From: Gemmatimonadaceae bacterium
GTDB lineage: Bacteria; Gemmatimonadota; Gemmatimonadetes; Gemmatimonadales; Gemmatimonadaceae
NCBI GenBank assembly: GCA_051859245.1
Contig: JBHYGA010000005.1
Location: 795,537-859,536 of the forward strand
Direction of reading: 5' to 3'
Length of the DNA: 64,000 nt
Numbering within the stretch: position 1 is the first letter of the stretch; each line of letters opens with the position of its first letter. Positions 1 through 64,000 of the stretch are shown here, in pieces. Both the position numbers and the translations under genes were made by a program. Under the pieces are notes generated by a model. The model was not told the origin of the DNA and did no database searches. It saw only the letters and a list, made by a program, of their open reading frames with translations.

Positions 1-960
1 GCGCTGTTTCAGAGCGGTGTGGAGTTTGCCAAGCTTGGTTTGGCGATTATTGACGAGCAACATCGCTTTGGTGTGGAGCAGCGCGCGGCACTCGGGGCCA
101 AGGGCGCGAGCGGTGCGCCGCCGGATGTGCTACTCATGACGGCCACGCCCATTCCGCGATCGCTCGCGCTCACGCTGTACGGCGATCTCGACGTGTCCAC
201 GCTCGACGAACGGCCGCCCGGCCGACAGCCTATTACCACGGTGCATCGCCGGGAATCAGCGCGTGCGCGGGTGTTTTCGTTTGTTGAATCGGAGCTGCAG
301 TTCGGGCGACAGGCATACGTCGTGTATCCGGTGATTGAGGCGTCGGAGAAAACAGATCTGCGCGACGCGACCAGCATGTACGAGGCGCTTGCGGCCGGTC
401 CCTTCGCCTCACGTCGCGTGGCGCTGCTGCATGGTCGTCTGCCCGCGGACGAACGTGACATCATCATGCGCGCCTTTCGCGATGGGGCGATTGATGTGTT
501 GGTGGCCACCACTGTGATCGAAGTTGGCATTGATGTGCCAAACGCCACGGTCATGGTGATTGAGCATCCGGAGCGTTTCGGATTGTCGCAACTGCATCAG
601 CTACGCGGACGCGTGGGCCGCGGCGCGGCGCAATCGTACTGCATTCTGCTCGGCGATGTTGGGGTAGAAGCCGGTGCGCGGTTGCAGGTGGTCGTAGACA
701 CGGAAGACGGCTTCGAAATATCGCGCGCTGATTTGCAAATGCGCGGTATGGGCGATTTGTTTGGCGCACGTCAATCCGGGCTGCCAGCGTTTCGGATTGC
801 GGATCCCATCAATGACGAGGTGCTCAACACGAGTGCCCGCGCCACGGCGGAGCGCATGCTGGCGAGTGATCCGGCGCTCGAGCGTAAAGAGAACACGGGT
901 GTGCGGCAGCTGTTGACGGTGAACTATGCGCGGGCGCTAGAGTTGTTCCAGGTTGGGTGA
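1..960 (+). CDS. recG: ATP-dependent DNA helicase RecG, C-terminal part (5' truncated by window)
   Basis: Helicase motifs IIDEQHRFGVEQR, MTATPIPRSL, ATTVIEVGIDVPNAT, QLHQLRGRVGRG; frame is open from base 1. Confidence 0.96.
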   Translation, partial: ALFQSGVEFAKLGLAIIDEQHRFGVEQRAALGAKGASGAPPDVLLMTATPIPRSLALTLYGDLDVSTLDERPPGRQPITTVHRRESARARVFSFVESELQFGRQAYVVYPVIEASEKTDLRDATSMYEALAAGPFASRRVALLHGRLPADERDIIMRAFRDGAIDVLVATTVIEVGIDVPNATVMVIEHPERFGLSQLHQLRGRVGRGAAQSYCILLGDVGVEAGARLQVVVDTEDGFEISRADLQMRGMGDLFGARQSGLPAFRIADPINDEVLNTSARATAERMLASDPALERKENTGVRQLLTVNYARALELFQVG

Positions 961-1010
961 GGCGGGCCACTTGCTAAGACCACCGGGTCTGTGTTGCTCC
1001 GGAATGTGAA

Positions 1011-1175
1011 AACTGCTTGGAACGCAGAGGCGCAGAGTCGCAGAGACTGCATGTAGGAACGCTGTGTTGCTGCATGCTGCCATCGCAAAATGTTTGTGGC
1101 TATTGACCCTCAAGTTTGTTTCGGCGTGTACTCTCTGCGCCTCTGCGCCTCTGCGCCTCTGCGTTCAATGCAGTT
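1011..1175. repeat. REP/MITE-like long imperfect inverted repeat built from 8-bp CGCAGAGG units
   Basis: Left arm aactgcttggaacgcagaggcgcagagtcgcagaga (1011-1046) matches the reverse complement of tctctgcgcctctgcgcctctgcgcctctgcgttcaatgcagtt (1132-1175); lies between convergent genes. Confidence 0.85.
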
Positions 1176-1221
1176 ACAAGGCTAGCGACCTAAGACCAAC
1201 GCCTCGCCTCAGACACCGCAA

Positions 1222-1431
1222 CTAGCGCCCCGCACCCGTCGCGCACCCCGGAAAACCCACCCGTGCCAGAATCTTCTCGAGCGGACAGAAGTTGGTGTAG
1301 CTCGACTGCAGCAGATTGAATCCCACGAACGCGGTGAACGCAAAGAACCATGGGTTCACCCAGACGCCGAGCGCCACGCTAACCATCACAAACACGCCGG
1401 CGAAACGGCGAATGATATTGTCAGCACACAT
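1222..1431 (-). CDS. DUF2892/YgaP-like small inner-membrane protein
   Basis: 69 aa from ATG 1431, two hydrophobic segments, FVGFNLLQSSYTNFCP motif typical of DUF2892. Confidence 0.85.
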   Translation of the reverse strand: MCADNIIRRFAGVFVMVSVALGVWVNPWFFAFTAFVGFNLLQSSYTNFCPLEKILARVGFPGCATGAGR

Positions 1432-1460
1432 GTTGTTGAGTCCGTGAAAGAGTAGACAGA

Positions 1461-1754
1461 TCATGCGAACGATTCGACCGGCAAAACGGCAATGTGAAGC
1501 GATTCACCGGCTGGAAGTGACGCGCCCGCTACGCGCAGCGCCGATTGCAACGTTTCCACCTGTTCCTGCGGCACCACCGTAACCAACATCGTGCCAATAC
1601 CAGGGAACGCGCGCGTCCCTTCGTGCCGGCCACCAAGACCGGCACCGGTGACGTCGTGCAACACGGAGTAGCCAGGTGCACCGTGCGCTTCAAGCACCAA
1701 CGAGATGCGTTGCGGGTTCGCGCCCGCGTACATCATGAGCAGCAGTTTCGACAT
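1461..1754 (-). CDS. PII-like (GlnB/CutA superfamily) small protein
   Basis: 97 aa from ATG 1754 with GGAGG upstream; GYSVLHDVTGAG and HIAVLPVE match the PII-like pattern; downstream of RND permease. Confidence 0.7.
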   Translation of the reverse strand: MSKLLLMMYAGANPQRISLVLEAHGAPGYSVLHDVTGAGLGGRHEGTRAFPGIGTMLVTVVPQEQVETLQSALRVAGASLPAGESLHIAVLPVESFA

Positions 1755-4700
1755 CACGGGCCTCCGCCCGGCGGCGCAGCTCCCAATAGAGCAGCGGCAC
1801 CACCACCATGGTGAGCAACGTGGCCACAATGGCGCCGCCAATCAGCGCCACCGCGAGCCCCTGGAAAATCGGATCAAGCACCATCACCAAGCCGCCAATC
1901 ACAACGGCGGCTGCGGTCAACGCGATTGGGCGGAAGCGTACCGCACCCGCTTCAAGTACCGCTTGCACCAGCGGTCGCTCGCGTTCTTCCGCGAGCTGAA
2001 TGAAGTCCACCAGCAGAATCGAGTTGCGCACAATGATGCCGGCCAATGCGATCATGCCGATCATTGATGTGGCGGTGAAAAACGCACCCGTGAGTGCATG
2101 CGCCGGCAGAATGCCAACCAGCGTGAGCGGAATCGGCGCCATGATCACGAGCGGCGTAGAGAAGGACTGGAACCACGCCACCACCAGCACGTAGATCAGC
2201 ACGAGTACCACCGCGAATGCGATACCGAGATCACGAAACACTTCAATCGTGACCTGCCACTCACCGTCCCACTTGACTGCCGTTTCATCGAGCCGATCCG
2301 GCTGCACGGCGTTGTAGCGCGTGATGTTCGCGCCGGCCACCTGAATCGTATCCAGCACTTTGTTCAACGCGAGAATCGCGTACACCGGTGCTTCCACTTC
2401 ACCAGCAACGTCGGCCGTTACATAGATCACTGGCCGCAGATTCTTGCGGTGCCGCGACAGTGCACGCACGGATGAGTCGACCTGTACGAAGCGGCCGAGT
2501 GGCTGCGGACCCATGCCCGTGGTCACAGGCAGTGCCAACAAGCGATCCACGCTTGAGCGATCCGCAACATCAAGGCGCGGGATCACCGCGACTGGTTCAC
2601 GTGAGGTCGTGGACTGCAGTGTGCCCATTGGCATGCCGCTCACCGCCATGGCCACCGTCTGTGTAAGCAGTGGCACATCGGCGCCTGCACGCGCCGCCGC
2701 CGCACGATCCACGCGAAACGCCATTTGCGCGGACGGTGATTCAACCGTCCAATCCACATCCACCACACCCGCGGCTGATTCAAACGCCGTCTTCACTTTG
2801 CGCGCGGCTTCAAGACGCGTGGAATCGTCCGCCGCGTAAATCTCGGCGACCATGGTCGAAAGCACCGGCGGTCCCGGCGGAATCTCCGCCACCTTGGCGC
2901 TCGCGCCGTACTGACGCGCAATGGAGTCCACCATCGGTCGCACCGACACCGCGATTTCGTGACTCTGCCGCGACCGATCGTGCTTGGCCGCGAGGTTCAC
3001 CTGAATATCCGACACGTTCGCGCCGCGGCGCAGAAAGTAGTGTCGCACCAGTCCGTTAAAGTTGAACGGTGCGGATGTACCCGCGTACACCTGCGTGCTC
3101 GTCACTTCGGGCACGGTGCGCAGCTCACGCGCGATCGCTTCCGATGCGGCGAGCGTGGTTTCCAGCGTTGTGGTTTCCGGGAAGTCGAGCACTACCTGGA
3201 ACTCGGACTTGTTGTCGAACGGCAGCATCTTCACTTGCACCGCGCCAACACCAACCAGCGCCATCGAACCCAGCAGCAGCACCAAGGTGCCGGCGTAGAA
3301 CGCCATGCGTGTGCCGCGGCGTTCAATGAGCGGCGTCATCAGCCGGGCGTAGAACTTGCCAAACCCGTTCTTGAGCACATCGGCGTCGTCGCCGCCGTGC
3401 GAGGATGCACCGTGCGAAGACGCACCGTGTGCACCTTCCTTGGGTACATGACCACGCAACAACCGATAGCCGAGCCACGGCGTGACAATGAATGCCACAC
3501 CGAGCGACGCGAGCATGGCGACAGACGCGCCAACAGGGATGGGACGCATGTAGGGACCCATCATGCCCGACACAAACATCATGGGCAGAATCGCTGCGAT
3601 CACTGTGAACGTGGCAAGAATTGTGGGATTGCCCACTTCGTCCACGGCTTCAACCGCAGCCACGTCGGCCGGCCGGTCACGCATGGCGACGTGTCGCGCA
3701 ATGTTCTCCACCACAACAATCGCATCGTCAACCAGAATGCCAATGGAGAAGATCAAGGCGAACAGCGTAATGCGATTCAGCGTGTAGCCCATCAGGTAGT
3801 ACACGAACAACGTGAGGGCGAGCGTGACTGGAACAGCCACAAGCACGACCACCGCTTCGCGCCAGCCGAGGAACAGCCACACGAGCGCGGTGACGGACAG
3901 CGTGGCAATGGCCAAATGCAGGATCAGTTCAGACGCTTTTTCCGCGGCCGTCTCACCGTAGTCACGAGTGATATCCACCTGCATGCCTTCCGGCACGACA
4001 CGACCACGCGACTGCTCCAGCCGTTCAATCGCGGCGTGCGCAACCGTGGTGGCGTTCGAGCCCGCGCGTTTGGCGACAGCAATCGTGACCGCCGACCGCG
4101 GGGTGCCAGAGCCGGACGCCGTGGTGACATAGTTGGTTGGCTCACCAAACCCATCGTCAATGCGCGCGACATCACGAAGCGCGATCGCGCGTCCGTTACG
4201 GACAGCAATGATCACGTCGCCCACATCACCAGCGCTGGTGAACGGTGCTGCCACATCAATACGTACTGCCTGATTACCGGTGGCGAACTCACCGGCTTGC
4301 ACGCGCGCGTTCGCACCCATCAGCGCGCGCGCGATTTCTCCGGGCGTGACACCCGTCGCGGCGAGTCGCGCCGGATCGATCAACACCTGGACTTGTCGCG
4401 GCTCGCCGCCGACCAGAAACACCTGCGCCACATCGGGTACCGTGCGCAGCTCTTCAGCAATGTGCGCGGCAACCTGGCGCACCACGCCTGGTTCGGCGTT
4501 CGCATCCGACACAGTCAAGGCAAGAATCGGCACATCGTCGATCGCGTGCGGCTTCACGAGTGGTGGTGGTGCGCCCATCGGCCACGCGTCCATGCGCGAG
4601 AAGACTTTCGCATGCACCTTGGCCACACTTTCCGTCTGATCGGCACCAACGGTGAAGCGCGCCGTAATCATGCCGCCGCCGTCACCGCTCATGGCATACA

Positions 4701-4950
4701 CATGCTCAACACCGGAGATCTCGTACAGCGCCTGCTCGAGCGGCTTGATCACCTGCTGTTCCACTTCCCCCGATCCCGCGCCGGGCAACGCGGCGAAGAC
4801 GTCAATCATGGGCACCGAGATTTGCGGCTCTTCCTCGCGTGGTGTGGCCGCGAGGCCGATGGCGCCCACCAGCAGTGACGCGAGCGTGACCAGCGGTGTG
4901 AGCTTGCTGTTGAGAAACGCCTTCGCAATACGACCTGCGATGCCAGTCAT
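1690..4950 (-). CDS. RND efflux transporter permease subunit (AcrB/CusA superfamily)
   Basis: 1086 aa; GILVDDAIVVVENI (TM4) and RFRPIALTA motifs; two large periplasmic loops. Confidence 0.95.
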   Translation of the reverse strand: MTGIAGRIAKAFLNSKLTPLVTLASLLVGAIGLAATPREEEPQISVPMIDVFAALPGAGSGEVEQQVIKPLEQALYEISGVEHVYAMSGDGGGMITARFTVGADQTESVAKVHAKVFSRMDAWPMGAPPPLVKPHAIDDVPILALTVSDANAEPGVVRQVAAHIAEELRTVPDVAQVFLVGGEPRQVQVLIDPARLAATGVTPGEIARALMGANARVQAGEFATGNQAVRIDVAAPFTSAGDVGDVIIAVRNGRAIALRDVARIDDGFGEPTNYVTTASGSGTPRSAVTIAVAKRAGSNATTVAHAAIERLEQSRGRVVPEGMQVDITRDYGETAAEKASELILHLAIATLSVTALVWLFLGWREAVVVLVAVPVTLALTLFVYYLMGYTLNRITLFALIFSIGILVDDAIVVVENIARHVAMRDRPADVAAVEAVDEVGNPTILATFTVIAAILPMMFVSGMMGPYMRPIPVGASVAMLASLGVAFIVTPWLGYRLLRGHVPKEGAHGASSHGASSHGGDDADVLKNGFGKFYARLMTPLIERRGTRMAFYAGTLVLLLGSMALVGVGAVQVKMLPFDNKSEFQVVLDFPETTTLETTLAASEAIARELRTVPEVTSTQVYAGTSAPFNFNGLVRHYFLRRGANVSDIQVNLAAKHDRSRQSHEIAVSVRPMVDSIARQYGASAKVAEIPPGPPVLSTMVAEIYAADDSTRLEAARKVKTAFESAAGVVDVDWTVESPSAQMAFRVDRAAAARAGADVPLLTQTVAMAVSGMPMGTLQSTTSREPVAVIPRLDVADRSSVDRLLALPVTTGMGPQPLGRFVQVDSSVRALSRHRKNLRPVIYVTADVAGEVEAPVYAILALNKVLDTIQVAGANITRYNAVQPDRLDETAVKWDGEWQVTIEVFRDLGIAFAVVLVLIYVLVVAWFQSFSTPLVIMAPIPLTLVGILPAHALTGAFFTATSMIGMIALAGIIVRNSILLVDFIQLAEERERPLVQAVLEAGAVRFRPIALTAAAVVIGGLVMVLDPIFQGLAVALIGGAIVATLLTMVVVPLLYWELRRRAEARDVETAAHDVRGREPATHLVGA
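3395..3435. repeat. 15-bp imperfect tandem repeat encoding His-rich HGASS-HGASS-HG linker in the RND permease
   Basis: ccgtgcgaggatgca ccgtgcgaagacgca ccgtgtgcacc on the + strand. Confidence 0.75.
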
Positions 4951-5996
4951 AACTGCACCGCCGGAGTGTTCGGTACGAGGACCATGTCACCGGCATTCAC
5001 ACCGGAGAGAACTTCCACATACGCGCCGCGCGTGCGGCCCAGTCGCACCCAACGCCGCTCCACCGTATTGTTGGCGCGCACTTGCACGCCGGTGAGATCA
5101 CCTTCGCGCGTGATGGCGGACAGCGGCACCAGACGCACGGACTGCATCGCGCCCGGCAGCAAGACCGTGGCCGATCCACCAGAGGCGTGTTCACCTGACG
5201 TGTTCTTCACAATCACGTTCACGCTGTAGAGTCCGCCACTCGGTGCGGCAACAACGCCTTCGATCGTACCGGTGGCCGGCCGTCCTTCGATCATGACATC
5301 AACAGCGGCACCGCGACGCAGCGCGAGCGCCGCCGCAGGCGGTACGAGCGCCGAGACACGAAGCGTTCCCGACTGCTGCACCATGATGAGCGGCGCACCC
5401 GGCGCAGCGAACGCACCCGGATCAACAAAGCGCTGAGTGACCACGCCTGCGAACGGCGCGCGTACCGCACCGTACTCGCGAATGGCAGACGCCTCGGCCA
5501 CACCACCGCGCGCGCCCTGCACAGCGGCGCGAGCGCGCGCCAAACCGGCCTCGGCGGCGTCGAGCTGTGCCTTGGGTGCGGCGCTGTCGGCGAAAAGTGC
5601 ACGCATGCGCGCCACTTGCACTTCCGCATCGGCGAGCATGGCTTCCGCGCCTTGCAGATTACCATTGGCTTGTGTTGCCTTCGCGTCGATGTCTCGCACA
5701 TCAAGCGTCACGAGCAACTGACCGGCGCGCACCTGGTCGCCAGCCTGCACGTGCACCGCACTGACCGTCGCCATCAACTTGGTGGAGATTGTCGCACTGA
5801 GCAGCGGTGCGGCCGTTCCCACGGCTTCGGAAACATTGGGCAACTGGCTATCGATGACGGCGATTGCTCGCAGTCCATCAGTTGCGATGCTCGCGCGTGC
5901 CGGCGTGTTCGCCGCATCCGGAGCGTCGTTGCTGCACGCGGCGATCGCCGGTACGGCAACGAGAAACAGCACAGCGGTTCGCAGAGAGTTGCGCAT
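4947..5996 (-). CDS. RND efflux periplasmic adaptor (membrane fusion protein), lipoprotein
   Basis: Lipobox IAAC; lipoyl halves VHVQAGDQVRAGQLL and VRAPFAGVV; alpha-helical hairpin; 4-nt overlap with permease. Confidence 0.93.
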   Translation of the reverse strand: MRNSLRTAVLFLVAVPAIAACSNDAPDAANTPARASIATDGLRAIAVIDSQLPNVSEAVGTAAPLLSATISTKLMATVSAVHVQAGDQVRAGQLLVTLDVRDIDAKATQANGNLQGAEAMLADAEVQVARMRALFADSAAPKAQLDAAEAGLARARAAVQGARGGVAEASAIREYGAVRAPFAGVVTQRFVDPGAFAAPGAPLIMVQQSGTLRVSALVPPAAALALRRGAAVDVMIEGRPATGTIEGVVAAPSGGLYSVNVIVKNTSGEHASGGSATVLLPGAMQSVRLVPLSAITREGDLTGVQVRANNTVERRWVRLGRTRGAYVEVLSGVNAGDMVLVPNTPAVQL

Positions 5997-6001
5997 CGTA
6001 T

Positions 6002-7420
6002 TTATCGGTCAAGTGAAAGAAGTGGAGTCAGATCAAGGCCGCGCGCGATGCGCTCTTCGGCCAGTGCGATCAGCACGTTGTGTTGAGCGGACACCGCCGC
6101 CAGTTCGGCGCTCGAGCGCGCGGCACCGGCGTCCAGCAGCTCGGTAATCGCGGCAAGCCCGCCGTCGTATCGGCGCTGCACCAGACGCAGCGCTTCCACC
6201 GCCTGCGCGTACGCCCGTTCGGAAATCGTCAGCTGCTCCATCGCAACGCGTCGCTGAATGCTGGCCTGTGCCACTTCCAGATCCGCGACGGCTGCGGCAC
6301 CGTCAGCGCGCGTTTGCGCGGCATTCAGCACGGCGTTCGCCCGTTGACGATCCGCGAACTCTCCGCCGCCGCTGAACACCGGGAGTGTGACCACAACGGC
6401 GGCCGTGACAAACGGCGTGCCGGCGAACGGTTGATTGCGCGACGCCCAATCCGAGCGCAGCATCGCACCAACCGTTGGCAGCCAGCGCGAGTTCGCGCGC
6501 CGCACATCTTCCCGCGCGGCCAGTGCACCGAGCTGTGCGGCTTTCACATCGTCTCGTTCCACACGGTTGGTGGCGAGCGAGTCGGTGTTGGCCATCAGCG
6601 TACGAATGATCGCGGCCGACGGCAGTACAGTGGGAAGCGACGCCGATGTGTCACCGGGCTCTCCCATTTGTACGGCGAGGGCCATTCGCGCGAGGGTCGC
6701 CGCTCCGCGCGCACTGCTCCGGCGCGCCTCCAGTTCGCTCAGCCTCACCTGTGCGAGCAGAAGATCCGATCGCGCCACGACCCCGTTGCGCTCAAGCGAC
6801 GTGGCCTGTGCAACGTGGGCCGTCGCAGCGGCCACTGCGGAATCGAGCGCCGAGACACTCGCCGTCGCCAACACCGCGCCGTAGTAACTGCGGGTCGCCG
6901 CCAGCGTAGCACTATTAATCGTGTGCTCCGTCATGGCGTGCGCCGAGCGTGCCGCGAGTGACGCCGCGCGTTGGCCGAGGATCGCCTGTGGAGCGAATAC
7001 CGGTACGTCCACAACCACAGCGCCGCTTCCCACGCTCAGCGCGTCGGGTCGGTTGAGGGTGCGCGGATCAAAGTCGGACTGGGTCACCGAGCGCTGGCGG
7101 AGCTTGGCGCCAAACACGCCGATCGGATCGTTGGTGCGAGCCGCGCCGGCTTCGAGGCGAAGCTGCGGCAGCAGCTGTGCTCGCGCGGTCCGTGCGCTCG
7201 CATCGGCCGCCGCCGCGTCTTCGGTTGACGCGCGGGCCGTAAACCCACGGTCGGCGACCCGCGCCACGACGTCGCGCAGGCGGAGTGATGTCGGCGATGG
7301 CTGGGCGGCGACAGATCGTGGCAGCAGGCCCAGCATGGCAACCGAGAGGGCGAAGAGTGACGCGACGCGCGCCGTGTGCTGCGCTCGAAGCGTTCGCTGA
7401 TATGTTAGCTGTTTAATCAT
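6002..7420 (-). CDS. TolC-family outer membrane efflux protein (start uncertain)
   Basis: Signal peptide, two OEP repeats (LLPQL / WLPTV), RRYDGGLAAITELLDA; first gene of the efflux operon. Confidence 0.9.
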   Translation of the reverse strand: MIKQLTYQRTLRAQHTARVASLFALSVAMLGLLPRSVAAQPSPTSLRLRDVVARVADRGFTARASTEDAAAADASARTARAQLLPQLRLEAGAARTNDPIGVFGAKLRQRSVTQSDFDPRTLNRPDALSVGSGAVVVDVPVFAPQAILGQRAASLAARSAHAMTEHTINSATLAATRSYYGAVLATASVSALDSAVAAATAHVAQATSLERNGVVARSDLLLAQVRLSELEARRSSARGAATLARMALAVQMGEPGDTSASLPTVLPSAAIIRTLMANTDSLATNRVERDDVKAAQLGALAAREDVRRANSRWLPTVGAMLRSDWASRNQPFAGTPFVTAAVVVTLPVFSGGGEFADRQRANAVLNAAQTRADGAAAVADLEVAQASIQRRVAMEQLTISERAYAQAVEALRLVQRRYDGGLAAITELLDAGAARSSAELAAVSAQHNVLIALAEERIARGLDLTPLLSLDR

Positions 7421-7455
7421 GCAATCAACTAAATAGCAGAATAGAGGAATGTCAA
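7408..7455 (-). promoter_or_regulatory. AT-rich promoter of efflux operon: TTGACA -35 plus 8-14-8 inverted repeat (candidate operator)
   Basis: tgtcaa at 7450-7455 reads TTGACA on the minus strand; gctgttta (7408-7415) and taaatagc (7430-7437) are 7/8 inverted; the -10 match is weak. Confidence 0.55.
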
Positions 7456-7545
7456 GGATTCGGGTCGGGCCCCCACGGCGCCGCTCACGCTCTCGCGGGC
7501 TGTTGCCGATACTCCTCAGGGATCCGCCGCCTCCAACGGCCGACC

Positions 7546-10107
7546 TTGCTTCCACCCTGGCACCTTGTGATCAACGCCCGTTCCACTGCCGTTGTGCTCC
7601 TCGTCGTCGCCACATGTTGTGCGGCGGTGGGCGGAGCGTTGGACGCGTGGTACGGTCGGTTGCTCTACGCGAGGGAGCGCGCCGAGGTAGTGATGGCCAC
7701 CGAGCACGCCGCCCGCGCGCTTGAGCGTGAGGTGGGGCGGCGATCGGCGTTGCTGGTGGGGCTGCGCGCCTTTGCGCAGTCGTACGAGTCGGACAAATCG
7801 CGCCTGGATGAAGAGTTCCCAGTCTTCGCCACCGGCCTGATCTCCAGCCTGGAGGGCGTGCGCGCGCTGCAGCTGGTGGACGACGGGGCGATTCGAGCCA
7901 CCTGGCCGGTTGAGGGAAACGAAGCGGCTGTGGGGTTGCGGTTGGGCTCACACCCGGACCTGCTGGTGCGTGACGGCTTTGAACGAGCGGAGCGCACGCG
8001 TCAGCTGTCCATCACGGGCCCCGTGCAACTGGTGCAGGGTGGCCGAGGATTGATTGCGCGAATTGCCACGGACCTGCCCGCGGGGAGCTATCCGGATCAG
8101 GTCGCGAGTGTAATGGACTTCGAGGCGGTGCTGCACGACGCCGGGTTTGCTCCGTACGTGGGACGACCGCGCATGACGCTGCGAAATCAGCAGGGGAAGG
8201 TCATCGTCGCCGCCGACGGTCCAATTCCGGATTCGATTCGGGTCGCGGTCGAGCTGGGCGATGGACGCTGGTGGCTTGACGGTGTGCCCGAGGGCGGGTG
8301 GGGGGCGAGCAGTGCACGGGAACGCACGTTGCTGCGCGTCAGCCTTTCGGTGATCAGCGTGCTCTTGATCGGCCTGGCTGGCGTGTTGTCCGGTCGGCAG
8401 CAACGGTTGGCGCGCGCCGTCACGGATCAAACGCGCGAGCTACAGCAGACCAATCACGAGCTGGCGCTTGAGGTGCGTGACCGCGAGACCGCCGAACGCA
8501 CGTTGCGTGAGCGGGCAGAAGAACTGCGCGTCGCACTGCAGGCGGGGCGCATGGGCATCTGGTCGTGGGACGTGGTGCACGGTCGCATCGCATTCAACGA
8601 TGGCGTCGCGGCATTGTTTGGACGGCCTACGCCCGATGCCCCGGTGTCGCACGATGAATTTCTCGGGATGCTCTCACCCGAGGATCGCACGCTGCTGCGG
8701 CAGCGCATCGACGCCACGATAGAACACAATGCGCTCTTTCATTTTGAACAGCGCATTGTGACGCCAGATGGCGCGGAGCGCTGGGTGTACGCCACCGCCG
8801 AGTTGCAGCGCGACGCGAACAACGCGCCGCAGCGACTGCTTGGCGTGGTGATGGACATCAGTGATCGCACCAGGCTTGAGGAACAGTTGCGTCAGGCGCA
8901 GAAAATGGAAGCCGTGGGCACGCTCGCAGGGGGCATTGCGCACGACTTCAACAATCTGCTCACGGCAATGCTCGGCTTTGCGCGACTTGCCCACGACGCA
9001 CTCGACGAAGCCAGCACGCACGTATCAACCGTGCACACGCACGCCATGGTACGTGACGATCTCAGCGAGCTGATTCGCGCCGGTGATCGCGCCACAATGC
9101 TCACGTCACAGCTGTTGGCCTTCAGTCGTCAGCAAGTCGTGCAGTCGGTGATGGTGGATGTCAACGCCATGGTCGCCGATCTTGAGCGCATGCTGTGTCG
9201 CTTGCTTGACGAACGCATCACGCTGCGCTCCGAAACATGCGCGAAGCCCGTCGTGGTGCGCGCCAACGCGGGACAGCTGTCGCAGGTGTTGTTGAACCTG
9301 GTGGTCAACGCGCGCGACGCGATGCCATTGGGTGGTCACATCACGGTGCACACGGCACGTCATCGCATCACGGCCGACGATGCGCTCATTGATACCGGGC
9401 TGACGCCGGGCGAATGGGTGGAGTTCTCGGTGCGAGACAATGGCGTGGGCATGTCGCCCGAGATCCAGTCTCGAATTTTTGACCCGTTTTTTACCACGAA
9501 GCCCACCGGGAAGGGCACGGGGTTGGGACTGTCCACGGCCTACGGCATCGTGGCCAGCGCGGGTGGACGCATTGTGGTGGAATCGCGCGAAGGGAGCGGT
9601 ACCTGCATGCGCGTGTTCCTGCCGGCGCACGCGCGCGCGGTTCGCGACAAAACGCCGGTTCGTGGTATCGCCGCACTCGATAGCGGGCACGAAACGATTC
9701 TGGTCGTTGAAGACGAGCCGGGCGTGCGGCGACTCGTTCGGGAAATCCTGGAGCGCCAGGGCTATCAGGTCGTGCTTGCCGCCAACGGACTGGAGGCGCT
9801 GCAAATTCTGGCGGGTTCGCGAGCCGCTGGCGAGGCAGGGCCTTTGCCGGCAGGACCGGTTGACATCGATTTGGTCATCAGCGACGTGGTGATGCCCGAG
9901 ATGGGCGGCCTTGAGCTGAGTGTGCGGCTCCGTGAGCTGTTTCCGCGCGTGCCAGTGCTGCTGATGTCCGGGTATCCGGCATCGGAAGTGGACGCGCCAG
10001 TCCTTGAGGAGCAGATCGTGGCCAAGCCGTTCACGCCGGCGCAGCTGCTGTCGCAGGTACGCGAGCGACTCAACGCCGCCGCTGCGCTGAAAGAACTGGC
10101 CGTCTGA
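7546..10107 (+). CDS. Membrane hybrid sensor histidine kinase (CHASE-PAS-HisKA-HATPase-REC)
   Basis: Two TM segments around CHASE-like GPVQLVQGG; H-box IAHDFNNLL; N-box NLVVNARDAM; G2 GKGTGLGL; REC VVEDE, SDVVMP, KP. Confidence 0.93.
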   Translation: MLPPWHLVINARSTAVVLLVVATCCAAVGGALDAWYGRLLYARERAEVVMATEHAARALEREVGRRSALLVGLRAFAQSYESDKSRLDEEFPVFATGLISSLEGVRALQLVDDGAIRATWPVEGNEAAVGLRLGSHPDLLVRDGFERAERTRQLSITGPVQLVQGGRGLIARIATDLPAGSYPDQVASVMDFEAVLHDAGFAPYVGRPRMTLRNQQGKVIVAADGPIPDSIRVAVELGDGRWWLDGVPEGGWGASSARERTLLRVSLSVISVLLIGLAGVLSGRQQRLARAVTDQTRELQQTNHELALEVRDRETAERTLRERAEELRVALQAGRMGIWSWDVVHGRIAFNDGVAALFGRPTPDAPVSHDEFLGMLSPEDRTLLRQRIDATIEHNALFHFEQRIVTPDGAERWVYATAELQRDANNAPQRLLGVVMDISDRTRLEEQLRQAQKMEAVGTLAGGIAHDFNNLLTAMLGFARLAHDALDEASTHVSTVHTHAMVRDDLSELIRAGDRATMLTSQLLAFSRQQVVQSVMVDVNAMVADLERMLCRLLDERITLRSETCAKPVVVRANAGQLSQVLLNLVVNARDAMPLGGHITVHTARHRITADDALIDTGLTPGEWVEFSVRDNGVGMSPEIQSRIFDPFFTTKPTGKGTGLGLSTAYGIVASAGGRIVVESREGSGTCMRVFLPAHARAVRDKTPVRGIAALDSGHETILVVEDEPGVRRLVREILERQGYQVVLAANGLEALQILAGSRAAGEAGPLPAGPVDIDLVISDVVMPEMGGLELSVRLRELFPRVPVLLMSGYPASEVDAPVLEEQIVAKPFTPAQLLSQVRERLNAAAALKELAV

Positions 10108-10178
10108 TCGCGCGGTATCCGTTGCCACACCTTGGCGGCGTGTCATAGCTTACCGGCTCACCTTCACCCGACTGCGCC

Positions 10179-11480
10179 GTGAGCCATCCGTCTTCCCGAA
10201 TCGCCGACTTGCACGCCCATGTGGGCACCACCGTCACCGTGCGCGGGTGGGTTACCCACGTGCGCTCCAGCGGCAAAGTGGCCTTTGTGGTCATGCGCGA
10301 TGGCTCCGGCATCTTGCAGTGCGTGCTGGTGAAGTCGCAGGTACCTGCAGAAACGTGGGAGCGCTTTGGGACGCTCACACTGGAAACGTCGCTCGCGATT
10401 TCCGGTGAAGTACGCGCCGATGCGCGCGCGCCGGGTGGACATGAACTCGGCGTCGTTGAGCTCGAGGTGATTGGCACGAGTCCGGTCGACTATCCGATTC
10501 AGCCCAAGGAACACGGCATCGATTTTCTGCTCGACAATCGGCATCTGTGGCTGCGCAGTCCGCGACAGGCGGCGATCATGCGCATTCGTCACGAGCTCGA
10601 GCAGGCCGTGCACGATTTCTTTTACGCGCGCGATTTCACACGATGCGATACGCCGATTCTTACCGGTGCGATTGGTGAGCGCGCGGGACTCTTTGCGACC
10701 GAATACTTCGACGAAGGCATGGCCTATCTCGCGCAGACGGGACAGCTGTACGGCGAAGCACTCGCGGCATCACTCGGACGCATCTACACGTTTGGCCCAA
10801 CGTTTCGCGCCGAGAAATCCAAGACGCGTCGCCATCTCACCGAGTTCTGGATGATTGAACCGGAAATGGCGTGGTACGACTCGAAGGACAACATGCAGTT
10901 GCAGCAGGAGTTCGTGCAGTATCTCGTGGGGCGCGTACTGGAGCGCAAAGCCGAAGAACTCAAGCTGCTTGAGCGTGACACCACCATGCTCGAGAAAGTC
11001 ACCGGCGACTTTATTCGTCTTGACTATAGCGACGCGATCACACTGATCAACAGCAAAGGCAGCGCGACCAAGTGGGGGGACGATCTCGGCGCCGAAGACG
11101 AAGCGCTGATCGTGGCCGACTACGATCGCCCCGTCTTCGTGATGAACTATCCGAAGGAAGCGAAGGCGTTCTACATGAAGGAGAACCCGGCCGATCCGCG
11201 CACGGTGTTGTGCGACGATCTGCTCGCACCCGAAGGCTACGGCGAGATCATTGGCGGTTCGCAGCGTGAAGACGACTACGATCGCCTGCTCAAGCGTATT
11301 GAAGAAGAAGGTCTGCCTGTTGATCAGTACGGGTGGTACCTCGACTTGCGCAAATACGGCACGTTTACGCACTCAGGCTTCGGACTCGGCCTCGAGCGCA
11401 CGATTGGCTGGATTTGCGGATTGCATCACATTCGCGAAGTCATCGCGTTCCCTCGCTTGATGCATCGCTTGCGGCCGTAA
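10179..11480 (+). CDS. asnS: Asparagine--tRNA ligase
   Basis: OB-fold N-terminus; FGPTFRAEKSKTRRHLTEFWMIEPE; GEIIGGSQRE; HSGFGLGLER. Confidence 0.96.
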   Translation: MSHPSSRIADLHAHVGTTVTVRGWVTHVRSSGKVAFVVMRDGSGILQCVLVKSQVPAETWERFGTLTLETSLAISGEVRADARAPGGHELGVVELEVIGTSPVDYPIQPKEHGIDFLLDNRHLWLRSPRQAAIMRIRHELEQAVHDFFYARDFTRCDTPILTGAIGERAGLFATEYFDEGMAYLAQTGQLYGEALAASLGRIYTFGPTFRAEKSKTRRHLTEFWMIEPEMAWYDSKDNMQLQQEFVQYLVGRVLERKAEELKLLERDTTMLEKVTGDFIRLDYSDAITLINSKGSATKWGDDLGAEDEALIVADYDRPVFVMNYPKEAKAFYMKENPADPRTVLCDDLLAPEGYGEIIGGSQREDDYDRLLKRIEEEGLPVDQYGWYLDLRKYGTFTHSGFGLGLERTIGWICGLHHIREVIAFPRLMHRLRP

Positions 11481-11485
11481 GCGCG

Positions 11486-12277
11486 CTACTCCCCGCGTTT
11501 GACCTCGTCCCACAACAGATCCTGTTCCGCGAGCGACAACTCGCGGAACACGATCCCGCGTGCTTCGGCGAGTGACTCCATGGCCCGGAACCGTCGCACA
11601 AACTTCTGATTCGCACCGTCAAGCGCGAGCCCCGCGTGCACGCCCACTTTGCGGCACAGATTCACGACTGCAAAGAGCAGATCGCCCAGTTCGGCTTCGA
11701 CTTTCGCGGCGTCGCTCGCCACACCGTCCGGCGTGATGTGCTCCGCCACCTCCTCGATTTCCTCGCGCACCTTGGCCAGCGGCCCAATGGCGTCGGGCCA
11801 GTCAAAGCCTACGCCCGCCGCCCGATCTTGCAGGCGCTGCGAGCGGTGCAGTGCCGGCAGGCCCTTGGCGAGTCCTTCGTCAATGAAGCTGCGATGGTGC
11901 GACTTCATGGTCTCCCAATCGCGCTTGATGCCGTCGCCGTACAGGTGCGGATGCCGCGTGTGCATTTTCGTAACGAGCGCGCCTGATACATCGGAGATGT
12001 CAAACGCGCCGCGCTCTTCGGCGACCACCGCGTGAAACAGGACCTGCAGTAACACGTCGCCGAGTTCGTCGCGGAGCGTACCGTCATGACCCTCGGAAAT
12101 CGCGTCGTCGACTTCAGCCGCTTCTTCGACCAGATAGGGTCGTAGTGAGGCGTGCGTCTGCGCCGCATCCCATTCGCAGCGGGCGCGCAAGTCGCGCATC
12201 ACGGCCAGCGCGTCATCGAGCGTATGGCGGTGTTCATCGGGAAGGCGCGCACTCAACTCCGCAGCACGGTCGGGCAT
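11486..12277 (-). CDS. mazG: Nucleoside triphosphate pyrophosphohydrolase MazG
   Basis: CEWDAAQTHASL, EEAAEV, DELGDVLLQVLFH, second domain ELGDLLFAVVN, GFDW; start 12277 or 12301. Confidence 0.93.
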   Translation of the reverse strand: MPDRAAELSARLPDEHRHTLDDALAVMRDLRARCEWDAAQTHASLRPYLVEEAAEVDDAISEGHDGTLRDELGDVLLQVLFHAVVAEERGAFDISDVSGALVTKMHTRHPHLYGDGIKRDWETMKSHHRSFIDEGLAKGLPALHRSQRLQDRAAGVGFDWPDAIGPLAKVREEIEEVAEHITPDGVASDAAKVEAELGDLLFAVVNLCRKVGVHAGLALDGANQKFVRRFRAMESLAEARGIVFRELSLAEQDLLWDEVKRGE

Positions 12278-12485
12278 TCCATCTCGCTTGGGCCACAACA
12301 TCTCGGCCCTCGGGGGTGATCTGACGCCGATCGCAATCGATCGACGTGCGTACCATCCACGACCGCGCGTGGAGGCGATTATCATCAAGTGTTCGAGGCG
12401 ACCGCAGACGCACGTGCCGAATGGCCGGTGCAGCGCTCGTCGTCACGTCGGAATATACAAACCCACTGTCGGAGCGGAGAGCAAG

Positions 12486-13565
12486 GTGCACGCACGCGCG
12501 TGGTGTGAGATCGATCTCGACGCCGTTCGGCATAACCTCGCGCAGTTGCGATCCGCCGCCGGCGTTCCGCTCATCCCCATGGTCAAAGCGGATGCGTACG
12601 GACTCGGTGCCGACGCCATCGTGCGGCTGTTGTCGCAGCTCGCCGGTAACGAGGCACCGTGGGCACTCGGCGTGGCCACCGTCGATGAAGGGGCGCACGC
12701 ACGAACCGCGGGGTGGACTGGACGCATTCTCTGCTGCACACCGGTGCTCGCAACAGAACTCCCGAGAATGCGCGACGAACGCATCACGCCGTCGCTGCAC
12801 ACCGAAGGCGACATTCTCTCGTGGCGTCGTCTGGGCGAGATGCCCTGGCATCTGAGCATCGACACCGGTATGCATCGCGCTGGTGTTGAATGGATCGACG
12901 CGCCTGCGCTCGCTGATGTTGTGTCTTTTCACCCGCCGGAGGGCGTGTTCACGCACTTCCATTCGGCCGGCGAAAACGAGTTGTCTCGTGCTGTGCAGGA
13001 ACAACGATTCGCCGAGGCGTTGCGCGCATTGAAATTGCCGGCCACTACGCTGCGACACGCTGCGAACTCCCCCGCGCTTGCGGCGGATGCACAGCGCGGC
13101 GCCGGTCCAACGTGGGATCTCGCGCGACCGGGTATTGCGATGTACGGCTCACCGTCAGCAAGTGCGCTGCAGCTTTGGCCGGTGTTGCAGGTGTATGCGC
13201 GCGTGGTCGACGTGCGTCACGTCAACGCGGGCGAAACGGTGAGTTACGACGCCACCTGGACCGCGCCCCGCGCGAGTCGCATTGCAACGGTCGCGATCGG
13301 ACATGGTGATGGCTATCGACGCGCGTTCTCGAACTGCGGCATCATGCGACTCCACGAACAGCGTGTGCCGGTCATTGGTGTGGTCACCATGGACATGACC
13401 ATGCTCGATGTCACATCCGTCCCGTGTGAAGTAGGCGATGTGGTCACCGTGATTGGTGAGTCGCTCACCCTCGACACCGTCGCCGCTCTGGCCCAGCTCT
13501 CGCCGTACGAACTGCTTGTCGGATGGCGCTTACGGCTCCCTCGCGTGTATCGGAGTGCCACATGA
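12486..13565 (+). CDS. alr: Alanine racemase
   Basis: VKADAYGLG (PLP Lys), IDTGMHRAG, RPGIAMYG, GHGDGY, VTMDM; start probably GTG 12486. Confidence 0.94.
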   Translation: MHARAWCEIDLDAVRHNLAQLRSAAGVPLIPMVKADAYGLGADAIVRLLSQLAGNEAPWALGVATVDEGAHARTAGWTGRILCCTPVLATELPRMRDERITPSLHTEGDILSWRRLGEMPWHLSIDTGMHRAGVEWIDAPALADVVSFHPPEGVFTHFHSAGENELSRAVQEQRFAEALRALKLPATTLRHAANSPALAADAQRGAGPTWDLARPGIAMYGSPSASALQLWPVLQVYARVVDVRHVNAGETVSYDATWTAPRASRIATVAIGHGDGYRRAFSNCGIMRLHEQRVPVIGVVTMDMTMLDVTSVPCEVGDVVTVIGESLTLDTVAALAQLSPYELLVGWRLRLPRVYRSAT

Positions 13566-14749
13566 CAACTACTCGGCTCTCTTCGCGACGCGCGATCCTG
13601 CTCATCCTCGACGGCGTTGGCATCGGCGAGGCGCCGGATACCGCTGCCTACGGCGACGCGGGCAGCAATACGCTCGGCAACCTCGCCGAGCGGTTGGGCG
13701 GCCTGCACGTGCCCAACCTGGCGTCGCTCGGCCTGGGCCGAATTGCGCCGCTGGCAGGCGTGAGCGCGGAAGCGGCGCTGGTGGGTGCCTGGGGCGCGGC
13801 GCTCCCGCGATCGGCTGGGAAAGACTCCACCACGGGTCACTGGGAGCTCGCCGGCGTCCATCTGGCCCGTCCGTTCCCCACCTATCCGCAGGGATTCCCG
13901 CCCGAGGTGCTGGGTCCGTTCATTGAGGCCACGGGGCGCGGGGTGCTGGCCAACTCAGTCGCCAGCGGCACGGCGGTGATCGAGCAATTCGCCGAGCAGC
14001 AACGCGAGTCGGGCAGCTGGATCGTGTACACGTCCGCCGATTCCGTCTTTCAGATTGCGGCGCATGAGGAGTGGATCCCCCTCGGAGAGCTGTACCGCGC
14101 CTGTGAAATTGCGCGCGCTCAACTCGTGCCACCGCACGACGTGTCGCGAGTCATCGCGCGACCTTTTGTGGGCACGCCCGGGCTGTGGACGCGCACGGCC
14201 AACCGGCGCGACTTCTCACTCCCAGCGCCCGATTCCACGTTGGTGGACGAGCTGGCGGCCGCGGGCATTCCGCGCTACGGCATTGGCAAAGTGGACGATT
14301 TGTTCGCCGGACGAAATCTCGAATCGCAGCACACCATTCACAACGCTGACGGTGTCTCACGACTGCTGGAGTGGCTGGATTCGTCCCGCCATGGGTTCTG
14401 CTTTGCCAATCTGGTAGATTTCGATCAGTTGTACGGGCATCGGAACGACGGGCCCGGTTTCGCCGACGCACTTTCCGCGTTCGACGCGGTTTTGCCGCGT
14501 CTGCTCGCAGCCCTTCGGGAGGACGACCTGCTCATTATTACCGCTGACCACGGGAACGACCCGACGACGCCCTCAACCGATCACTCGCGTGAGCGGGTAC
14601 CGGTGCTGGTGGCGGGTCCGCGCGTACATCCGGTGGCCCTGGGTGTGCGCGATACGTTCTCCGACGTTGGTGCCACGCTGGCCGAATGGTTTGGTCTGTC
14701 GTGGCGCGGTCGCGGGCAGTCGTTTCTGGCCGAGTGCGTTCGCGCATGA
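13562..14749 (+). CDS. deoB: Phosphopentomutase
   Basis: LDGVGIG, GKDSTTGHWE, YTSADSVFQIAAHE, NLVDFDQLYGHRND, TADHGNDPT. Confidence 0.96.
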   Translation: MTTTRLSSRRAILLILDGVGIGEAPDTAAYGDAGSNTLGNLAERLGGLHVPNLASLGLGRIAPLAGVSAEAALVGAWGAALPRSAGKDSTTGHWELAGVHLARPFPTYPQGFPPEVLGPFIEATGRGVLANSVASGTAVIEQFAEQQRESGSWIVYTSADSVFQIAAHEEWIPLGELYRACEIARAQLVPPHDVSRVIARPFVGTPGLWTRTANRRDFSLPAPDSTLVDELAAAGIPRYGIGKVDDLFAGRNLESQHTIHNADGVSRLLEWLDSSRHGFCFANLVDFDQLYGHRNDGPGFADALSAFDAVLPRLLAALREDDLLIITADHGNDPTTPSTDHSRERVPVLVAGPRVHPVALGVRDTFSDVGATLAEWFGLSWRGRGQSFLAECVRA

Positions 14750-15168
14750 GTCACGGCGCAGACACTGACAGTCCGCTCACGACGCTCATTGAGGCGGCCC
14801 GCGCGGCCCAACAGCACGCGTGGGCGCCGTACTCGTCGTTTCGGGTGGGCGCGGCGCTTGAGTCAACAGACGGTCAGCTGTTCGCGGGCTGCAATGTTGA
14901 GAACGCCAGTTATCCCGCCGGAATCTGTGCCGAACGTGGCGCGCTGGCACGCGCGGTTGCGTCCGGCGCACGTGCCTTCGTTCGTGTGGTCATTGTTTCT
15001 GATGCTGACACACCCGCACCACCGTGCGGAATGTGTCGACAAGCGCTGGTTGAGTTTGCACCGACGCTAGAGGTCGTGAGTATCACGTCCAGTGGGCAAA
15101 CCGCCCGCTGGTCGCTCGCCGACCTGCTGCCTTTTCCCTTCACGCCATCCTCGCTCGCGCATGCCTGA
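14746..15168 (+). CDS. cdd: Cytidine deaminase (homotetrameric type)
   Basis: APYSSFRVGAA, GCNVENASY, CAER, PCGMCRQ. Confidence 0.95.
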   Translation: MSHGADTDSPLTTLIEAARAAQQHAWAPYSSFRVGAALESTDGQLFAGCNVENASYPAGICAERGALARAVASGARAFVRVVIVSDADTPAPPCGMCRQALVEFAPTLEVVSITSSGQTARWSLADLLPFPFTPSSLAHA

Positions 15169-16516
15169 GCGTTCGTTGCTTTCCCGGTTTCTGTCGCCAG
15201 TGTTCACTCCTGGCGCGCCTTCTCACTTGCGAGCGCGACGTGTCGCAATGCGACGTGTCGCAATGCTCGGCGCTGTCGTCATGGCCACCACCGTGTTTGC
15301 GGCGTGCACCGACGAGTACGATGGCGGGCAAGCCTGCCCGGTACTCTGCCCGCAGGAGCAGGCGCCGTTCATTGACACGATCATTGACGCGATCGCGCTT
15401 GATACCACGCTCGGTCCGTATCCGATTCTTGGATTCTCAAACGGATTGCTCCTGGCGAATCGCGGCGACACGCTTGAAACGCACGTGGTCGTGCGGTTCG
15501 ACAATCTGCCTTCCACCTACAATCCAAACGGCGAAGCCGTTCAGCAGCCGATCACCGCGGTCGACTCCACGGTGTTGCGCTTTTTCGTCGACACATCAGG
15601 CACGCGCGCAAGCGGCGCGTTCACCATCGAAGTATTCGATGTCGACACCACGGAATCCGATTCCGTGTCGGCGGTGGTGCGCTCGCTCTTTCGTCCGGAT
15701 CGCCGAGTTGGTCAGGTGATTGTGCCGGCCGGCAGTACGGCAGATTCGTTACGCATTCCGATCTCGAAAACGTTCATCGAATCCAAAATCGCGGTGCAGG
15801 GACGGGTGCGCCTGGGGGTGCGCATCGTCTCAACGGATAACGCGCAAATGCGTTTCGGCGCGTTTGCGGCCGGCGAAGGTGCGCCTCGACTCACGTTCGA
15901 TCCGAGCACCGACACACTGTATCGTCCGCTCGATATCATCCCCCGAACCACGCTCGTTGGTGCGGAGCTGGATGATGTATTGCGACTTGCGTACACAGTG
16001 TACACGCTCACCGTGCGCGGTTCAGAACCCGTACCGCAGGGCACCCTGAGTGTGGGTGGCTTTCCGTCACGGCGTCCGTATTTCCGATTTGCCATTCCGC
16101 GCTCGATCATTGATTCGAGCACGGTGGTGCGCGCGGAGCTGCTGCTCACGCAGCGCCCCTCGTTCAGTGCGGATCGGGGGCGACCGATCGGTGTGCAACC
16201 GTACATTGGCACCACGAACAACGACGTCACAGACCTGTATCTCGCCGCGTCGCTGGCGGCGAACGGACAACTCGCGGGCGTGGATTCCGTGCGTTTTGTG
16301 CCCAGTGACAGTGGACCGAAGGCCATCAACATCGTGAGTCTCGTGCGCGGCTGGTCATCGCTCGATAGCATGGTCACGCGCTTTGTTGCGCTTCGCATTA
16401 ACGGCGAGGGTTCGAACGGCGCCGAAATCCGCTTCCACGATCTCTCCGCTCCGGCGGCGCTTCGGCCCCGCTTGCGCATCACCTATTTGCCGCGCACGGA
16501 GTTTGCCATCCCATGA
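15161..16516 (+). CDS. Uncharacterised beta-rich lipoprotein (start 15161 or 15248)
   Basis: Lipobox VFAAC followed by CPVLCP; beta-strand-like composition; overlaps cdd stop and next gene start. Confidence 0.75.
   Translation: MPERSLLSRFLSPVFTPGAPSHLRARRVAMRRVAMLGAVVMATTVFAACTDEYDGGQACPVLCPQEQAPFIDTIIDAIALDTTLGPYPILGFSNGLLLANRGDTLETHVVVRFDNLPSTYNPNGEAVQQPITAVDSTVLRFFVDTSGTRASGAFTIEVFDVDTTESDSVSAVVRSLFRPDRRVGQVIVPAGSTADSLRIPISKTFIESKIAVQGRVRLGVRIVSTDNAQMRFGAFAAGEGAPRLTFDPSTDTLYRPLDIIPRTTLVGAELDDVLRLAYTVYTLTVRGSEPVPQGTLSVGGFPSRRPYFRFAIPRSIIDSSTVVRAELLLTQRPSFSADRGRPIGVQPYIGTTNNDVTDLYLAASLAANGQLAGVDSVRFVPSDSGPKAINIVSLVRGWSSLDSMVTRFVALRINGEGSNGAEIRFHDLSAPAALRPRLRITYLPRTEFAIP
15235..15266. repeat. 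Perfect 15-bp tandem duplication (RRVAM-RRVAM) in the lipoprotein signal region
   Basis: gcgacgtgtcgcaat x2 plus gc. Confidence 0.85.
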
Positions 16517-17673
16517 AGCGTCACTCGTGGTCGTTGAGTTCAACTGCAACAGTGGCGGTCGCGCTACTGCTGTCGGCGCCATTGGCGTTGTCTGCATTGC
16601 ACGCGCAGGGCACGCTGAGCACGCAAGGCTTTGGTTATCCACCAGGCGGATTGAGCACGCGCTCACTCGGCATTGGTGGCGCGACCGCAGAGTTTGATTT
16701 GTTGTCATCGCGCAACCCGGCGTCGGCAACAGAAATCGGATCAAGCGTGCTGAGCGTGCAGGCCGCGCCAGAGTACCGGACCGTGTTGTTCAACGGGGTG
16801 TCGGAGCGCTCCACGATTCAGCGCACCCCATTGGTCGCGGCCGGTCTTCGCCTCAAGCAGGTCGGGTTGCTGCTGTCCGCATCCACGCTACTCGATCGAA
16901 GCTTCACCACCGAGTCGCCAGGCACCGCGGTGATCGGCGGCGTCGCCACACCAACTACAGATCGATTTGAGTCACGTGGTGCGATCACGGAGCTGCGTCT
17001 CTCCGCGGGTTGGAACTACAAGGCCTTTGCACTCGGTGTGGCCGCGGTTGCGGTCACGGGTGAGCACTCGCTGGTGCGCACCCGAGCGTTCCCGGATACC
17101 CTGCTGTTCGGTGGGGTGCTCGATTCGACTCGCATTGGTTTTGAGGGCCTCGGACTCGCCGTGGGCGCGAACTGGCGCGTCTCCCGTGATTTCCTGATTG
17201 GGGCGAGCTATCGATCCTCGGGACCGCTCAATGTGTTGCGGCGCGACTCCACGTTGCGGAGTGCCAATCTCCCGTCGCGGCTCGGTGTTGGTGCGCTGTA
17301 TCAAGGCTTTGCCGGGTCGGTGCTCGCGGCCTCGCTGGAGCAGGTGGGCTGGTCGGCCATGAACGGATTGGGCACCGAAGCCAGTCGCGCGCAGGACGCC
17401 TTCAACTGGTCGGTAGGCGGTGAGTTTGAGGGCGGTACGTTACGCCGTACGGCGGTGCTGTGGCGTGCGGGTTATGCCCAGCGAGACCTCCCGTTTTTGT
17501 TGCGAGACCTGCCGGTATCGGAGCGGTCGATTCACGCGGGTGTGGGGATTCCCATCTCGTCCGAAGCCGCTTCGTTCGACTTTTCCGTGCAGCGGTCGTT
17601 CCGGCGGGTGCAGGGTGATCAGGCGCGCGAGAACGCGTGGGGCATTTCGGCGGCGCTAACCATTCGCCCCTAA
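16513..17673 (+). CDS. Putative outer-membrane beta-barrel protein (FadL/OmpP1-like)
   Basis: Signal peptide ending AQG; N-terminal RSLGIGG...NPA motif; alternating amphipathic strands; WRAGY; terminal strand WGISAALTI. Confidence 0.7.
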   Translation: MKRHSWSLSSTATVAVALLLSAPLALSALHAQGTLSTQGFGYPPGGLSTRSLGIGGATAEFDLLSSRNPASATEIGSSVLSVQAAPEYRTVLFNGVSERSTIQRTPLVAAGLRLKQVGLLLSASTLLDRSFTTESPGTAVIGGVATPTTDRFESRGAITELRLSAGWNYKAFALGVAAVAVTGEHSLVRTRAFPDTLLFGGVLDSTRIGFEGLGLAVGANWRVSRDFLIGASYRSSGPLNVLRRDSTLRSANLPSRLGVGALYQGFAGSVLAASLEQVGWSAMNGLGTEASRAQDAFNWSVGGEFEGGTLRRTAVLWRAGYAQRDLPFLLRDLPVSERSIHAGVGIPISSEAASFDFSVQRSFRRVQGDQARENAWGISAALTIRP

Positions 17674-17748
17674 GTAGCCGATACCGTATTATTACGGGAT
17701 CCAAGCGCGGTCGCGCCGCTGTTCTCATCTACGGTTCTTAAGGCTTTT

Positions 17749-20532
17749 GTGCCTCGTTCGCTTATCGAAACATACAGCGACTCCCTGCCATCCTGGTTGG
17801 TCAGGTTGGCGGAGTTGCTTGCCGTAACGCCGGATTACGTATTTTCCGTCTCACTCGACGGCACAATCCTCTGGGCCAACCGAGCACTGGAAACGCTGAT
17901 CGGACAGCGCGTGGTCGGACAGAACGTGGCCATGTTCCGACCCGAGTGGGTGCGCGAACTGCTCGAAACAGAGGCTCGCCCCGCGGCGCTGCGCGATGGT
18001 CATTGGGTTGGCATGACGGCGCTGCGCGTTCCGCCGCTCGGTGAGCGGCCGGTGCGTCAGGTGTTGGTGGCGCACCGCAGTCCATCCGGCGAGCTGGAAG
18101 GATACTCAGCGGTCTTGCAGGATCTTTCCGTGCATCAGGAAATGGCTGAGCGTTTTCGTGTGCTCGCCGATACCGTGCCCGTTGGGATTTTTCACAATGA
18201 TGCAGAGGGCAACTGCCTCTGGGTGAACAGCAGCTACTGCGAGATCACCGGACTCTCCGCTGCAGAGTCGCTCGGCGATGGCTGGAAGCGCGCGCTCGCC
18301 GCGGCGTCCGACGAGTTCCTCTCGCGTGTTCGCACGCAGCTGATGGCCACTGGATCATTTGGTCCGGAACGTGTGGACTTCGTTCGACCCGACGGTGAGC
18401 GACGTACCGCATCCGTTCGTGCGGCGTTGGTCCGTGCGCGTGATGGAGCGGTGCAGGGACAAGTCGGCGTGGTCGAAGACATCACGGCGCGCGATAGTGC
18501 GCAGCGTGCGCTTGAAGTCAGCGAAGAACGGCTGGCGCTCGTGCTGGCGTCTCTCGAAGAGGGAGTCGTGCTTCAAGATTCCACAGGCGCGATTCGTTTG
18601 TGGAATCCGGCCGCCGAGCGAATTCTTGGCGCGAGTGGCGAACAGCTTACAGGCGCAACATCAATGGATCCGCGTTGGCGCGCCACCGACGCGCAAGGCA
18701 ACTTCCTCCCGGGCGAGCAGCATCCGGCCATGGTTGTTTTGCGAACGCGGCAAACTGTCTCGCATTTTGTCATGGGCGTCACGCGTGCAGACAGCACGCA
18801 TGTCTGGATTCGCGTCACGTCGCAGCCAGTCACGATGCCCGACGCTCCGCACGAACATGCGGCGCTTACGAGTTTCATCGACATCACCGGCGAGTTCGAA
18901 GCCGATGAGCTGCTTCGTCGAAGCGAGCGACAGCTGCGTGTGGTCACGGCGGCAGCACGCGAGGCGATTTGTCTGCACGATGCCGATGGCACGTACTTGT
19001 GGTTGAGTCAGGGCTGCTCCGCAGTGCTGGGATGGAATGAGGCAGAACTGCTCGGCAAGAATCCGTATCTTTTCTTTCATCCGGACGACGTCGACCGAAT
19101 TCGTCGCGAGTCACACCAGCCGCTGCTCGAAGGCGAGCGAACGCGTGGCATCACATTTCGTTTTCGCCGCCGCGACAACTCCTACAGTTGGGTGGAGACG
19201 GAATCGTCCGTGGTGGACGCGACAGAAACTACGCCGATGCGTCTCGTGACCACATCGCGGCTGGTCGACTATCGCGTGGAGGCCGAAGCGCGCAATGCCA
19301 CGCGGCAGCGGCTTGGTGGCGTGGCGCATTTTGCCGGTCAGCTGGCGCACGAGTTTACCAACCTGTACACGGTTGCGTTGTCGCGACTTGAGTTGATTCG
19401 CGAACGATTGCACGAAGAAGAACGTGAGGACATGCAGGAAGCGTTCAATGCAATCGCGCGCGCCTCGGAGCTCACGCGTGAGCTGCGCGCACTGAGCGGG
19501 AATGAACCGCTGCATGTTGAACGCGTGGAACTTCACGAGTTCCTGCGCGCGAGCGAAGCGGTGCTGCGCGAGTTCGCGAATGAGAACCTTACCGTGACCG
19601 TGGAGAACGACGGTCCACCGCTCTTTGTGCACGCCGATCGGAGCGTGCTTCGAAGCGCGTTGCATTCGGTGCTTGCAAATGCCGCCGAAGCGATGTTGAA
19701 TCGCGGCACGATCACGGTGCACGTGGAACACGTGCAGTTGCGGGAGCCACATGTCGACGTGCATGGTGACGTCGCGCCCGGCGATTGGGCGGTGATCCGC
19801 TGCGTGGACACGGGCCCGGGCATTGCCGATGCACGCATGGCGTCGCTGTTTGAGCCTCGGTTCTCGGCCGATCGTAGCACGTTAGGTACGGGACTCGGTC
19901 TTCCCATCACGCGGGCGCGTATGGCGCAAATGCAGGGCCATATCTCCATCCGCAAACTGACGCAGGGCGGGACCGAGGTGCGGCTCTGGGTGCCGACCAT
20001 TCCGCCGTCCGGAGATGCGCACGGCACCGAAACCGCAGGGCTGGGTGCACGTGCTGATGCCGCGCGTCGAACGCCGCCCAGCGTTCCGGCTGTTGGGACG
20101 GATCCGGTCGTACCAGGCACCGCAGCCGACGCCTCAACGCACGGCATGCACCTACTGCTGGTCGACGACGACGTGCACGTGCTGCGCACCGCGCAGCGGC
20201 TGCTCATGCGCGCTGGCTTCACGGTCACCGCCGCCGCCAGCGGGTTTGACGCGCTCGCCGCGCTGGAGGAGGACGACGCGGGGGAGCGTGCGATTGCGTT
20301 GATTGTGACCGATGTGATGATGCCGGGGCTGTCTGGCCCACAGTTCGTGGCGCGTCGTCGGGAGCTCGGCGACATGCGACCGGTTGTCTACATGTCGGGC
20401 TACACCGGTGACGCGCTGGCGCCAGCCCACGCGCCGGAGGCTGGCGCGGTGCTGGTGTCCAAGCCGTTCTCGACCTCAGACCTGCTACAGGCCATCAAAG
20501 ATGCGCTCGCGGCGATTCCGCGCAGCCGTTGA
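17749..20532 (+). CDS. Cytoplasmic multi-PAS hybrid histidine kinase
   Basis: Four PAS/PAC-like repeats; H-box LAHEFTNL; DTGPGI; GTGLGL; REC LVDDD, TDVMMPG, SKP; no TM segment. Confidence 0.9.
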   Translation: MPRSLIETYSDSLPSWLVRLAELLAVTPDYVFSVSLDGTILWANRALETLIGQRVVGQNVAMFRPEWVRELLETEARPAALRDGHWVGMTALRVPPLGERPVRQVLVAHRSPSGELEGYSAVLQDLSVHQEMAERFRVLADTVPVGIFHNDAEGNCLWVNSSYCEITGLSAAESLGDGWKRALAAASDEFLSRVRTQLMATGSFGPERVDFVRPDGERRTASVRAALVRARDGAVQGQVGVVEDITARDSAQRALEVSEERLALVLASLEEGVVLQDSTGAIRLWNPAAERILGASGEQLTGATSMDPRWRATDAQGNFLPGEQHPAMVVLRTRQTVSHFVMGVTRADSTHVWIRVTSQPVTMPDAPHEHAALTSFIDITGEFEADELLRRSERQLRVVTAAAREAICLHDADGTYLWLSQGCSAVLGWNEAELLGKNPYLFFHPDDVDRIRRESHQPLLEGERTRGITFRFRRRDNSYSWVETESSVVDATETTPMRLVTTSRLVDYRVEAEARNATRQRLGGVAHFAGQLAHEFTNLYTVALSRLELIRERLHEEEREDMQEAFNAIARASELTRELRALSGNEPLHVERVELHEFLRASEAVLREFANENLTVTVENDGPPLFVHADRSVLRSALHSVLANAAEAMLNRGTITVHVEHVQLREPHVDVHGDVAPGDWAVIRCVDTGPGIADARMASLFEPRFSADRSTLGTGLGLPITRARMAQMQGHISIRKLTQGGTEVRLWVPTIPPSGDAHGTETAGLGARADAARRTPPSVPAVGTDPVVPGTAADASTHGMHLLLVDDDVHVLRTAQRLLMRAGFTVTAAASGFDALAALEEDDAGERAIALIVTDVMMPGLSGPQFVARRRELGDMRPVVYMSGYTGDALAPAHAPEAGAVLVSKPFSTSDLLQAIKDALAAIPRSR

Positions 20533-20564
20533 AGGGGAGTCCGTCACTCGGCTATCTTTCGGGG
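20529..20564 (+). promoter_or_regulatory. Putative leaderless promoter of miaB
   Basis: TTGAAG (20529-20534), 18 nt, TATCTT (20553-20558), 6 nt, ATG 20565. Confidence 0.5.
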
Positions 20565-21917
20565 ATGTCCAGCACACCGCGCCCCACCGTGTACATCGAG
20601 ACCTACGGCTGCCAGATGAATGTGGCCGATTCGGAGCTCATGTACGGCTCCCTTGCCGCACACGGCTACGATGCCGTCGAGGCGCCGGACGGCGCAGATG
20701 TCATTCTGGTAAACACCTGCGCCATTCGCGATCACGCTGAGCAGCGTGTGATCGGCCGTCTCGGCGAGCTTCGCCGCTTCATGAAGGCGCACAGCATTGT
20801 GGGCGTCACCGGCTGCATGGCGCAGCGTCTCGGCCCGAAGCTGCTCGAAAAAGCGCGACACGTGTCGCTGGTGGTTGGCCCGGATGGCTATCGCGCGCTG
20901 CCGCAGCTCATCGACAACGCACGCAATGGCGAGCGCGGAATTTTCACCACCTTCGATCTCGAAGAGCACTACGAAGATGTGACGCCTCGCCGGACAGATC
21001 CGGTGAAGGCGTGGGTTCCGGTGCAGCGCGGATGCGACTATCGCTGCACGTATTGCATCGTGCCGCACACGCGTGGCTCGGAGCGCTCGCGACAGCTTCA
21101 CGAAGTAGTGCGCGAAGTCCGGCAGGTGGTGGAAACCGGGACGTCTGAAATCGTGCTGCTCGGCCAGACCGTCAACTCGTACAATGATGGCACCAACGAC
21201 TTCGCGGATTTGCTGCGTGCCGTTGGCTCCATCGATGGTGTGCGGCGCCTGCGGTACACGAGTCCGCACCCCAATGATTTTTCGGATCGTGTGATTGAGG
21301 CGCACGCGGAAGTGGCGGCCGCGTGCGAGCATGTGCATTTGCCCATGCAGAGCGGCTCAACGCGCGTGCTCAAGCGCATGCTGCGCCGCTATTCACGCGA
21401 AGAGTTTTTGCAGTGTGTCGATCGCTTGCGCGCGGCGATGCCGTCACTCGTACTCACCACGGATATCATCGTTGGCTTTCCGGGTGAGTCCGACGAAGAC
21501 TTTGAAGAGACACTCACCGCTGTGACCGCGGCCGGCTTCAGCGAGGCGTTCACGTTCAAGTTCTCGCCGCGTCCCGGAACTCCCGCCACGCGCATGCCGG
21601 CAGAAGAGATGATTCCGGATGAAGTCGCGAGCGAACGTTTGCAGCGTCTGATTCAGGTCGTACGCGCACAGTCTCGCGAACAGAACATCGCGTTGCTTGG
21701 GTCGCGCACAGAAGTGTTGCTTGAGCGCGTGGCCAAAGATGGCGAACTGCTCATGGGTCGCACGCGTGACTGGAAAACGGTGCTCGTGCCTGGGCACGCG
21801 TCGCTCGTCAATACGTATCACATGGTGGAGCTCACCGGCACGACCGGGAGCACGTTTACCGGCACGTTTGTACAGGATAGCGCGCCGTCACGTCAGCCAC
21901 TGCCGATGGCCAGCTAG
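20565..21917 (+). CDS. miaB: tRNA-2-methylthio-N6-dimethylallyladenosine synthase MiaB
   Basis: ETYGCQMNVADSE, NTCAIR, GCMAQ, radical SAM CDYRCTYC, YTSPHP, TRAM-like C-terminus. Confidence 0.96.
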   Translation: MSSTPRPTVYIETYGCQMNVADSELMYGSLAAHGYDAVEAPDGADVILVNTCAIRDHAEQRVIGRLGELRRFMKAHSIVGVTGCMAQRLGPKLLEKARHVSLVVGPDGYRALPQLIDNARNGERGIFTTFDLEEHYEDVTPRRTDPVKAWVPVQRGCDYRCTYCIVPHTRGSERSRQLHEVVREVRQVVETGTSEIVLLGQTVNSYNDGTNDFADLLRAVGSIDGVRRLRYTSPHPNDFSDRVIEAHAEVAAACEHVHLPMQSGSTRVLKRMLRRYSREEFLQCVDRLRAAMPSLVLTTDIIVGFPGESDEDFEETLTAVTAAGFSEAFTFKFSPRPGTPATRMPAEEMIPDEVASERLQRLIQVVRAQSREQNIALLGSRTEVLLERVAKDGELLMGRTRDWKTVLVPGHASLVNTYHMVELTGTTGSTFTGTFVQDSAPSRQPLPMAS

Positions 21918-21921
21918 GGCA

Positions 21922-22566
21922 ATGCCGTACGTCGAACCACATACACTGCGTGCCCGAGTTGTTTCGGCAGCGCGCATCAGTACAGTCCTGGTGGTGATGT
22001 TGTCGATGAGTGCGTGCGGTGAAACGAAACGCACCGACGCACTGCCAATGGTCGGACCGTTGACGTCTTTCTCGGGAAATCCGCTCGGGGTGCCGGTCGC
22101 GGACCTGATGCGTGAGCGCAGTGCGATCATGCGCGCGCCACTGGGAGGCCTGCGCGAGGCGGCAGGGGATTGGGTGCTGCACTACGACGTACCTCCGCCC
22201 GCCTCAGAGGAGCTGTTTCCGACCATGCGTGTATCCGGCGTCACGGCCATGCGCGCGCTCCCGGATTCACTGGCCGCAACGCGGCTGCGAGACTCATTGT
22301 TGGCCGAGATCGGTCCAGCGAATACCGAGCGCTGCGTCACGGTGCGTCGCGGAAAACAGCGCGCGCCGGCAACCATCGTGCGGCGAGGAGACTACGAGTA
22401 CATGATCGGTTATTGGTCGCGCGACTTGCCAACCGCGAGCGTCAGTGCGCCAGACTCGATTCCGCTCCCCATTCTCTTTGCTGTGACGTATCGCCCCGCG
22501 GCGGACGCGCGGCCCAATGAGGATGTGTCGCCGTGCGGCACCACAGCACCAACGTCAGCAAAATGA
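21922..22566 (+). CDS. Hypothetical lipoprotein
   Basis: Fills the gap between miaB and comEC; hydrophobic stretch ending MSAC (lipobox). Confidence 0.6.
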   Translation: MPYVEPHTLRARVVSAARISTVLVVMLSMSACGETKRTDALPMVGPLTSFSGNPLGVPVADLMRERSAIMRAPLGGLREAAGDWVLHYDVPPPASEELFPTMRVSGVTAMRALPDSLAATRLRDSLLAEIGPANTERCVTVRRGKQRAPATIVRRGDYEYMIGYWSRDLPTASVSAPDSIPLPILFAVTYRPAADARPNEDVSPCGTTAPTSAK

Positions 22567-22602
22567 TGATGGTCTGAACCTGATTCGGGCGCACGATATG
22601 GC

Positions 22603-24963
22603 GTGCCCCGAATCGTGTTTCTCGTAGCCGCGTGGTTGAGTGGGGCGACTGTTGCCGCGCTCGCGCACGCCAATGTACGCGCGGGCAATCCCGCCCTGCC
22701 GCGGTGGCTGCTGATTGCCGTCACGATCGTTGGTTTGGGCTGCGTGTGGCGGCTGGTGTTTTCTTCCCCATCGTTAAACGACGCGCGCCTGACGACGCTC
22801 GCGTCGCTCGCGACGTTTATCGCGGCCCTGCTGTGGGGCCACGCGAGTTGGGCGCACGATGCACGATGCTTGAAACTGCTAGGCGATCCTGGCGCGCCAC
22901 TCTTGTTGCGGCTCGACGATGTCGCACAACCCCAAGCGTGGTTGCGCGCCAGTGCGCGGGGACTCACCTCGCAATCCAGTACGTGTGCGGTTCCCACCAC
23001 ACTGGCCGTCGAACGCGGAAGCGCTGAACCCGGCGCGTGGGTGACGGTCACCGCAACGCGTCTCATAGCAGGTTCGACACTCCGACTCGACAACGCAACG
23101 ATTACCGCTACGGGTGCGGTCGATTGGCTGCATGGTTGGCGCGGTCGCACAGGTGTCACAATTGACACGCTGTTTGGTGTCCGCGCGCCGCTCGTACGCG
23201 CCTTGCTGGTGGCGGATCAACAAGGGATCGACACGGAGGTGCGTGATCGATTCGCCACCGCCGGTCTTGTGCATGTGCTCTCCATTTCCGGCTTGCACGT
23301 GGCAATCATTGCGGTGGCCATTCGTACCGTGGGTTCTGCGCTCCGCCTGCGTCGTGCACACGCCGATTTGCTCGCGCTCTTCACCGTCGGCGCGTATCTC
23401 ATCGTGCTCGGATTTCCTCCGCCGCTCACACGTGCGGCCGTGATGCTCTCAACCGTGATGCTCGCGGATCGGCTCGGTCGACCCGTGCATCCGTGGACGG
23501 CACTCGCGCTCGGCGTGTGTGCACCCACCATAGATCCGCGTGTGGTCGCCTCGCTGGGCTGGCAACTCTCGGCCAGCGGCATGGCGGCGCTCGTGGGAGG
23601 CCGAGCGTTGATGCGACGCTGGCGCACGCGCCCGCTGCACGCGTCGGCTCGCACGCCGCGCGGTGTGGTTCGGCGCTACGCCGCTCGTGTGTTGGCCGCC
23701 GGCCCGCAGCTTTCCGGCTGGCGTCTCGCGCTCGTTACGGAGCTGGTCATCGGCATCGTTGCAAGTGCGGTCACAGCGCCGCTCGTGGCCTGGGTCTTTG
23801 GCCGAGTGAGTCTGGTCGCACCGCTTGCCAACGTGGCGGCCGCGCCGGTGGTGGGGTTTCTGCAACCGGTGCTTTTTCTTGCGTTGGTGCTCGCGCCACT
23901 TACACCGGTCGCACGCTTTATTGCCGACAGTGCGGCCGCTCCGCTTGCGGCGCTCGACTACATCGCCGTCGTGGCCAGTGATCTTCCGTACGCGGCGCTC
24001 GACGTGGCACCGGGACGCTTTACGGCCCTCTGTATGGGCGTCATGACCGCGGCATTTATTGTGTGTACGGCACGACGTCGTATCTGGCCTCCGTTGCTCA
24101 CCGGGGCGGCCGCGCTCGTGCTGGCGCTCTGGTACCCCGTGTTCGCGCGCGGGCCGGGACGCATGGAGCTGCACGTAATCGATGTGGGGCAGGGCGACGC
24201 GCTGGCGCTGCGTACACCCCGGGGGCGGTGGGTCCTGGTGGACGCCGGACGTGTGTGGCAAGGCGGCGATGCCGGTCGACGCAGCGTTGTGCCGTACGTG
24301 CGGCGACGAGGGGGCGATGTTGCGCTGTTCGTGCTTTCGCACCCGGACGCGGACCACGTGGGCGGTGCGCCGAGTGTACTGGAAGCGCTGCGCCCTTCAC
24401 TGTGGTGGGATCCCGGCTCGATTCATGCCAGCGATGTGTACCAACGGTCACTCGACGTTGCCCAACGGCGAAAGATCCCCTGGCAGCGGGCACAAACGGG
24501 CGACTCTTTGCACATTGATGGGGTCATGATTCGCGTACTCGGCCCCGACTCCTCGTGGACCGCCAACCAAACCAATGTGAATGACGCGAGCGTGGTGCTC
24601 ATGGTACAACATGGTCAGGTACGCGTGCTGCTGACCGGTGACGCGGAACGCGAGCAGGAGCAGTGGCTGGTGGATCGGTGGGGCGACGAACTCTCCGCCA
24701 CCGTACTCAAGGTCGGGCATCATGGCAGTCGCACCAGTTCGACCGACATATTCCTTGACGCGGTGAAGCCGCAAGTTGCGTTGGTGTCCGTGGGCGCCGC
24801 GAACCGATATGGTCATCCCGCGCCGGAAGTGATCAGCGCGTTGCGTGCGCGCCAGGTGGATATTCTGCGAACGGATCGCGATGGCGCGATTGTGATGCGC
24901 AGCGATGGTCGCACCGTGCAACTCGAAACCCGTCACGCGCAATGGACCCACGTCGCGCATTGA
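22603..24963 (+). CDS. comEC: DNA internalization competence protein ComEC/Rec2
   Basis: GLVHVLSISGLHVA competence domain; WQLS; metallo-beta-lactamase domain DVGQGD, SHPDADHVGG, KVGHHGS, YGHP. Confidence 0.95.
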   Translation: MPRIVFLVAAWLSGATVAALAHANVRAGNPALPRWLLIAVTIVGLGCVWRLVFSSPSLNDARLTTLASLATFIAALLWGHASWAHDARCLKLLGDPGAPLLLRLDDVAQPQAWLRASARGLTSQSSTCAVPTTLAVERGSAEPGAWVTVTATRLIAGSTLRLDNATITATGAVDWLHGWRGRTGVTIDTLFGVRAPLVRALLVADQQGIDTEVRDRFATAGLVHVLSISGLHVAIIAVAIRTVGSALRLRRAHADLLALFTVGAYLIVLGFPPPLTRAAVMLSTVMLADRLGRPVHPWTALALGVCAPTIDPRVVASLGWQLSASGMAALVGGRALMRRWRTRPLHASARTPRGVVRRYAARVLAAGPQLSGWRLALVTELVIGIVASAVTAPLVAWVFGRVSLVAPLANVAAAPVVGFLQPVLFLALVLAPLTPVARFIADSAAAPLAALDYIAVVASDLPYAALDVAPGRFTALCMGVMTAAFIVCTARRRIWPPLLTGAAALVLALWYPVFARGPGRMELHVIDVGQGDALALRTPRGRWVLVDAGRVWQGGDAGRRSVVPYVRRRGGDVALFVLSHPDADHVGGAPSVLEALRPSLWWDPGSIHASDVYQRSLDVAQRRKIPWQRAQTGDSLHIDGVMIRVLGPDSSWTANQTNVNDASVVLMVQHGQVRVLLTGDAEREQEQWLVDRWGDELSATVLKVGHHGSRTSSTDIFLDAVKPQVALVSVGAANRYGHPAPEVISALRARQVDILRTDRDGAIVMRSDGRTVQLETRHAQWTHVAH

Positions 24964-25343
24964 CACGTCTGCGCCGTTTGCTCCTCGGTGAGGCCACCGA
25001 GCTGCCGACTGCGCTTCTGCAGCGCTACCCGATGCTGCGCGAGGTGCGCTGGCGGCGCGGCGGGCTGCCCCTGCGGGTCGGCGGCTGGTGCCTGCTGCGC
25101 CGTGAAGTGCAGGGCATCACCCTCTGGCAGACCGTGTTTCTGTCGCGGTCGGCCAACTTTGATCCCGCGCTGCTCTTGCACGAGTTCGCTCACGTACGAC
25201 AGTTTGCGGAGGTGTCGGCGTTCCCGCTTCGCTACGTATGGCAGTCCTTGCGCCATGGGTATCGCGGGAACCGATTTGAGCGAGACGCCGACGACTACGC
25301 CGCGCACGTGCTCGGCGAGTCACCACTTCCGCCTGAGGCCTGA
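24942..25343 (+). CDS. Small HEXXH protein, DUF4157-like
   Basis: GITLWQTVF, LLLHEFAHVRQ, YRGNRFERDA (HEXXH plus downstream Glu). Confidence 0.75.
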   Translation: MDPRRALTRLRRLLLGEATELPTALLQRYPMLREVRWRRGGLPLRVGGWCLLRREVQGITLWQTVFLSRSANFDPALLLHEFAHVRQFAEVSAFPLRYVWQSLRHGYRGNRFERDADDYAAHVLGESPLPPEA

Positions 25344-25346
25344 CAA

Positions 25347-26396
25347 TTGGTCAAGCATACCGCGACCTCCGTTGTTACGATCGAACGATTCATCATCGAG
25401 GAGGAGCGCAATTTCCCCGACGCGACCGGTGAGCTGTCGGGCATTCTGTACGATATGGCCTTGGCCGCCAAGATGATTGCCAATAAGGTGCGCAGCGCCG
25501 GACTGGCAGACATTCTGGGGTCGGCCGGCGCCGAAAATGTCCAGGGCGAGATCCAGCAGAAGCTCGACGTGATTTCAAATGAAATCATCGTGAAGGCGTT
25601 CGATCATGGCGGTCGGCTGTGCGCTATGGCCTCGGAAGAAGAGCCGGGAATTATTCAAATTCCGGAGGGGTTCCGCACAGGTAAGTACGTCATGTTGTTC
25701 GATCCGCTCGACGGCTCGAGCAACATCGATGTGAATGTACCCGTGGGCACCATCTTCTCGGTGTACAAAAAAATCACGCGCGGTCCGCGTGGCGAAATGG
25801 AAGACATGCTGCAGCCCGGACGGCGCCAGGTGGCGGCGGGCTACATCATTTACGGTTCCAGTACGATGCTTGTGTACACCACCGGACAGGGCGCGCACGG
25901 CTTTACGCTCGATCCGTCCATTGGTGAGTTCCTCCTGTCGCATCCGCACATTCGCATTCCGAACTCCGGCCGGTATCTGTCGGTGAACGATGCGTACGAA
26001 CAAGACTGGCCCGAGCACACGCGGGCGTTGATGCGCCGATATCGCGGTCTCGATGGCGAGCGCAAGTCGCTCAACGTGCGATACGTGGGTTCGCTTGTGG
26101 CCGACTTCCATCGGAATCTGCTCGGTGGCGGTGTGTTTGCGTATCCGAGCAATACCAAATCACCGCGCGGTAAACTCCGACTGCTCTACGAAGCGAATCC
26201 GCTGGCATTCATTGTAGAACAGGCAGGCGGACTCGCCACAGACGGTGTGCGTCGCATCCTCGATGTGGATCCGACCGATCTGCATCAGCGTACGCCGCTC
26301 TACATTGGCAGCAAGGCCGAAGTGGAAACGGTGAAAGAGTTCATCGGGCCGCATGACGAAGCCCCTCGTCGCCGACGAGAAGACGGCGACGCATAG
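25347..26396 (+). CDS. fbp: Fructose-1,6-bisphosphatase class 1
   Basis: [49 protein letters not shown]. Confidence 0.97.
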
Positions 26397-26418
26397 TTTC
26401 AGGAAGCGCGCGGCCAGC

Positions 26419-29400
26419 TCACACAGTGAGGCTGGCCGCGTTGGTTTTGTCAGACGACGTGTGCAACAGCGCATCAAGACGCGCGCTCCACGTGGCGCGA
26501 ATCGAGGACACATGCTCGGCCGCGCCTCGCGGCTGCACCTTTCGCCACTGCATGCGCGTGCGCGCCCATCCATCAAGCAGTGCGCGGGCGCGCGGACTGG
26601 CGGTGCGCACACGATGTAGTGCGAGCAATCGCTGCACGAGTGCTTCGTCATGCTCATCCAGATCGGCCAACAGCACCAGATCATGGTTGGTGCGACTGGG
26701 CAAGCGACCAGATTCGTCGAGCACGTAGGCCACGCCGTTTGACATGCCCGCTCCAAAGTTGCGCCCCGTGCGACCAAGCACGGCCACCACGCCACCCGTC
26801 ATGTACTCACAGGCGTGATTGCCCACACCTTCAACCACGGCACATGCGCCGGAGTTGCGCACCGCAAATCGATCGCCCGCCTGACCTGCGGCGAGCAACA
26901 CCCCATCGGTGGCGCCGTACAGCACCGTATTGCCAACGATCATGTTGAGATGACTGGCCCCGCCGTATCGCGCATTGCGGAACGGACGAATGGTGACTTC
27001 ACCACCCGTGAGTCCTTTGGCGACGTAATCGTTGGCCTCGCCCTCCAGCTCGACGTGCATACCACGTATTGCGAAGGCCGCAAAACTCTGGCCGGCGCTT
27101 CCCGTGCAGCGAAGCATCACGCGCCCCGGTTCGAATCCCGCGTCGCCTTTGTGCTCGGCAATCCAGCCCGCAACACGCGCGCCAACCGCGAGATGGTGAT
27201 TGCGTACGACGTAGGAACCACTAAACGGCGCACCCGACGCGAGCGCCTCCGCCGCATCGGTCAGAATCTGTTCGTCAACGGAGACCACATCCGGTCGTAC
27301 GTTACGCGCAATCGTGCGACGTGGCGGCACGCCGTCACGATGCGCCCGCGTGAGCAGGAGCGACAGGTCTAGCATCGCTGATCGCGGCAGCTCGGGATGA
27401 TCAAGCCGTTCGAGAAGATCGGCGCGACCGATCAGCTCGTCGAGTGAACGCACACCAATGGCCGCCATCTGTTCGCGCACATCCTGTGCTACATGCGCGA
27501 AGTAAGAGATCACATGCTCGGGCGATCCACGAAACTTTGCCCGCAACTCTTCACGCTGTGTTGCAATGCCGGTCGGGCAGGAGTTCAGATGACATTGACG
27601 CGCCATGTCACAGCCAAGTGCCACCAACGGTGCGGTGCCAAAACCAAAACTCTCGGCGCCAAGCATGGCGGCAATGATGACGTCACGTCCGGTACGAAAC
27701 CCTCCGTCAACGCGAAGCTCCAGACGATGTCGCAGCCCGTTCTGCACGAGCACATGCTGCGCTTCGGCGAGTCCAAGTTCCCACGGCGAACCGGCGTGTT
27801 TGATGCTGGACAGCGGCGACGCGCCAGTGCCACCTGCGTGGCCCGCAATCAACACGTAGTCCGCGTACGCTTTCGCAACACCGGCGGCGACCGTGCCAAC
27901 ACCGGCCGATGCCACAAGCTTCACGCCAATGCGTGCGCGCGGATTCACCGTCTTGAGATCGTGCACCAGCTGCGCGAGATCTTCAATCGAATAAATGTCG
28001 TGATGCGGCGGCGGTGAAATGAGCGACACGCCAATGGTGGAGTGTCGCAAGCGTGCGATCAGCGCGGTGACCTTGTGCGCCGGAAGCTGCCCGCCTTCAC
28101 CGGGTTTGGCGCCTTGCACAATCTTGATTTCGATTTCATCGGCGCGCACCAGATATCCGGTGGTCACGCCAAAGCGCCCGGACGCCACCTGCTTGATGCG
28201 ACTATCCAGGCGGTCGTCCGTGCTCCCCTCCGTGAGCGGTGTGTACCACGCGGGATCTTCACCGCCTTCACCAGAGTTGCTGCGTGCACCCATGCGGTTC
28301 ATCGCAACCGTTACGGCGCTATGTGCTTCCGGCGACAGCGCACCCAACGACATCGCCGACGAAACAAATCGCGTGAGAATATTCGCGATCGGTTCCACGT
28401 GATCGATGGCGATGGGGGCACCTTCACGCACACGGATCAGATCGCGTAGTGAAATCGCCTCACTGCCGGAGGACGAGGCACGAAAGCTTTGCCACGATTC
28501 GACGTCCGGGCCACCGTCTGTGTTGCGAGCCTTTCGTGCGCTGCCCACGGCTAACTGCAGCGCGCGTACCGACGGTGGCGACCACGCGTGCCGTTCGCCC
28601 TCTTTGCGAAAGCGCACGCGTCCGTGATCAGGAAGCACCAGCTCAGACGACGCATGCGTACCAAACGCAGAGCGATGACGCGCGAGTACGTCTTCGGCGA
28701 TTTCTCGCAACCCAATGCCGCCAACGGGCGACGCAGTACCCGCAAAACAACGGTCAATCACATCGCCACCAAGACCCAGCGCTTCGAACATCTGCGCGCC
28801 GCAATACGAAGACAGCGTGCTGATCCCCATCTTGGCAAGAATCTTGAGCAACCCCTTTTCGAGTGCGGCACGCAGTCGCGACTGCGCCAGCGACGGGCCG
28901 GGGCGATCGGCGCTTTCCTCCTCGCGTCCGTGCGCGACGGTTTCGGAGAAGAGTGTTGCCACCGACTCCATGGCCAGCCATGGAAAGACGGCTTCGGCTC
29001 CGTAACCGAACAGTGTGGCCACGTGATGTTGCTCCACCGCGTCACCCGTTTCGACGACAAGGCCAACCTGCGCACGCAAGCCAATGCGTACCAGATGCTG
29101 ACGCACCGCGCCGAGCGCAAGCAGTGAAGGAATCGGTGCGCGATCGGCGCTGACTTTTCGGTCGCTGATAATCAGCAGTCGCACGCCTTTGCCAATCGCT
29201 GCTTCAGCGCGACGGCACAACGCGTCGAGCACGGAGTCGAGCTCGTCGGCGCGGGACGTTGCCGGCCACGTGGCATCGAGCGTTACCGCCTTGAATCCAG
29301 GCACGGAGCGCAGTGCGGCCATTTCATCGGGAAGCAGTACCGGATGTTCAATACGCAGCTTGCGCGCGAACTCGGCCTTCTCCAGTAACGGCGAACCACG

Positions 29401-31044
29401 CTGGCCAAGGTGCATGCGCAGCGACATCACCATCGACTCACGTAGCGAATCGATCGGTGGATTCGTGACCTGCGCAAATCGCTGGCGGAAAAATGCAAAT
29501 AGCGGATGCGACGCATGTGACAGCACCGCGAGCGGTGAGTCATCGCCCATGCTCCAGACGACTTCCGCGCCGCTGCCGGCCATTGGCTCAAGAATCAATC
29601 GCAGATCTTCGTGGCCGTATCCTAACGCGAGTTGCGTTGCGCGAAGTTGCGCGCTGGAACGCACGAGTGGTTCCGATCCGTCACTGGTAGGCAGTGTGGC
29701 CATGTGATGTGCCAGCCAGCGCGCGTACGGTCGCTGCTCGGCAACTTCGCGCTTGGCGGCGATGTTGCGAACAATACGTTGTCCGGCGGTATCCACCAGC
29801 AGCACACCGCCAGGGCCGACCTTGCCCGTCTCCACGATATCGCGCGCATCGAACGCGCCAATGCCCACCTCGGATCCGGCAACGACCATTCCATCGGCGC
29901 GGATCTTGTACCGGCAGGGACGCAACCCGTTGCGATCAAGTGAAACGGCAACCTGAATGCCGTCGCTGTAGGCGATCGCCGCCGGTCCATCCCACGGCTC
30001 AATCACACACTGGTGGTACTCGTAGAATGCACGAATCGTGGGATCAATATCCGGATATTTTTCCCACGCCTGCGGTACGAGCATCATGGCCGCGTGCACG
30101 GGCGAGCGGCCACCGCGCACCAGCAGTTCGAGCGCGTTGTCCAAACTCGACGAATCACTGCCGTTTGGGCGAATCGGTCGGCGCACGCGTTGCGCCTGAT
30201 CGCCAAACGAAGGTGTCGCAAGTAATCCGTCACGCATCGACATCGCATTGCGATTGCCCCACAACGTATTGATTTCACCGTTGTGCGCGACCATGCGAAA
30301 CGGTTGCGCCAGTTCCCAACGGGGCATGGTGTTGGTCGCGTAACGCTCATGAAACACCGCAATCGCCGTTTCAAATGACGGCTCGCGCAGGTCCGGGAAA
30401 AAGTCGGCGAGTTGCGCGCCCGTAACCAGCCCCTTGTACACAATCGTGCGACACGACAACGAGCAGATGTAAAACGGCTGCAGGCCAAGTGCATCCACGC
30501 GGTGCTCCATCTCTCGACGTGCCAGATAGAGCGCACGTTCCCACGCGTCGTCTGTTGCACCAGCCGGTCGTCCCACGAGCACCTGTCGAATGCTGGGCAT
30601 CGCGTCACGTGCGGAGGGCCCGAGCACGTCCGGGTTCACGGGCACATCGCGCCACCCGAGGCAGGGCAGACCGTCGTCGGCAAGCACGGCCTCAACAATG
30701 CGTTCCGCGTGCGCGCGCGCTTCGATTGCGACAGGCAGAAAGCACATGCCCACGGCGATCGATGCATCCGCAGGCAGATGCAGCCCCTGACGCGAACCTG
30801 CCAGCACAAACAGGCGACGCGGAATCTGCGTCAGGAGTCCCGCGCCGTCGGCCGAGAGATCCGCGCCCTGCGCACCGCGGTGCGCGAGGCGCGCGGCGGC
30901 CGCGAGCGCCAGCTCGACCACCTCGTGTGTGCGCTCACCACTTTGCCTCGCGATGAAACCCACGCCGCAGGCATCGCGGCTGGCGTATGGAGATCCAGCG
31001 TCAGCGTCGTAGAGGCTGACCCGACGAGAGGAGGAATGATGCAT
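26419..31044 (-). CDS. gltB: Glutamate synthase large subunit
   Basis: DACGVGFIA (Ntn Cys), HNGEINT, EPWDGPA, FAQVTNPPID, QGAKPGEGGQLP, CDMARQCHLNSC, GXGXG domain; ORF-track start 31467 is an upstream over-extension. Confidence 0.96.
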   Translation of the reverse strand: MHHSSSRRVSLYDADAGSPYASRDACGVGFIARQSGERTHEVVELALAAAARLAHRGAQGADLSADGAGLLTQIPRRLFVLAGSRQGLHLPADASIAVGMCFLPVAIEARAHAERIVEAVLADDGLPCLGWRDVPVNPDVLGPSARDAMPSIRQVLVGRPAGATDDAWERALYLARREMEHRVDALGLQPFYICSLSCRTIVYKGLVTGAQLADFFPDLREPSFETAIAVFHERYATNTMPRWELAQPFRMVAHNGEINTLWGNRNAMSMRDGLLATPSFGDQAQRVRRPIRPNGSDSSSLDNALELLVRGGRSPVHAAMMLVPQAWEKYPDIDPTIRAFYEYHQCVIEPWDGPAAIAYSDGIQVAVSLDRNGLRPCRYKIRADGMVVAGSEVGIGAFDARDIVETGKVGPGGVLLVDTAGQRIVRNIAAKREVAEQRPYARWLAHHMATLPTSDGSEPLVRSSAQLRATQLALGYGHEDLRLILEPMAGSGAEVVWSMGDDSPLAVLSHASHPLFAFFRQRFAQVTNPPIDSLRESMVMSLRMHLGQRGSPLLEKAEFARKLRIEHPVLLPDEMAALRSVPGFKAVTLDATWPATSRADELDSVLDALCRRAEAAIGKGVRLLIISDRKVSADRAPIPSLLALGAVRQHLVRIGLRAQVGLVVETGDAVEQHHVATLFGYGAEAVFPWLAMESVATLFSETVAHGREEESADRPGPSLAQSRLRAALEKGLLKILAKMGISTLSSYCGAQMFEALGLGGDVIDRCFAGTASPVGGIGLREIAEDVLARHRSAFGTHASSELVLPDHGRVRFRKEGERHAWSPPSVRALQLAVGSARKARNTDGGPDVESWQSFRASSSGSEAISLRDLIRVREGAPIAIDHVEPIANILTRFVSSAMSLGALSPEAHSAVTVAMNRMGARSNSGEGGEDPAWYTPLTEGSTDDRLDSRIKQVASGRFGVTTGYLVRADEIEIKIVQGAKPGEGGQLPAHKVTALIARLRHSTIGVSLISPPPHHDIYSIEDLAQLVHDLKTVNPRARIGVKLVASAGVGTVAAGVAKAYADYVLIAGHAGGTGASPLSSIKHAGSPWELGLAEAQHVLVQNGLRHRLELRVDGGFRTGRDVIIAAMLGAESFGFGTAPLVALGCDMARQCHLNSCPTGIATQREELRAKFRGSPEHVISYFAHVAQDVREQMAAIGVRSLDELIGRADLLERLDHPELPRSAMLDLSLLLTRAHRDGVPPRRTIARNVRPDVVSVDEQILTDAAEALASGAPFSGSYVVRNHHLAVGARVAGWIAEHKGDAGFEPGRVMLRCTGSAGQSFAAFAIRGMHVELEGEANDYVAKGLTGGEVTIRPFRNARYGGASHLNMIVGNTVLYGATDGVLLAAGQAGDRFAVRNSGACAVVEGVGNHACEYMTGGVVAVLGRTGRNFGAGMSNGVAYVLDESGRLPSRTNHDLVLLADLDEHDEALVQRLLALHRVRTASPRARALLDGWARTRMQWRKVQPRGAAEHVSSIRATWSARLDALLHTSSDKTNAASLTV

Positions 31045-31178
31045 GGCGTGCTCGGCGAAGAGTCCATCGTCGTGTGCGTGCGCGGCGCGTCGGTACGCGG
31101 CGTAGCTGCCCATCGCACACTCGGCCTTCGGCGCCCATCCGTCAAGAGTGCGGGTGGCGGATGTTACCGTCGGCGCTC

Positions 31179-31191
31179 TAGCTTTTATCGC
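31179..31191 (+). promoter_or_regulatory. Putative -10 element of a leaderless transcript
   Basis: TAGCTT 7 nt upstream of ATG 31192; no Shine-Dalgarno. Confidence 0.45.
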
Positions 31192-32520
31192 ATGACGACC
31201 CGCCGAGACTTCGTTCGCCACGCCGCGCTGGTGTCTGCGGCCTCGTTCACCGTGAGTGTACCGGAGCTTCAGCCGCGTACTTCGGCAATAGCGCCGGGCG
31301 AGCCGCCGCTCTCGCCTCAAGCGGGGGATCCCTCTCTGATCGCCCAGGATGAAACCTACTGGGCGAAGGTCGCTGCGCAGTATCGCGTCACCGATCGCAC
31401 GACCAATCTCGAAGGCGGGTTCTTTGGCATGATGGCCACACCGGTGCTCGAGGCCTACCATCGCCACATCGATCGCGTGAATCGTGAAAGTTCGTACTTT
31501 GCGCGCCGCGAGTATCCGGCCTTGCTCGCCAATGCGCGGGCACGGGTTGCGCAGGCACTCGGTGTTGCGCCGACCGAGATTGCGTTCTCGCGCGGCGCCA
31601 CCGAATCGCTGCAGTCGCTGATCGGTCAGTACAATCGCGTGAACGCTGGTGATACCGTGATGTACGCGGATCTCGACTACAACGCGATGCAGTATGCCAT
31701 GAATGCGTTGGCGGCGCGTCGTGGCGCTACGGTGGCAACGCTGAATTTTCCTGAGCCGGCGTCGGTGCCAGCGATTCTTGCGGCGTATACCGCAGCGTTA
31801 GATGCCCATCCGCGAACAAAGTTGTTGCTGCTCACGCACTGCAACAACAAAACCGGGCTGATTCATCCTGTGCGTGCCATCGCCGATATTGCGCGAGCGC
31901 GTGGCGTGGATGTCATTCTCGACGCTGCCCACTCATTTGGCCAGGTGCCGATTGAGCTCTCTGAACTCGGTGCAGATTTTGTTGGGCTCAACTTGCACAA
32001 GTGGATTGGTGCACCGGTGGGTGCGGGCGTGATGTACATTCGGGCCGGTCGACTCGACGCGATTGACCGCGCGCACGGTGACGAAGGGTCGCTCGATCGC
32101 ATCGATAGTCGCATTCACACCGGCACCACAGATTTTGCGACGGTACTCACGATTCCGGACGCTCTCGATTTTCAGGCTACGATCGGCTTTGCAAACAAGA
32201 GCGCTCGGCTGCGCTTTCTCCGAGACCGATGGGCGGTGCCCGCACGCGCCATCCCGGGCGTTGATATTCTCACACCAGATGAACCGGGGCTGGTAGGAGC
32301 GATTACCGCGTTTCGCCTGCACGGACGCGGCACGCGAGAGGCCAATCAGGCCGTGGCGCGAACGCTGCTCGAGGAGTTTGGCCTGTTCACCGTGTGGCGC
32401 AATGGCCTGGCCAAAGGCGACTGTGTACGTGTCACGCCCGCGCTCTACAACACGCCGGCCGATTGTGACCGATTGCTGGTCGCGCTGCGCGAGATCGCGT
32501 CGCGCTCAAGTGGCGCATGA
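31192..32520 (+). CDS. Class V PLP-dependent enzyme (CefD/isopenicillin N epimerase-like) with Tat signal peptide
   Basis: MTTRRDFV twin-arginine motif; RGATESL, LDAAHSFG, NLHKW (PLP Lys), VRVTPALYNT. Confidence 0.88.
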   Translation: MTTRRDFVRHAALVSAASFTVSVPELQPRTSAIAPGEPPLSPQAGDPSLIAQDETYWAKVAAQYRVTDRTTNLEGGFFGMMATPVLEAYHRHIDRVNRESSYFARREYPALLANARARVAQALGVAPTEIAFSRGATESLQSLIGQYNRVNAGDTVMYADLDYNAMQYAMNALAARRGATVATLNFPEPASVPAILAAYTAALDAHPRTKLLLLTHCNNKTGLIHPVRAIADIARARGVDVILDAAHSFGQVPIELSELGADFVGLNLHKWIGAPVGAGVMYIRAGRLDAIDRAHGDEGSLDRIDSRIHTGTTDFATVLTIPDALDFQATIGFANKSARLRFLRDRWAVPARAIPGVDILTPDEPGLVGAITAFRLHGRGTREANQAVARTLLEEFGLFTVWRNGLAKGDCVRVTPALYNTPADCDRLLVALREIASRSSGA

Positions 32521-32575
32521 GAATCTCCCCTGCGCAGCCTGACGCACGCGTGAGTGATTGCGCATACTTCGATCT

Positions 32576-33055
32576 ATGAAATCTTCGTGGATCAGTCTGG
32601 CGGTCTGGATCGTGGGAACGAGTCTGGCCGCGATCAGTGGCGCCGTTACGGCGAAAGAGGCGGCTCGCTTTTACGGATTGCTCGAGAAGCCACGCTGGGC
32701 CCCCCCCGCGTGGCTGTTTGGCCCGGCCTGGACCGTGCTCTACATCGTGATGGCCGTGGCGGCCTGGCGGATCTGGCGCGAGTTTGGCTTCGATGGAGCA
32801 CGTGGCGAGCTCATCCTTTATGGCGTGCAGTTGGCACTGAACGCGGCCTGGAGCTGGTTCTTCTTTGTCAGGCACACCGGTCTTGGTGCTACCATCGAAG
32901 TGTCGTTCATGCTCACCGCGGTGATCGCGACCATGACGGCGTTCGCATTGCGCGATCCGATCGCCGGACTGTTATTTGTGCCGTACGTCATGTGGGTGTC
33001 GTTCGCAACAGCGCTCACCGTCTCAGTGTGGCGGCGTAATCCCACATTGCTGTAA
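32576..33055 (+). CDS. tspO: TspO/MBR family tryptophan-rich sensory protein
   Basis: LEKPRWAPPAWLFGPAWTVLY, QLALNAAWSWFFF, PYVMWVSFATAL. Confidence 0.94.
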   Translation: MKSSWISLAVWIVGTSLAAISGAVTAKEAARFYGLLEKPRWAPPAWLFGPAWTVLYIVMAVAAWRIWREFGFDGARGELILYGVQLALNAAWSWFFFVRHTGLGATIEVSFMLTAVIATMTAFALRDPIAGLLFVPYVMWVSFATALTVSVWRRNPTLL

Positions 33056-33072
33056 AACCCTTACTCCCCCAC

Positions 33073-34887
33073 ATGACGTTTCCGCCGCTGCCGCCGGCTA
33101 TTGAGGAAATGTTCGACGTGATCCGCCCGCTTGGTCAGGGTGGAATGGGTGCCGTGTGGCTTGTGCGCGATCGATTTCTTGAGCGTGAAGTTGCGCTCAA
33201 GGTGTTGCTCGACGAGCACACGGGTTTTGACATGCGCGAGCGTTTCCTGCGAGAAGCGCGCACGAGTGCACGTCTTGAACATCCGCACATCATCGACGTG
33301 TACCGCGCCGATGAAACAGAAGGCAGCGTCTGGTTCACCATGCGGTACGTGGAGGGCGAGACACTCGGCGATCGCATTCGGGAGCGCGGCGCGCTGCCCG
33401 TGGCCGATGTGGCGCGCATTCTTCGTGAAGTGGCCTGGGGGCTCGCCTACGCGCACGCGCGCGGCATTGTGCACCGCGATATCAAACCCGACAACATTCT
33501 GCTCGATCGTGAATCCGGGCGCGCCGTGCTGTCGGACTTCGGTATTGCGCGCGATCCGTCGAACAAGGCGAGTGGTCTGACCGTTGACGGGCACGTGCTC
33601 GGTTCGGTTCACTTCATGAGTCCTGAACAGGCGTCCGGCGAAGAGCTAGACGGACGCAGTGATCTGTACGCGGTTGGTGTGGTGGGCTATCTCGCATTGA
33701 GTGGCAAACTGCCGTTTGATGGCACGCCGCAAAGTGTGCTCGTGTCTCACGTGACCAAAGCAGTACCGTCACTCGACGACGTCGCGCCAAGTTTGCCGCG
33801 CAGTATTGTTGATGTGATTGAGCGCTGTCTCCGAAAGAATCCGGCCGATCGGTATGCATCGGCAGACGCACTCGCGGGTGCGCTCGACGCCGCCATGCGC
33901 GACGCGCAACAAATCGCTCAGCGTGACGCAGACTCGTCGCCCGGCGCGGTGCTTTCGTCGGAGGACGCACTGGTGATCTGGCAGCGCGCCGCACAGTTGC
34001 AGGCGGAAGCGGCTCATCGCATGGAGCGCAATGCGCGGTTGCAGAGCAACAATGGCGCGAACGCTGGTGTGAGTGAGCCGGGTAGCTTTCGTGTGGCGGA
34101 AGTTGAGGCCGCCGCTGTCGAAGCGGGCATTTCGCGACAGTATGTGGCGTTGGCGCTGGCAGAGCGGCGGGCTGGCGATCGGAACGCGAATGCCGTCGTG
34201 CTGAGTGAATCACAGGACGCACAGTTTACCGCGCTGCTTGGCACGAAGGACCGCGCCGTCAGCGTATCGCGTGTGATCCCAGCGTCGCCCAAGGTCACGC
34301 TGGCGGCGATCGGCGCCGTGTTCACCGCCGATCCGTATCGGCTCAATGTCCGCGACACGGTGAACGGCCATCCGATTGACGGAGGCATTCTGCGTTTCAC
34401 CGCGCCGCGATTTACCACGGCGGCCTGGATCACCGGTGCAACATCCAAAAGCAATCTGCTGTATCGTTTGGAGCAGATTGAGTTGTTCGATCTCAACGTG
34501 ACGCTGCAGCCACGCGGCACGCCGCAGCATCCGGCCTGCGAAGTGATCATTACGGGCGATCTGCGCAGTGGACTTGAACGCAATCTGCGCGCCGACAAGT
34601 GGATTGTGGGCACCAGTACCGTGATCGCCGGCGCCGGTGGAACGGCCGCACTGATCGGCACGATGGGATCGCTCGCCCTCGCGGCGCTGCCCGGAGTGGG
34701 GCTCGCCGCGATGGCTGGCAGCGCGGCGTTGGTGTGGTATCGCTGGCTCTTCCGTCAGGCGCTAGCCAAGGCCGTCATCGAGCTTGAAGGCTTGCTCGAA
34801 AGCATCGAGAAGTATCTCTCGCGCAAAGAACTTTTTGGAGATCTGGACGAGCGCGGCAACGTGCCGCGTCTTGGCGGAGCGCGCTAG
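33073..34887 (+). CDS. Hanks-type Ser/Thr protein kinase with uncharacterised C-terminal region and Gly-rich membrane hairpin
   Basis: LGQGGMGAVW, VALK, HRDIKPDN, DFG, MSPEQ, DLYAVG; two hydrophobic segments near the C-terminus. Confidence 0.93.
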   Translation: MTFPPLPPAIEEMFDVIRPLGQGGMGAVWLVRDRFLEREVALKVLLDEHTGFDMRERFLREARTSARLEHPHIIDVYRADETEGSVWFTMRYVEGETLGDRIRERGALPVADVARILREVAWGLAYAHARGIVHRDIKPDNILLDRESGRAVLSDFGIARDPSNKASGLTVDGHVLGSVHFMSPEQASGEELDGRSDLYAVGVVGYLALSGKLPFDGTPQSVLVSHVTKAVPSLDDVAPSLPRSIVDVIERCLRKNPADRYASADALAGALDAAMRDAQQIAQRDADSSPGAVLSSEDALVIWQRAAQLQAEAAHRMERNARLQSNNGANAGVSEPGSFRVAEVEAAAVEAGISRQYVALALAERRAGDRNANAVVLSESQDAQFTALLGTKDRAVSVSRVIPASPKVTLAAIGAVFTADPYRLNVRDTVNGHPIDGGILRFTAPRFTTAAWITGATSKSNLLYRLEQIELFDLNVTLQPRGTPQHPACEVIITGDLRSGLERNLRADKWIVGTSTVIAGAGGTAALIGTMGSLALAALPGVGLAAMAGSAALVWYRWLFRQALAKAVIELEGLLESIEKYLSRKELFGDLDERGNVPRLGGAR

Positions 34888-36377
34888 TGCGTATGGGCGA
34901 GCCACGCCGTGTGCGGCTCGCGGTAATCGGTGGTGGCTGTTCGGGCATCGCCATGGCGGCGCAGCTGCGCACGCAGGGCATCGAAGACTTTGTGATTCTC
35001 GAACGCGCCGCTGATCTTGGTGGCACGTGGCGAGATAACTCGTATCCGGGATGCGCGTGCGATGTGCAGTCGGCGCTGTATTCGTTTTCGTTCGCACCCA
35101 ATCCGGAGTGGACCCGCACCTTCTCGCCGCAGGCGGAGATCTGGGCGTATCTGCGCCGGTGTGCCGAGCAACTTGATCTGCTCAAACATTTTGCGTTCAA
35201 TCAGGATGTGCAAAGTGCACACTGGAGCGAACAGGACGCCTGTTGGCGGATCACAACGCGCGCCGGCGAGTGGAGAGCGAATGCGCTGGTCCTCGCGAGC
35301 GGAGCGCTCAGTGATCCCGTGGTGCCAGCGATCGATGGCCTGGCAAGCTTTCAGGGCCGCGTGTTTCACTCCGCGCAGTGGGACCATACGTTCGATTTCA
35401 GCAACGCGCGCGTGGCGGTAGTGGGGACTGGCGCGTCGGCAATACAGTTTGTGCCGCGCATTCAACCACACGTCTCGCAGTTGCATCTGTTTCAGCGCTC
35501 CGCACCATGGGTGCTACCGCGCCGAGATCGCGCGGTACCCGAGTGGCGCAAACGCGTGTATCGCGCAATCCCGGCCGCGCAGCGAGCATCGCGCGCCGCG
35601 GTGTACCTACTTCGTGAGTTGATCTTCTTTCCGTTTCGATATCCGCAGCTGGTTGGGCTTGCCGAGGCGGTCGCGCAGTGGCATCTCAAGTCGCAGGTCA
35701 AGAATGCAGCGCTGCGCGAGAAGCTCACGCCAACTTATCGGCTGGGTTGCAAACGTGTGCTGGTGTCCGACGACTACTACCCGGCCGTTGCGCAGCCCAA
35801 CGTTTCTCTCATCACACAACCGATCGCGCGCGTGAACGCGCACGGTGTGGAAACGGTCAACGGCGAGCAGCACACGGTTGACGCGATCATTTTCGGCACC
35901 GGATTTCGACCCACCGATCCACCGCTCGCTCCGCACATCACCGGACGCGACGGCCGCACGCTCGACGACGTCTGGCAGGGGAGTCCGTCGGCCTATCGTG
36001 GCACAACCGTTGCCGGGTTCCCCAACTTCTTCGTATTGCTCGGCCCCAACACGGGCCTTGGGCACACATCAATTCTGCTGATGGTGGAAGCGCAGACGCG
36101 TCATGTGGCGCAAGTGCTTGCGGCCATGGACAAGCGCGGTGCGCGTTCGGTTGAACCAACCAGCGAAGCGCAGCGCGCCTTTGATCGATGGATCGAAACC
36201 AATCTCGCCCGCACCGTGTGGAACACCGGCGGGTGCCGCAGTTGGTATCTCGACGCCAATGGTCGAAACTCCACGCTCTGGCCGTTTGGCATTGGGCGCT
36301 TTCGCCGTCTGATGTCGCACCTCGATGAACGCGACTATCGCTTTACGATCGCGCACCCTTCGCCCAACGCCTCATGA
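34887..36377 (+). CDS. Baeyer-Villiger-type flavin monooxygenase
   Basis: GGGCSG, GGTWRDNSYPG, BVMO fingerprint FQGRVFHSAQW, GTGASA, GCRSWY. Confidence 0.92.
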   Translation: MRMGEPRRVRLAVIGGGCSGIAMAAQLRTQGIEDFVILERAADLGGTWRDNSYPGCACDVQSALYSFSFAPNPEWTRTFSPQAEIWAYLRRCAEQLDLLKHFAFNQDVQSAHWSEQDACWRITTRAGEWRANALVLASGALSDPVVPAIDGLASFQGRVFHSAQWDHTFDFSNARVAVVGTGASAIQFVPRIQPHVSQLHLFQRSAPWVLPRRDRAVPEWRKRVYRAIPAAQRASRAAVYLLRELIFFPFRYPQLVGLAEAVAQWHLKSQVKNAALREKLTPTYRLGCKRVLVSDDYYPAVAQPNVSLITQPIARVNAHGVETVNGEQHTVDAIIFGTGFRPTDPPLAPHITGRDGRTLDDVWQGSPSAYRGTTVAGFPNFFVLLGPNTGLGHTSILLMVEAQTRHVAQVLAAMDKRGARSVEPTSEAQRAFDRWIETNLARTVWNTGGCRSWYLDANGRNSTLWPFGIGRFRRLMSHLDERDYRFTIAHPSPNAS

Positions 36378-37417
36378 AGTATCAACTCGAGGCGGCATTT
36401 GCCAGACTGACGAGTCGACTTCCGTCTGCATTGCTTCTGCGTGTGATCAACGAGCCGGCAACGGTTTGCGACGGTCACACGCTGGATCCACAGGTGCAGT
36501 TTTTGCTGCGCATGCAACAACTCACTGGCCGCCCCGGGTTCTGCGACCCAACGCCCGAGGCGGGGCGGCAGCGGTACCGTGCGGAAACATCGGCGCATGT
36601 TCGTTCACCCACTGCGGTGGGGAGCGTGCGCGATATCGCGATTCCTGCCGATGCTCGCACGTTGCGCGCGCGACACTACGCACCGGCGGCGACAGCGTCA
36701 TCGCCAACGCCGCTGCTGGTGTACTTGCATGGCGGTGGATTTGTGATCGGTGATCTCGATACGCACGATGAACCCTGTCGCTTGTTGTGTCACCACGCCC
36801 AGACACACGTACTGAGCGTTGAATACCGGCTGGCACCCGAACACCCGTTTCCGGCGGCGGTCGAGGACAGCATTTTCGCGCTTGCGTGGGCGCAGGAGCA
36901 CGCACTGTCGCTCGGCGCGGATCCCACGCGGGTGTGTGTTGGTGGAGACAGCGCCGGGGCCAACCTGGCCACCGTGGCGGCTCATGTTCGCGCCTTGCAA
37001 GGGCGGGCCGCCTCCGCACAGTTGCTGATCTATCCGGTGATGGATCGCGCGGAAACGTCGTCACGTCGCGATTTTGCCAGGGGATTCCTGCTCGAGCAGC
37101 GTGACATGCTCGCGTTCGACCGGTATTACACCCCCGAACCCGTCGGCGATGATCGTGTCTGGCAGGTGAATCCGCTGCATGCGCCCGAACTGCACCGTTT
37201 ACCGCCAACGATGCTCGTGACGGCTGGTTTTGATCCGTTGCGTGACGAAGGGCAGGCCTACGCCAGCGCGCTCCGGGCCGCGGGCGTGTCGGTTCGTGAA
37301 CGCTGCGAAGGTTCGCTTGTGCATGGATTTCTGCACATGACCGCTGCGGTTCCCGCGGCCGCCCGCGCCACGCGTGAGATCGCCGCCGAGTGGCGAGCGC
37401 TTGTCACGCCCGCATAG
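36374..37417 (+). CDS. Alpha/beta hydrolase, family IV (HSL-like) esterase
   Basis: [31 protein letters not shown]. Confidence 0.93.
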
Positions 37418-37425
37418 TTTGCAGC
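37415..37425 (+). promoter_or_regulatory. Putative -10 element of a leaderless transcript
   Basis: TAGTTT, overlapping the esterase stop, 5 nt upstream of ATG 37426; no Shine-Dalgarno. Confidence 0.35.
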
Positions 37426-39021
37426 ATGTCAGACGAACGCCTTTCTCCCTCAGGAATTCCGCTGCCGGTGGCCGCCCGCCCGGCTGACGCGCCCATCGAC
37501 TACGCCAACGACCTTGGCGATCCCGGCGTGTTTCCGTACACGCGCGGCGTACAGCCCAACATGTATCGCGGCCGACACTGGACCATGCGCCAGTACGCGG
37601 GATTCGGCACGGCGCAGGCGACCAACACCCGCTTCAAGCTGTTGCTTGAAGCGGGCCAAACCGGTCTGTCGGTGGCGTTCGATCTGCCCACGCAAATGGG
37701 GCTCGATTCGAGTGACCCACGCGCGCTCGGCGAAGTGGGGCGTGTAGGTGTCGCGATCGACACTGTGGATGACATGCACACATTGCTCGACGGGATTCCG
37801 CTCGACAAAGTGTCAACATCCATGACGATCAACGCCACGGCCGCGACGTTGCTGGCCATGTACATCGTGGTGGCGGAAGAGCGGGGTATCGCACGCAGCG
37901 CACTCTCGGGCACCACGCAGAACGATATTCTCAAAGAGTACATCGCGCGCGGTACGTACATTTATCCACCGGCGCCGTCGCTTGCACTCACGGCGGAAAC
38001 GTTCAGGTTCTGCGCGCAGGAAGTGCCCAGCTGGAATCCGATTTCCATTTCGGGCTATCACATCCGTGAAGCGGGCAGTACGGCTGTACAGGAAGTGGCG
38101 TTCACGTTTGCTGATGGACTGGCGTACGTGCAACAGGCCATCGATACCGGCCTCGCGGTGGATGATTTTGCACCGCGACTGTCGTTCTTCTTTGCCGCAC
38201 ATAACGATCTGTTCGAAGAAGTGGCCAAGTTTCGTGCGGCTCGCCGTTTGTGGGCGCGGCTCATGCGCGATCGGTTCTCGGCGAACGAGAAATCATGTCG
38301 CCTTCGCTTTCACACACAAACGGGTGGTGTTACACTCACCGCGCAGCAGCCGCTGACCAACGTGGTGCGCGTCACGGTGCAAGCGCTTGCCGCGGCGCTC
38401 GGTGGCACGCAGTCACTGCACACCAACGGCTACGACGAAGCGCTCGCCCTTCCGACGGGTGAATCGGCCACGCTGGCGCTGCGCACGCAGCAGGTGATCG
38501 CGTACGAAAGCGGTCTGGCGCAAACGGTCGATCCACTCGCTGGCAGCTGGTACGTGGAGCAGCTCACCAACGAAATTGAGTCGCGTGCCATGGCGCTGAT
38601 TACGCACGTCGATGAACTCGGCGGCGCCGTGGCTGGCATTGAAGCCGGTTTCTTTCAGGACGAAATCGGACGGAGCGCCTACGCGCAACAACTGCGTATT
38701 GAGGCGGGTGAAACGGTTATCGTTGGCGTTAACAAGTTTGGTGACGGGCAGGATCCCCCAATCATTCCTGCGCCTGATTTCTCCGCGCTTGAACTGGAGC
38801 AGGTCGCGCGTTTGCGCGAGTGCAAGGCACATCGTGATGATGCCGCGGTTCAGCAGTCGTTGTCTGCGCTGCGCGCCGCGGCGCCATCGTATTTGCCGGA
38901 GCATATTGGCGAGCGCACACATCTCATGCCGCTCGTGATTGACGCGGTACGCGCGCGTGCATCGGTTGGTGAAATCGCTGCGGCGCTTGGTGAGGTGTGG
39001 GGGCGCTACCAGCCCGTGTAG
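37426..39021 (+). CDS. Methylmalonyl-CoA mutase, substrate-binding large subunit (no B12-binding domain)
   Basis: [43 protein letters not shown]; ends without a DxHxxG domain. Confidence 0.93.
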
Positions 39022-39025
39022 CTGC

Positions 39026-40072
39026 ATGTACACCACCTGTATCTTTTGTCACGCAGCGCTCGGCGCCAACGACGTTATTGAACAGTTCCCTGTTGGCCGT
39101 CGCATCGCATTCGACGCCGATCAGGGTCGCCTGTGGGTCGTGTGTCCCAAGTGTGAACGCTGGAATCTCTCGCCGTTTGAAACACGCTGGGAAGCGATAG
39201 AAGAAGCGGAGCGTCAATACCGAAATACACGCCGCCGTGTCGCCACCGACAACATTGCCCTCGCGCGTCTGCCTGAGGGACTAGAGCTCGTGCGCATCGG
39301 TCGACCGCTCAGACCAGAGTTTGCGGCGTGGCGATACGGTGATCAGTTCGGACGTCGACGGCGGCGCCTCTTGGGCTATGGCTTGGGAGGGGCGGCATTG
39401 GCGGCGGTGGGTGTCGTCGCCGTCGGACCGGCCGTTGCGGTTGGCGCGGGATTGGGTTTTCTCCCCTCGCTCGTCAACCTCGGCAATACGCTCCTCCATT
39501 ATTCCCGTCCCGTTGCGCGTATGCATGACCGCAACGGTGACGTACTCGGACTCACTCGAAACAATCTTGTGCATGCGGAGCTGAGTGTTTTCAGTGAAAA
39601 CGCGGTCGCGCTCACTTTCGACCATCGTCGCTTCGCGCGCGACGGTGCACTATCCTCGAGGTTGGGCGTAGCCGGGAAAGGACGCGCCGAGCTACACGGC
39701 GACGAGGCACTCCGCGCGCTCGCCAGTCTGTTGCCCGCGCTTAATCGAAGTGGCGGAAGCGATCGATCCGTAGCACGAGCGGTACACGCAGTAGAAGCGG
39801 CGGGGTCAATCGGCACGTTGCTACAGCACGCGTCCAATTCTGATCGCCGGTCTCCGCTCAGCGTGGCCGCATGGTCAAGTGGGAGTACGCATCGTCATGC
39901 GCTGATCACGTACACCACACCCATGCGCCTCGCGCTCGAAATGGCGCTACACGAAGACGATGAACGCCGCGCGATGGCCGGTGAACTCGGCGCGCTCTAC
40001 GCCCGGTGGGAAGAAGCCGAGCGTGTGGCCAGGATTGCAGATGGCGAGCTGACGTCACTGCCGAACGCTTAG
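39026..40072 (+). CDS. Uncharacterised CxxC...CxxC membrane protein, paralog 1 of 4
   Basis: MYTTCIFC...CPKCERWNLSP...PEFAAWRYGDQ; Gly-rich hydrophobic hairpin; C-terminal LALEMALHEDDERRAMAGEL. Confidence 0.88.
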   Translation: MYTTCIFCHAALGANDVIEQFPVGRRIAFDADQGRLWVVCPKCERWNLSPFETRWEAIEEAERQYRNTRRRVATDNIALARLPEGLELVRIGRPLRPEFAAWRYGDQFGRRRRRLLGYGLGGAALAAVGVVAVGPAVAVGAGLGFLPSLVNLGNTLLHYSRPVARMHDRNGDVLGLTRNNLVHAELSVFSENAVALTFDHRRFARDGALSSRLGVAGKGRAELHGDEALRALASLLPALNRSGGSDRSVARAVHAVEAAGSIGTLLQHASNSDRRSPLSVAAWSSGSTHRHALITYTTPMRLALEMALHEDDERRAMAGELGALYARWEEAERVARIADGELTSLPNA

Positions 40073-40080
40073 TCAGAGCA

Positions 40081-40098
40081 ATGGACTGATCGGTCCAT
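40081..40098. promoter_or_regulatory. 18-bp near-perfect palindrome, candidate operator or hairpin
   Basis: ATGGACTGA|TCGGTCCAT, 8 of 9 positions complementary, intergenic. Confidence 0.5.
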
Positions 40099-40121
40099 CA
40101 GGCGTGGTGGGCGAGGCCGAC

Positions 40122-40134
40122 TAGTATTCTCGCC
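40122..40134 (+). promoter_or_regulatory. Putative -10 element of a leaderless transcript
   Basis: TAGTAT 7 nt upstream of ATG 40135; no Shine-Dalgarno. Confidence 0.45.
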
Positions 40135-42492
40135 ATGCGTCTCCTGTTGCTCTGTCTGCTGCTCGTCACATCGGCCCCGCTCGCTCTGGCGCAGCGTGGC
40201 GACTCGCGCGTCTATCACGCGCGCGACGGCAACACTGCCGTGGCCCTGAGCGCGCCGGTTGATGCCACCATTGTTATCGATGGCAAGCTCGATGAGCCGG
40301 TGTGGAGCAGTGCGGCCAGACTCACGGGCTTTTCCATGTACCGGCCGGTGGATCAGCAGGCCGCGCCGGATTCCACCGAGATTCTTGTCTGGTATTCATC
40401 GGCCGCGCTTCACATTGGCGTGCGTGCGTTTGAAACGCATGGCGCGGTGCGGGCAACGCTGGCAGATCGCGATCGTGTCGCCAGCGATGATCACGTGGAG
40501 ATTCATCTCGACACCTTCGATGAGCGTCGACGCGCGTTTGTCTTTATGGTGAACGCACTCGGCATTCAGGCCGACGGCACAAAAGCCGAAGGTGGTGGAT
40601 TCATTCCCGGCTCGAACGTGGCACCTGGTCAGAATGATCTGAGTCCGGACTTTCAGTGGCAGTCGCGCGGTGAGGTCACCGACTACGGCTATGAAGTGGA
40701 GCTGCGCATTCCGTTCAGCAGCCTGCGATTTCCCGAAGGCGGGCCGCAGCGTTGGGGCTTTCAGGTCATTCGCCACGTGCAACACAGCGGCTACCAGCAA
40801 ACGTGGACACCCGCGCGGCAGGGCGCCGCGTCATTCGTTGGGCAGGCCGGTTCGCTCGAAGGTCTGCGCGACATGCGACATGGTCTCGATGTGACGCTGA
40901 ATCCGGAGCTGACCACCAGCGTGGCTGGTGTGCCGGCAGTGGCTGGTTCCGGCGACGCATGGCAATACACCAACACGCCGCGCATTGGTGGCAACATTCG
41001 CGCTGGCCTCGGCAGCAACTTCGTGCTTAACGGCGCCATCCGACCGGATTTTTCGCAGGTGGAAGCAGACGCGTTGCAGGTGGCCGCCGATCCACGCTTC
41101 GCGCTCTTTTATCCCGAACGCCGTCCCTTCTTCGTGGAAGGTTCGGATCAGTTCAACGTGCCCAATACGCTGGTGTACACGCGTCGCATTGTGCAGCCGG
41201 ATGCAGCGCTCAAACTCACGGGCAGGGTAGGGCGCGGCAATATTTCGTTGCTCTCTGCGATTGAGGCCCCGGTCGCCGGCAGCAATGACAGTCGACCCAT
41301 CGCAAACATTGTACGCCTCACACGCGATTTTGACGAGCAATCGCAAGCTGGTCTGTTGTACAGCGAGCGTGTTGGCGGAGGTTCAGCGAATCGTGTCATT
41401 GGCGCAGACGTGCGACATGTGTTCGGAGGCCTGTATTTCTTGCAGCTGCAGGCCGCAACGGCAATCACGCGAGCTGCGGCGCGCACGCGCAACGGTTCGC
41501 TATGGGAAGCCACGGTCGATCGCACCGGACGTTCGTGGGGGTTCAATTACAAGCTGCTCGGCATTCAGCCCGACTTTCGTGCCGACAACGGCTTTGTCGC
41601 GCGCACGGGTTATGTGCAACCCGCGCTGAATAACCGCATCACGATTTTCGGCACACCTGGTAAGCTGTTCGAACGTTACAACGTGTTTATTGGCACCTCG
41701 GGGTTGTGGCGCTACGATGACTTCTTCGCAAGTCGGCGTGTGCTCGAAACACGCTTTAGCGCGAACAATCAGGTCACCTTTCGCAAAGGCTGGTCGGTAT
41801 CGTTCACGCCTTCGTACTCCGGCTACGCGTTTGATCCGGCTGCATTTGCCAATCTCGGCACGGGCAATGGCACGGCAACGCCCGACGCATTCGTGCCGGC
41901 GCGCCAACTCAATGCCACCAGCTTTGCCTTCTCTGTATCAACACCGCAGTTCCGCCGCTTCTTCGCATCGGCTGGGGTGACACAAGCACGCGATGTGGAT
42001 TTCGCCGAAACCACGCCGGTCGACCGCACGGCCGTGACCGCCGAGCTCACGTTGCGTCCCACGGAGCGTTTGCGCGCGAACGCAACCTACGCGAGCAACG
42101 AGTTCGTGCGCACGGCCGACGGTCTCTCAAGCTTCTCCACGCGCATTCCGCGACTGCGTGTGGAGTATCAGCTCTCGCGCTTTGTGTTTGTACGCGTGGT
42201 GTCGCAGTATGAAGCCAATCGACGCGAGCCGTTGCGCGACTATCGCACGGGACTCGCGCTGCTGGAGCGACAGTCTGACGGTACGTACGTGCCGTCCGTG
42301 CGTCGCAGCAGCAACGTACTGCGCACAGACTGGCTGTTCTCCTTTCGCCCGAGGCCAGGAACCACGCTGTTTGCGGGCTACGGGAGCAGTCTCACCGAAC
42401 CAGATGCGTTGGCGTTCAGTTCGCTGCGGCGCGCGAGCGACGGCATTTTCATTAAGGCGAGCCTGTTCTTGCAGCGAAAGGCGTTTCAGTAA
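40135..42492 (+). CDS. CBM9-like/DUF5916 outer-membrane protein
   Basis: Signal peptide; IDGKLDEPVW, VELRIPFSSLRF (CBM9-like); PDFSQVEAD, LFYPERRPFFVEG, YTRRI (DUF5916); barrel-like C-terminus. Confidence 0.85.
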   Translation: MRLLLLCLLLVTSAPLALAQRGDSRVYHARDGNTAVALSAPVDATIVIDGKLDEPVWSSAARLTGFSMYRPVDQQAAPDSTEILVWYSSAALHIGVRAFETHGAVRATLADRDRVASDDHVEIHLDTFDERRRAFVFMVNALGIQADGTKAEGGGFIPGSNVAPGQNDLSPDFQWQSRGEVTDYGYEVELRIPFSSLRFPEGGPQRWGFQVIRHVQHSGYQQTWTPARQGAASFVGQAGSLEGLRDMRHGLDVTLNPELTTSVAGVPAVAGSGDAWQYTNTPRIGGNIRAGLGSNFVLNGAIRPDFSQVEADALQVAADPRFALFYPERRPFFVEGSDQFNVPNTLVYTRRIVQPDAALKLTGRVGRGNISLLSAIEAPVAGSNDSRPIANIVRLTRDFDEQSQAGLLYSERVGGGSANRVIGADVRHVFGGLYFLQLQAATAITRAAARTRNGSLWEATVDRTGRSWGFNYKLLGIQPDFRADNGFVARTGYVQPALNNRITIFGTPGKLFERYNVFIGTSGLWRYDDFFASRRVLETRFSANNQVTFRKGWSVSFTPSYSGYAFDPAAFANLGTGNGTATPDAFVPARQLNATSFAFSVSTPQFRRFFASAGVTQARDVDFAETTPVDRTAVTAELTLRPTERLRANATYASNEFVRTADGLSSFSTRIPRLRVEYQLSRFVFVRVVSQYEANRREPLRDYRTGLALLERQSDGTYVPSVRRSSNVLRTDWLFSFRPRPGTTLFAGYGSSLTEPDALAFSSLRRASDGIFIKASLFLQRKAFQ

Positions 42493-42521
42493 AGCAAGTC
42501 AGTGTGTGCTACGCACGAAGT

Positions 42522-43379
42522 CTACTTGGCGATCACGCGCCGCTTCATATCGTAACGAGTGCCGGGGCCGAGTTTCACGAACGGCGCTGCTGCTGTCGGT
42601 TTGCTCCGATCGTGCACCGCCACATCGGCCTTGCCCAGCACTTCAAACGTGTCGCCCTGCACCACGATGGCGGTGCTTTCTGACAATCCGATCCCAATGT
42701 ATTCGGGGAACTTGTCCATCACCGGAATCAGATCGTTCCAGCGATTGCGCGCGTCAACGTGCTGGTCAATGGCGGACTTGCGCAGAAAATCGAATGCATC
42801 CTGATGCTCCGGTTCCGGCGCCATCATGATCTGCGGTCCGGCCACCGCACCGCGCACCAGATACGTGCCCTGAATCGTGGCGCCCGCCGAGCTGCCACCG
42901 ATCACGCCGCCGCGCGTGAGTACACGGTGAAATGCATGATACGATTTCGTGCCCGCGTACGAGTCCGCAATGTTCCACTGTCGCCCGCCATTAAACCACA
43001 CGCCTTTGGCGTCGAGCAGCAGCGAGCTGAACGAATCGGTATCGGCAATCTTTCGGTCATGCGTGTGCAGCATGTGCACGTTGGTGAGACCGCGTGCTTT
43101 CCACGACGCGAGCACGCGCGTTGCGTCGTAGGGAATAAGCGTGCCGTCTGGCCGCGCATTGCCGCCGGCCGTAGGAACGATCACGATCTTTGCATGCGGT
43201 CCGCCGGCGAGCTCCACAAAACGTTCGATAATGCCGGTGCCGTCCAGCTGTCCGCCCCCCGCAATCACCAGACTTCCGTTCGCTGGGCCGTGAACTGGCG
43301 CGTCTTGCGCCGGCAGTCGCACGCCGAGCAGTAGCAATCCTGTCATCAGTGGGTGCAGCAGTCGTTGCAGGCGTGACAT
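42522..43379 (-). CDS. Cyanophycinase-like peptidase (S51 family) with signal peptide
   Basis: LVIAGGG, IVPTA, WFNGGRQ, GGSSAGA (Ser), IDQH (His), GLSESTA (Glu); hydrophobic N-terminus ending LPAQ. Confidence 0.88.
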   Translation of the reverse strand: MSRLQRLLHPLMTGLLLLGVRLPAQDAPVHGPANGSLVIAGGGQLDGTGIIERFVELAGGPHAKIVIVPTAGGNARPDGTLIPYDATRVLASWKARGLTNVHMLHTHDRKIADTDSFSSLLLDAKGVWFNGGRQWNIADSYAGTKSYHAFHRVLTRGGVIGGSSAGATIQGTYLVRGAVAGPQIMMAPEPEHQDAFDFLRKSAIDQHVDARNRWNDLIPVMDKFPEYIGIGLSESTAIVVQGDTFEVLGKADVAVHDRSKPTAAAPFVKLGPGTRYDMKRRVIAK

Positions 43380-43503
43380 GCAGTCGCTCGGAGATGCGGT
43401 GTGGGTTATGGTCGGGCTCGCTCTCAATGATGGCGTGACGGCACCGTGACGTCCAGCGATGTGGGCTCTTGTTCTGATCGTGCCTGCGCACGAAGTTGCC
43501 ACG

Positions 43504-44529
43504 GTGTTTGCGACCTGCCTCTTCTGCCACAGTTCGCTCGGCGCCAATCAGAGCATCGAGCACTTCCCGGTGGGCAAACGTCTCGCGTTCGATGCGGAGC
43601 GGGGCCGGCTCTGGGCCGTGTGTCTGCGATGTGGGCGGTGGAACCTGTCGCCGCTTGAGGAACGATGGGAGGCGATTGAGGAGTGCGAGCGCGCGTATCG
43701 CGGCACCACGCAGCGCGTGTCGACGGACAACATCGCGTTGGCCCGCCTCAAGGATGGCACCGATTTGGTGCGCATCGGGCGTCCGTTGTTGCCGGAGTTC
43801 GCGGCGTGGCGGTACGGAGATCAGCTGGGGGTGCGGCGTAAACGGCATAACGCCATCGCAACAATTGGCGGCATCTCAAGCTTAGGGCACTTCGGTTTGG
43901 TAGGGTTGATGGCAGCAGATGTCGTCACCGGCGCGGGTTTCTCAATGCTTTCCATCGGCATCAACACCGTGTCGATAGCGGCGGGGAAAAAGCAGGATCG
44001 TCCGGTAACGCACGTGGCCGTGCCCGGTGTCGCACGCCTGCCCATGCGTGCGATTGAGTCTTACGACACAACGGTATCGTTCGACAATGACCGGCAGATG
44101 CGGCTCCACGTGACACTCCGCGTACCCCGGGCTCGGCTGCGTTTCTTCAGTGCGAAACAGCGTTTCACGCTCACGGGGGACGCGGCACGCAAGGGCCTGA
44201 GCAGCGCGATTGTTGGCGTGAACCATCGAGGAGCAAAGAACGCAGAAGTGAAGGCCGCGGTCGCGGAAGCAGAGCGTTCCACAACGGCGCAGACGTTGCT
44301 CGATCGTTTCGCGGAGAACGCCCGCAACAGCTCGGAGTTCTACCCCGGCGTTCTCGCTCACAAGCCCCCCGAACAACGCTTCGCCCTCGAAATGTTGCTC
44401 CACGAAGAAGACGAACGTCGCGCCATGGCGGGCGAACTCGGCGACCTCTACGCGCGTTGGCAAGACGCCGAGCGCATCGCTAACATCGCTGACGCCGAGC
44501 TTACACCACTGCCGAGCAACGAGTCGTAA
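43504..44529 (+). CDS. Uncharacterised CxxC...CxxC membrane protein, paralog 2 of 4
   Basis: GTG start aligned with the paralogs: FATCLFC...CLRCGRWNLSP...; FALEMLLHEEDERRAMAGEL. Confidence 0.88.
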   Translation: MFATCLFCHSSLGANQSIEHFPVGKRLAFDAERGRLWAVCLRCGRWNLSPLEERWEAIEECERAYRGTTQRVSTDNIALARLKDGTDLVRIGRPLLPEFAAWRYGDQLGVRRKRHNAIATIGGISSLGHFGLVGLMAADVVTGAGFSMLSIGINTVSIAAGKKQDRPVTHVAVPGVARLPMRAIESYDTTVSFDNDRQMRLHVTLRVPRARLRFFSAKQRFTLTGDAARKGLSSAIVGVNHRGAKNAEVKAAVAEAERSTTAQTLLDRFAENARNSSEFYPGVLAHKPPEQRFALEMLLHEEDERRAMAGELGDLYARWQDAERIANIADAELTPLPSNES

Positions 44530-44532
44530 CGC

Positions 44533-45546
44533 GTGTTCGCCACCTGTTTGTTCTGTCTGAAGTCGCTCGGTGCAAACCAGCGCATCGAGCACTTCCCGAT
44601 CGGCCGTCGTCTCGCGTTCGATGCGGAACGCGGTCGACTCTGGGCCGTGTGCACGAAGTGTGGCCGCTGGAATCTCACGCCACTCGAGGAACGGTGGGAA
44701 GCGATTGAGGAGTGTGAGCGGGCGTATCGCGCTGAGCGTCGTCGTGTGTCGACCGATCACATTGGTCTCGCGCGACTAAACGAGGGTACGGATCTTGTGC
44801 GTATCGGCCAACCGTTGCTGCCAGAGTTCGCGGCGTGGCGCTACGGTGAGCAACTGCGCAGCAGGCGAAAACGCTGGCTTTGGACCACGGCACTCGTGGC
44901 GGGCGCACCAGTGGCGATTCTCGCACTGCAAGGATTCGCCCTCTACCATTGGCTGGGCGTAGGCGCGTTGACCTTGGGTGGCGCGCAGATTGGCCAGAGC
45001 GTGTCTACGTTGATCGAAGCGCGTCGTCCTATCGGCAAGATCAGGCTGCCAGATGGAACGGTGGAGCCCATGATGGCGCGACACCTCGACGCGTCAGTGA
45101 TCAACGTGAGCCCCGAAGGCGACGTCAACGCTGAGATTCACTATCGCGAGCGCAGTCGCCTCGGGCCACTCACCGCGATCGATCGGGTGTTGCGAGTGAG
45201 TGGGCCTGAGGCACGACCAGTGCTTCGTGATGTGATGCCCGTGTTCAACGGCGCCGGCGGAAGCCGCCTTGAGGTGCATGAAGCAGTGCAGACCGTGCAG
45301 CACGTGGGCGACGAACTCACACTGCTCAAGCGCTACGGCGCGCATCGGCTCAATCCAGAACGCCGGAGTGGTGCCCTCAGCACATCGCGCTTCTACCTGG
45401 CCCTTGAAATGCTGCTCCACGAAGAAGACGAGCGCCGCGCCATGGCCGGCGAACTCGGAGAACTCTACGCGCGCTGGGAAGACGCCGAACGCATTGCCAA
45501 GATCGCGGACGGAGAGCTCACGGTACTCGCGAACAGCGAGACATAA
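44533..45546 (+). CDS. Uncharacterised CxxC...CxxC membrane protein, paralog 3 of 4
   Basis: Same conserved ends as the other paralogs; starts 3 nt after the paralog 2 stop. Confidence 0.9.
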   Translation: MFATCLFCLKSLGANQRIEHFPIGRRLAFDAERGRLWAVCTKCGRWNLTPLEERWEAIEECERAYRAERRRVSTDHIGLARLNEGTDLVRIGQPLLPEFAAWRYGEQLRSRRKRWLWTTALVAGAPVAILALQGFALYHWLGVGALTLGGAQIGQSVSTLIEARRPIGKIRLPDGTVEPMMARHLDASVINVSPEGDVNAEIHYRERSRLGPLTAIDRVLRVSGPEARPVLRDVMPVFNGAGGSRLEVHEAVQTVQHVGDELTLLKRYGAHRLNPERRSGALSTSRFYLALEMLLHEEDERRAMAGELGELYARWEDAERIAKIADGELTVLANSET

Positions 45547-45549
45547 CGC

Positions 45550-46572
45550 GTGTTCGCAACCTGTCTTTTTTGCCTCAAACCGCTCGGTGCCAACCAGCGC
45601 ATCGAACATTTTCCGATCGGGCGTCGCCTGGCATTCGATGCCGACCGTGGTCGTCTCTGGGCGGTGTGCACACACTGCGGACGCTGGAACCTCACACCGC
45701 TCGAAGAACGGTGGGAAGCCATTGAGGAATGTGAACGTGCGTATCGCGACGAACGTCGTCGCGTGTCAACGGATCACATTGGCCTCGCGCGTTTGAACGA
45801 CGGCACGGACCTGGTGCGCATTGGTCAACCGTTGCTGCCGGAGTTCGCGGCGTGGCGGTATGGCGAACAGTTGCGCCGTCGGGGCAAAAAGTTCGCAGCG
45901 AAGTTCGCGCTCGTGAGCGCCGCGCCGGTGGCACTCGCCGCTGGGTCACTGCTGGCGGGGAGACACTGGTTCGGCGTTGGCATGGCTTCGATCAGCGCGG
46001 TGCAGCTGACACAACTTGCCACCTCCTTCTATCAAGCTTCGCGCCCTGTTGGCCGTATCAAACTTGCCGACGGCACGCTTCAGCCGGTGAACATGCGACA
46101 AGTCGCCGCCTCCGTCATCAGCGCGACACCAGAAGGCGAGATCGACGCGAAAATTCACTTTGGTACGCGCGGCCGAACGAGTGCGTTCAAGGCGAACGAT
46201 CGCGTCCTGCATGTGAGCGGGCCTGAGGCTCGGCCGGTTTTGCGCGACGTGATTCACCTCTTCAACTATGCCGGCGCGAGTCGCCTCTCAGCGCACGAGG
46301 CGGTGCAAACCGTGCAGGAAGTGGGCGACGAACTCTCGCTGATCAAACGCTACAGCGCGCACCGAGTACGGCCCGAGCGAGGACGGGGCGCGATCCACAA
46401 TGGCAGTTTCTACCTCGCCCTCGAAATGCTCCTCCACGAAGAAGACGAACGCCGCGCCATGGCCGGCGAGCTCGGCGAACTCTATGCCCGCTGGGAAGAC
46501 GCCGAGCGCATCGCCAAAATCGTGGATGGCGAGCTCACGCCGCTGGGCACCAGCCCGGCCGCTCGCAGTTGA
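45550..46572 (+). CDS. Uncharacterised CxxC...CxxC membrane protein, paralog 4 of 4
   Basis: Same conserved ends as the other paralogs; starts 3 nt after the paralog 3 stop. Confidence 0.9.
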   Translation: MFATCLFCLKPLGANQRIEHFPIGRRLAFDADRGRLWAVCTHCGRWNLTPLEERWEAIEECERAYRDERRRVSTDHIGLARLNDGTDLVRIGQPLLPEFAAWRYGEQLRRRGKKFAAKFALVSAAPVALAAGSLLAGRHWFGVGMASISAVQLTQLATSFYQASRPVGRIKLADGTLQPVNMRQVAASVISATPEGEIDAKIHFGTRGRTSAFKANDRVLHVSGPEARPVLRDVIHLFNYAGASRLSAHEAVQTVQEVGDELSLIKRYSAHRVRPERGRGAIHNGSFYLALEMLLHEEDERRAMAGELGELYARWEDAERIAKIVDGELTPLGTSPAARS

Positions 46573-46635
46573 ACCGCAGCCCGTGATTGGGTACGTTTCT
46601 GGGTTGTAGTCTGACTCAACCTAAGTAGTGAAACG

Positions 46636-47001
46636 ATGCCGACTTACGAGTTTCGTTGTCCCGACGGCACGATCGTCGAAAAGTTCTTCAAAATCTCCGA
46701 AGTGCCAGACACTATTCCGTCGCCCAAGGGCGACGGCGACGCGGTGCGCATGATCACCGGCGGCGCGGGTCTCGTGTTCAAGGGCTCCGGCTTTTACATC
46801 ACGGATTACGGCAAGGACGGCAAGAAGGATCAGCGCGCCGCGCCGTCGACCACCAAGTCGGAGAGCGCGAGCTCGTTGTCGACGTCATCCGACGCGGCGC
46901 CTGCGGCCAAGTCTGATGCGAAGTCCGCGAGTGACTCCACGCCCAAGAGTGACAAGCCGGCCGCCGCAAGCACGCCGGCCACGCCGCCCAAAAAGGACTG
47001 A
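46636..47001 (+). CDS. FmdB-family zinc-ribbon-like protein with low-complexity tail
   Basis: MPTYEFRC, LVFKGSGFYITDY; S/A/K/P-rich C-terminus. Confidence 0.85.
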   Translation: MPTYEFRCPDGTIVEKFFKISEVPDTIPSPKGDGDAVRMITGGAGLVFKGSGFYITDYGKDGKKDQRAAPSTTKSESASSLSTSSDAAPAAKSDAKSASDSTPKSDKPAAASTPATPPKKD

Positions 47002-47004
47002 CCC

Positions 47005-48657
47005 TTGAATCAAGCTGAAGCGCTGCGCGCCGAAATCGCGCGCGCCGCGCGTACACTCGGTGCGCCACCTGATGTCGTGCCGCATCTCGAACGTCCGCGC
47101 GATCCGTCGTTCGGCGATTGGGCCACCAATGTGGCCATGACGCTCACCAAGCCGCTCGCGCGCAAGCCGCGTGACGTGGCCGAAGCGCTGATCGCGGCCA
47201 TGGACTTGACCAGCGTAGGCGCCACGGCCGCGGAAATCGCCGGACCTGGTTTCATCAACTTTCGCCTCGATCCAGGCTTTCAGGCCCGCGGACTGCTGCA
47301 GATTCTTGCCGCCCCCGAACAGTGGGGACGCAGCAACGTGGGGCAGGGCGCCAACGCGTGCGTGGAGTTTGTGTCGGCGAACCCCACCGGCCCGCTGCAC
47401 GTCGGACACGGTCGGCAGGCCGCGCTTGGCGACGCGATCAGTGCGTTGCTTGAAGCCACCGGCTGGAATGTGTCGCGCGAGTTTTACTACAACGATGGCG
47501 GCGTACAGATCTCGAATCTTGCACTGAGTGTGCAGGCGCGCGTACGTGAACTCGCCGGCCACGAGGCGGCGATTCCCGAGGGCGGATATCACGGTGAGTA
47601 CATCCGTGAAATCGCGTCGAACTACGTGGCGCAACATCCGCAGGATCGTGAAGGCAACGATCTGAACGCGTTGCGTGTGTTCGCCGTGGCCGCGCTCCGT
47701 CACGAGCAGGATCTTGATCTGCAAGCTTTTGGTGTGAAGTTCGACACGTACTATCTCGAAAGCTCGCTCTACACCGATGGTCGTGTTGACAGCACCGTGA
47801 AAGCGCTGCAGGCAAGTGGTCACACGTACGAAGAAGAAGGCGCGTTGTTCTTGCGCACCACCACGTTTGGCGATGACAAAGACCGCGTGATGAAAAAGAG
47901 CGCGGCCAAGGGCGGCGACTACACGTACTTTGTGCCGGACGTGGCGTACCACGTGACCAAGTGGGAGCGCGGATACACGCGCGCCATCAATGTGCAGGGT
48001 GCCGACCACCACAGCACCACCACGCGCGTGCGCGCAGGCCTGCAAGCGCTTGAGATCGGCATTCCACACGGGTATCCGGAGTATGTGCTGCACCAGATGG
48101 TCACGGTGGTGCGTGGCGGAGAAGAAGTGAAAATCTCCAAGCGCGCCGGATCGTACGTGACGGTGCGCGATCTGATTGATGATGTGGGCCGCGATGCCGT
48201 GCGCTATTTCTTTCTCATGCGCAAAGGTGATTCACAGCTGGTGTTCGATGTGGATCTCGCGCGTTCGCAGAGCGAAGAAAACCCCGTGTATTACATCCAG
48301 ATGGCGCACGCGCGTATGTGCGGCATCTTCCGCGTTGGGGAAATCGACGCCACCACGATCACGGGCGCCAACGTCGATCTCGGTGTGCTCTCGGAGCCCG
48401 CCGAAGTGGAGTTGGTGAAAGCCCTGCTCGACTATCCCGCGTTGCTCGTGGGCGCTGCCGATGCGGCCGAACCGCATCGTGTGGCCGCCTGGCTGCTTGA
48501 GACGGCGCGCCTCGCGCATTTGTGGTATCACAAGCATCACGTCCTCGGCGAACCCGAGGCAATCACCCAGGCGCGCCTTGTTCTTGCGCGCGCCACGCAG
48601 CTCGGCCTCGCTGCCGGCCTGCGCCTACTTGGCCTTACCGCTCCGGAGCGGATGTGA
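47005..48657 (+). CDS. argS: Arginine--tRNA ligase
   Basis: AGPGFINF, EFVSANPTGPLHVGHGR, GADHH, KISKRAG, NPVYYIQMAHAR. Confidence 0.97.
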   Translation: MNQAEALRAEIARAARTLGAPPDVVPHLERPRDPSFGDWATNVAMTLTKPLARKPRDVAEALIAAMDLTSVGATAAEIAGPGFINFRLDPGFQARGLLQILAAPEQWGRSNVGQGANACVEFVSANPTGPLHVGHGRQAALGDAISALLEATGWNVSREFYYNDGGVQISNLALSVQARVRELAGHEAAIPEGGYHGEYIREIASNYVAQHPQDREGNDLNALRVFAVAALRHEQDLDLQAFGVKFDTYYLESSLYTDGRVDSTVKALQASGHTYEEEGALFLRTTTFGDDKDRVMKKSAAKGGDYTYFVPDVAYHVTKWERGYTRAINVQGADHHSTTTRVRAGLQALEIGIPHGYPEYVLHQMVTVVRGGEEVKISKRAGSYVTVRDLIDDVGRDAVRYFFLMRKGDSQLVFDVDLARSQSEENPVYYIQMAHARMCGIFRVGEIDATTITGANVDLGVLSEPAEVELVKALLDYPALLVGAADAAEPHRVAAWLLETARLAHLWYHKHHVLGEPEAITQARLVLARATQLGLAAGLRLLGLTAPERM

Positions 48658-49640
48658 ACTCGCCTGCACACCATGATCGTCCCGCCGACGCACCGCTCGT
48701 TCATGCGGTGCATGAGGCGGCAGCCAAAGTGTTGGTGGTGGGTTCCGTCGCACTCGATTCCGTTGAGACACCGTTCGGTAAAGCCGACGATGTGTTAGGT
48801 GGCTCCGGTACGTATTTCGCGTCGAGTGCGTCCCACTTTGCGCCGGTGCAAGTGGTCGGTGTGGTCGGTGACGACTATCCGGTTGAAAAACTCGAGCCGC
48901 TACGCGAACGCGGCGTAGACTTTGCCGGACTCGAACGTGCCAGTGGCTCCAGCTTTCGCTGGCGCGGCCGCTATCGCCACGATCTCAACTCGGCCGAAAC
49001 GCTAGAAACACACCTGGGTGTGTTTTCGCACTTCGCGCCAAAGATTCCTGAGCAGTTTCGAAACGCACCGTTTGTCTTTCTCGCGAATATCGATCCGCGA
49101 TTGCAGTTGCAGGTGCTTGACCAAGTCACGGCGCCCAAGCTGGTTGCGTGCGACACCATGAACTTCTGGATTGAAAGCCGTCGCCCGGAGCTGATCGAAC
49201 TGCTCGGTCGCGTAGATCTGATCACGCTCAACGATGGCGAAGTGCGACAGCTCACGGAAAAATCCAACCTGGTGCACGGTGCCAAGTGGATTCTCGATCG
49301 TGGCCCCAGGCATGTGATTATCAAGAAGGGTGAGCACGGCGCGTTCATGTTCACGAAGGAGTCGGTGTTCTTCGCGCCCGCGTATCCGCTGGAAAGTGTG
49401 TTCGATCCCACGGGCGCCGGCGACTCGTTCGCGGGCGGCTTCATTGGTCATCTCGCGAGTACCAATGATTTGAGCGACCTGTCCATGCGCCGCGCTGTCG
49501 TGGTGGGTTCGGCCATGGGATCCTTCGCCGTGGAAAAGTTCTCCAACGCGCGTCTGCTCGAAATTGGCCACGACGATATCGAACGCCGCGTGCAGGAGTT
49601 CCGTCAGCTTGTGGCGTTTGACGCGGAGCTGCGCACGTGA
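48654..49640 (+). CDS. PfkB-family carbohydrate/nucleoside kinase
   Basis: VVGSVALD, LGGSG, KKGEHG, DPTGAGDSFAGGF; start uncertain. Confidence 0.9.
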   Translation: MNSPAHHDRPADAPLVHAVHEAAAKVLVVGSVALDSVETPFGKADDVLGGSGTYFASSASHFAPVQVVGVVGDDYPVEKLEPLRERGVDFAGLERASGSSFRWRGRYRHDLNSAETLETHLGVFSHFAPKIPEQFRNAPFVFLANIDPRLQLQVLDQVTAPKLVACDTMNFWIESRRPELIELLGRVDLITLNDGEVRQLTEKSNLVHGAKWILDRGPRHVIIKKGEHGAFMFTKESVFFAPAYPLESVFDPTGAGDSFAGGFIGHLASTNDLSDLSMRRAVVVGSAMGSFAVEKFSNARLLEIGHDDIERRVQEFRQLVAFDAELRT

Positions 49641-50701
49641 CAGCGCCTGACCACACATCGCCTGACGATGCGCTGACCTACGCCAGTGCCGGCGTTGACA
49701 TTGACGCGGCCGAAGATTCCAAGTGGCGTTTGAAGAAGCTCGTGGAATCCACCATGACGGCCGGCGCGCGCGGTGCGTTTGGCGGATTCGGCGGCATGTT
49801 TCGCGTGCCTACGGATAGCGCCAAGCCCACACTGGTGGCCAGCGCGGATGGTGTGGGCACCAAGATCAAGGTGGCGGTTGAAGCAGATCGTCACGATACG
49901 ATTGGCCACTGCCTGGTGAACCACTGCACGAACGACATTCTGGTGCAGGGCGCCACACCGCTGTTCTTCCTCGACTACGTCGCGTTTGGCAAACTGATCC
50001 CATCAGTTGTTGAAGCAGTCGTTGCAGGAGTTGCCGCCGGCTGCCGTGAAAATGGTGCCGCGTTGATTGGCGGCGAAACGGCAGAAATGCCCGGCGTGTA
50101 CACCGCGCCCGACTACGACCTTGCCGGATTCATTGTGGGCATCGTTGATGAAGACGCGGTGCTTGGCAGCGAGCGGGTGCGCGCCGGACAGGTGCTGGTT
50201 GGTCTGGAAAGCAACGGCCTGCACACCAATGGCTACTCACTCGCTCGTCGCATCGTTGCCGATCGACTCAAGCTCGGCGTGCATGACGTGTTTCCAGATA
50301 GCGATGGCCTGAGCGTGGCCGATGTGTTGCTCAAGGTGCATCGCTCGTATCTGCCGCTCATGCGACCGTTGTTACCGCACGTGTGTGCGATGGCTCACAT
50401 TACCGGCGGCGGATTGCCGGGCAATTTGAATCGCGCGCTTCCCAGCAACTGTGATGCGTTTGTTGACACCAGCACATGGACCGTGCCAGCCGAGTTCCGG
50501 GTATTGGCTGAAGCGGGACGGGTGTCGAAGGACGAGATGTTCCGCGCCTTTAACATGGGAGTGGGCATGGTTGTGATCGTGGAAGCCGAGAACGTATCGC
50601 GCGTGATTGACGCGGCGAACGCGCAGGGAATTCGTGGCTGGGTAATGGGTGGTGTTGCGCCTGGTACTGGCGTAGTGCGGCTCGATCGGTCGGTCGCGTG
50701 A
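49637..50701 (+). CDS. purM: Phosphoribosylformylglycinamidine cyclo-ligase
   Basis: TYASAGVDI, DGVGTK, GGETAEMPG, SNGLHTNGYSL, HITGGG, FNMGVGM. Confidence 0.97.
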   Translation: MTAPDHTSPDDALTYASAGVDIDAAEDSKWRLKKLVESTMTAGARGAFGGFGGMFRVPTDSAKPTLVASADGVGTKIKVAVEADRHDTIGHCLVNHCTNDILVQGATPLFFLDYVAFGKLIPSVVEAVVAGVAAGCRENGAALIGGETAEMPGVYTAPDYDLAGFIVGIVDEDAVLGSERVRAGQVLVGLESNGLHTNGYSLARRIVADRLKLGVHDVFPDSDGLSVADVLLKVHRSYLPLMRPLLPHVCAMAHITGGGLPGNLNRALPSNCDAFVDTSTWTVPAEFRVLAEAGRVSKDEMFRAFNMGVGMVVIVEAENVSRVIDAANAQGIRGWVMGGVAPGTGVVRLDRSVA

Positions 50702-51744
50702 TGCGCGCGCGTCGCGCGGGTACAAGCGCAACCGCGGTTGTACGGACTGCTGCGCTCCTCGCAGTCTTGAGCGGTGCGGTGCAGGTACCGTCGCTCCGCG
50801 CGCAAGCCACACCGCAGTGCACGGTCACCAGCACACCGGCCGGTTTGCCGAACGGTTTCGCGCAGGATCCGTGCGTGAAAGCGAACGATCTGTTTCTGTT
50901 TCTCGCGCCACAGGTTGGGGTCGCGCTGTCCGGCGGCAATCCGATGGTGGGCGAAGGTGGATCGCTGGGCGGTTGGGGACGTCGCTCGTTCGCGCTGCGT
51001 GTGAGCGCCGTAGACGGACGCGTGCCTGAGAATACCGTACCACTCTCGCTGTTGCCGGCATCGAGCGATTTCGGCGCGCAGCGCGCGCCGATACCCGTTC
51101 CCAGCGTGGATGCCGCGATCGGAATCTTTCGCGGCGTTCCGTTTGGTCTCACGAATATCGGTGGAGTGGACGTGCTCGTCGGAGCAACGCTGCTGCCAAA
51201 CGTGACGAAGGATGAGTTCACGGTAGAAGCAGATGGCGGCGGCGTTGCCATCAACTACGGCGTGCGCGTTGGGTTGCTGCAGGAGTCAGCGGCCGTGCCG
51301 GGAGTTGGCGTCTCGGTTATGCGTCGTCGTTTACCAACCACCAGCATTTCGTACCGCACCAACAATGACACGTTGAGCGTGCTGGATACGCGCGTGTCCT
51401 CCACTGTGATTCGCCTCACGCTGAACAAGCGGTTTGGGTTGTTCGGCATTGGTGGTGGCATTGGTGAAGATCGTCTTGATTCCGAAACGACGTTGCAGGC
51501 GGTCGTGAACGAAACGGTCAGCGGGATTCCTGCGCGCGCTGAGGCGCGTCGCGACGCGCGCGATGAAACACGACGTGGCACCGCGTTCATCAATGCGTCA
51601 TTCGGGTTGGCCATGGCACAACTTGTTCTGGAAGTGGGCCAATCACGATCCGGTGGTATTCGCGAAACACTGAACACGTTCGGCGATCGCAAGGCCAACG
51701 AAGCGTATCGGTACGGTTCGATTGGGTTCAACTTCCGCCTCTGA
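50698..51744 (+). CDS. Uncharacterised exported protein, probable outer-membrane beta-barrel
   Basis: Signal peptide ending AQA; Gly-rich amphipathic strands; terminal YGSIGFNFRL. Confidence 0.7.
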   Translation: MMRARRAGTSATAVVRTAALLAVLSGAVQVPSLRAQATPQCTVTSTPAGLPNGFAQDPCVKANDLFLFLAPQVGVALSGGNPMVGEGGSLGGWGRRSFALRVSAVDGRVPENTVPLSLLPASSDFGAQRAPIPVPSVDAAIGIFRGVPFGLTNIGGVDVLVGATLLPNVTKDEFTVEADGGGVAINYGVRVGLLQESAAVPGVGVSVMRRRLPTTSISYRTNNDTLSVLDTRVSSTVIRLTLNKRFGLFGIGGGIGEDRLDSETTLQAVVNETVSGIPARAEARRDARDETRRGTAFINASFGLAMAQLVLEVGQSRSGGIRETLNTFGDRKANEAYRYGSIGFNFRL

Positions 51745-51763
51745 TTCACGCGATGCAGGCTTC

Positions 51764-52837
51764 ATGCGCCGCGCGCTTGTGCTCGCGGCGCGTGGTGCAG
51801 GACAGGTGGCGCCCAATCCGTTAGTTGGTGCCGTTGTGGTTCAGGATGAACGCGTCGTCGGCGAAGGGTGGCATGCGCAATACGGTCAGGCCCACGCCGA
51901 GGTCGCGGCGCTTAACGCCGCTGGTGAACGCGCTCGCGGGGCCACACTGTACGTGACGCTTGAGCCGTGCAATCACACGGGCAAAACGCCGCCGTGTACT
52001 GACGCAATCCTGAACAGTGGCATCGCCCGCGTGGTCTACGCGGTGGCAGACCCGAATCCACGAGCCGCTGGCGGCGCCGAACGGCTACGTGCCGCGGGTG
52101 TGCAGGTGCATCACGGCGTGCTTGAGGCGCAGGCAAGCGAACTGAACGCGCCCTTTCTGTTCGCCGCACGCGGGGCCACGCGCCCGTGGGTCACGCTCAA
52201 GCTCGCGGTCTCACTCGACGGCGCGATTGCCGATCACACCCGCCGCCCGGGCTGGATTTCCGGCAGCGCGGCGCAAAAGGCAGTGCATCGGCTTCGGGCC
52301 GGTGCCGACGCGATCGCGGTGGGCATTGGCACAGCGCTCGCGGACGATCCGGCCCTCACGGTTCGGTATGGTCCGCCGCCCCGCGTCGCCCCACGGCGGG
52401 TGGTGTTCGACCGCCGAGCCGAACTTCCTCTCGCGAGCAGGCTGGTGAGGTCGGCGGCCGAGGTACCGGTGCTCGTCCTGACCGACACCGCGCCGGTTTC
52501 CCACGGCGCGAGCGCTCGGGCGGCCGCCCTCGAAGCCGCTGGTGTGACCGTGATACGCGCTGAGAGCGTGGCCGCGGCCCTGGCCGCGCTCAAGCAGCAG
52601 GGCGTGAACCATCTGCTGGTGGAGGGCGGATCCGGCCTCGCCAGCGCGCTGGTAGACGCCAATCTGGTAGACAGACTGATTATGATTCAGGGATCAGTCA
52701 TTCTCGGGCAAGGCAGCTTGCCCGCGTTTGCGGCGCTTCCGCCGCGGACCGTCTCTGAGGCCAAGCGCTGGCGCGTACTGTCGCGGAGGGCGCTCGGTGA
52801 CGATAGCATGACGACGTACGCTGTTTCGGAACTGTGA
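51764..52837 (+). CDS. ribD: Bifunctional riboflavin biosynthesis deaminase/reductase RibD
   Basis: PNPLVGAV, HAE, TLEPCNHTGKTPPC, KLAVSLDG, LVEGG. Confidence 0.96.
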   Translation: MRRALVLAARGAGQVAPNPLVGAVVVQDERVVGEGWHAQYGQAHAEVAALNAAGERARGATLYVTLEPCNHTGKTPPCTDAILNSGIARVVYAVADPNPRAAGGAERLRAAGVQVHHGVLEAQASELNAPFLFAARGATRPWVTLKLAVSLDGAIADHTRRPGWISGSAAQKAVHRLRAGADAIAVGIGTALADDPALTVRYGPPPRVAPRRVVFDRRAELPLASRLVRSAAEVPVLVLTDTAPVSHGASARAAALEAAGVTVIRAESVAAALAALKQQGVNHLLVEGGSGLASALVDANLVDRLIMIQGSVILGQGSLPAFAALPPRTVSEAKRWRVLSRRALGDDSMTTYAVSEL

Positions 52838-52844
52838 GGACGGG

Positions 52845-53453
52845 ATGTTTACGGGTTTGGTGGACGACGTTGGCACCATTGAAACGGTGGCCGACACGCC
52901 GGCTGGGCGCGAGCTGCGCATCGCCTGCAAGTACGATGACCTCGCACCGGGCGAGAGCATTGCCGTAAACGGCGCCTGTCTCACCGTTCGTGAATACGGT
53001 GCGGGCTGGTTTACGTGCGCCGCCGTGGTCACCACGCTAGGCCGCACGACCATCGCTAACTGGCAATCCGGCACGCGCGTGAATCTTGAGCGCGCGATGC
53101 GCCTGGGCGACCGCTTGGGCGGACATCTCGTGCTCGGGCACGTCGACACCGTGGCGACTGTTCGTCACACAGCCACTCGTGATGACGCGTGGCTCGTTGA
53201 TCTGCAGCTGCCGCCAGACATTGCGATGCTGATGGTACCACACGGATCGCTAACCGTTGACGGCGTCAGCCTCACGGTCAACGCGCTGCTCCCGGATAAC
53301 GGCGTGCAGCTCTCCATCATCGAGTACACGAGCCGTCATACCACGCTCGGCGCGCTGTCGAAAGGCGACGCGGTGCACGTGGAAGCCGATGTGTTGGCAA
53401 AACACGTCGCGCGGCTGCTCGCACCTCAACTTGCCGCACACGCCCTGACCTGA
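52845..53453 (+). CDS. ribE: Riboflavin synthase (alpha chain)
   Basis: MFTGLV N-terminus, [32 protein letters not shown]. Confidence 0.96.
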
Positions 53454-54748
53454 TGTCTACCGCACAGAGCAGCACCCCAAATGCAACAAGTCGCGCCACG
53501 CCCTCGGCGTCGCACGACTCCATTGCCATCAGTCCACCGAACACGATTGCGCGCGCGCTTGAAGATTTGCGCGCTGGCAAGTTTATCGTCGTGGCCGACG
53601 ATGAAGATCGTGAGAACGAAGGCGATCTGATCTGCGCCGCCGAAATGGTGACGCCTGAGATGGTGAACTTCATGCTGAGCGCCAAAGGCATGATCTGTCT
53701 TGCCATCACCGGTGAGCGCGCAGATCTGCTGGGCCTCGGCCCGCAGGCCGATGACAACACCGAAGCCATGCGCACCGCGTTCACTGTCAGCATTGACGCC
53801 GCGCCCAAGTACGGTGTGACCACCGGCATCAGTGCGTCGGACCGCGCGACCACCATTCGTGTGGCCGTCGATCCGTCGTCCACGCGCGCTGACCTGCGCG
53901 TGCCGGGACACATTCATCCGTTGCGTGCGCGTGACGGCGGGGTGTTGCAGCGGGTTGGACACACGGAAACCGCGGTTGATCTCGCGCGCATGGCGGGTTT
54001 GCAGCCGGCCGGTGTGATCTGCGAAATCCTCAATGCCGATGGCACAGCCGCTCGTCGACCGGATCTGGAAAAGTTTTGCGCGGAACACGGGCTCACGTTC
54101 ATCACCGTTGCGCAGTTGGTCGCGCATCGATTGCAGACGGAGCGTCTGGTGCATCGCGCAGCCGAAGCGCGATTGCCAACCGAGTTTGGCGAATGGCGCA
54201 TTGTCGGGTATCGCAACGAAGTGGACGATCGCGAGCACGTGGCGCTGGTATGCGGCGACGTCACGTCTCCGGAAGCACAAGCGGAGCCCGGTGTCCTGGT
54301 GCGCATGCATTCGCGCTGTCTGACCGGCGATGTGTTTCACTCGCGTCGCTGCGACTGCGGCTGGCAGCTGGAAACCGCGATGGCCGCCATGCAAAAGGAA
54401 GGGCGCGGTGTGATTGTGTACCTCGATCAGGAAGGGCGCGGCATCGGGTTGATCAACAAGTTGCGCGCCTATGAGTTGCAGGATCAGGGAGCCGATACGG
54501 TTGAAGCGAACGAACAGCTCGGCTTCAAGGCGGACCTGCGCAACTACGGCATTGGTGCACAGATTCTGCTCGATCTCGGGCTGCGCACCATTCGCGTGAT
54601 GACGCAGAATCCTCGCAAGCTCGTGGGACTCGATGGCTACGGTCTCGTGTTGCATGATCGTGTGAAGCTTGAAGCCCCTGCGTCTGACGACAACGCCAGC
54701 TATCTCGAGACCAAGCGTACCAAGCTCGGTCATCTTTTCGCGCTTTAA
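53453..54748 (+). CDS. ribBA: Bifunctional DHBP synthase / GTP cyclohydrolase II
   Basis: [42 protein letters not shown]. Confidence 0.97.
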
Positions 54749-54754
54749 CACCAT

Positions 54755-55255
54755 ATGGCTGATCTGACAGGAATTCCGCGCGGCGAAGGACGACGCATCG
54801 CCGTTGTCGCCAGTCGCTTTAACGAAAGTGTGACCACGCGACTGGCCGAGGGCGCGGTCGATGCGCTCGTACGTCATGGCGCTGACTTTGGTGATGTGGA
54901 TGTGCTCTGGGTACCGGGTGCATGGGAGCTGCCAATGGCAACACGTCGCGCCCTGGCGTCGGGACGCTACGACGGCGTGGTTGCGGTTGGCGCAGTGATT
55001 CGCGGCGAAACACCGCACTTTGATTTTGTGGCTGGCGAAGCGGCGCGCGGATTGGCCGAAGCCGGTCGCGACTTTGATGCACCGGTCACGCTCGGTTTGC
55101 TCACCACTGACACACTCGCGCAAGCGGAAGCACGTGCCGGCGGTGATCACGGCAACAAGGGCTGGGATTCGGCGTTGGCGTTGCTCGAGATGCTCGATCT
55201 GTTCGATCGCATGGAGCCGGCCGCCGATGACGACGAATCAACGGACGAGGGCTGA
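54755..55255 (+). CDS. ribH: 6,7-dimethyl-8-ribityllumazine synthase
   Basis: SRFN, VPGAWELP, IRGETPHFDFV, GNKG. Confidence 0.97.
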   Translation: MADLTGIPRGEGRRIAVVASRFNESVTTRLAEGAVDALVRHGADFGDVDVLWVPGAWELPMATRRALASGRYDGVVAVGAVIRGETPHFDFVAGEAARGLAEAGRDFDAPVTLGLLTTDTLAQAEARAGGDHGNKGWDSALALLEMLDLFDRMEPAADDDESTDEG

Positions 55256-55256
55256 C

Positions 55257-55847
55257 GTGGCTGATCTACGAGATGACGCGTTCTGGGATGGACCGTCAAT
55301 TGCCACGCCCGCATCCAAGCCTGCAGCCAAGCCGTCCGCACGTGCAGTGCCAGCAAAACCACAAGGCGTCGCGCCGCAGACGTCGGCAATGCCGCGCTCG
55401 TCGCGTGCCAAACCGCAGGGCAACAAGCGACAGATTCAACGACTCGAAACGCGCGGTCGCGCGCGCGCATTGCAAGCGCTCTACGCGGCCGACTTGCGCG
55501 ATTTCACGCAGCTGAAAAAGATCTCCGTGCAGGTGTGGGACGATCTCGCCATTGTGCCAGAAGAGCGATTGTTCGCGTCGCGATTGATTGCCACGATTAT
55601 CGAACGATCCGCCGAAGTTGATGCGTCACTCACGGCGGTGACAGCGAACTGGCGTCTTGAACGATTGGGTGCAATCGAGCGCAGTGTGTTGCGTCTTGCG
55701 GCTGCCGAGTTTCTGCGTGGCGAAACACCGCCGCGTGTCGTGCTGCAAGAAGCCATTCATCTCGCGGAACGATATGGCACGGAACGCAGCGCGCGTTTTG
55801 TGAACGGCGTGCTCGACGCCTACGCGCGACACATCGGCGCCTTGTGA
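55257..55847 (+). CDS. nusB: Transcription antitermination factor NusB with N-terminal extension
   Basis: RARALQALY, NWRLERL, EAIHLAERYG, RFVNGVLD; follows ribH; start uncertain. Confidence 0.92.
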   Translation: MADLRDDAFWDGPSIATPASKPAAKPSARAVPAKPQGVAPQTSAMPRSSRAKPQGNKRQIQRLETRGRARALQALYAADLRDFTQLKKISVQVWDDLAIVPEERLFASRLIATIIERSAEVDASLTAVTANWRLERLGAIERSVLRLAAAEFLRGETPPRVVLQEAIHLAERYGTERSARFVNGVLDAYARHIGAL

Positions 55848-56980
55848 GTACTGCGGCGGATCGTCCGCTCCGCATTGTGGTGGTGAACTGGCAGTGCCGC
55901 GACAATCCGCTCGCTGGCGGTGCGGAAATTCACCTGCACGAAATTTTCGGCGGACTGGTGCAACGCGGGCATGACGTCACGTTGCTCTGCGGCGGCTGGC
56001 CCGGTTGCCCGCCACGGGCCGAGCTCGATGGAATTGCCGTGCACCGGGTGGGCACGCGCCAGTCGTTTCCGTTCAAGGCGCGGGCCTACTGGAACGCGCA
56101 CCACGCCAGCTGGCGCCCTGATGTCATTGTGGAAGACATCAATAAGGTGCCGCTGTACACCCCCAGGTGGAGCGACGTGCCGGTGGTGGCGCTGGTGCCG
56201 CATCTCTTTGGCCCCACGGCATTTCGCGAACTGTCCTTCCCGCTGGCCTCGGCGGTGTGGCTGGCCGAGCGGCCGCTCCCGTGGATGTACCGGGGGGTGC
56301 CATTTGAGGCAATTAGTGACAGTACCCGGGACGACCTCGTGCAGCGCGGAATTCCAAAAGATTCCATCCGCGTGATCTTCCCCGGGATCGATACTTCGCA
56401 GTACACTCCGGATACGAGCGTTCGCGCCGATCGTCCTACCTTTGCATATCTCGGTCGGTTGCAGCGCTACAAAGGGGTAGACCTTGTGATCCGCGCGTTT
56501 GCGGAGGGCAAGTTGGAAGACGCAGTCTTGGAAATCGCGGGTGCGGGAAACTATCGACCATCGCTCGAACGACTCGCGCTAGAACTCGGTGTCGCCGAAC
56601 GGGTACGGTTTCTTGGTCGGATTGACGAGACTGGTAAGCAGGCCCTGCTTCGACGGGCATGGGCCATGGCATTCGCATCACCAAAGGAGGGTTGGGGCAT
56701 TACCAATCTCGAGGCCGCGGCAAGCGGAACTCCGGTGATCGCGTCGAACTCTCCGGGAATTCGTGAATCCGTCCAACATGAAGTGACTGGCTTTCTTGTC
56801 ACGCATGGGGACACCGTGGCCATGGCGCAGGCAATGCGTCGCCTGGCGCAGGATCGCTCACTGGTTGAGCGCCTGGGCGTGGCGGCGCGAGAGTTCGCGA
56901 CCGGATTCACCTGGGAGCGAGCGGCCGCTCACACTGAGGCTCACCTTCGCGAGATCGTGAGTCGGAGAGGAAATGGCTGA
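55844..56980 (+). CDS. Glycosyltransferase family 4
   Basis: AGGAE, LGRLQRYKG, EGWGITNLEAAASG (EX7E). Confidence 0.92.
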   Translation: MSTAADRPLRIVVVNWQCRDNPLAGGAEIHLHEIFGGLVQRGHDVTLLCGGWPGCPPRAELDGIAVHRVGTRQSFPFKARAYWNAHHASWRPDVIVEDINKVPLYTPRWSDVPVVALVPHLFGPTAFRELSFPLASAVWLAERPLPWMYRGVPFEAISDSTRDDLVQRGIPKDSIRVIFPGIDTSQYTPDTSVRADRPTFAYLGRLQRYKGVDLVIRAFAEGKLEDAVLEIAGAGNYRPSLERLALELGVAERVRFLGRIDETGKQALLRRAWAMAFASPKEGWGITNLEAAASGTPVIASNSPGIRESVQHEVTGFLVTHGDTVAMAQAMRRLAQDRSLVERLGVAAREFATGFTWERAAAHTEAHLREIVSRRGNG

Positions 56981-57301
56981 ATGGAAATCATCCTGCACGC
57001 GCACCATGCCGAAGTCACCGAAACCCTTCGCGCCAAAGCAGAGCGCGCCGTTGAACGACTCGGAGCCAGGCTCCGTCGTGTCGTAACGGCGATCGTTCGC
57101 TTTGAGGGCGACGGGCCAAGTAAACGGGTTGAGATTGTCCTGCAGGCGCCGCGGCGCGCGGACATCGTAGCTCAGGCCTTTGACCGGCGATACGAGCCGG
57201 CGCTCGCGGCCGCGGTGAGTCGACTGGAGTCGCAGGTGTCCCGAACACGCCGATCGCGCAGGCCACGCACCAAGCTGATGCCTGAGGCGCCTCCCGGGTG
57301 A
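56981..57301 (+). CDS. hpf: HPF/RaiA-family ribosome-associated protein (short form)
   Basis: MEIILHAHHAEVTETLR N-terminus, AVSRLESQV helix; upstream of hprK. Confidence 0.75.
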   Translation: MEIILHAHHAEVTETLRAKAERAVERLGARLRRVVTAIVRFEGDGPSKRVEIVLQAPRRADIVAQAFDRRYEPALAAAVSRLESQVSRTRRSRRPRTKLMPEAPPG

Positions 57302-58275
57302 CCGCTCGCCTCACCGTCACAAAACTGTTGGAGACGATGCGGGATTCGCTCCAGCTCGAGGAGCTGGGCGAACCCGTAGGTCATGATCGCGAGATCACGA
57401 GTCCCGAGGCGTCCAGCCCGGGACTCGCTCTTGCTGGTTACCTCAACCGGTTTCCGTACCAGCGCATTCAGGTGCTCGGCGAAACCGAAATCACCTACCT
57501 GCAATCGCTCGACGAAGCCACGCGCACCGCGAATCTCACGCAGTTCTTTGATTTTCCCATGCCGTGCGCGTTCGTCACCAAAGGTCTCGAGCCACCCGCG
57601 CCACTGGTGGAGCTCGCCGACAAGGCGGGCGTGGCGGTGCTGCGTTCCAAGCTGAAAACCGCCGAGTTCTATCGCATTATCAAGCCGTATCTGGCCGATC
57701 ATTTCGCACCCACCACCACGATGCACGGCTCGCTTGCCGACGTGTTCGGTGTGGGGCTGTTTTTCACAGGTAAAAGCGGCATTGGCAAGTCAGAGTGCGT
57801 GCTGGACCTCGTGGAACGCGGACACCGTTTGGTCGCGGATGATCTGGTGTTTGTCTCACGAAAGGGCAGTGATGTATTGATCGGACGCGGGCACGAACGG
57901 CAGCGACATTTCATGGAGATTCGCGGTGTCGGCTTGATCGACGTACCGGGAATTTTTGGTGTCAAAGCCGTGCGACAGCAGAAGCGACTCGAGGTCGTGG
58001 TCGTACTTGAGGCGTGGGATGCCGGCGCCACGGTTGATCGCACGGGCCTCGATGTGCAGACCACCACGGTGCTTGGGGTTGAAGTGCCAAAGATTACCGT
58101 GCACTTGAATCCCGGAAAAAACATTACCGTGATTGCCGAAGTCATCGCGATGAATCATCTGCTCCGCTATCATCGTGGATACGATTCGGCGACGGCATTC
58201 AACGAAATGCTGATCGGCGACATGAAGCGACGCAGCGGTGCGACGCATCGCTATCTGTTGGAGGACGACGAGTGA
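57298..58275 (+). CDS. hprK: HPr kinase/phosphorylase
   Basis: PGLALAGY, RIQVLGETE, GKSGIGKSE, HRLVADD, MEIRGVG, PGKN. Confidence 0.96.
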   Translation: MTARLTVTKLLETMRDSLQLEELGEPVGHDREITSPEASSPGLALAGYLNRFPYQRIQVLGETEITYLQSLDEATRTANLTQFFDFPMPCAFVTKGLEPPAPLVELADKAGVAVLRSKLKTAEFYRIIKPYLADHFAPTTTMHGSLADVFGVGLFFTGKSGIGKSECVLDLVERGHRLVADDLVFVSRKGSDVLIGRGHERQRHFMEIRGVGLIDVPGIFGVKAVRQQKRLEVVVVLEAWDAGATVDRTGLDVQTTTVLGVEVPKITVHLNPGKNITVIAEVIAMNHLLRYHRGYDSATAFNEMLIGDMKRRSGATHRYLLEDDE

Positions 58276-58691
58276 GCGAGAAGGCGACGGTCGTTGCAGT
58301 GGTTGCCGGGCATGGTCGCTTCGCCGAAGGGCTGCTTTCGGCGCTCGACCAGATTACGGGCCGCGGCAGCGCGTTTGTGGCCGTGTCAAATACCGGACTC
58401 AATCCGTCCGATCTCGAAACGCTCATTGTGTCGGCGCTCGATCGCACCGGCGCTCGCGTGGTATTCACCGATCTGCCGGGCGGAAGTTGTACGATGGCCG
58501 TTCGTCGTGTGCAGCGCGCACGCGAAGACGTGGTGTTGGTGACCGGCGCGAACGTCGCGGCACTGATGGAGTTTCTCTTCGCGGCGGAGGGCCCGCTCGG
58601 CACCCAGGTGGCGGGGCTGTCGCAGGTGGGCGCGATTGCGCGCGCGTCCGCCGAAAAGGCGAAGGACACGCTAGCCGTGTTTGGAGGCTGA
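58272..58691 (+). CDS. PTS mannose-class EIIA
   Basis: VVAGHGRFAEG, FTDLPGGS, VTGAN. Confidence 0.9.
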   Translation: MSEKATVVAVVAGHGRFAEGLLSALDQITGRGSAFVAVSNTGLNPSDLETLIVSALDRTGARVVFTDLPGGSCTMAVRRVQRAREDVVLVTGANVAALMEFLFAAEGPLGTQVAGLSQVGAIARASAEKAKDTLAVFGG

Positions 58692-58692
58692 T

Positions 58693-59184
58693 GTGAGCCT
58701 GCTGCTCAATCGCATTGATGATCGACTGATACACGGACAGGTCGTGGTTGGGTGGGGTCAACCGCTCGCGCTGCAATTCATCGTGTTGGTCGATGACGAT
58801 GTGGCGTCCAGCGACTGGGAGCAGGAGTTGTACCGCATGGGCGTACCGCCCGGCATGCAGGTGTATTTTCACACCATTGCGGAAATGCCATCGCAACTTG
58901 GTGCGTATGTCAGCGATCCGCGCGCCGGACTGTTGCTGGTCGGTCACGTAGAAACGATGCAGCAACTGGTGGCGCAAAATCCTGAAATCACCACCGTCAA
59001 TGTTGGCGGCGTGCATCACGCCGAAGGGCGCACGCAGCGATTGCGCTACGTGTTTCTCACGCCGAATGAAGAGCAGGCGCTCCGCGCCATTCAGGCCCGC
59101 GGCGTTGAGGTGTCGGCGCAGGATGTCCCGTCGGCACGTCCTGTTCCGCTGGACGAACTGCTCTCCGCTCGTCAGACTGCCTGA
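58693..59184 (+). CDS. PTS mannose/sorbose-class EIIB
   Basis: RIDDRLIHGQV, VNVGG. Confidence 0.94.
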   Translation: MSLLLNRIDDRLIHGQVVVGWGQPLALQFIVLVDDDVASSDWEQELYRMGVPPGMQVYFHTIAEMPSQLGAYVSDPRAGLLLVGHVETMQQLVAQNPEITTVNVGGVHHAEGRTQRLRYVFLTPNEEQALRAIQARGVEVSAQDVPSARPVPLDELLSARQTA

Positions 59185-59189
59185 TCGCC

Positions 59190-59894
59190 GTGCTTCTGTT
59201 CGTGCTTGATTTCCTGCCGTTTGTGCTGCTCGGCGCCGTGCTCGGTCTCGATGTCGTGAGCTTTCCGCAAGCGATGATCTCAAGGCCGATCGTAGCGGCC
59301 ACCCTTGCTGGTGCGTTCGCCGGAGCGCCAGCCGCCGGATTGGTTGTTGGTGTCGCGCTTGAGTGTGTGGCGCTCGAAACATTGCCGTTTGGTGCCTCGC
59401 GATATCCCGAGTGGGGCAGTGCTTCGGTGGTTGGCGGCGTGATTGGCACGCGCGGTGCAGCTGACGCGCTGCTCCCTGATCCCGGTGCCTGGGTGATTGG
59501 TGTTATGGCCGCGATTGCCACGGCCTGGCTTGGCGGCTGGACCATGGTGCAACACCGGCGGTTGATCGCGCACTGGGCGCGTCCGCGATTGGATTCACTG
59601 GCGGCAGGCTCGATGCGAACGGTGGTCGCGCTGCAGGTGTTTGGCATGACGTCTGACCTGGTGCGTGGTGGAGTGCTCACGTTGCTCGCATTGCTCGTCT
59701 CCTGGCCGATCACCACGTGGGCGATTGACGCGTGGCGGCTCGGGGCCGTGGAAACGAGAGGCGCGCTCATTATTGGCGCCGCGGCGGTTGGTGCGTCGGC
59801 CGTTTGGAAAGTGTTTCACGGGTTCTCGGTCACGCGGCGTCTGTTCGTGGTGGGACTGGCCGTTGGCACCATGCTGGTGACCTTCCGTGGCTGA
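59190..59894 (+). CDS. PTS mannose-class EIIC
   Basis: QAMISRPIV, LETLPFGASRYP; hydrophobic; operon position. Confidence 0.88.
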   Translation: MLLFVLDFLPFVLLGAVLGLDVVSFPQAMISRPIVAATLAGAFAGAPAAGLVVGVALECVALETLPFGASRYPEWGSASVVGGVIGTRGAADALLPDPGAWVIGVMAAIATAWLGGWTMVQHRRLIAHWARPRLDSLAAGSMRTVVALQVFGMTSDLVRGGVLTLLALLVSWPITTWAIDAWRLGAVETRGALIIGAAAVGASAVWKVFHGFSVTRRLFVVGLAVGTMLVTFRG

Positions 59895-60759
59895 GGCGGC
59901 GAGCGTGCCGGGCACGGTCGCGGGCACGGTCGCGGGCGCGGTCGCGGGCTCGGTGAGCGCGACGGCGTCTTCGGGCGCGGCCACACCGGGGTCTGCGCCG
60001 CCCGAACTTCCCGCCCTTACGCGCGCCAGCATGTTGCTCCGCTGCCTCGCGATTCAGGGTTCGTGGAACTACGAAATCCTCGGAGGCAACGGCGTGGGAT
60101 TCTGCGTGGAGCCGGCGCTTCGCTCCTTGCCGGGCGGGCCCGGAGGAGAGGCGTACCGGAAAGCACTCGCGCGGCAGTGTGTGTACTTCAACGCGCATCC
60201 GTATCTGGCCTCGCTGGCCGTTGGCGCCCTCGCCCGGGCCGAATTGGACCAGAGTCCTCCCGAGCGCATCGTACGGTTCCGTACGGCGCTGTGCGGGCCG
60301 CTGGGCAGTCTCGGGGATCGTCTGGTCTGGGCCGCGTGGCTTCCCGCCTGTTCGCTGGTTGCGCTGCTACTGTTCGGGGTGGGCTGGAGCGCGCTGGGGG
60401 TGGCGGGCGCGTTCCTTCTGCTGTACAACACAGGGCATCTCGCATTGCGTGCGTGGGGGCTGGCCGCGGGTTGGCTGCATGGCATGCGGCTCGCGTCAGC
60501 GCTGAGTGCTCGCTGGTTACAGCAGGGTCCGCAGTACATTGGTCGGGGGGCGGCGCTGGTAGCCGGGATTGCACTCCCCTTTGCATCGCATCGCGCCATC
60601 GGCGGTGGTCCGATTCTCGATCCGGTGCCGTTGGCTGTCGCTGCGCTCACGCCGTGTCTCGCGTTTCTTCTTGTGCGACTTCACGGAAAAGTGGAAGGCT
60701 GGCAATTGCTCTTCGGATTGCTTGCGCTTCTCGTCCTCTATTCGACGGTTCTCCACTGA
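59887..60759 (+). CDS. PTS mannose-class EIID
   Basis: QGSWNYE, FNAHPY, GPLGSLGD, LLYN. Confidence 0.92.
   Translation: MAEAASVPGTVAGTVAGAVAGSVSATASSGAATPGSAPPELPALTRASMLLRCLAIQGSWNYEILGGNGVGFCVEPALRSLPGGPGGEAYRKALARQCVYFNAHPYLASLAVGALARAELDQSPPERIVRFRTALCGPLGSLGDRLVWAAWLPACSLVALLLFGVGWSALGVAGAFLLLYNTGHLALRAWGLAAGWLHGMRLASALSARWLQQGPQYIGRGAALVAGIALPFASHRAIGGGPILDPVPLAVAALTPCLAFLLVRLHGKVEGWQLLFGLLALLVLYSTVLH
59910..59954. repeat. 12-bp tandem repeat (GTVA-GTVA-GAVA-GSV) at the EIID N-terminus
   Basis: gggcacggtcgc gggcacggtcgc gggcgcggtcgc gggctcggt. Confidence 0.8.
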
Positions 60760-61025
60760 TGGCAGAACGATCGGTTCAAATCGTGAACAAGCATGGGCTG
60801 CACGCGCGGCCAGCTGCGGAAATGGTCAAAGCCGCTTCCCGTTACCAGAGCGACATCACGATTGCGCGTGATGATCTCGAGGTGAACGGCAAGAGTATCA
60901 TGGGCGTGATGATGCTGGCGGCGGAATACGGCGCGAGCATTACACTGCGCGCCAATGGCCCCGACGCAGACGAGGCCATCGAAGCGCTCGCCGTGCTCGT
61001 GTCGTCCCGGTTCGGGGAGAGCTAA
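60759..61025 (+). CDS. ptsH: Phosphocarrier protein HPr
   Basis: 88 aa from ATG 60759; NKHGLHARPA (His15), NGKSIMGVM (Ser46). Confidence 0.96.
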   Translation: MAERSVQIVNKHGLHARPAAEMVKAASRYQSDITIARDDLEVNGKSIMGVMMLAAEYGASITLRANGPDADEAIEALAVLVSSRFGES

Positions 61026-62768
61026 GTGGATTCGGTCCTCCGCGGCATCCCGGCATCGGCTGGCATTGTCGTGGGTCCGGTGCACCTCCTGCGATGGGAG
61101 GTGCCGGAGGTCCGTCAACGTCTCATTCTCGACGACGAGATTGACGCCGAGTTAGCGCGCTTGCACGCCGCGATCGATCGCGCGCGCGATCGGCTGACCA
61201 CGCTGCGCACGCGCGCCGAGGCGCAGGCGGGGCCGGAGGAAGCTGCGATCTTTGATGTGCAGCTCTCCATGCTCACCGATGGTGAGTTGCTGCAAAGCAT
61301 CGAAGCGCTGATCAAACAGAATCTCGGCGCCGAAAAAGCGTTTGATATCGTGCTGCTCGAGTGGCAGCAGCACTTTGCGCGTCACGCCACGCCCATGTTG
61401 CGTGAGCGCGTTGGCGATCTGACTGATGTGCACATTCGTGTGCTGTCGATTCTGCTCGATCTGCCGGATCATGATCCGGTGGACGTGCCCAAGGGATCGA
61501 ACGCGATTCTGGTGACACACGATCTCACGCCCAGCCTCACGCTGCAGCTGGACCGCGACGCGATTGGCGCGATTGCCACCGAAGAGGGCACCGCCACCGC
61601 GCACGTCGCGATTCTGGCGCGCTCGCTCGGCTTGCCGGCCGTGGTTGGTTTGCGCAGTGCGGCAAAAACGCTGCGCGGTGGTGAGCTCGCCATTCTCGAT
61701 GGCACCGAAGGCACGCTCACGATCTCACCTACCGAAGCCGAAGTCGCCGACGCCCGGTTGCGTGCCGTGGCCGATCAGGCGCGCGACGAAGAGCTGCGGG
61801 AAGTCGCGCAGGCGGAAGCGGTCACGCTCGACGGGGTGGCGCTGGTGGTGCGCGCCAACGTGGACATCCCCGAAGAAGCGGAGTTGGCGGCGACGAGTGG
61901 TGCCGATGGTGTTGGGCTCATGCGCACCGAGTTTCTGGTCGTCGGGCGCGCGAACATGCCCGACGAAGACGAACAGTATCGCGCGTATCGACGAGTGGCC
62001 GAAGCGTTTGCCGGACGGCCCGTCATCATACGCACGTTTGATATTGGCGGCGACAAGTTGCCGGTGGGCGGGTATCCGCACGAAGCCAATCCGTTTCTTG
62101 GCTGGCGCGCCATTCGCATGTGCCTCGACGAGCCGGAATTGTTCAAAGTGCAACTGCGGGCGCTGCTACGCGCGGCCGTGCACGGTGATATTCGCATCAT
62201 GCTGCCGCTTGTTGTCACCGTGGATGAAGTGCGTGAAGCGCGTGTATTGCTCGACGAATCGGTGCAGGAACTGGTCGCGCGCCGCGTCCCATTCCGCAGC
62301 GATGTGCCGCTCGGCGTGATGGTGGAAACGCCCGCCGCAGCGCTCGCCTGCGACACGCTGGTGCGCGACGTTGATTTCCTCAGTATTGGCTCGAATGATC
62401 TGGTGCAGTACACGCTCGCCGTCGACCGTGGCAATGTGAATCTGGCGCCGCGATTCACACCGCTGCATCCGGCCGTGTTGCGACTCATTCGTGAAGTCGC
62501 GGCAACTGGCGCACAGCATGACTTGCCAGTGGCTGTGTGTGGTGAGATGGCGTCGCAGCCGCTCATGGTGTTCGCGCTTGTTGGGCTCGGCGTGCGGCAG
62601 TTCTCGGTCTCTCCGCGTGCGGTGCCGGTGGTGAAACGACTGCTCCGCAACATCACCGTGTCGGCCGCGAAAGATGCGATGAACGCGGCACTGTCCAGCT
62701 CGGGAACGGCGCGCGAAGTCGAGTTGATTCTGCGGCGTCGTTTGCGCGTCGCGCTCGGCGAGGGTTAG
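61026..62768 (+). CDS. ptsI: PEP-protein phosphotransferase (PTS enzyme I)
   Basis: [46 protein letters not shown]. Confidence 0.96.
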
Positions 62769-62804
62769 CCCGGCGCTGCGTTTGTCCGTGGTGAGGCGCA
62801 CGGG

Positions 62805-62883
62805 TTGCTCGCCTTGGTCGTCGAAACTAGTCTACGCGGTTGGAACTCAGCCGCATTCATTTTCCCTCTCGCGCGAGGCATGC
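62805..62883 (+). promoter_or_regulatory. Putative metK promoter and structured 5' leader
   Basis: TTGCTC-17 nt-TAGTCT (62805-62833); hairpin GCGGTTG/CAGCCGC (62836-62854); GAGG inside a self-complementary stretch. Confidence 0.45.
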
Positions 62884-64000
62884 GTGGCCGAACGTCATCT
62901 GTTCACGTCCGAATCCGTCACCGAAGGTCATCCCGACAAGATCGCGGACCAAATCTCCGATGCAGTGCTCGATGCATTGCTGGAGCAGGACTCCGCGGCG
63001 CGCGTCGCGTGCGAAACGCTGGTGACCACCGGACTGGCGGTCATCGCGGGTGAAGTCACCACCACCGCGTACGTGCACTTGCCAGACGTGGTGCGCGAGA
63101 CGATCGCTGCGATTGGCTACACCGATGCGCGGTACGGTTTTGATTCGCACACGTGCGCGGTGATGAGCACGATCGGACGGCAGTCGCCAGACATCGCGCA
63201 GGGCGTGGATACAGGCGGTGCTGGTGATCAGGGCATGATGTTCGGTTACGCGACTGATGAAACGGAAGAGCTGATGCCGCTCCCTATTCAGTTGGCGCAT
63301 GCGCTCACGCGCTCGTTGTCGGAACGTCGCAAGTCGGGTGATCTGCCGTGGCTGCGTCCCGACGGTAAGGCGCAGGTGTCAGTGGTCTACGAAGGGGATC
63401 GTCCGCTGTATGTCGACACGGTGGTCGTCTCCACGCAGCACGATGAATCCATTGCGACCACCAAGCTGCGCAAGGCGATTCTCGCCGACGTCATTCATGA
63501 CACCATTCCCGAGCAGTATCGTCCCAAGCGACTCACCTCGCACATCAATCCCACCGGCCGGTTTGTGATTGGTGGTCCGCAGGGTGATGCGGGTCTCACG
63601 GGCCGCAAGATTATTGTGGACACGTACGGCGGAATGGGACGCCACGGCGGCGGCGCGTTCAGTGGCAAGGATCCGAGCAAGGTGGATCGTTCCGCCGCGT
63701 ACGCGGCGCGCTGGGTGGCCAAAAATATTGTTGCGGCCAAGCTTGCACGCCGCTGCGAAGTGCAGTTGGCGTACGCCATCGGTGTCGCGGAACCCGTGTC
63801 GGTGTTCGTTGACACGATGGGCACTGGGACCGTGGGCGATCGTCAGGTGGAAGCGGCAATTCGTGAAGTGTTTGATCTCACACCGCGCGGCATCATCTCC
63901 GATCTCGATTTGCGGAAGCCCATCTATCAGGCTACCGCGGCGTACGGCCACTTCGGGCGCACACCGGAAACGATCGGACGAGGGCGCAACGCCAAAACGC
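62884..64000 (+). CDS. metK: S-adenosylmethionine synthetase (3' truncated; absent from the ORF track because there is no stop in the window)
   Basis: Own translation from GTG 62884: [63 protein letters not shown]. Confidence 0.97.

Follow-up and report, generated by a model that had tools for sequence, protein, structure and literature searches.

A family of predicted C4-domain membrane proteins with conserved ends and a divergent second domain in Gemmatimonadota

The locus and its gene family

We analyzed a 64,000-nucleotide stretch of a Gemmatimonadaceae genome (the window), which contains the following genes in and around the locus under study.

37426–39021, + strand: methylmalonyl-CoA mutase N-terminal-domain gene (TIGR00641), left border of the locus
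39026–40072, + strand: family gene 1 (P0001, 348 aa, 4-Cys type), coordinates confirmed by the ORF check
40135–42492, + strand: DUF5916 protein gene, context, found in some versions of the locus and absent from others
42522–43337, − strand: peptidase S51 gene (cyanophycinase-like, under the TIGR02069 cut-off), context
43504–44529, + strand: family gene 2 (P0002, 341 aa, GTG start), opening the tandem array, start set by family alignment
44533–45546, + strand: family gene 3 (P0003, 337 aa)
45550–46572, + strand: family gene 4 (P0004, 340 aa), sharing 72% identity with gene 3
46636–48657, + strand: small unnamed gene together with argS, closing the locus on the right

The four open reading frames of about 340 aa and the three-gene tandem array of the original prediction were both confirmed, genes 2 to 4 lying head to tail with 3-nt gaps. 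The four genes are indeed homologous, but the genome holds seven copies in total, the three others being on the same contig, and the copies match each other with tblastn E values of 1e-37 to 1e-143, far from chance. Gene 1 is the positionally conserved copy: it begins 4 nt past the mutase gene, a position kept in related genomes. The peptidase gene is placed here in this genome and one other (G002), while other genomes carry it upstream of the mutase gene.

C5, C8, C40, C43 and the motifs WNLxP, RWEAIEE, LVRIGxPL and PEFAAWRYG are common to all four proteins, as are the RP, NxxG and AV anchors and the acidic C-terminal block. Two details had to be amended: gene 1 has RIAFD in place of RLAFD, and the poly-Arg patch is mixed R/K in genes 2–4. 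The order of parts is a C4 domain, a basic patch, a hydrophobic hairpin, a second domain of zinc-ribbon type and a long acidic helix, which in gene 1 are laid out as follows.

39026–39340, + strand: residues 1–105, C4 zinc-ribbon-like domain, helix, three-strand meander and WRYG motif
39368–39496, + strand: residues 115–157, uncharged Gly/Ala-rich hairpin with a basic patch on each side
39506–39805, + strand: residues 161–260, second domain, cysteine-less homologue of the 8-Cys second C4 domain
39626–39691, + strand: residues 201–222, length-variable loop standing where the second CxxC knuckle was
39917–40054, + strand: residues 298–343, long acidic helix with the co-varying D312–R327 pair

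Pairwise amino-acid identity among the four genes is 69–95% in the N block, 13–34% in the hairpin, 17–60% in the middle and 79–98% in the C block, and the uneven divergence first noted here was also found in a 144-sequence alignment. The ends are constrained far more tightly than the middle (dN/dS 0.04–0.09 vs 0.14–0.29), residues 1–105 forming the best-conserved part of the family. Purifying selection on the middle is relaxed, and the hairpin is the fastest-evolving part (dN/dS 0.29). No diversifying or positive selection was seen, no region having a dN/dS near or above 1, which goes against the diversified-receptor reading first put forward.

The family was found in 189 of 301 genomes of the phylum, with 1–13 matches each, and is dispensable, since it was not found in the remaining 112. 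It comprises at least 8000 sequence clusters and occurs in most of the searched genomes of the class. Among the best 80 of 590 matches, 75 of 78 loci are titled Gemmatimonadota or a subgroup of it, one Gammaproteobacteria and two "bacterium"; matches in the ESM Atlas are to unnamed clusters only, the commonest taxon again being Gemmatimonadota. Multi-copy repertoires recur in many relatives, as expected, and broken copies of the genes are common. Three long matches resembling fused forms were interpreted as joins with neighbouring genes through a frameshift or read-through; they do not recur and are weak evidence.

The absence of a named family held in all searches, none of which found a characterised family or fold. 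Pfam and NCBIfam gave weak matches, none above the curated cut-offs, for the four window proteins, 70 of the 144 aligned homologues and 32 8-Cys members; the best matches of the latter were to zinc ribbons of a generic kind (DZR for 7 members out of 32, best E 0.0099). A PDB sequence search with three profiles returned nothing under E 0.048, and the N domain had no usable named match in the ESM Atlas. Fold searches reached a best Z of 3.3 with the whole model (Foldseek against PDB and BFVD, VIA wide and VIA re-rank) and 3.4 with the N domain alone, a failure to match that does not prove a new fold. Nothing on the family was found in literature titles and abstract openings; a cluster id in a large catalogue of unknown genes might exist. 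With no family, fold or paper found, the protein family and its architecture would be categorically new.

C4 domains, hairpin and C-terminal helix

The N-terminal C4 domain is a predicted zinc site, from its four cysteines, which are invariant or near-invariant, with strands flanking the second pair; iron is also possible. The nearest structural neighbour of the isolated domain is the eIF5/eIF2B zinc ribbon (PDB 2e9h; Z 3.4, rmsd 2.9 Å, 50 aligned), a weak, background-level score that points to a generic C4 ribbon and to nothing more specific.

One or two invariant C4 sites together with a membrane anchor would also suit a one-component signalling protein, either anti-sigma-like or a redox/metal sensor, whose Cys sites free zinc under stress and so alter the oligomer. 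ZAS anti-sigma factors carry an HxxxCxxC motif and have an adjacent ECF sigma gene. The motif is absent from the family, however, no sigma factor was found among 182 neighbours scanned, 225 genes have no shared promoter or upstream motif, and there would be no periplasmic domain, provided that the hairpin model holds. We regard this signalling role as highly improbable.

The middle had been taken for a variable module, but it is not an arbitrary or unrelated one: it has a conserved fold with two length-variable loops and aligns to the second C4 domain of an 8-Cys form of the family (HHalign 97%, E 1e-10; 95.6% with a more diverse set). This C4-domain homology appears to account for the middle better than a PH-like barrel, which was suggested by a match to the SNX17 FERM domain (Z 2.4, rmsd 3.6, 67 aligned, from the whole-protein model). 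The comparison of the N domain with the second domain gave 5–10% in HHalign with a narrow set and 65% with a diverse set, and 1 of 80 cysteine-fixed shuffles reached the real score, which is no more than suggestive of an internal repeat.

Judging from the sequences, the older form of the family is the steady, mostly single-copy 8-Cys gene with both zinc sites, found at housekeeping loci (thiO-lipA-pdh; trpG/nadE). The 4-Cys type, to which the window's genes belong, is one derived clade, in which the second zinc site was lost once before repeated expansion in many lineages. The original prediction had expected neither single-copy distribution nor uniform divergence in relatives, and this fails for the 8-Cys subtype, which is strictly single-copy and uniformly conserved in all 30 genomes carrying it at E ≤ 1e-60. 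Within subfamilies, the middles are 83–91% identical across genomes (five ortholog pairs; pooled dN/dS 0.14–0.25), and between subfamilies 15–29%, a pattern that would fit fixed, different specificities.

The hairpin is an uncharged run between basic patches, with a median of 40 residues and an R+K content of 49% ahead of it and 33% behind. The double hydrophobic segment described earlier stands as a hairpin between basic patches, but its second segment is weak, with KD19 at least 1.6 in 6% of members and at least 1.0 in 54%. Some members lack the hairpin altogether (L054, L095 and L097, all three judged by eye, and P0267). As the residues flanking it are basic on both sides, the variable second domain probably lies in the cytoplasm, a location that its homology to an intact C4 domain also favours. 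The claim that both conserved ends are cytoplasmic is likewise supported as probable. A variable domain placed in the cytoplasm by the hairpin would therefore not be a receptor for outside signals.

In the C-terminal helix, D312–R327 is the strongest coupling (z 14): 137 of the 142 sequences having D312 have R or K at 327, and double changes were concordant in 8 cases and discordant in none among 96 sister pairs, and in 4 and none among 129 pairs. A general co-change test run on every pair of columns was discarded, since branch length confounded it. The model has a single unbroken helix from 298 to 343, within which D312 and R327 are about 22.6 Å apart. Given a fold-back of the helix at G319, the contact could be intramolecular. 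In 133 8-Cys sequences the helix is shorter by exactly 7 residues and has no Gly or Pro, which would agree better with a continuous helix than with a fold-back. Together, the compensatory pair and the 7-residue indel hint at antiparallel pairing of this helix from one subunit to another. Of the top 60 couplings, 8 link the N block with the C helix vs 6.3 expected, which is no enrichment.

Such an oligomer would suit a structural membrane scaffold equally well, with the hairpin in one leaflet, the assembly shaping or patching the inner membrane, and near-equivalent paralogs whose middle varies after loss of the zinc site relaxed constraint. The weak second hydrophobic segment fits a re-entrant hairpin, the hairpin is the least constrained part where no region nears a dN/dS of 1, and broken copies abound. 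Against this, distinct middle subfamilies last across species at a dN/dS of about 0.2, hairpin-less members exist, and no PspA or Band_7 gene was found among the 182 neighbours scanned, leaving the scaffold rather unlikely in our view.

One array swaps its conserved ends by recombination. Its N block sides with same-genome paralogs, at 31 sites against 11 in one comparison (binomial p 0.003) and at 34 against 9 in the other (p 0.0002), and its middle with the ortholog (27 vs 190 and 38 vs 171 sites). No such flip of the N block was seen for genes 3 and 4 of the window (15 vs 22 sites, p 0.32), and no dedicated recombination signals or DNA repeats were evident beyond coding similarity. A class-wide intracellular receptor repertoire could be imagined, with a new fold, in which the conserved 8-Cys membrane scaffold would have yielded a zinc-less variant with its second domain turned into an exchangeable recognition cassette, paralogs would co-assemble by swapping their C-terminal helix, arrays would reshuffle the cassettes through recombination in the constant ends, and a ligand, either a host client or a phage protein, would trigger a membrane response. 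We consider this reading unlikely.

Genomic context

The family has no constant companion gene, even the most frequent cluster of neighbours occurring at just 8 of 78 loci; the 8-Cys copies occupy different loci in different families, and no motility genes were seen among the scanned neighbours.

The anti-phage or immunity role first proposed is without contextual support. As an anti-phage or anti-toxin sensor-effector, the cytoplasmic variable domain would sense a foreign protein, upon which the oligomer would harm the membrane via the hairpin. Lineage-specific expansion with gain, loss and relics would fit, as would the recombining ends of one array, a toxin-antitoxin-like or defence-like neighbour no more than two genes away at 7 of 38 4-Cys loci (a hand count without matched control), and a PADLOC PDC-S01 match on each side of the gene at locus L180. 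However, PADLOC hits are scarcer beside the family, in 6 of 136 adjacent genes compared with 17 of 144 taken from 20 arbitrary regions (Fisher p 0.03 for depletion), and a PADLOC 2.0 scan of 32 8-Cys members gave no match to a defence profile beyond four single-member hits with E of at least 0.0046. No member was found in phage or plasmid records, IMG/VR yielded nothing beyond one 28-residue stretch at chance level, and PHROGs gave a weak match in 1 of 10. With the 8-Cys form single-copy at housekeeping loci and positive selection lacking, we hold this role to be quite unlikely.

Several loci would fit an accessory role, in which the protein holds cofactor-dependent acyl-CoA enzyme complexes at the membrane or helps them mature there. 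The 8-Cys gene sits between thiO and lipA-pdhA at 28 of 30 loci (the other two run into a contig edge), a hairpin-less 8-Cys gene lies between carboxyltransferase and biotin carboxylase genes on one strand (L054), a carboxyltransferase gene also adjoins at L095, and gene 1 directly follows the mutase gene. Yet the 30 thiO-lipA genomes are one related group and do not count as independent cases, in family f7 the 8-Cys gene most often lies between trpG and nadE, on opposite strands, the mutase adjoins at only 3 of 78 further loci, and the lipA-pdh cluster of this genome has no family gene. This makes such a role very unlikely.

Proposed role and related systems

Gemmatimonadota are common in soils and sediments, and their cell biology is little known; the family has a confident model for which no structural relative was found. 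It illustrates how a single-copy two-zinc protein can become a variable repertoire through loss of a metal knuckle. The newness concerns the protein family and its architecture, the mechanism being a proposal only, and if the paralogs were redundant scaffolds, the meaning would be a modest one, a new fold and a phylum marker.

The reading that we favour, though with less than even confidence, is an adaptor that works as an oligomer tethered to the cytoplasmic face of the inner membrane, its assembly surfaces being constant and its binding domain specific to each subfamily. The hairpin would anchor the protein at the inner membrane with both ends inside, and the C-terminal helices of two subunits would cross antiparallel near G319 via the D312–R327 salt bridge. 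By this crossing, the constant ends would be assembly surfaces for subunits, probably of different paralogs. The second domain and its loops would bind a client in the cytoplasm or the membrane, a different one for each subfamily, and the paralog set of a genome would therefore give one scaffold several specificities. As an analogy only, some membrane-anchored C4 domains serve as protein-binding modules, as in LapB (PMC11046580) and GltJ (PMC11135422).

Among known proteins, YdjG of the B. subtilis pspA-ydjGHI operon is likewise a transmembrane protein with a zinc ribbon, but its gene goes together with those for PspA and a band 7 protein (PMC9239133), companions not found among the scanned neighbours of the family. 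GltJ of Myxococcus xanthus and ZitP of Caulobacter are membrane proteins opening with a ZnR domain, a C4 zinc ribbon (C5, C8) for binding protein partners; in GltJ it binds both a C-terminal MglB helix and a linker within the same chain (PMC11135422). The second Cys pair of GltJ is C28/C31 (PMC11135422), compared with C40/C43 in the family, which has no GYF or other GltJ match and continues with the hairpin and then a second zinc domain. LapB (YciM) of E. coli has an N-terminal TM helix, TPR repeats and, at its C terminus, a rubredoxin domain, whereas the family has another domain order, with an N-terminal C4 domain and a central hairpin, and has no TPR match, nor did sequence or fold searches match it to LapB. 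According to PMC11046580, LapB is a membrane-anchored homodimer with a cytoplasmic two-CXXC domain that links a membrane protease with a cytoplasmic client, and the likeness lies in a membrane-anchored C4 protein doing an adaptor job, as we propose for the family.

Family membership and distribution

Translation confirmed the four open reading frames of the original prediction:

39026..40072, + strand, gene 1
43504..44529, + strand, gene 2, first of the tandem array
44533..45546, + strand, gene 3, second of the array
45550..46572, + strand, gene 4, third of the array

Its picture of constant ends around a divergent centre was borne out by alignment of the four proteins, with pairwise identities of 69–95% in the N block (residues 1–105, gene 1 numbering throughout), 13–34% in the hairpin (115–157), 17–60% in the middle (161–260), and 79–98% in the C helix (298–343). 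The 3-nt gaps between genes 2, 3, and 4 likewise uphold the tandem array, and gene 1 starts 4 nt 3′ of a methylmalonyl-CoA mutase gene. A whole-genome tblastn search found three family copies besides these, bringing the total to seven, all on contig C5. Two of the three form a tandem pair; the other, a single distant copy (L002:7051-9998), lies amid small toxin-antitoxin-like genes (HepT, nucleotidyltransferase, Uma2, DUF2283), likely an insertion hotspot.

Pfam and NCBIfam gave only weak matches, whether with the four proteins, 70 of the 144 homologues in the alignment, or 32 proteins of the 8-Cys subtype described below, and PDB sequence searches for the family were empty, in keeping with the earlier failure to recognize a named family. 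The full AlphaFold2 model is confident (pLDDT 88, pTM 0.78), as is that of the N domain alone (pLDDT 84); structure searches with the whole model and the isolated N domain returned no outstanding match, the best being the eIF5 zinc ribbon (Z 3.4). Homologues number at least 8000 (8000/8000 scored candidates), and a separate count gave 2368 clusters at 50% identity; those with names are hypothetical proteins of Gemmatimonadota. A literature search turned up no account of the family. The family is real, undescribed, and evolutionarily well resolved.

With an N-domain profile, the family was detected in 189 of 301 phylum genomes (1–13 matches apiece) and in 14/14 relatives within the window's genus (2–10 each), both tallies taking in one unpublished genome, G021, which supports no other result here; it was not found in four bacterial families (0/20 genomes). 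Phage and plasmid collections held no family match, and in IMG/VR one 28-residue stretch matched, without family features. L194, a record titled Gammaproteobacteria, has an N domain at 75% identity and may be a mislabelled bin or reflect a transfer.

The window locus, from mutase to argS, holds between one copy (G010) and five (G005 and G008). A DUF5916 gene (40135-42492) between gene 1 and the array occurs in some relatives and is absent in G005 and G010, and in the window genome and G002 the gene for an S51 peptidase has relocated to this locus. A small conserved gene 5′ of argS (46636-47001; 67–97% identical in relatives) has no Pfam match at E 1e-6; its product resembles an FmdB-type ribbon protein that lost most cysteines. 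Start positions are invariant in the four genes (39026, 43504, 44533, and 45550) and in 231 family genes, always lying four residues ahead of the first Cys, with no N-terminal extension seen. Residue 2 is nearly always Tyr or Phe, and a Shine-Dalgarno-like sequence was found in 54/180 family genes, most having none.

Broken copies are common (internal deletions, truncations, and frameshifts, some of the frameshifts perhaps being assembly errors), and a redundant membrane scaffold is a doubtful but serious reading of the family. Two internally deleted copies, L109:6345-6734 (G107) and L122:11632-12040 (G092), are both broken after codon 45, just past the second CxxC. The G107 copy is in frame, encodes 130 aa with the ribbon fused to the C helix, and shares 94–97% DNA identity with a full-length paralog located far away; both could be relics or minimal regulators.

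Probable origin of the divergent centre

The window's proteins are of a 4-Cys type with one C4 site in the N block, and an 8-Cys subtype carries an extra CxxC...CxxC pair in the middle. In one 8-Cys clade, the four CxxC motifs hold the same positions in all 32 full-length sequences (331–341 aa), and the middle is well conserved; the clade occurs once per genome in 30/301 genomes. The 4-Cys variable-middle profile aligned with the second C4 domain of this clade at 97% probability, the length-variable loop coinciding exactly with the former second knuckle site, where none of 144 window-type members has a CxxC. The divergence of the predicted "variable core" stands, but the core is not an arbitrary module. 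The two C4 domains are a borderline case of an internal repeat.

A broader 8-Cys profile matched 76/301 genomes, mostly once each, including 39/48 of family f7; in the window's family, it gave only two weak, partial matches among 70. Four genomes detailed (G107, G172, G265, and G092) each carry one 8-Cys gene and several 4-Cys genes. In a midpoint-rooted tree (86 sequences, 194 conserved columns), typical 4-Cys sequences form a single clade (support 0.94) alongside two deep 8-Cys lineages, paralogs group by genome or genus, and a highly divergent pair from G149 lies outside. Together, this tree, which lacks an outgroup, the profile alignment, and the copy pattern indicate that the 8-Cys form is probably older and that the window's type probably came about when the second metal site was lost. 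Very divergent tandem members in G149 (L124:6591-8988) adjoin menaquinone (futalosine-pathway-like) genes and have longer hydrophobic regions, possibly additional membrane helices.

Among the 144 homologues, a set picked by score and hence biased towards conserved ends, the commonest residue has a mean frequency of 0.78 (N), 0.30 (hairpin), 0.22–0.47 (parts of the middle), and 0.70 (C). Pooled dN/dS over nine ortholog pairs was 0.04, 0.29, 0.14–0.25, and 0.09, respectively, by which measure the faster parts are under relaxed purifying selection. In 3/10 triples, all from the G008 array, the N block sided with same-genome paralogs (31 vs 11, 31 vs 18, and 34 vs 9 sites) and the middle with the ortholog; the other seven, the window's genes among them, lacked this flip. 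By this pattern, end-homogenising recombination takes place in some arrays, with no sign of it for the window's genes.

Probable membrane topology and proposed helix pairing

The WRYG motif is followed by a basic patch (49% R/K), then by an uncharged stretch with a median length of 40 residues, and finally by another basic patch (33% R/K). Of 142 sequences, 82% have a best 19-residue window of KD ≥1.6, and 6% have a second window at that level. Given the positive-inside rule and the reducing cytoplasm, a cytoplasmic location of both soluble parts, as originally proposed for the two ends, is favoured by the basic flanks on either side and by the Cys-liganded site that follows the hairpin in 8-Cys proteins; the hairpin would be two-pass or re-entrant. 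A few members have no hairpin; in the 8-Cys members L054:793-1836, L095:143-1183, and L097:844-1797, a Gly/Pro-rich, partly amphipathic segment replaces it.

In a mean-field coupling analysis covering 424 sequences of the 4-Cys type (effective number 298), D312-R327 ranked first (z 14). The pairing recurs throughout the tree, with D and R/K together in 137 sequences, D only in 5, R/K only in 21, and neither in 239; changes between sister pairs were concordant in 8/8 and 4/4 cases in two tests. D312-R327 shares its antiparallel diagonal with L302-I337 (z 4.7). As the C helix is predicted to be unbroken from 298 to 343, its length precludes an intrachain D312-R327 contact in the model, and in 133 8-Cys sequences the helix is shorter by seven residues and lacks both Gly and Pro. 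We infer that the C helices of two subunits would pair antiparallel; alternatively, the helix could fold back at G319, bringing D312 and R327 together within one chain. Couplings between N block and C helix (e.g. E87-A338, F21-V334) were no more frequent than expected.

Genomic context and possible function

Neighbours in 78 further loci are mixed. The commonest cluster occurs in 8/78, and Pfam, applied to 182 of the 206 neighbouring genes called, gave transport, hydrolase, and housekeeping genes. Sigma factors, PspA, and Band_7 were absent among these 182, and a stress-signalling protein is the remotest of the readings considered. The predicted anti-phage or immunity role, as a sensor-effector, finds its main contextual point in toxin-antitoxin-like or defence-like genes within two genes of 7/38 4-Cys loci (hand count, uncontrolled). 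However, the controlled PADLOC count ran the opposite way, with matches in 6/136 adjacent genes (76 of 78 loci) against 17/144 genes from 20 arbitrary regions (genes called by our own codon score and trimmed to 450 aa, with housekeeping cross-matches in both sets and control matches concentrated in few islands), and we consider this role unlikely.

The 32-sequence 8-Cys clade occupies a thiO-lipA site in families f2/f3, with thiO before it in 30/30 cases and lipA after it in 28/30, the other two at a contig edge. Nearly all these proteins (L033-L036, L058-L086) end in QP(D/S/N)(S/G) just 5′ of lipA, which may reflect a DNA-level signal. Elsewhere, several f7 genomes have an 8-Cys gene with trpG on one side and nadE on the other, and the one at L054 is set between the subunit genes of an acyl-CoA carboxylase pair. 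An accessory to acyl-CoA enzymes is an improbable reading.

Our preferred reading, itself tentative, is an oligomeric adaptor in which the constant surfaces would assemble at the cytoplasmic membrane face and the second domain would supply the subfamily-specific part. The likeness to YdjG (PMC9239133) is one of ribbon-plus-membrane description alone. In LapB, according to PMC11046580, a TM helix binds FtsH, the TPR and two-CXXC rubredoxin domains bind LpxC, and the protein is a homodimer; in GltJ, according to PMC11135422, an N-terminal ribbon binds partner helices. The family belongs to neither but, by analogy, may work like one or the other.
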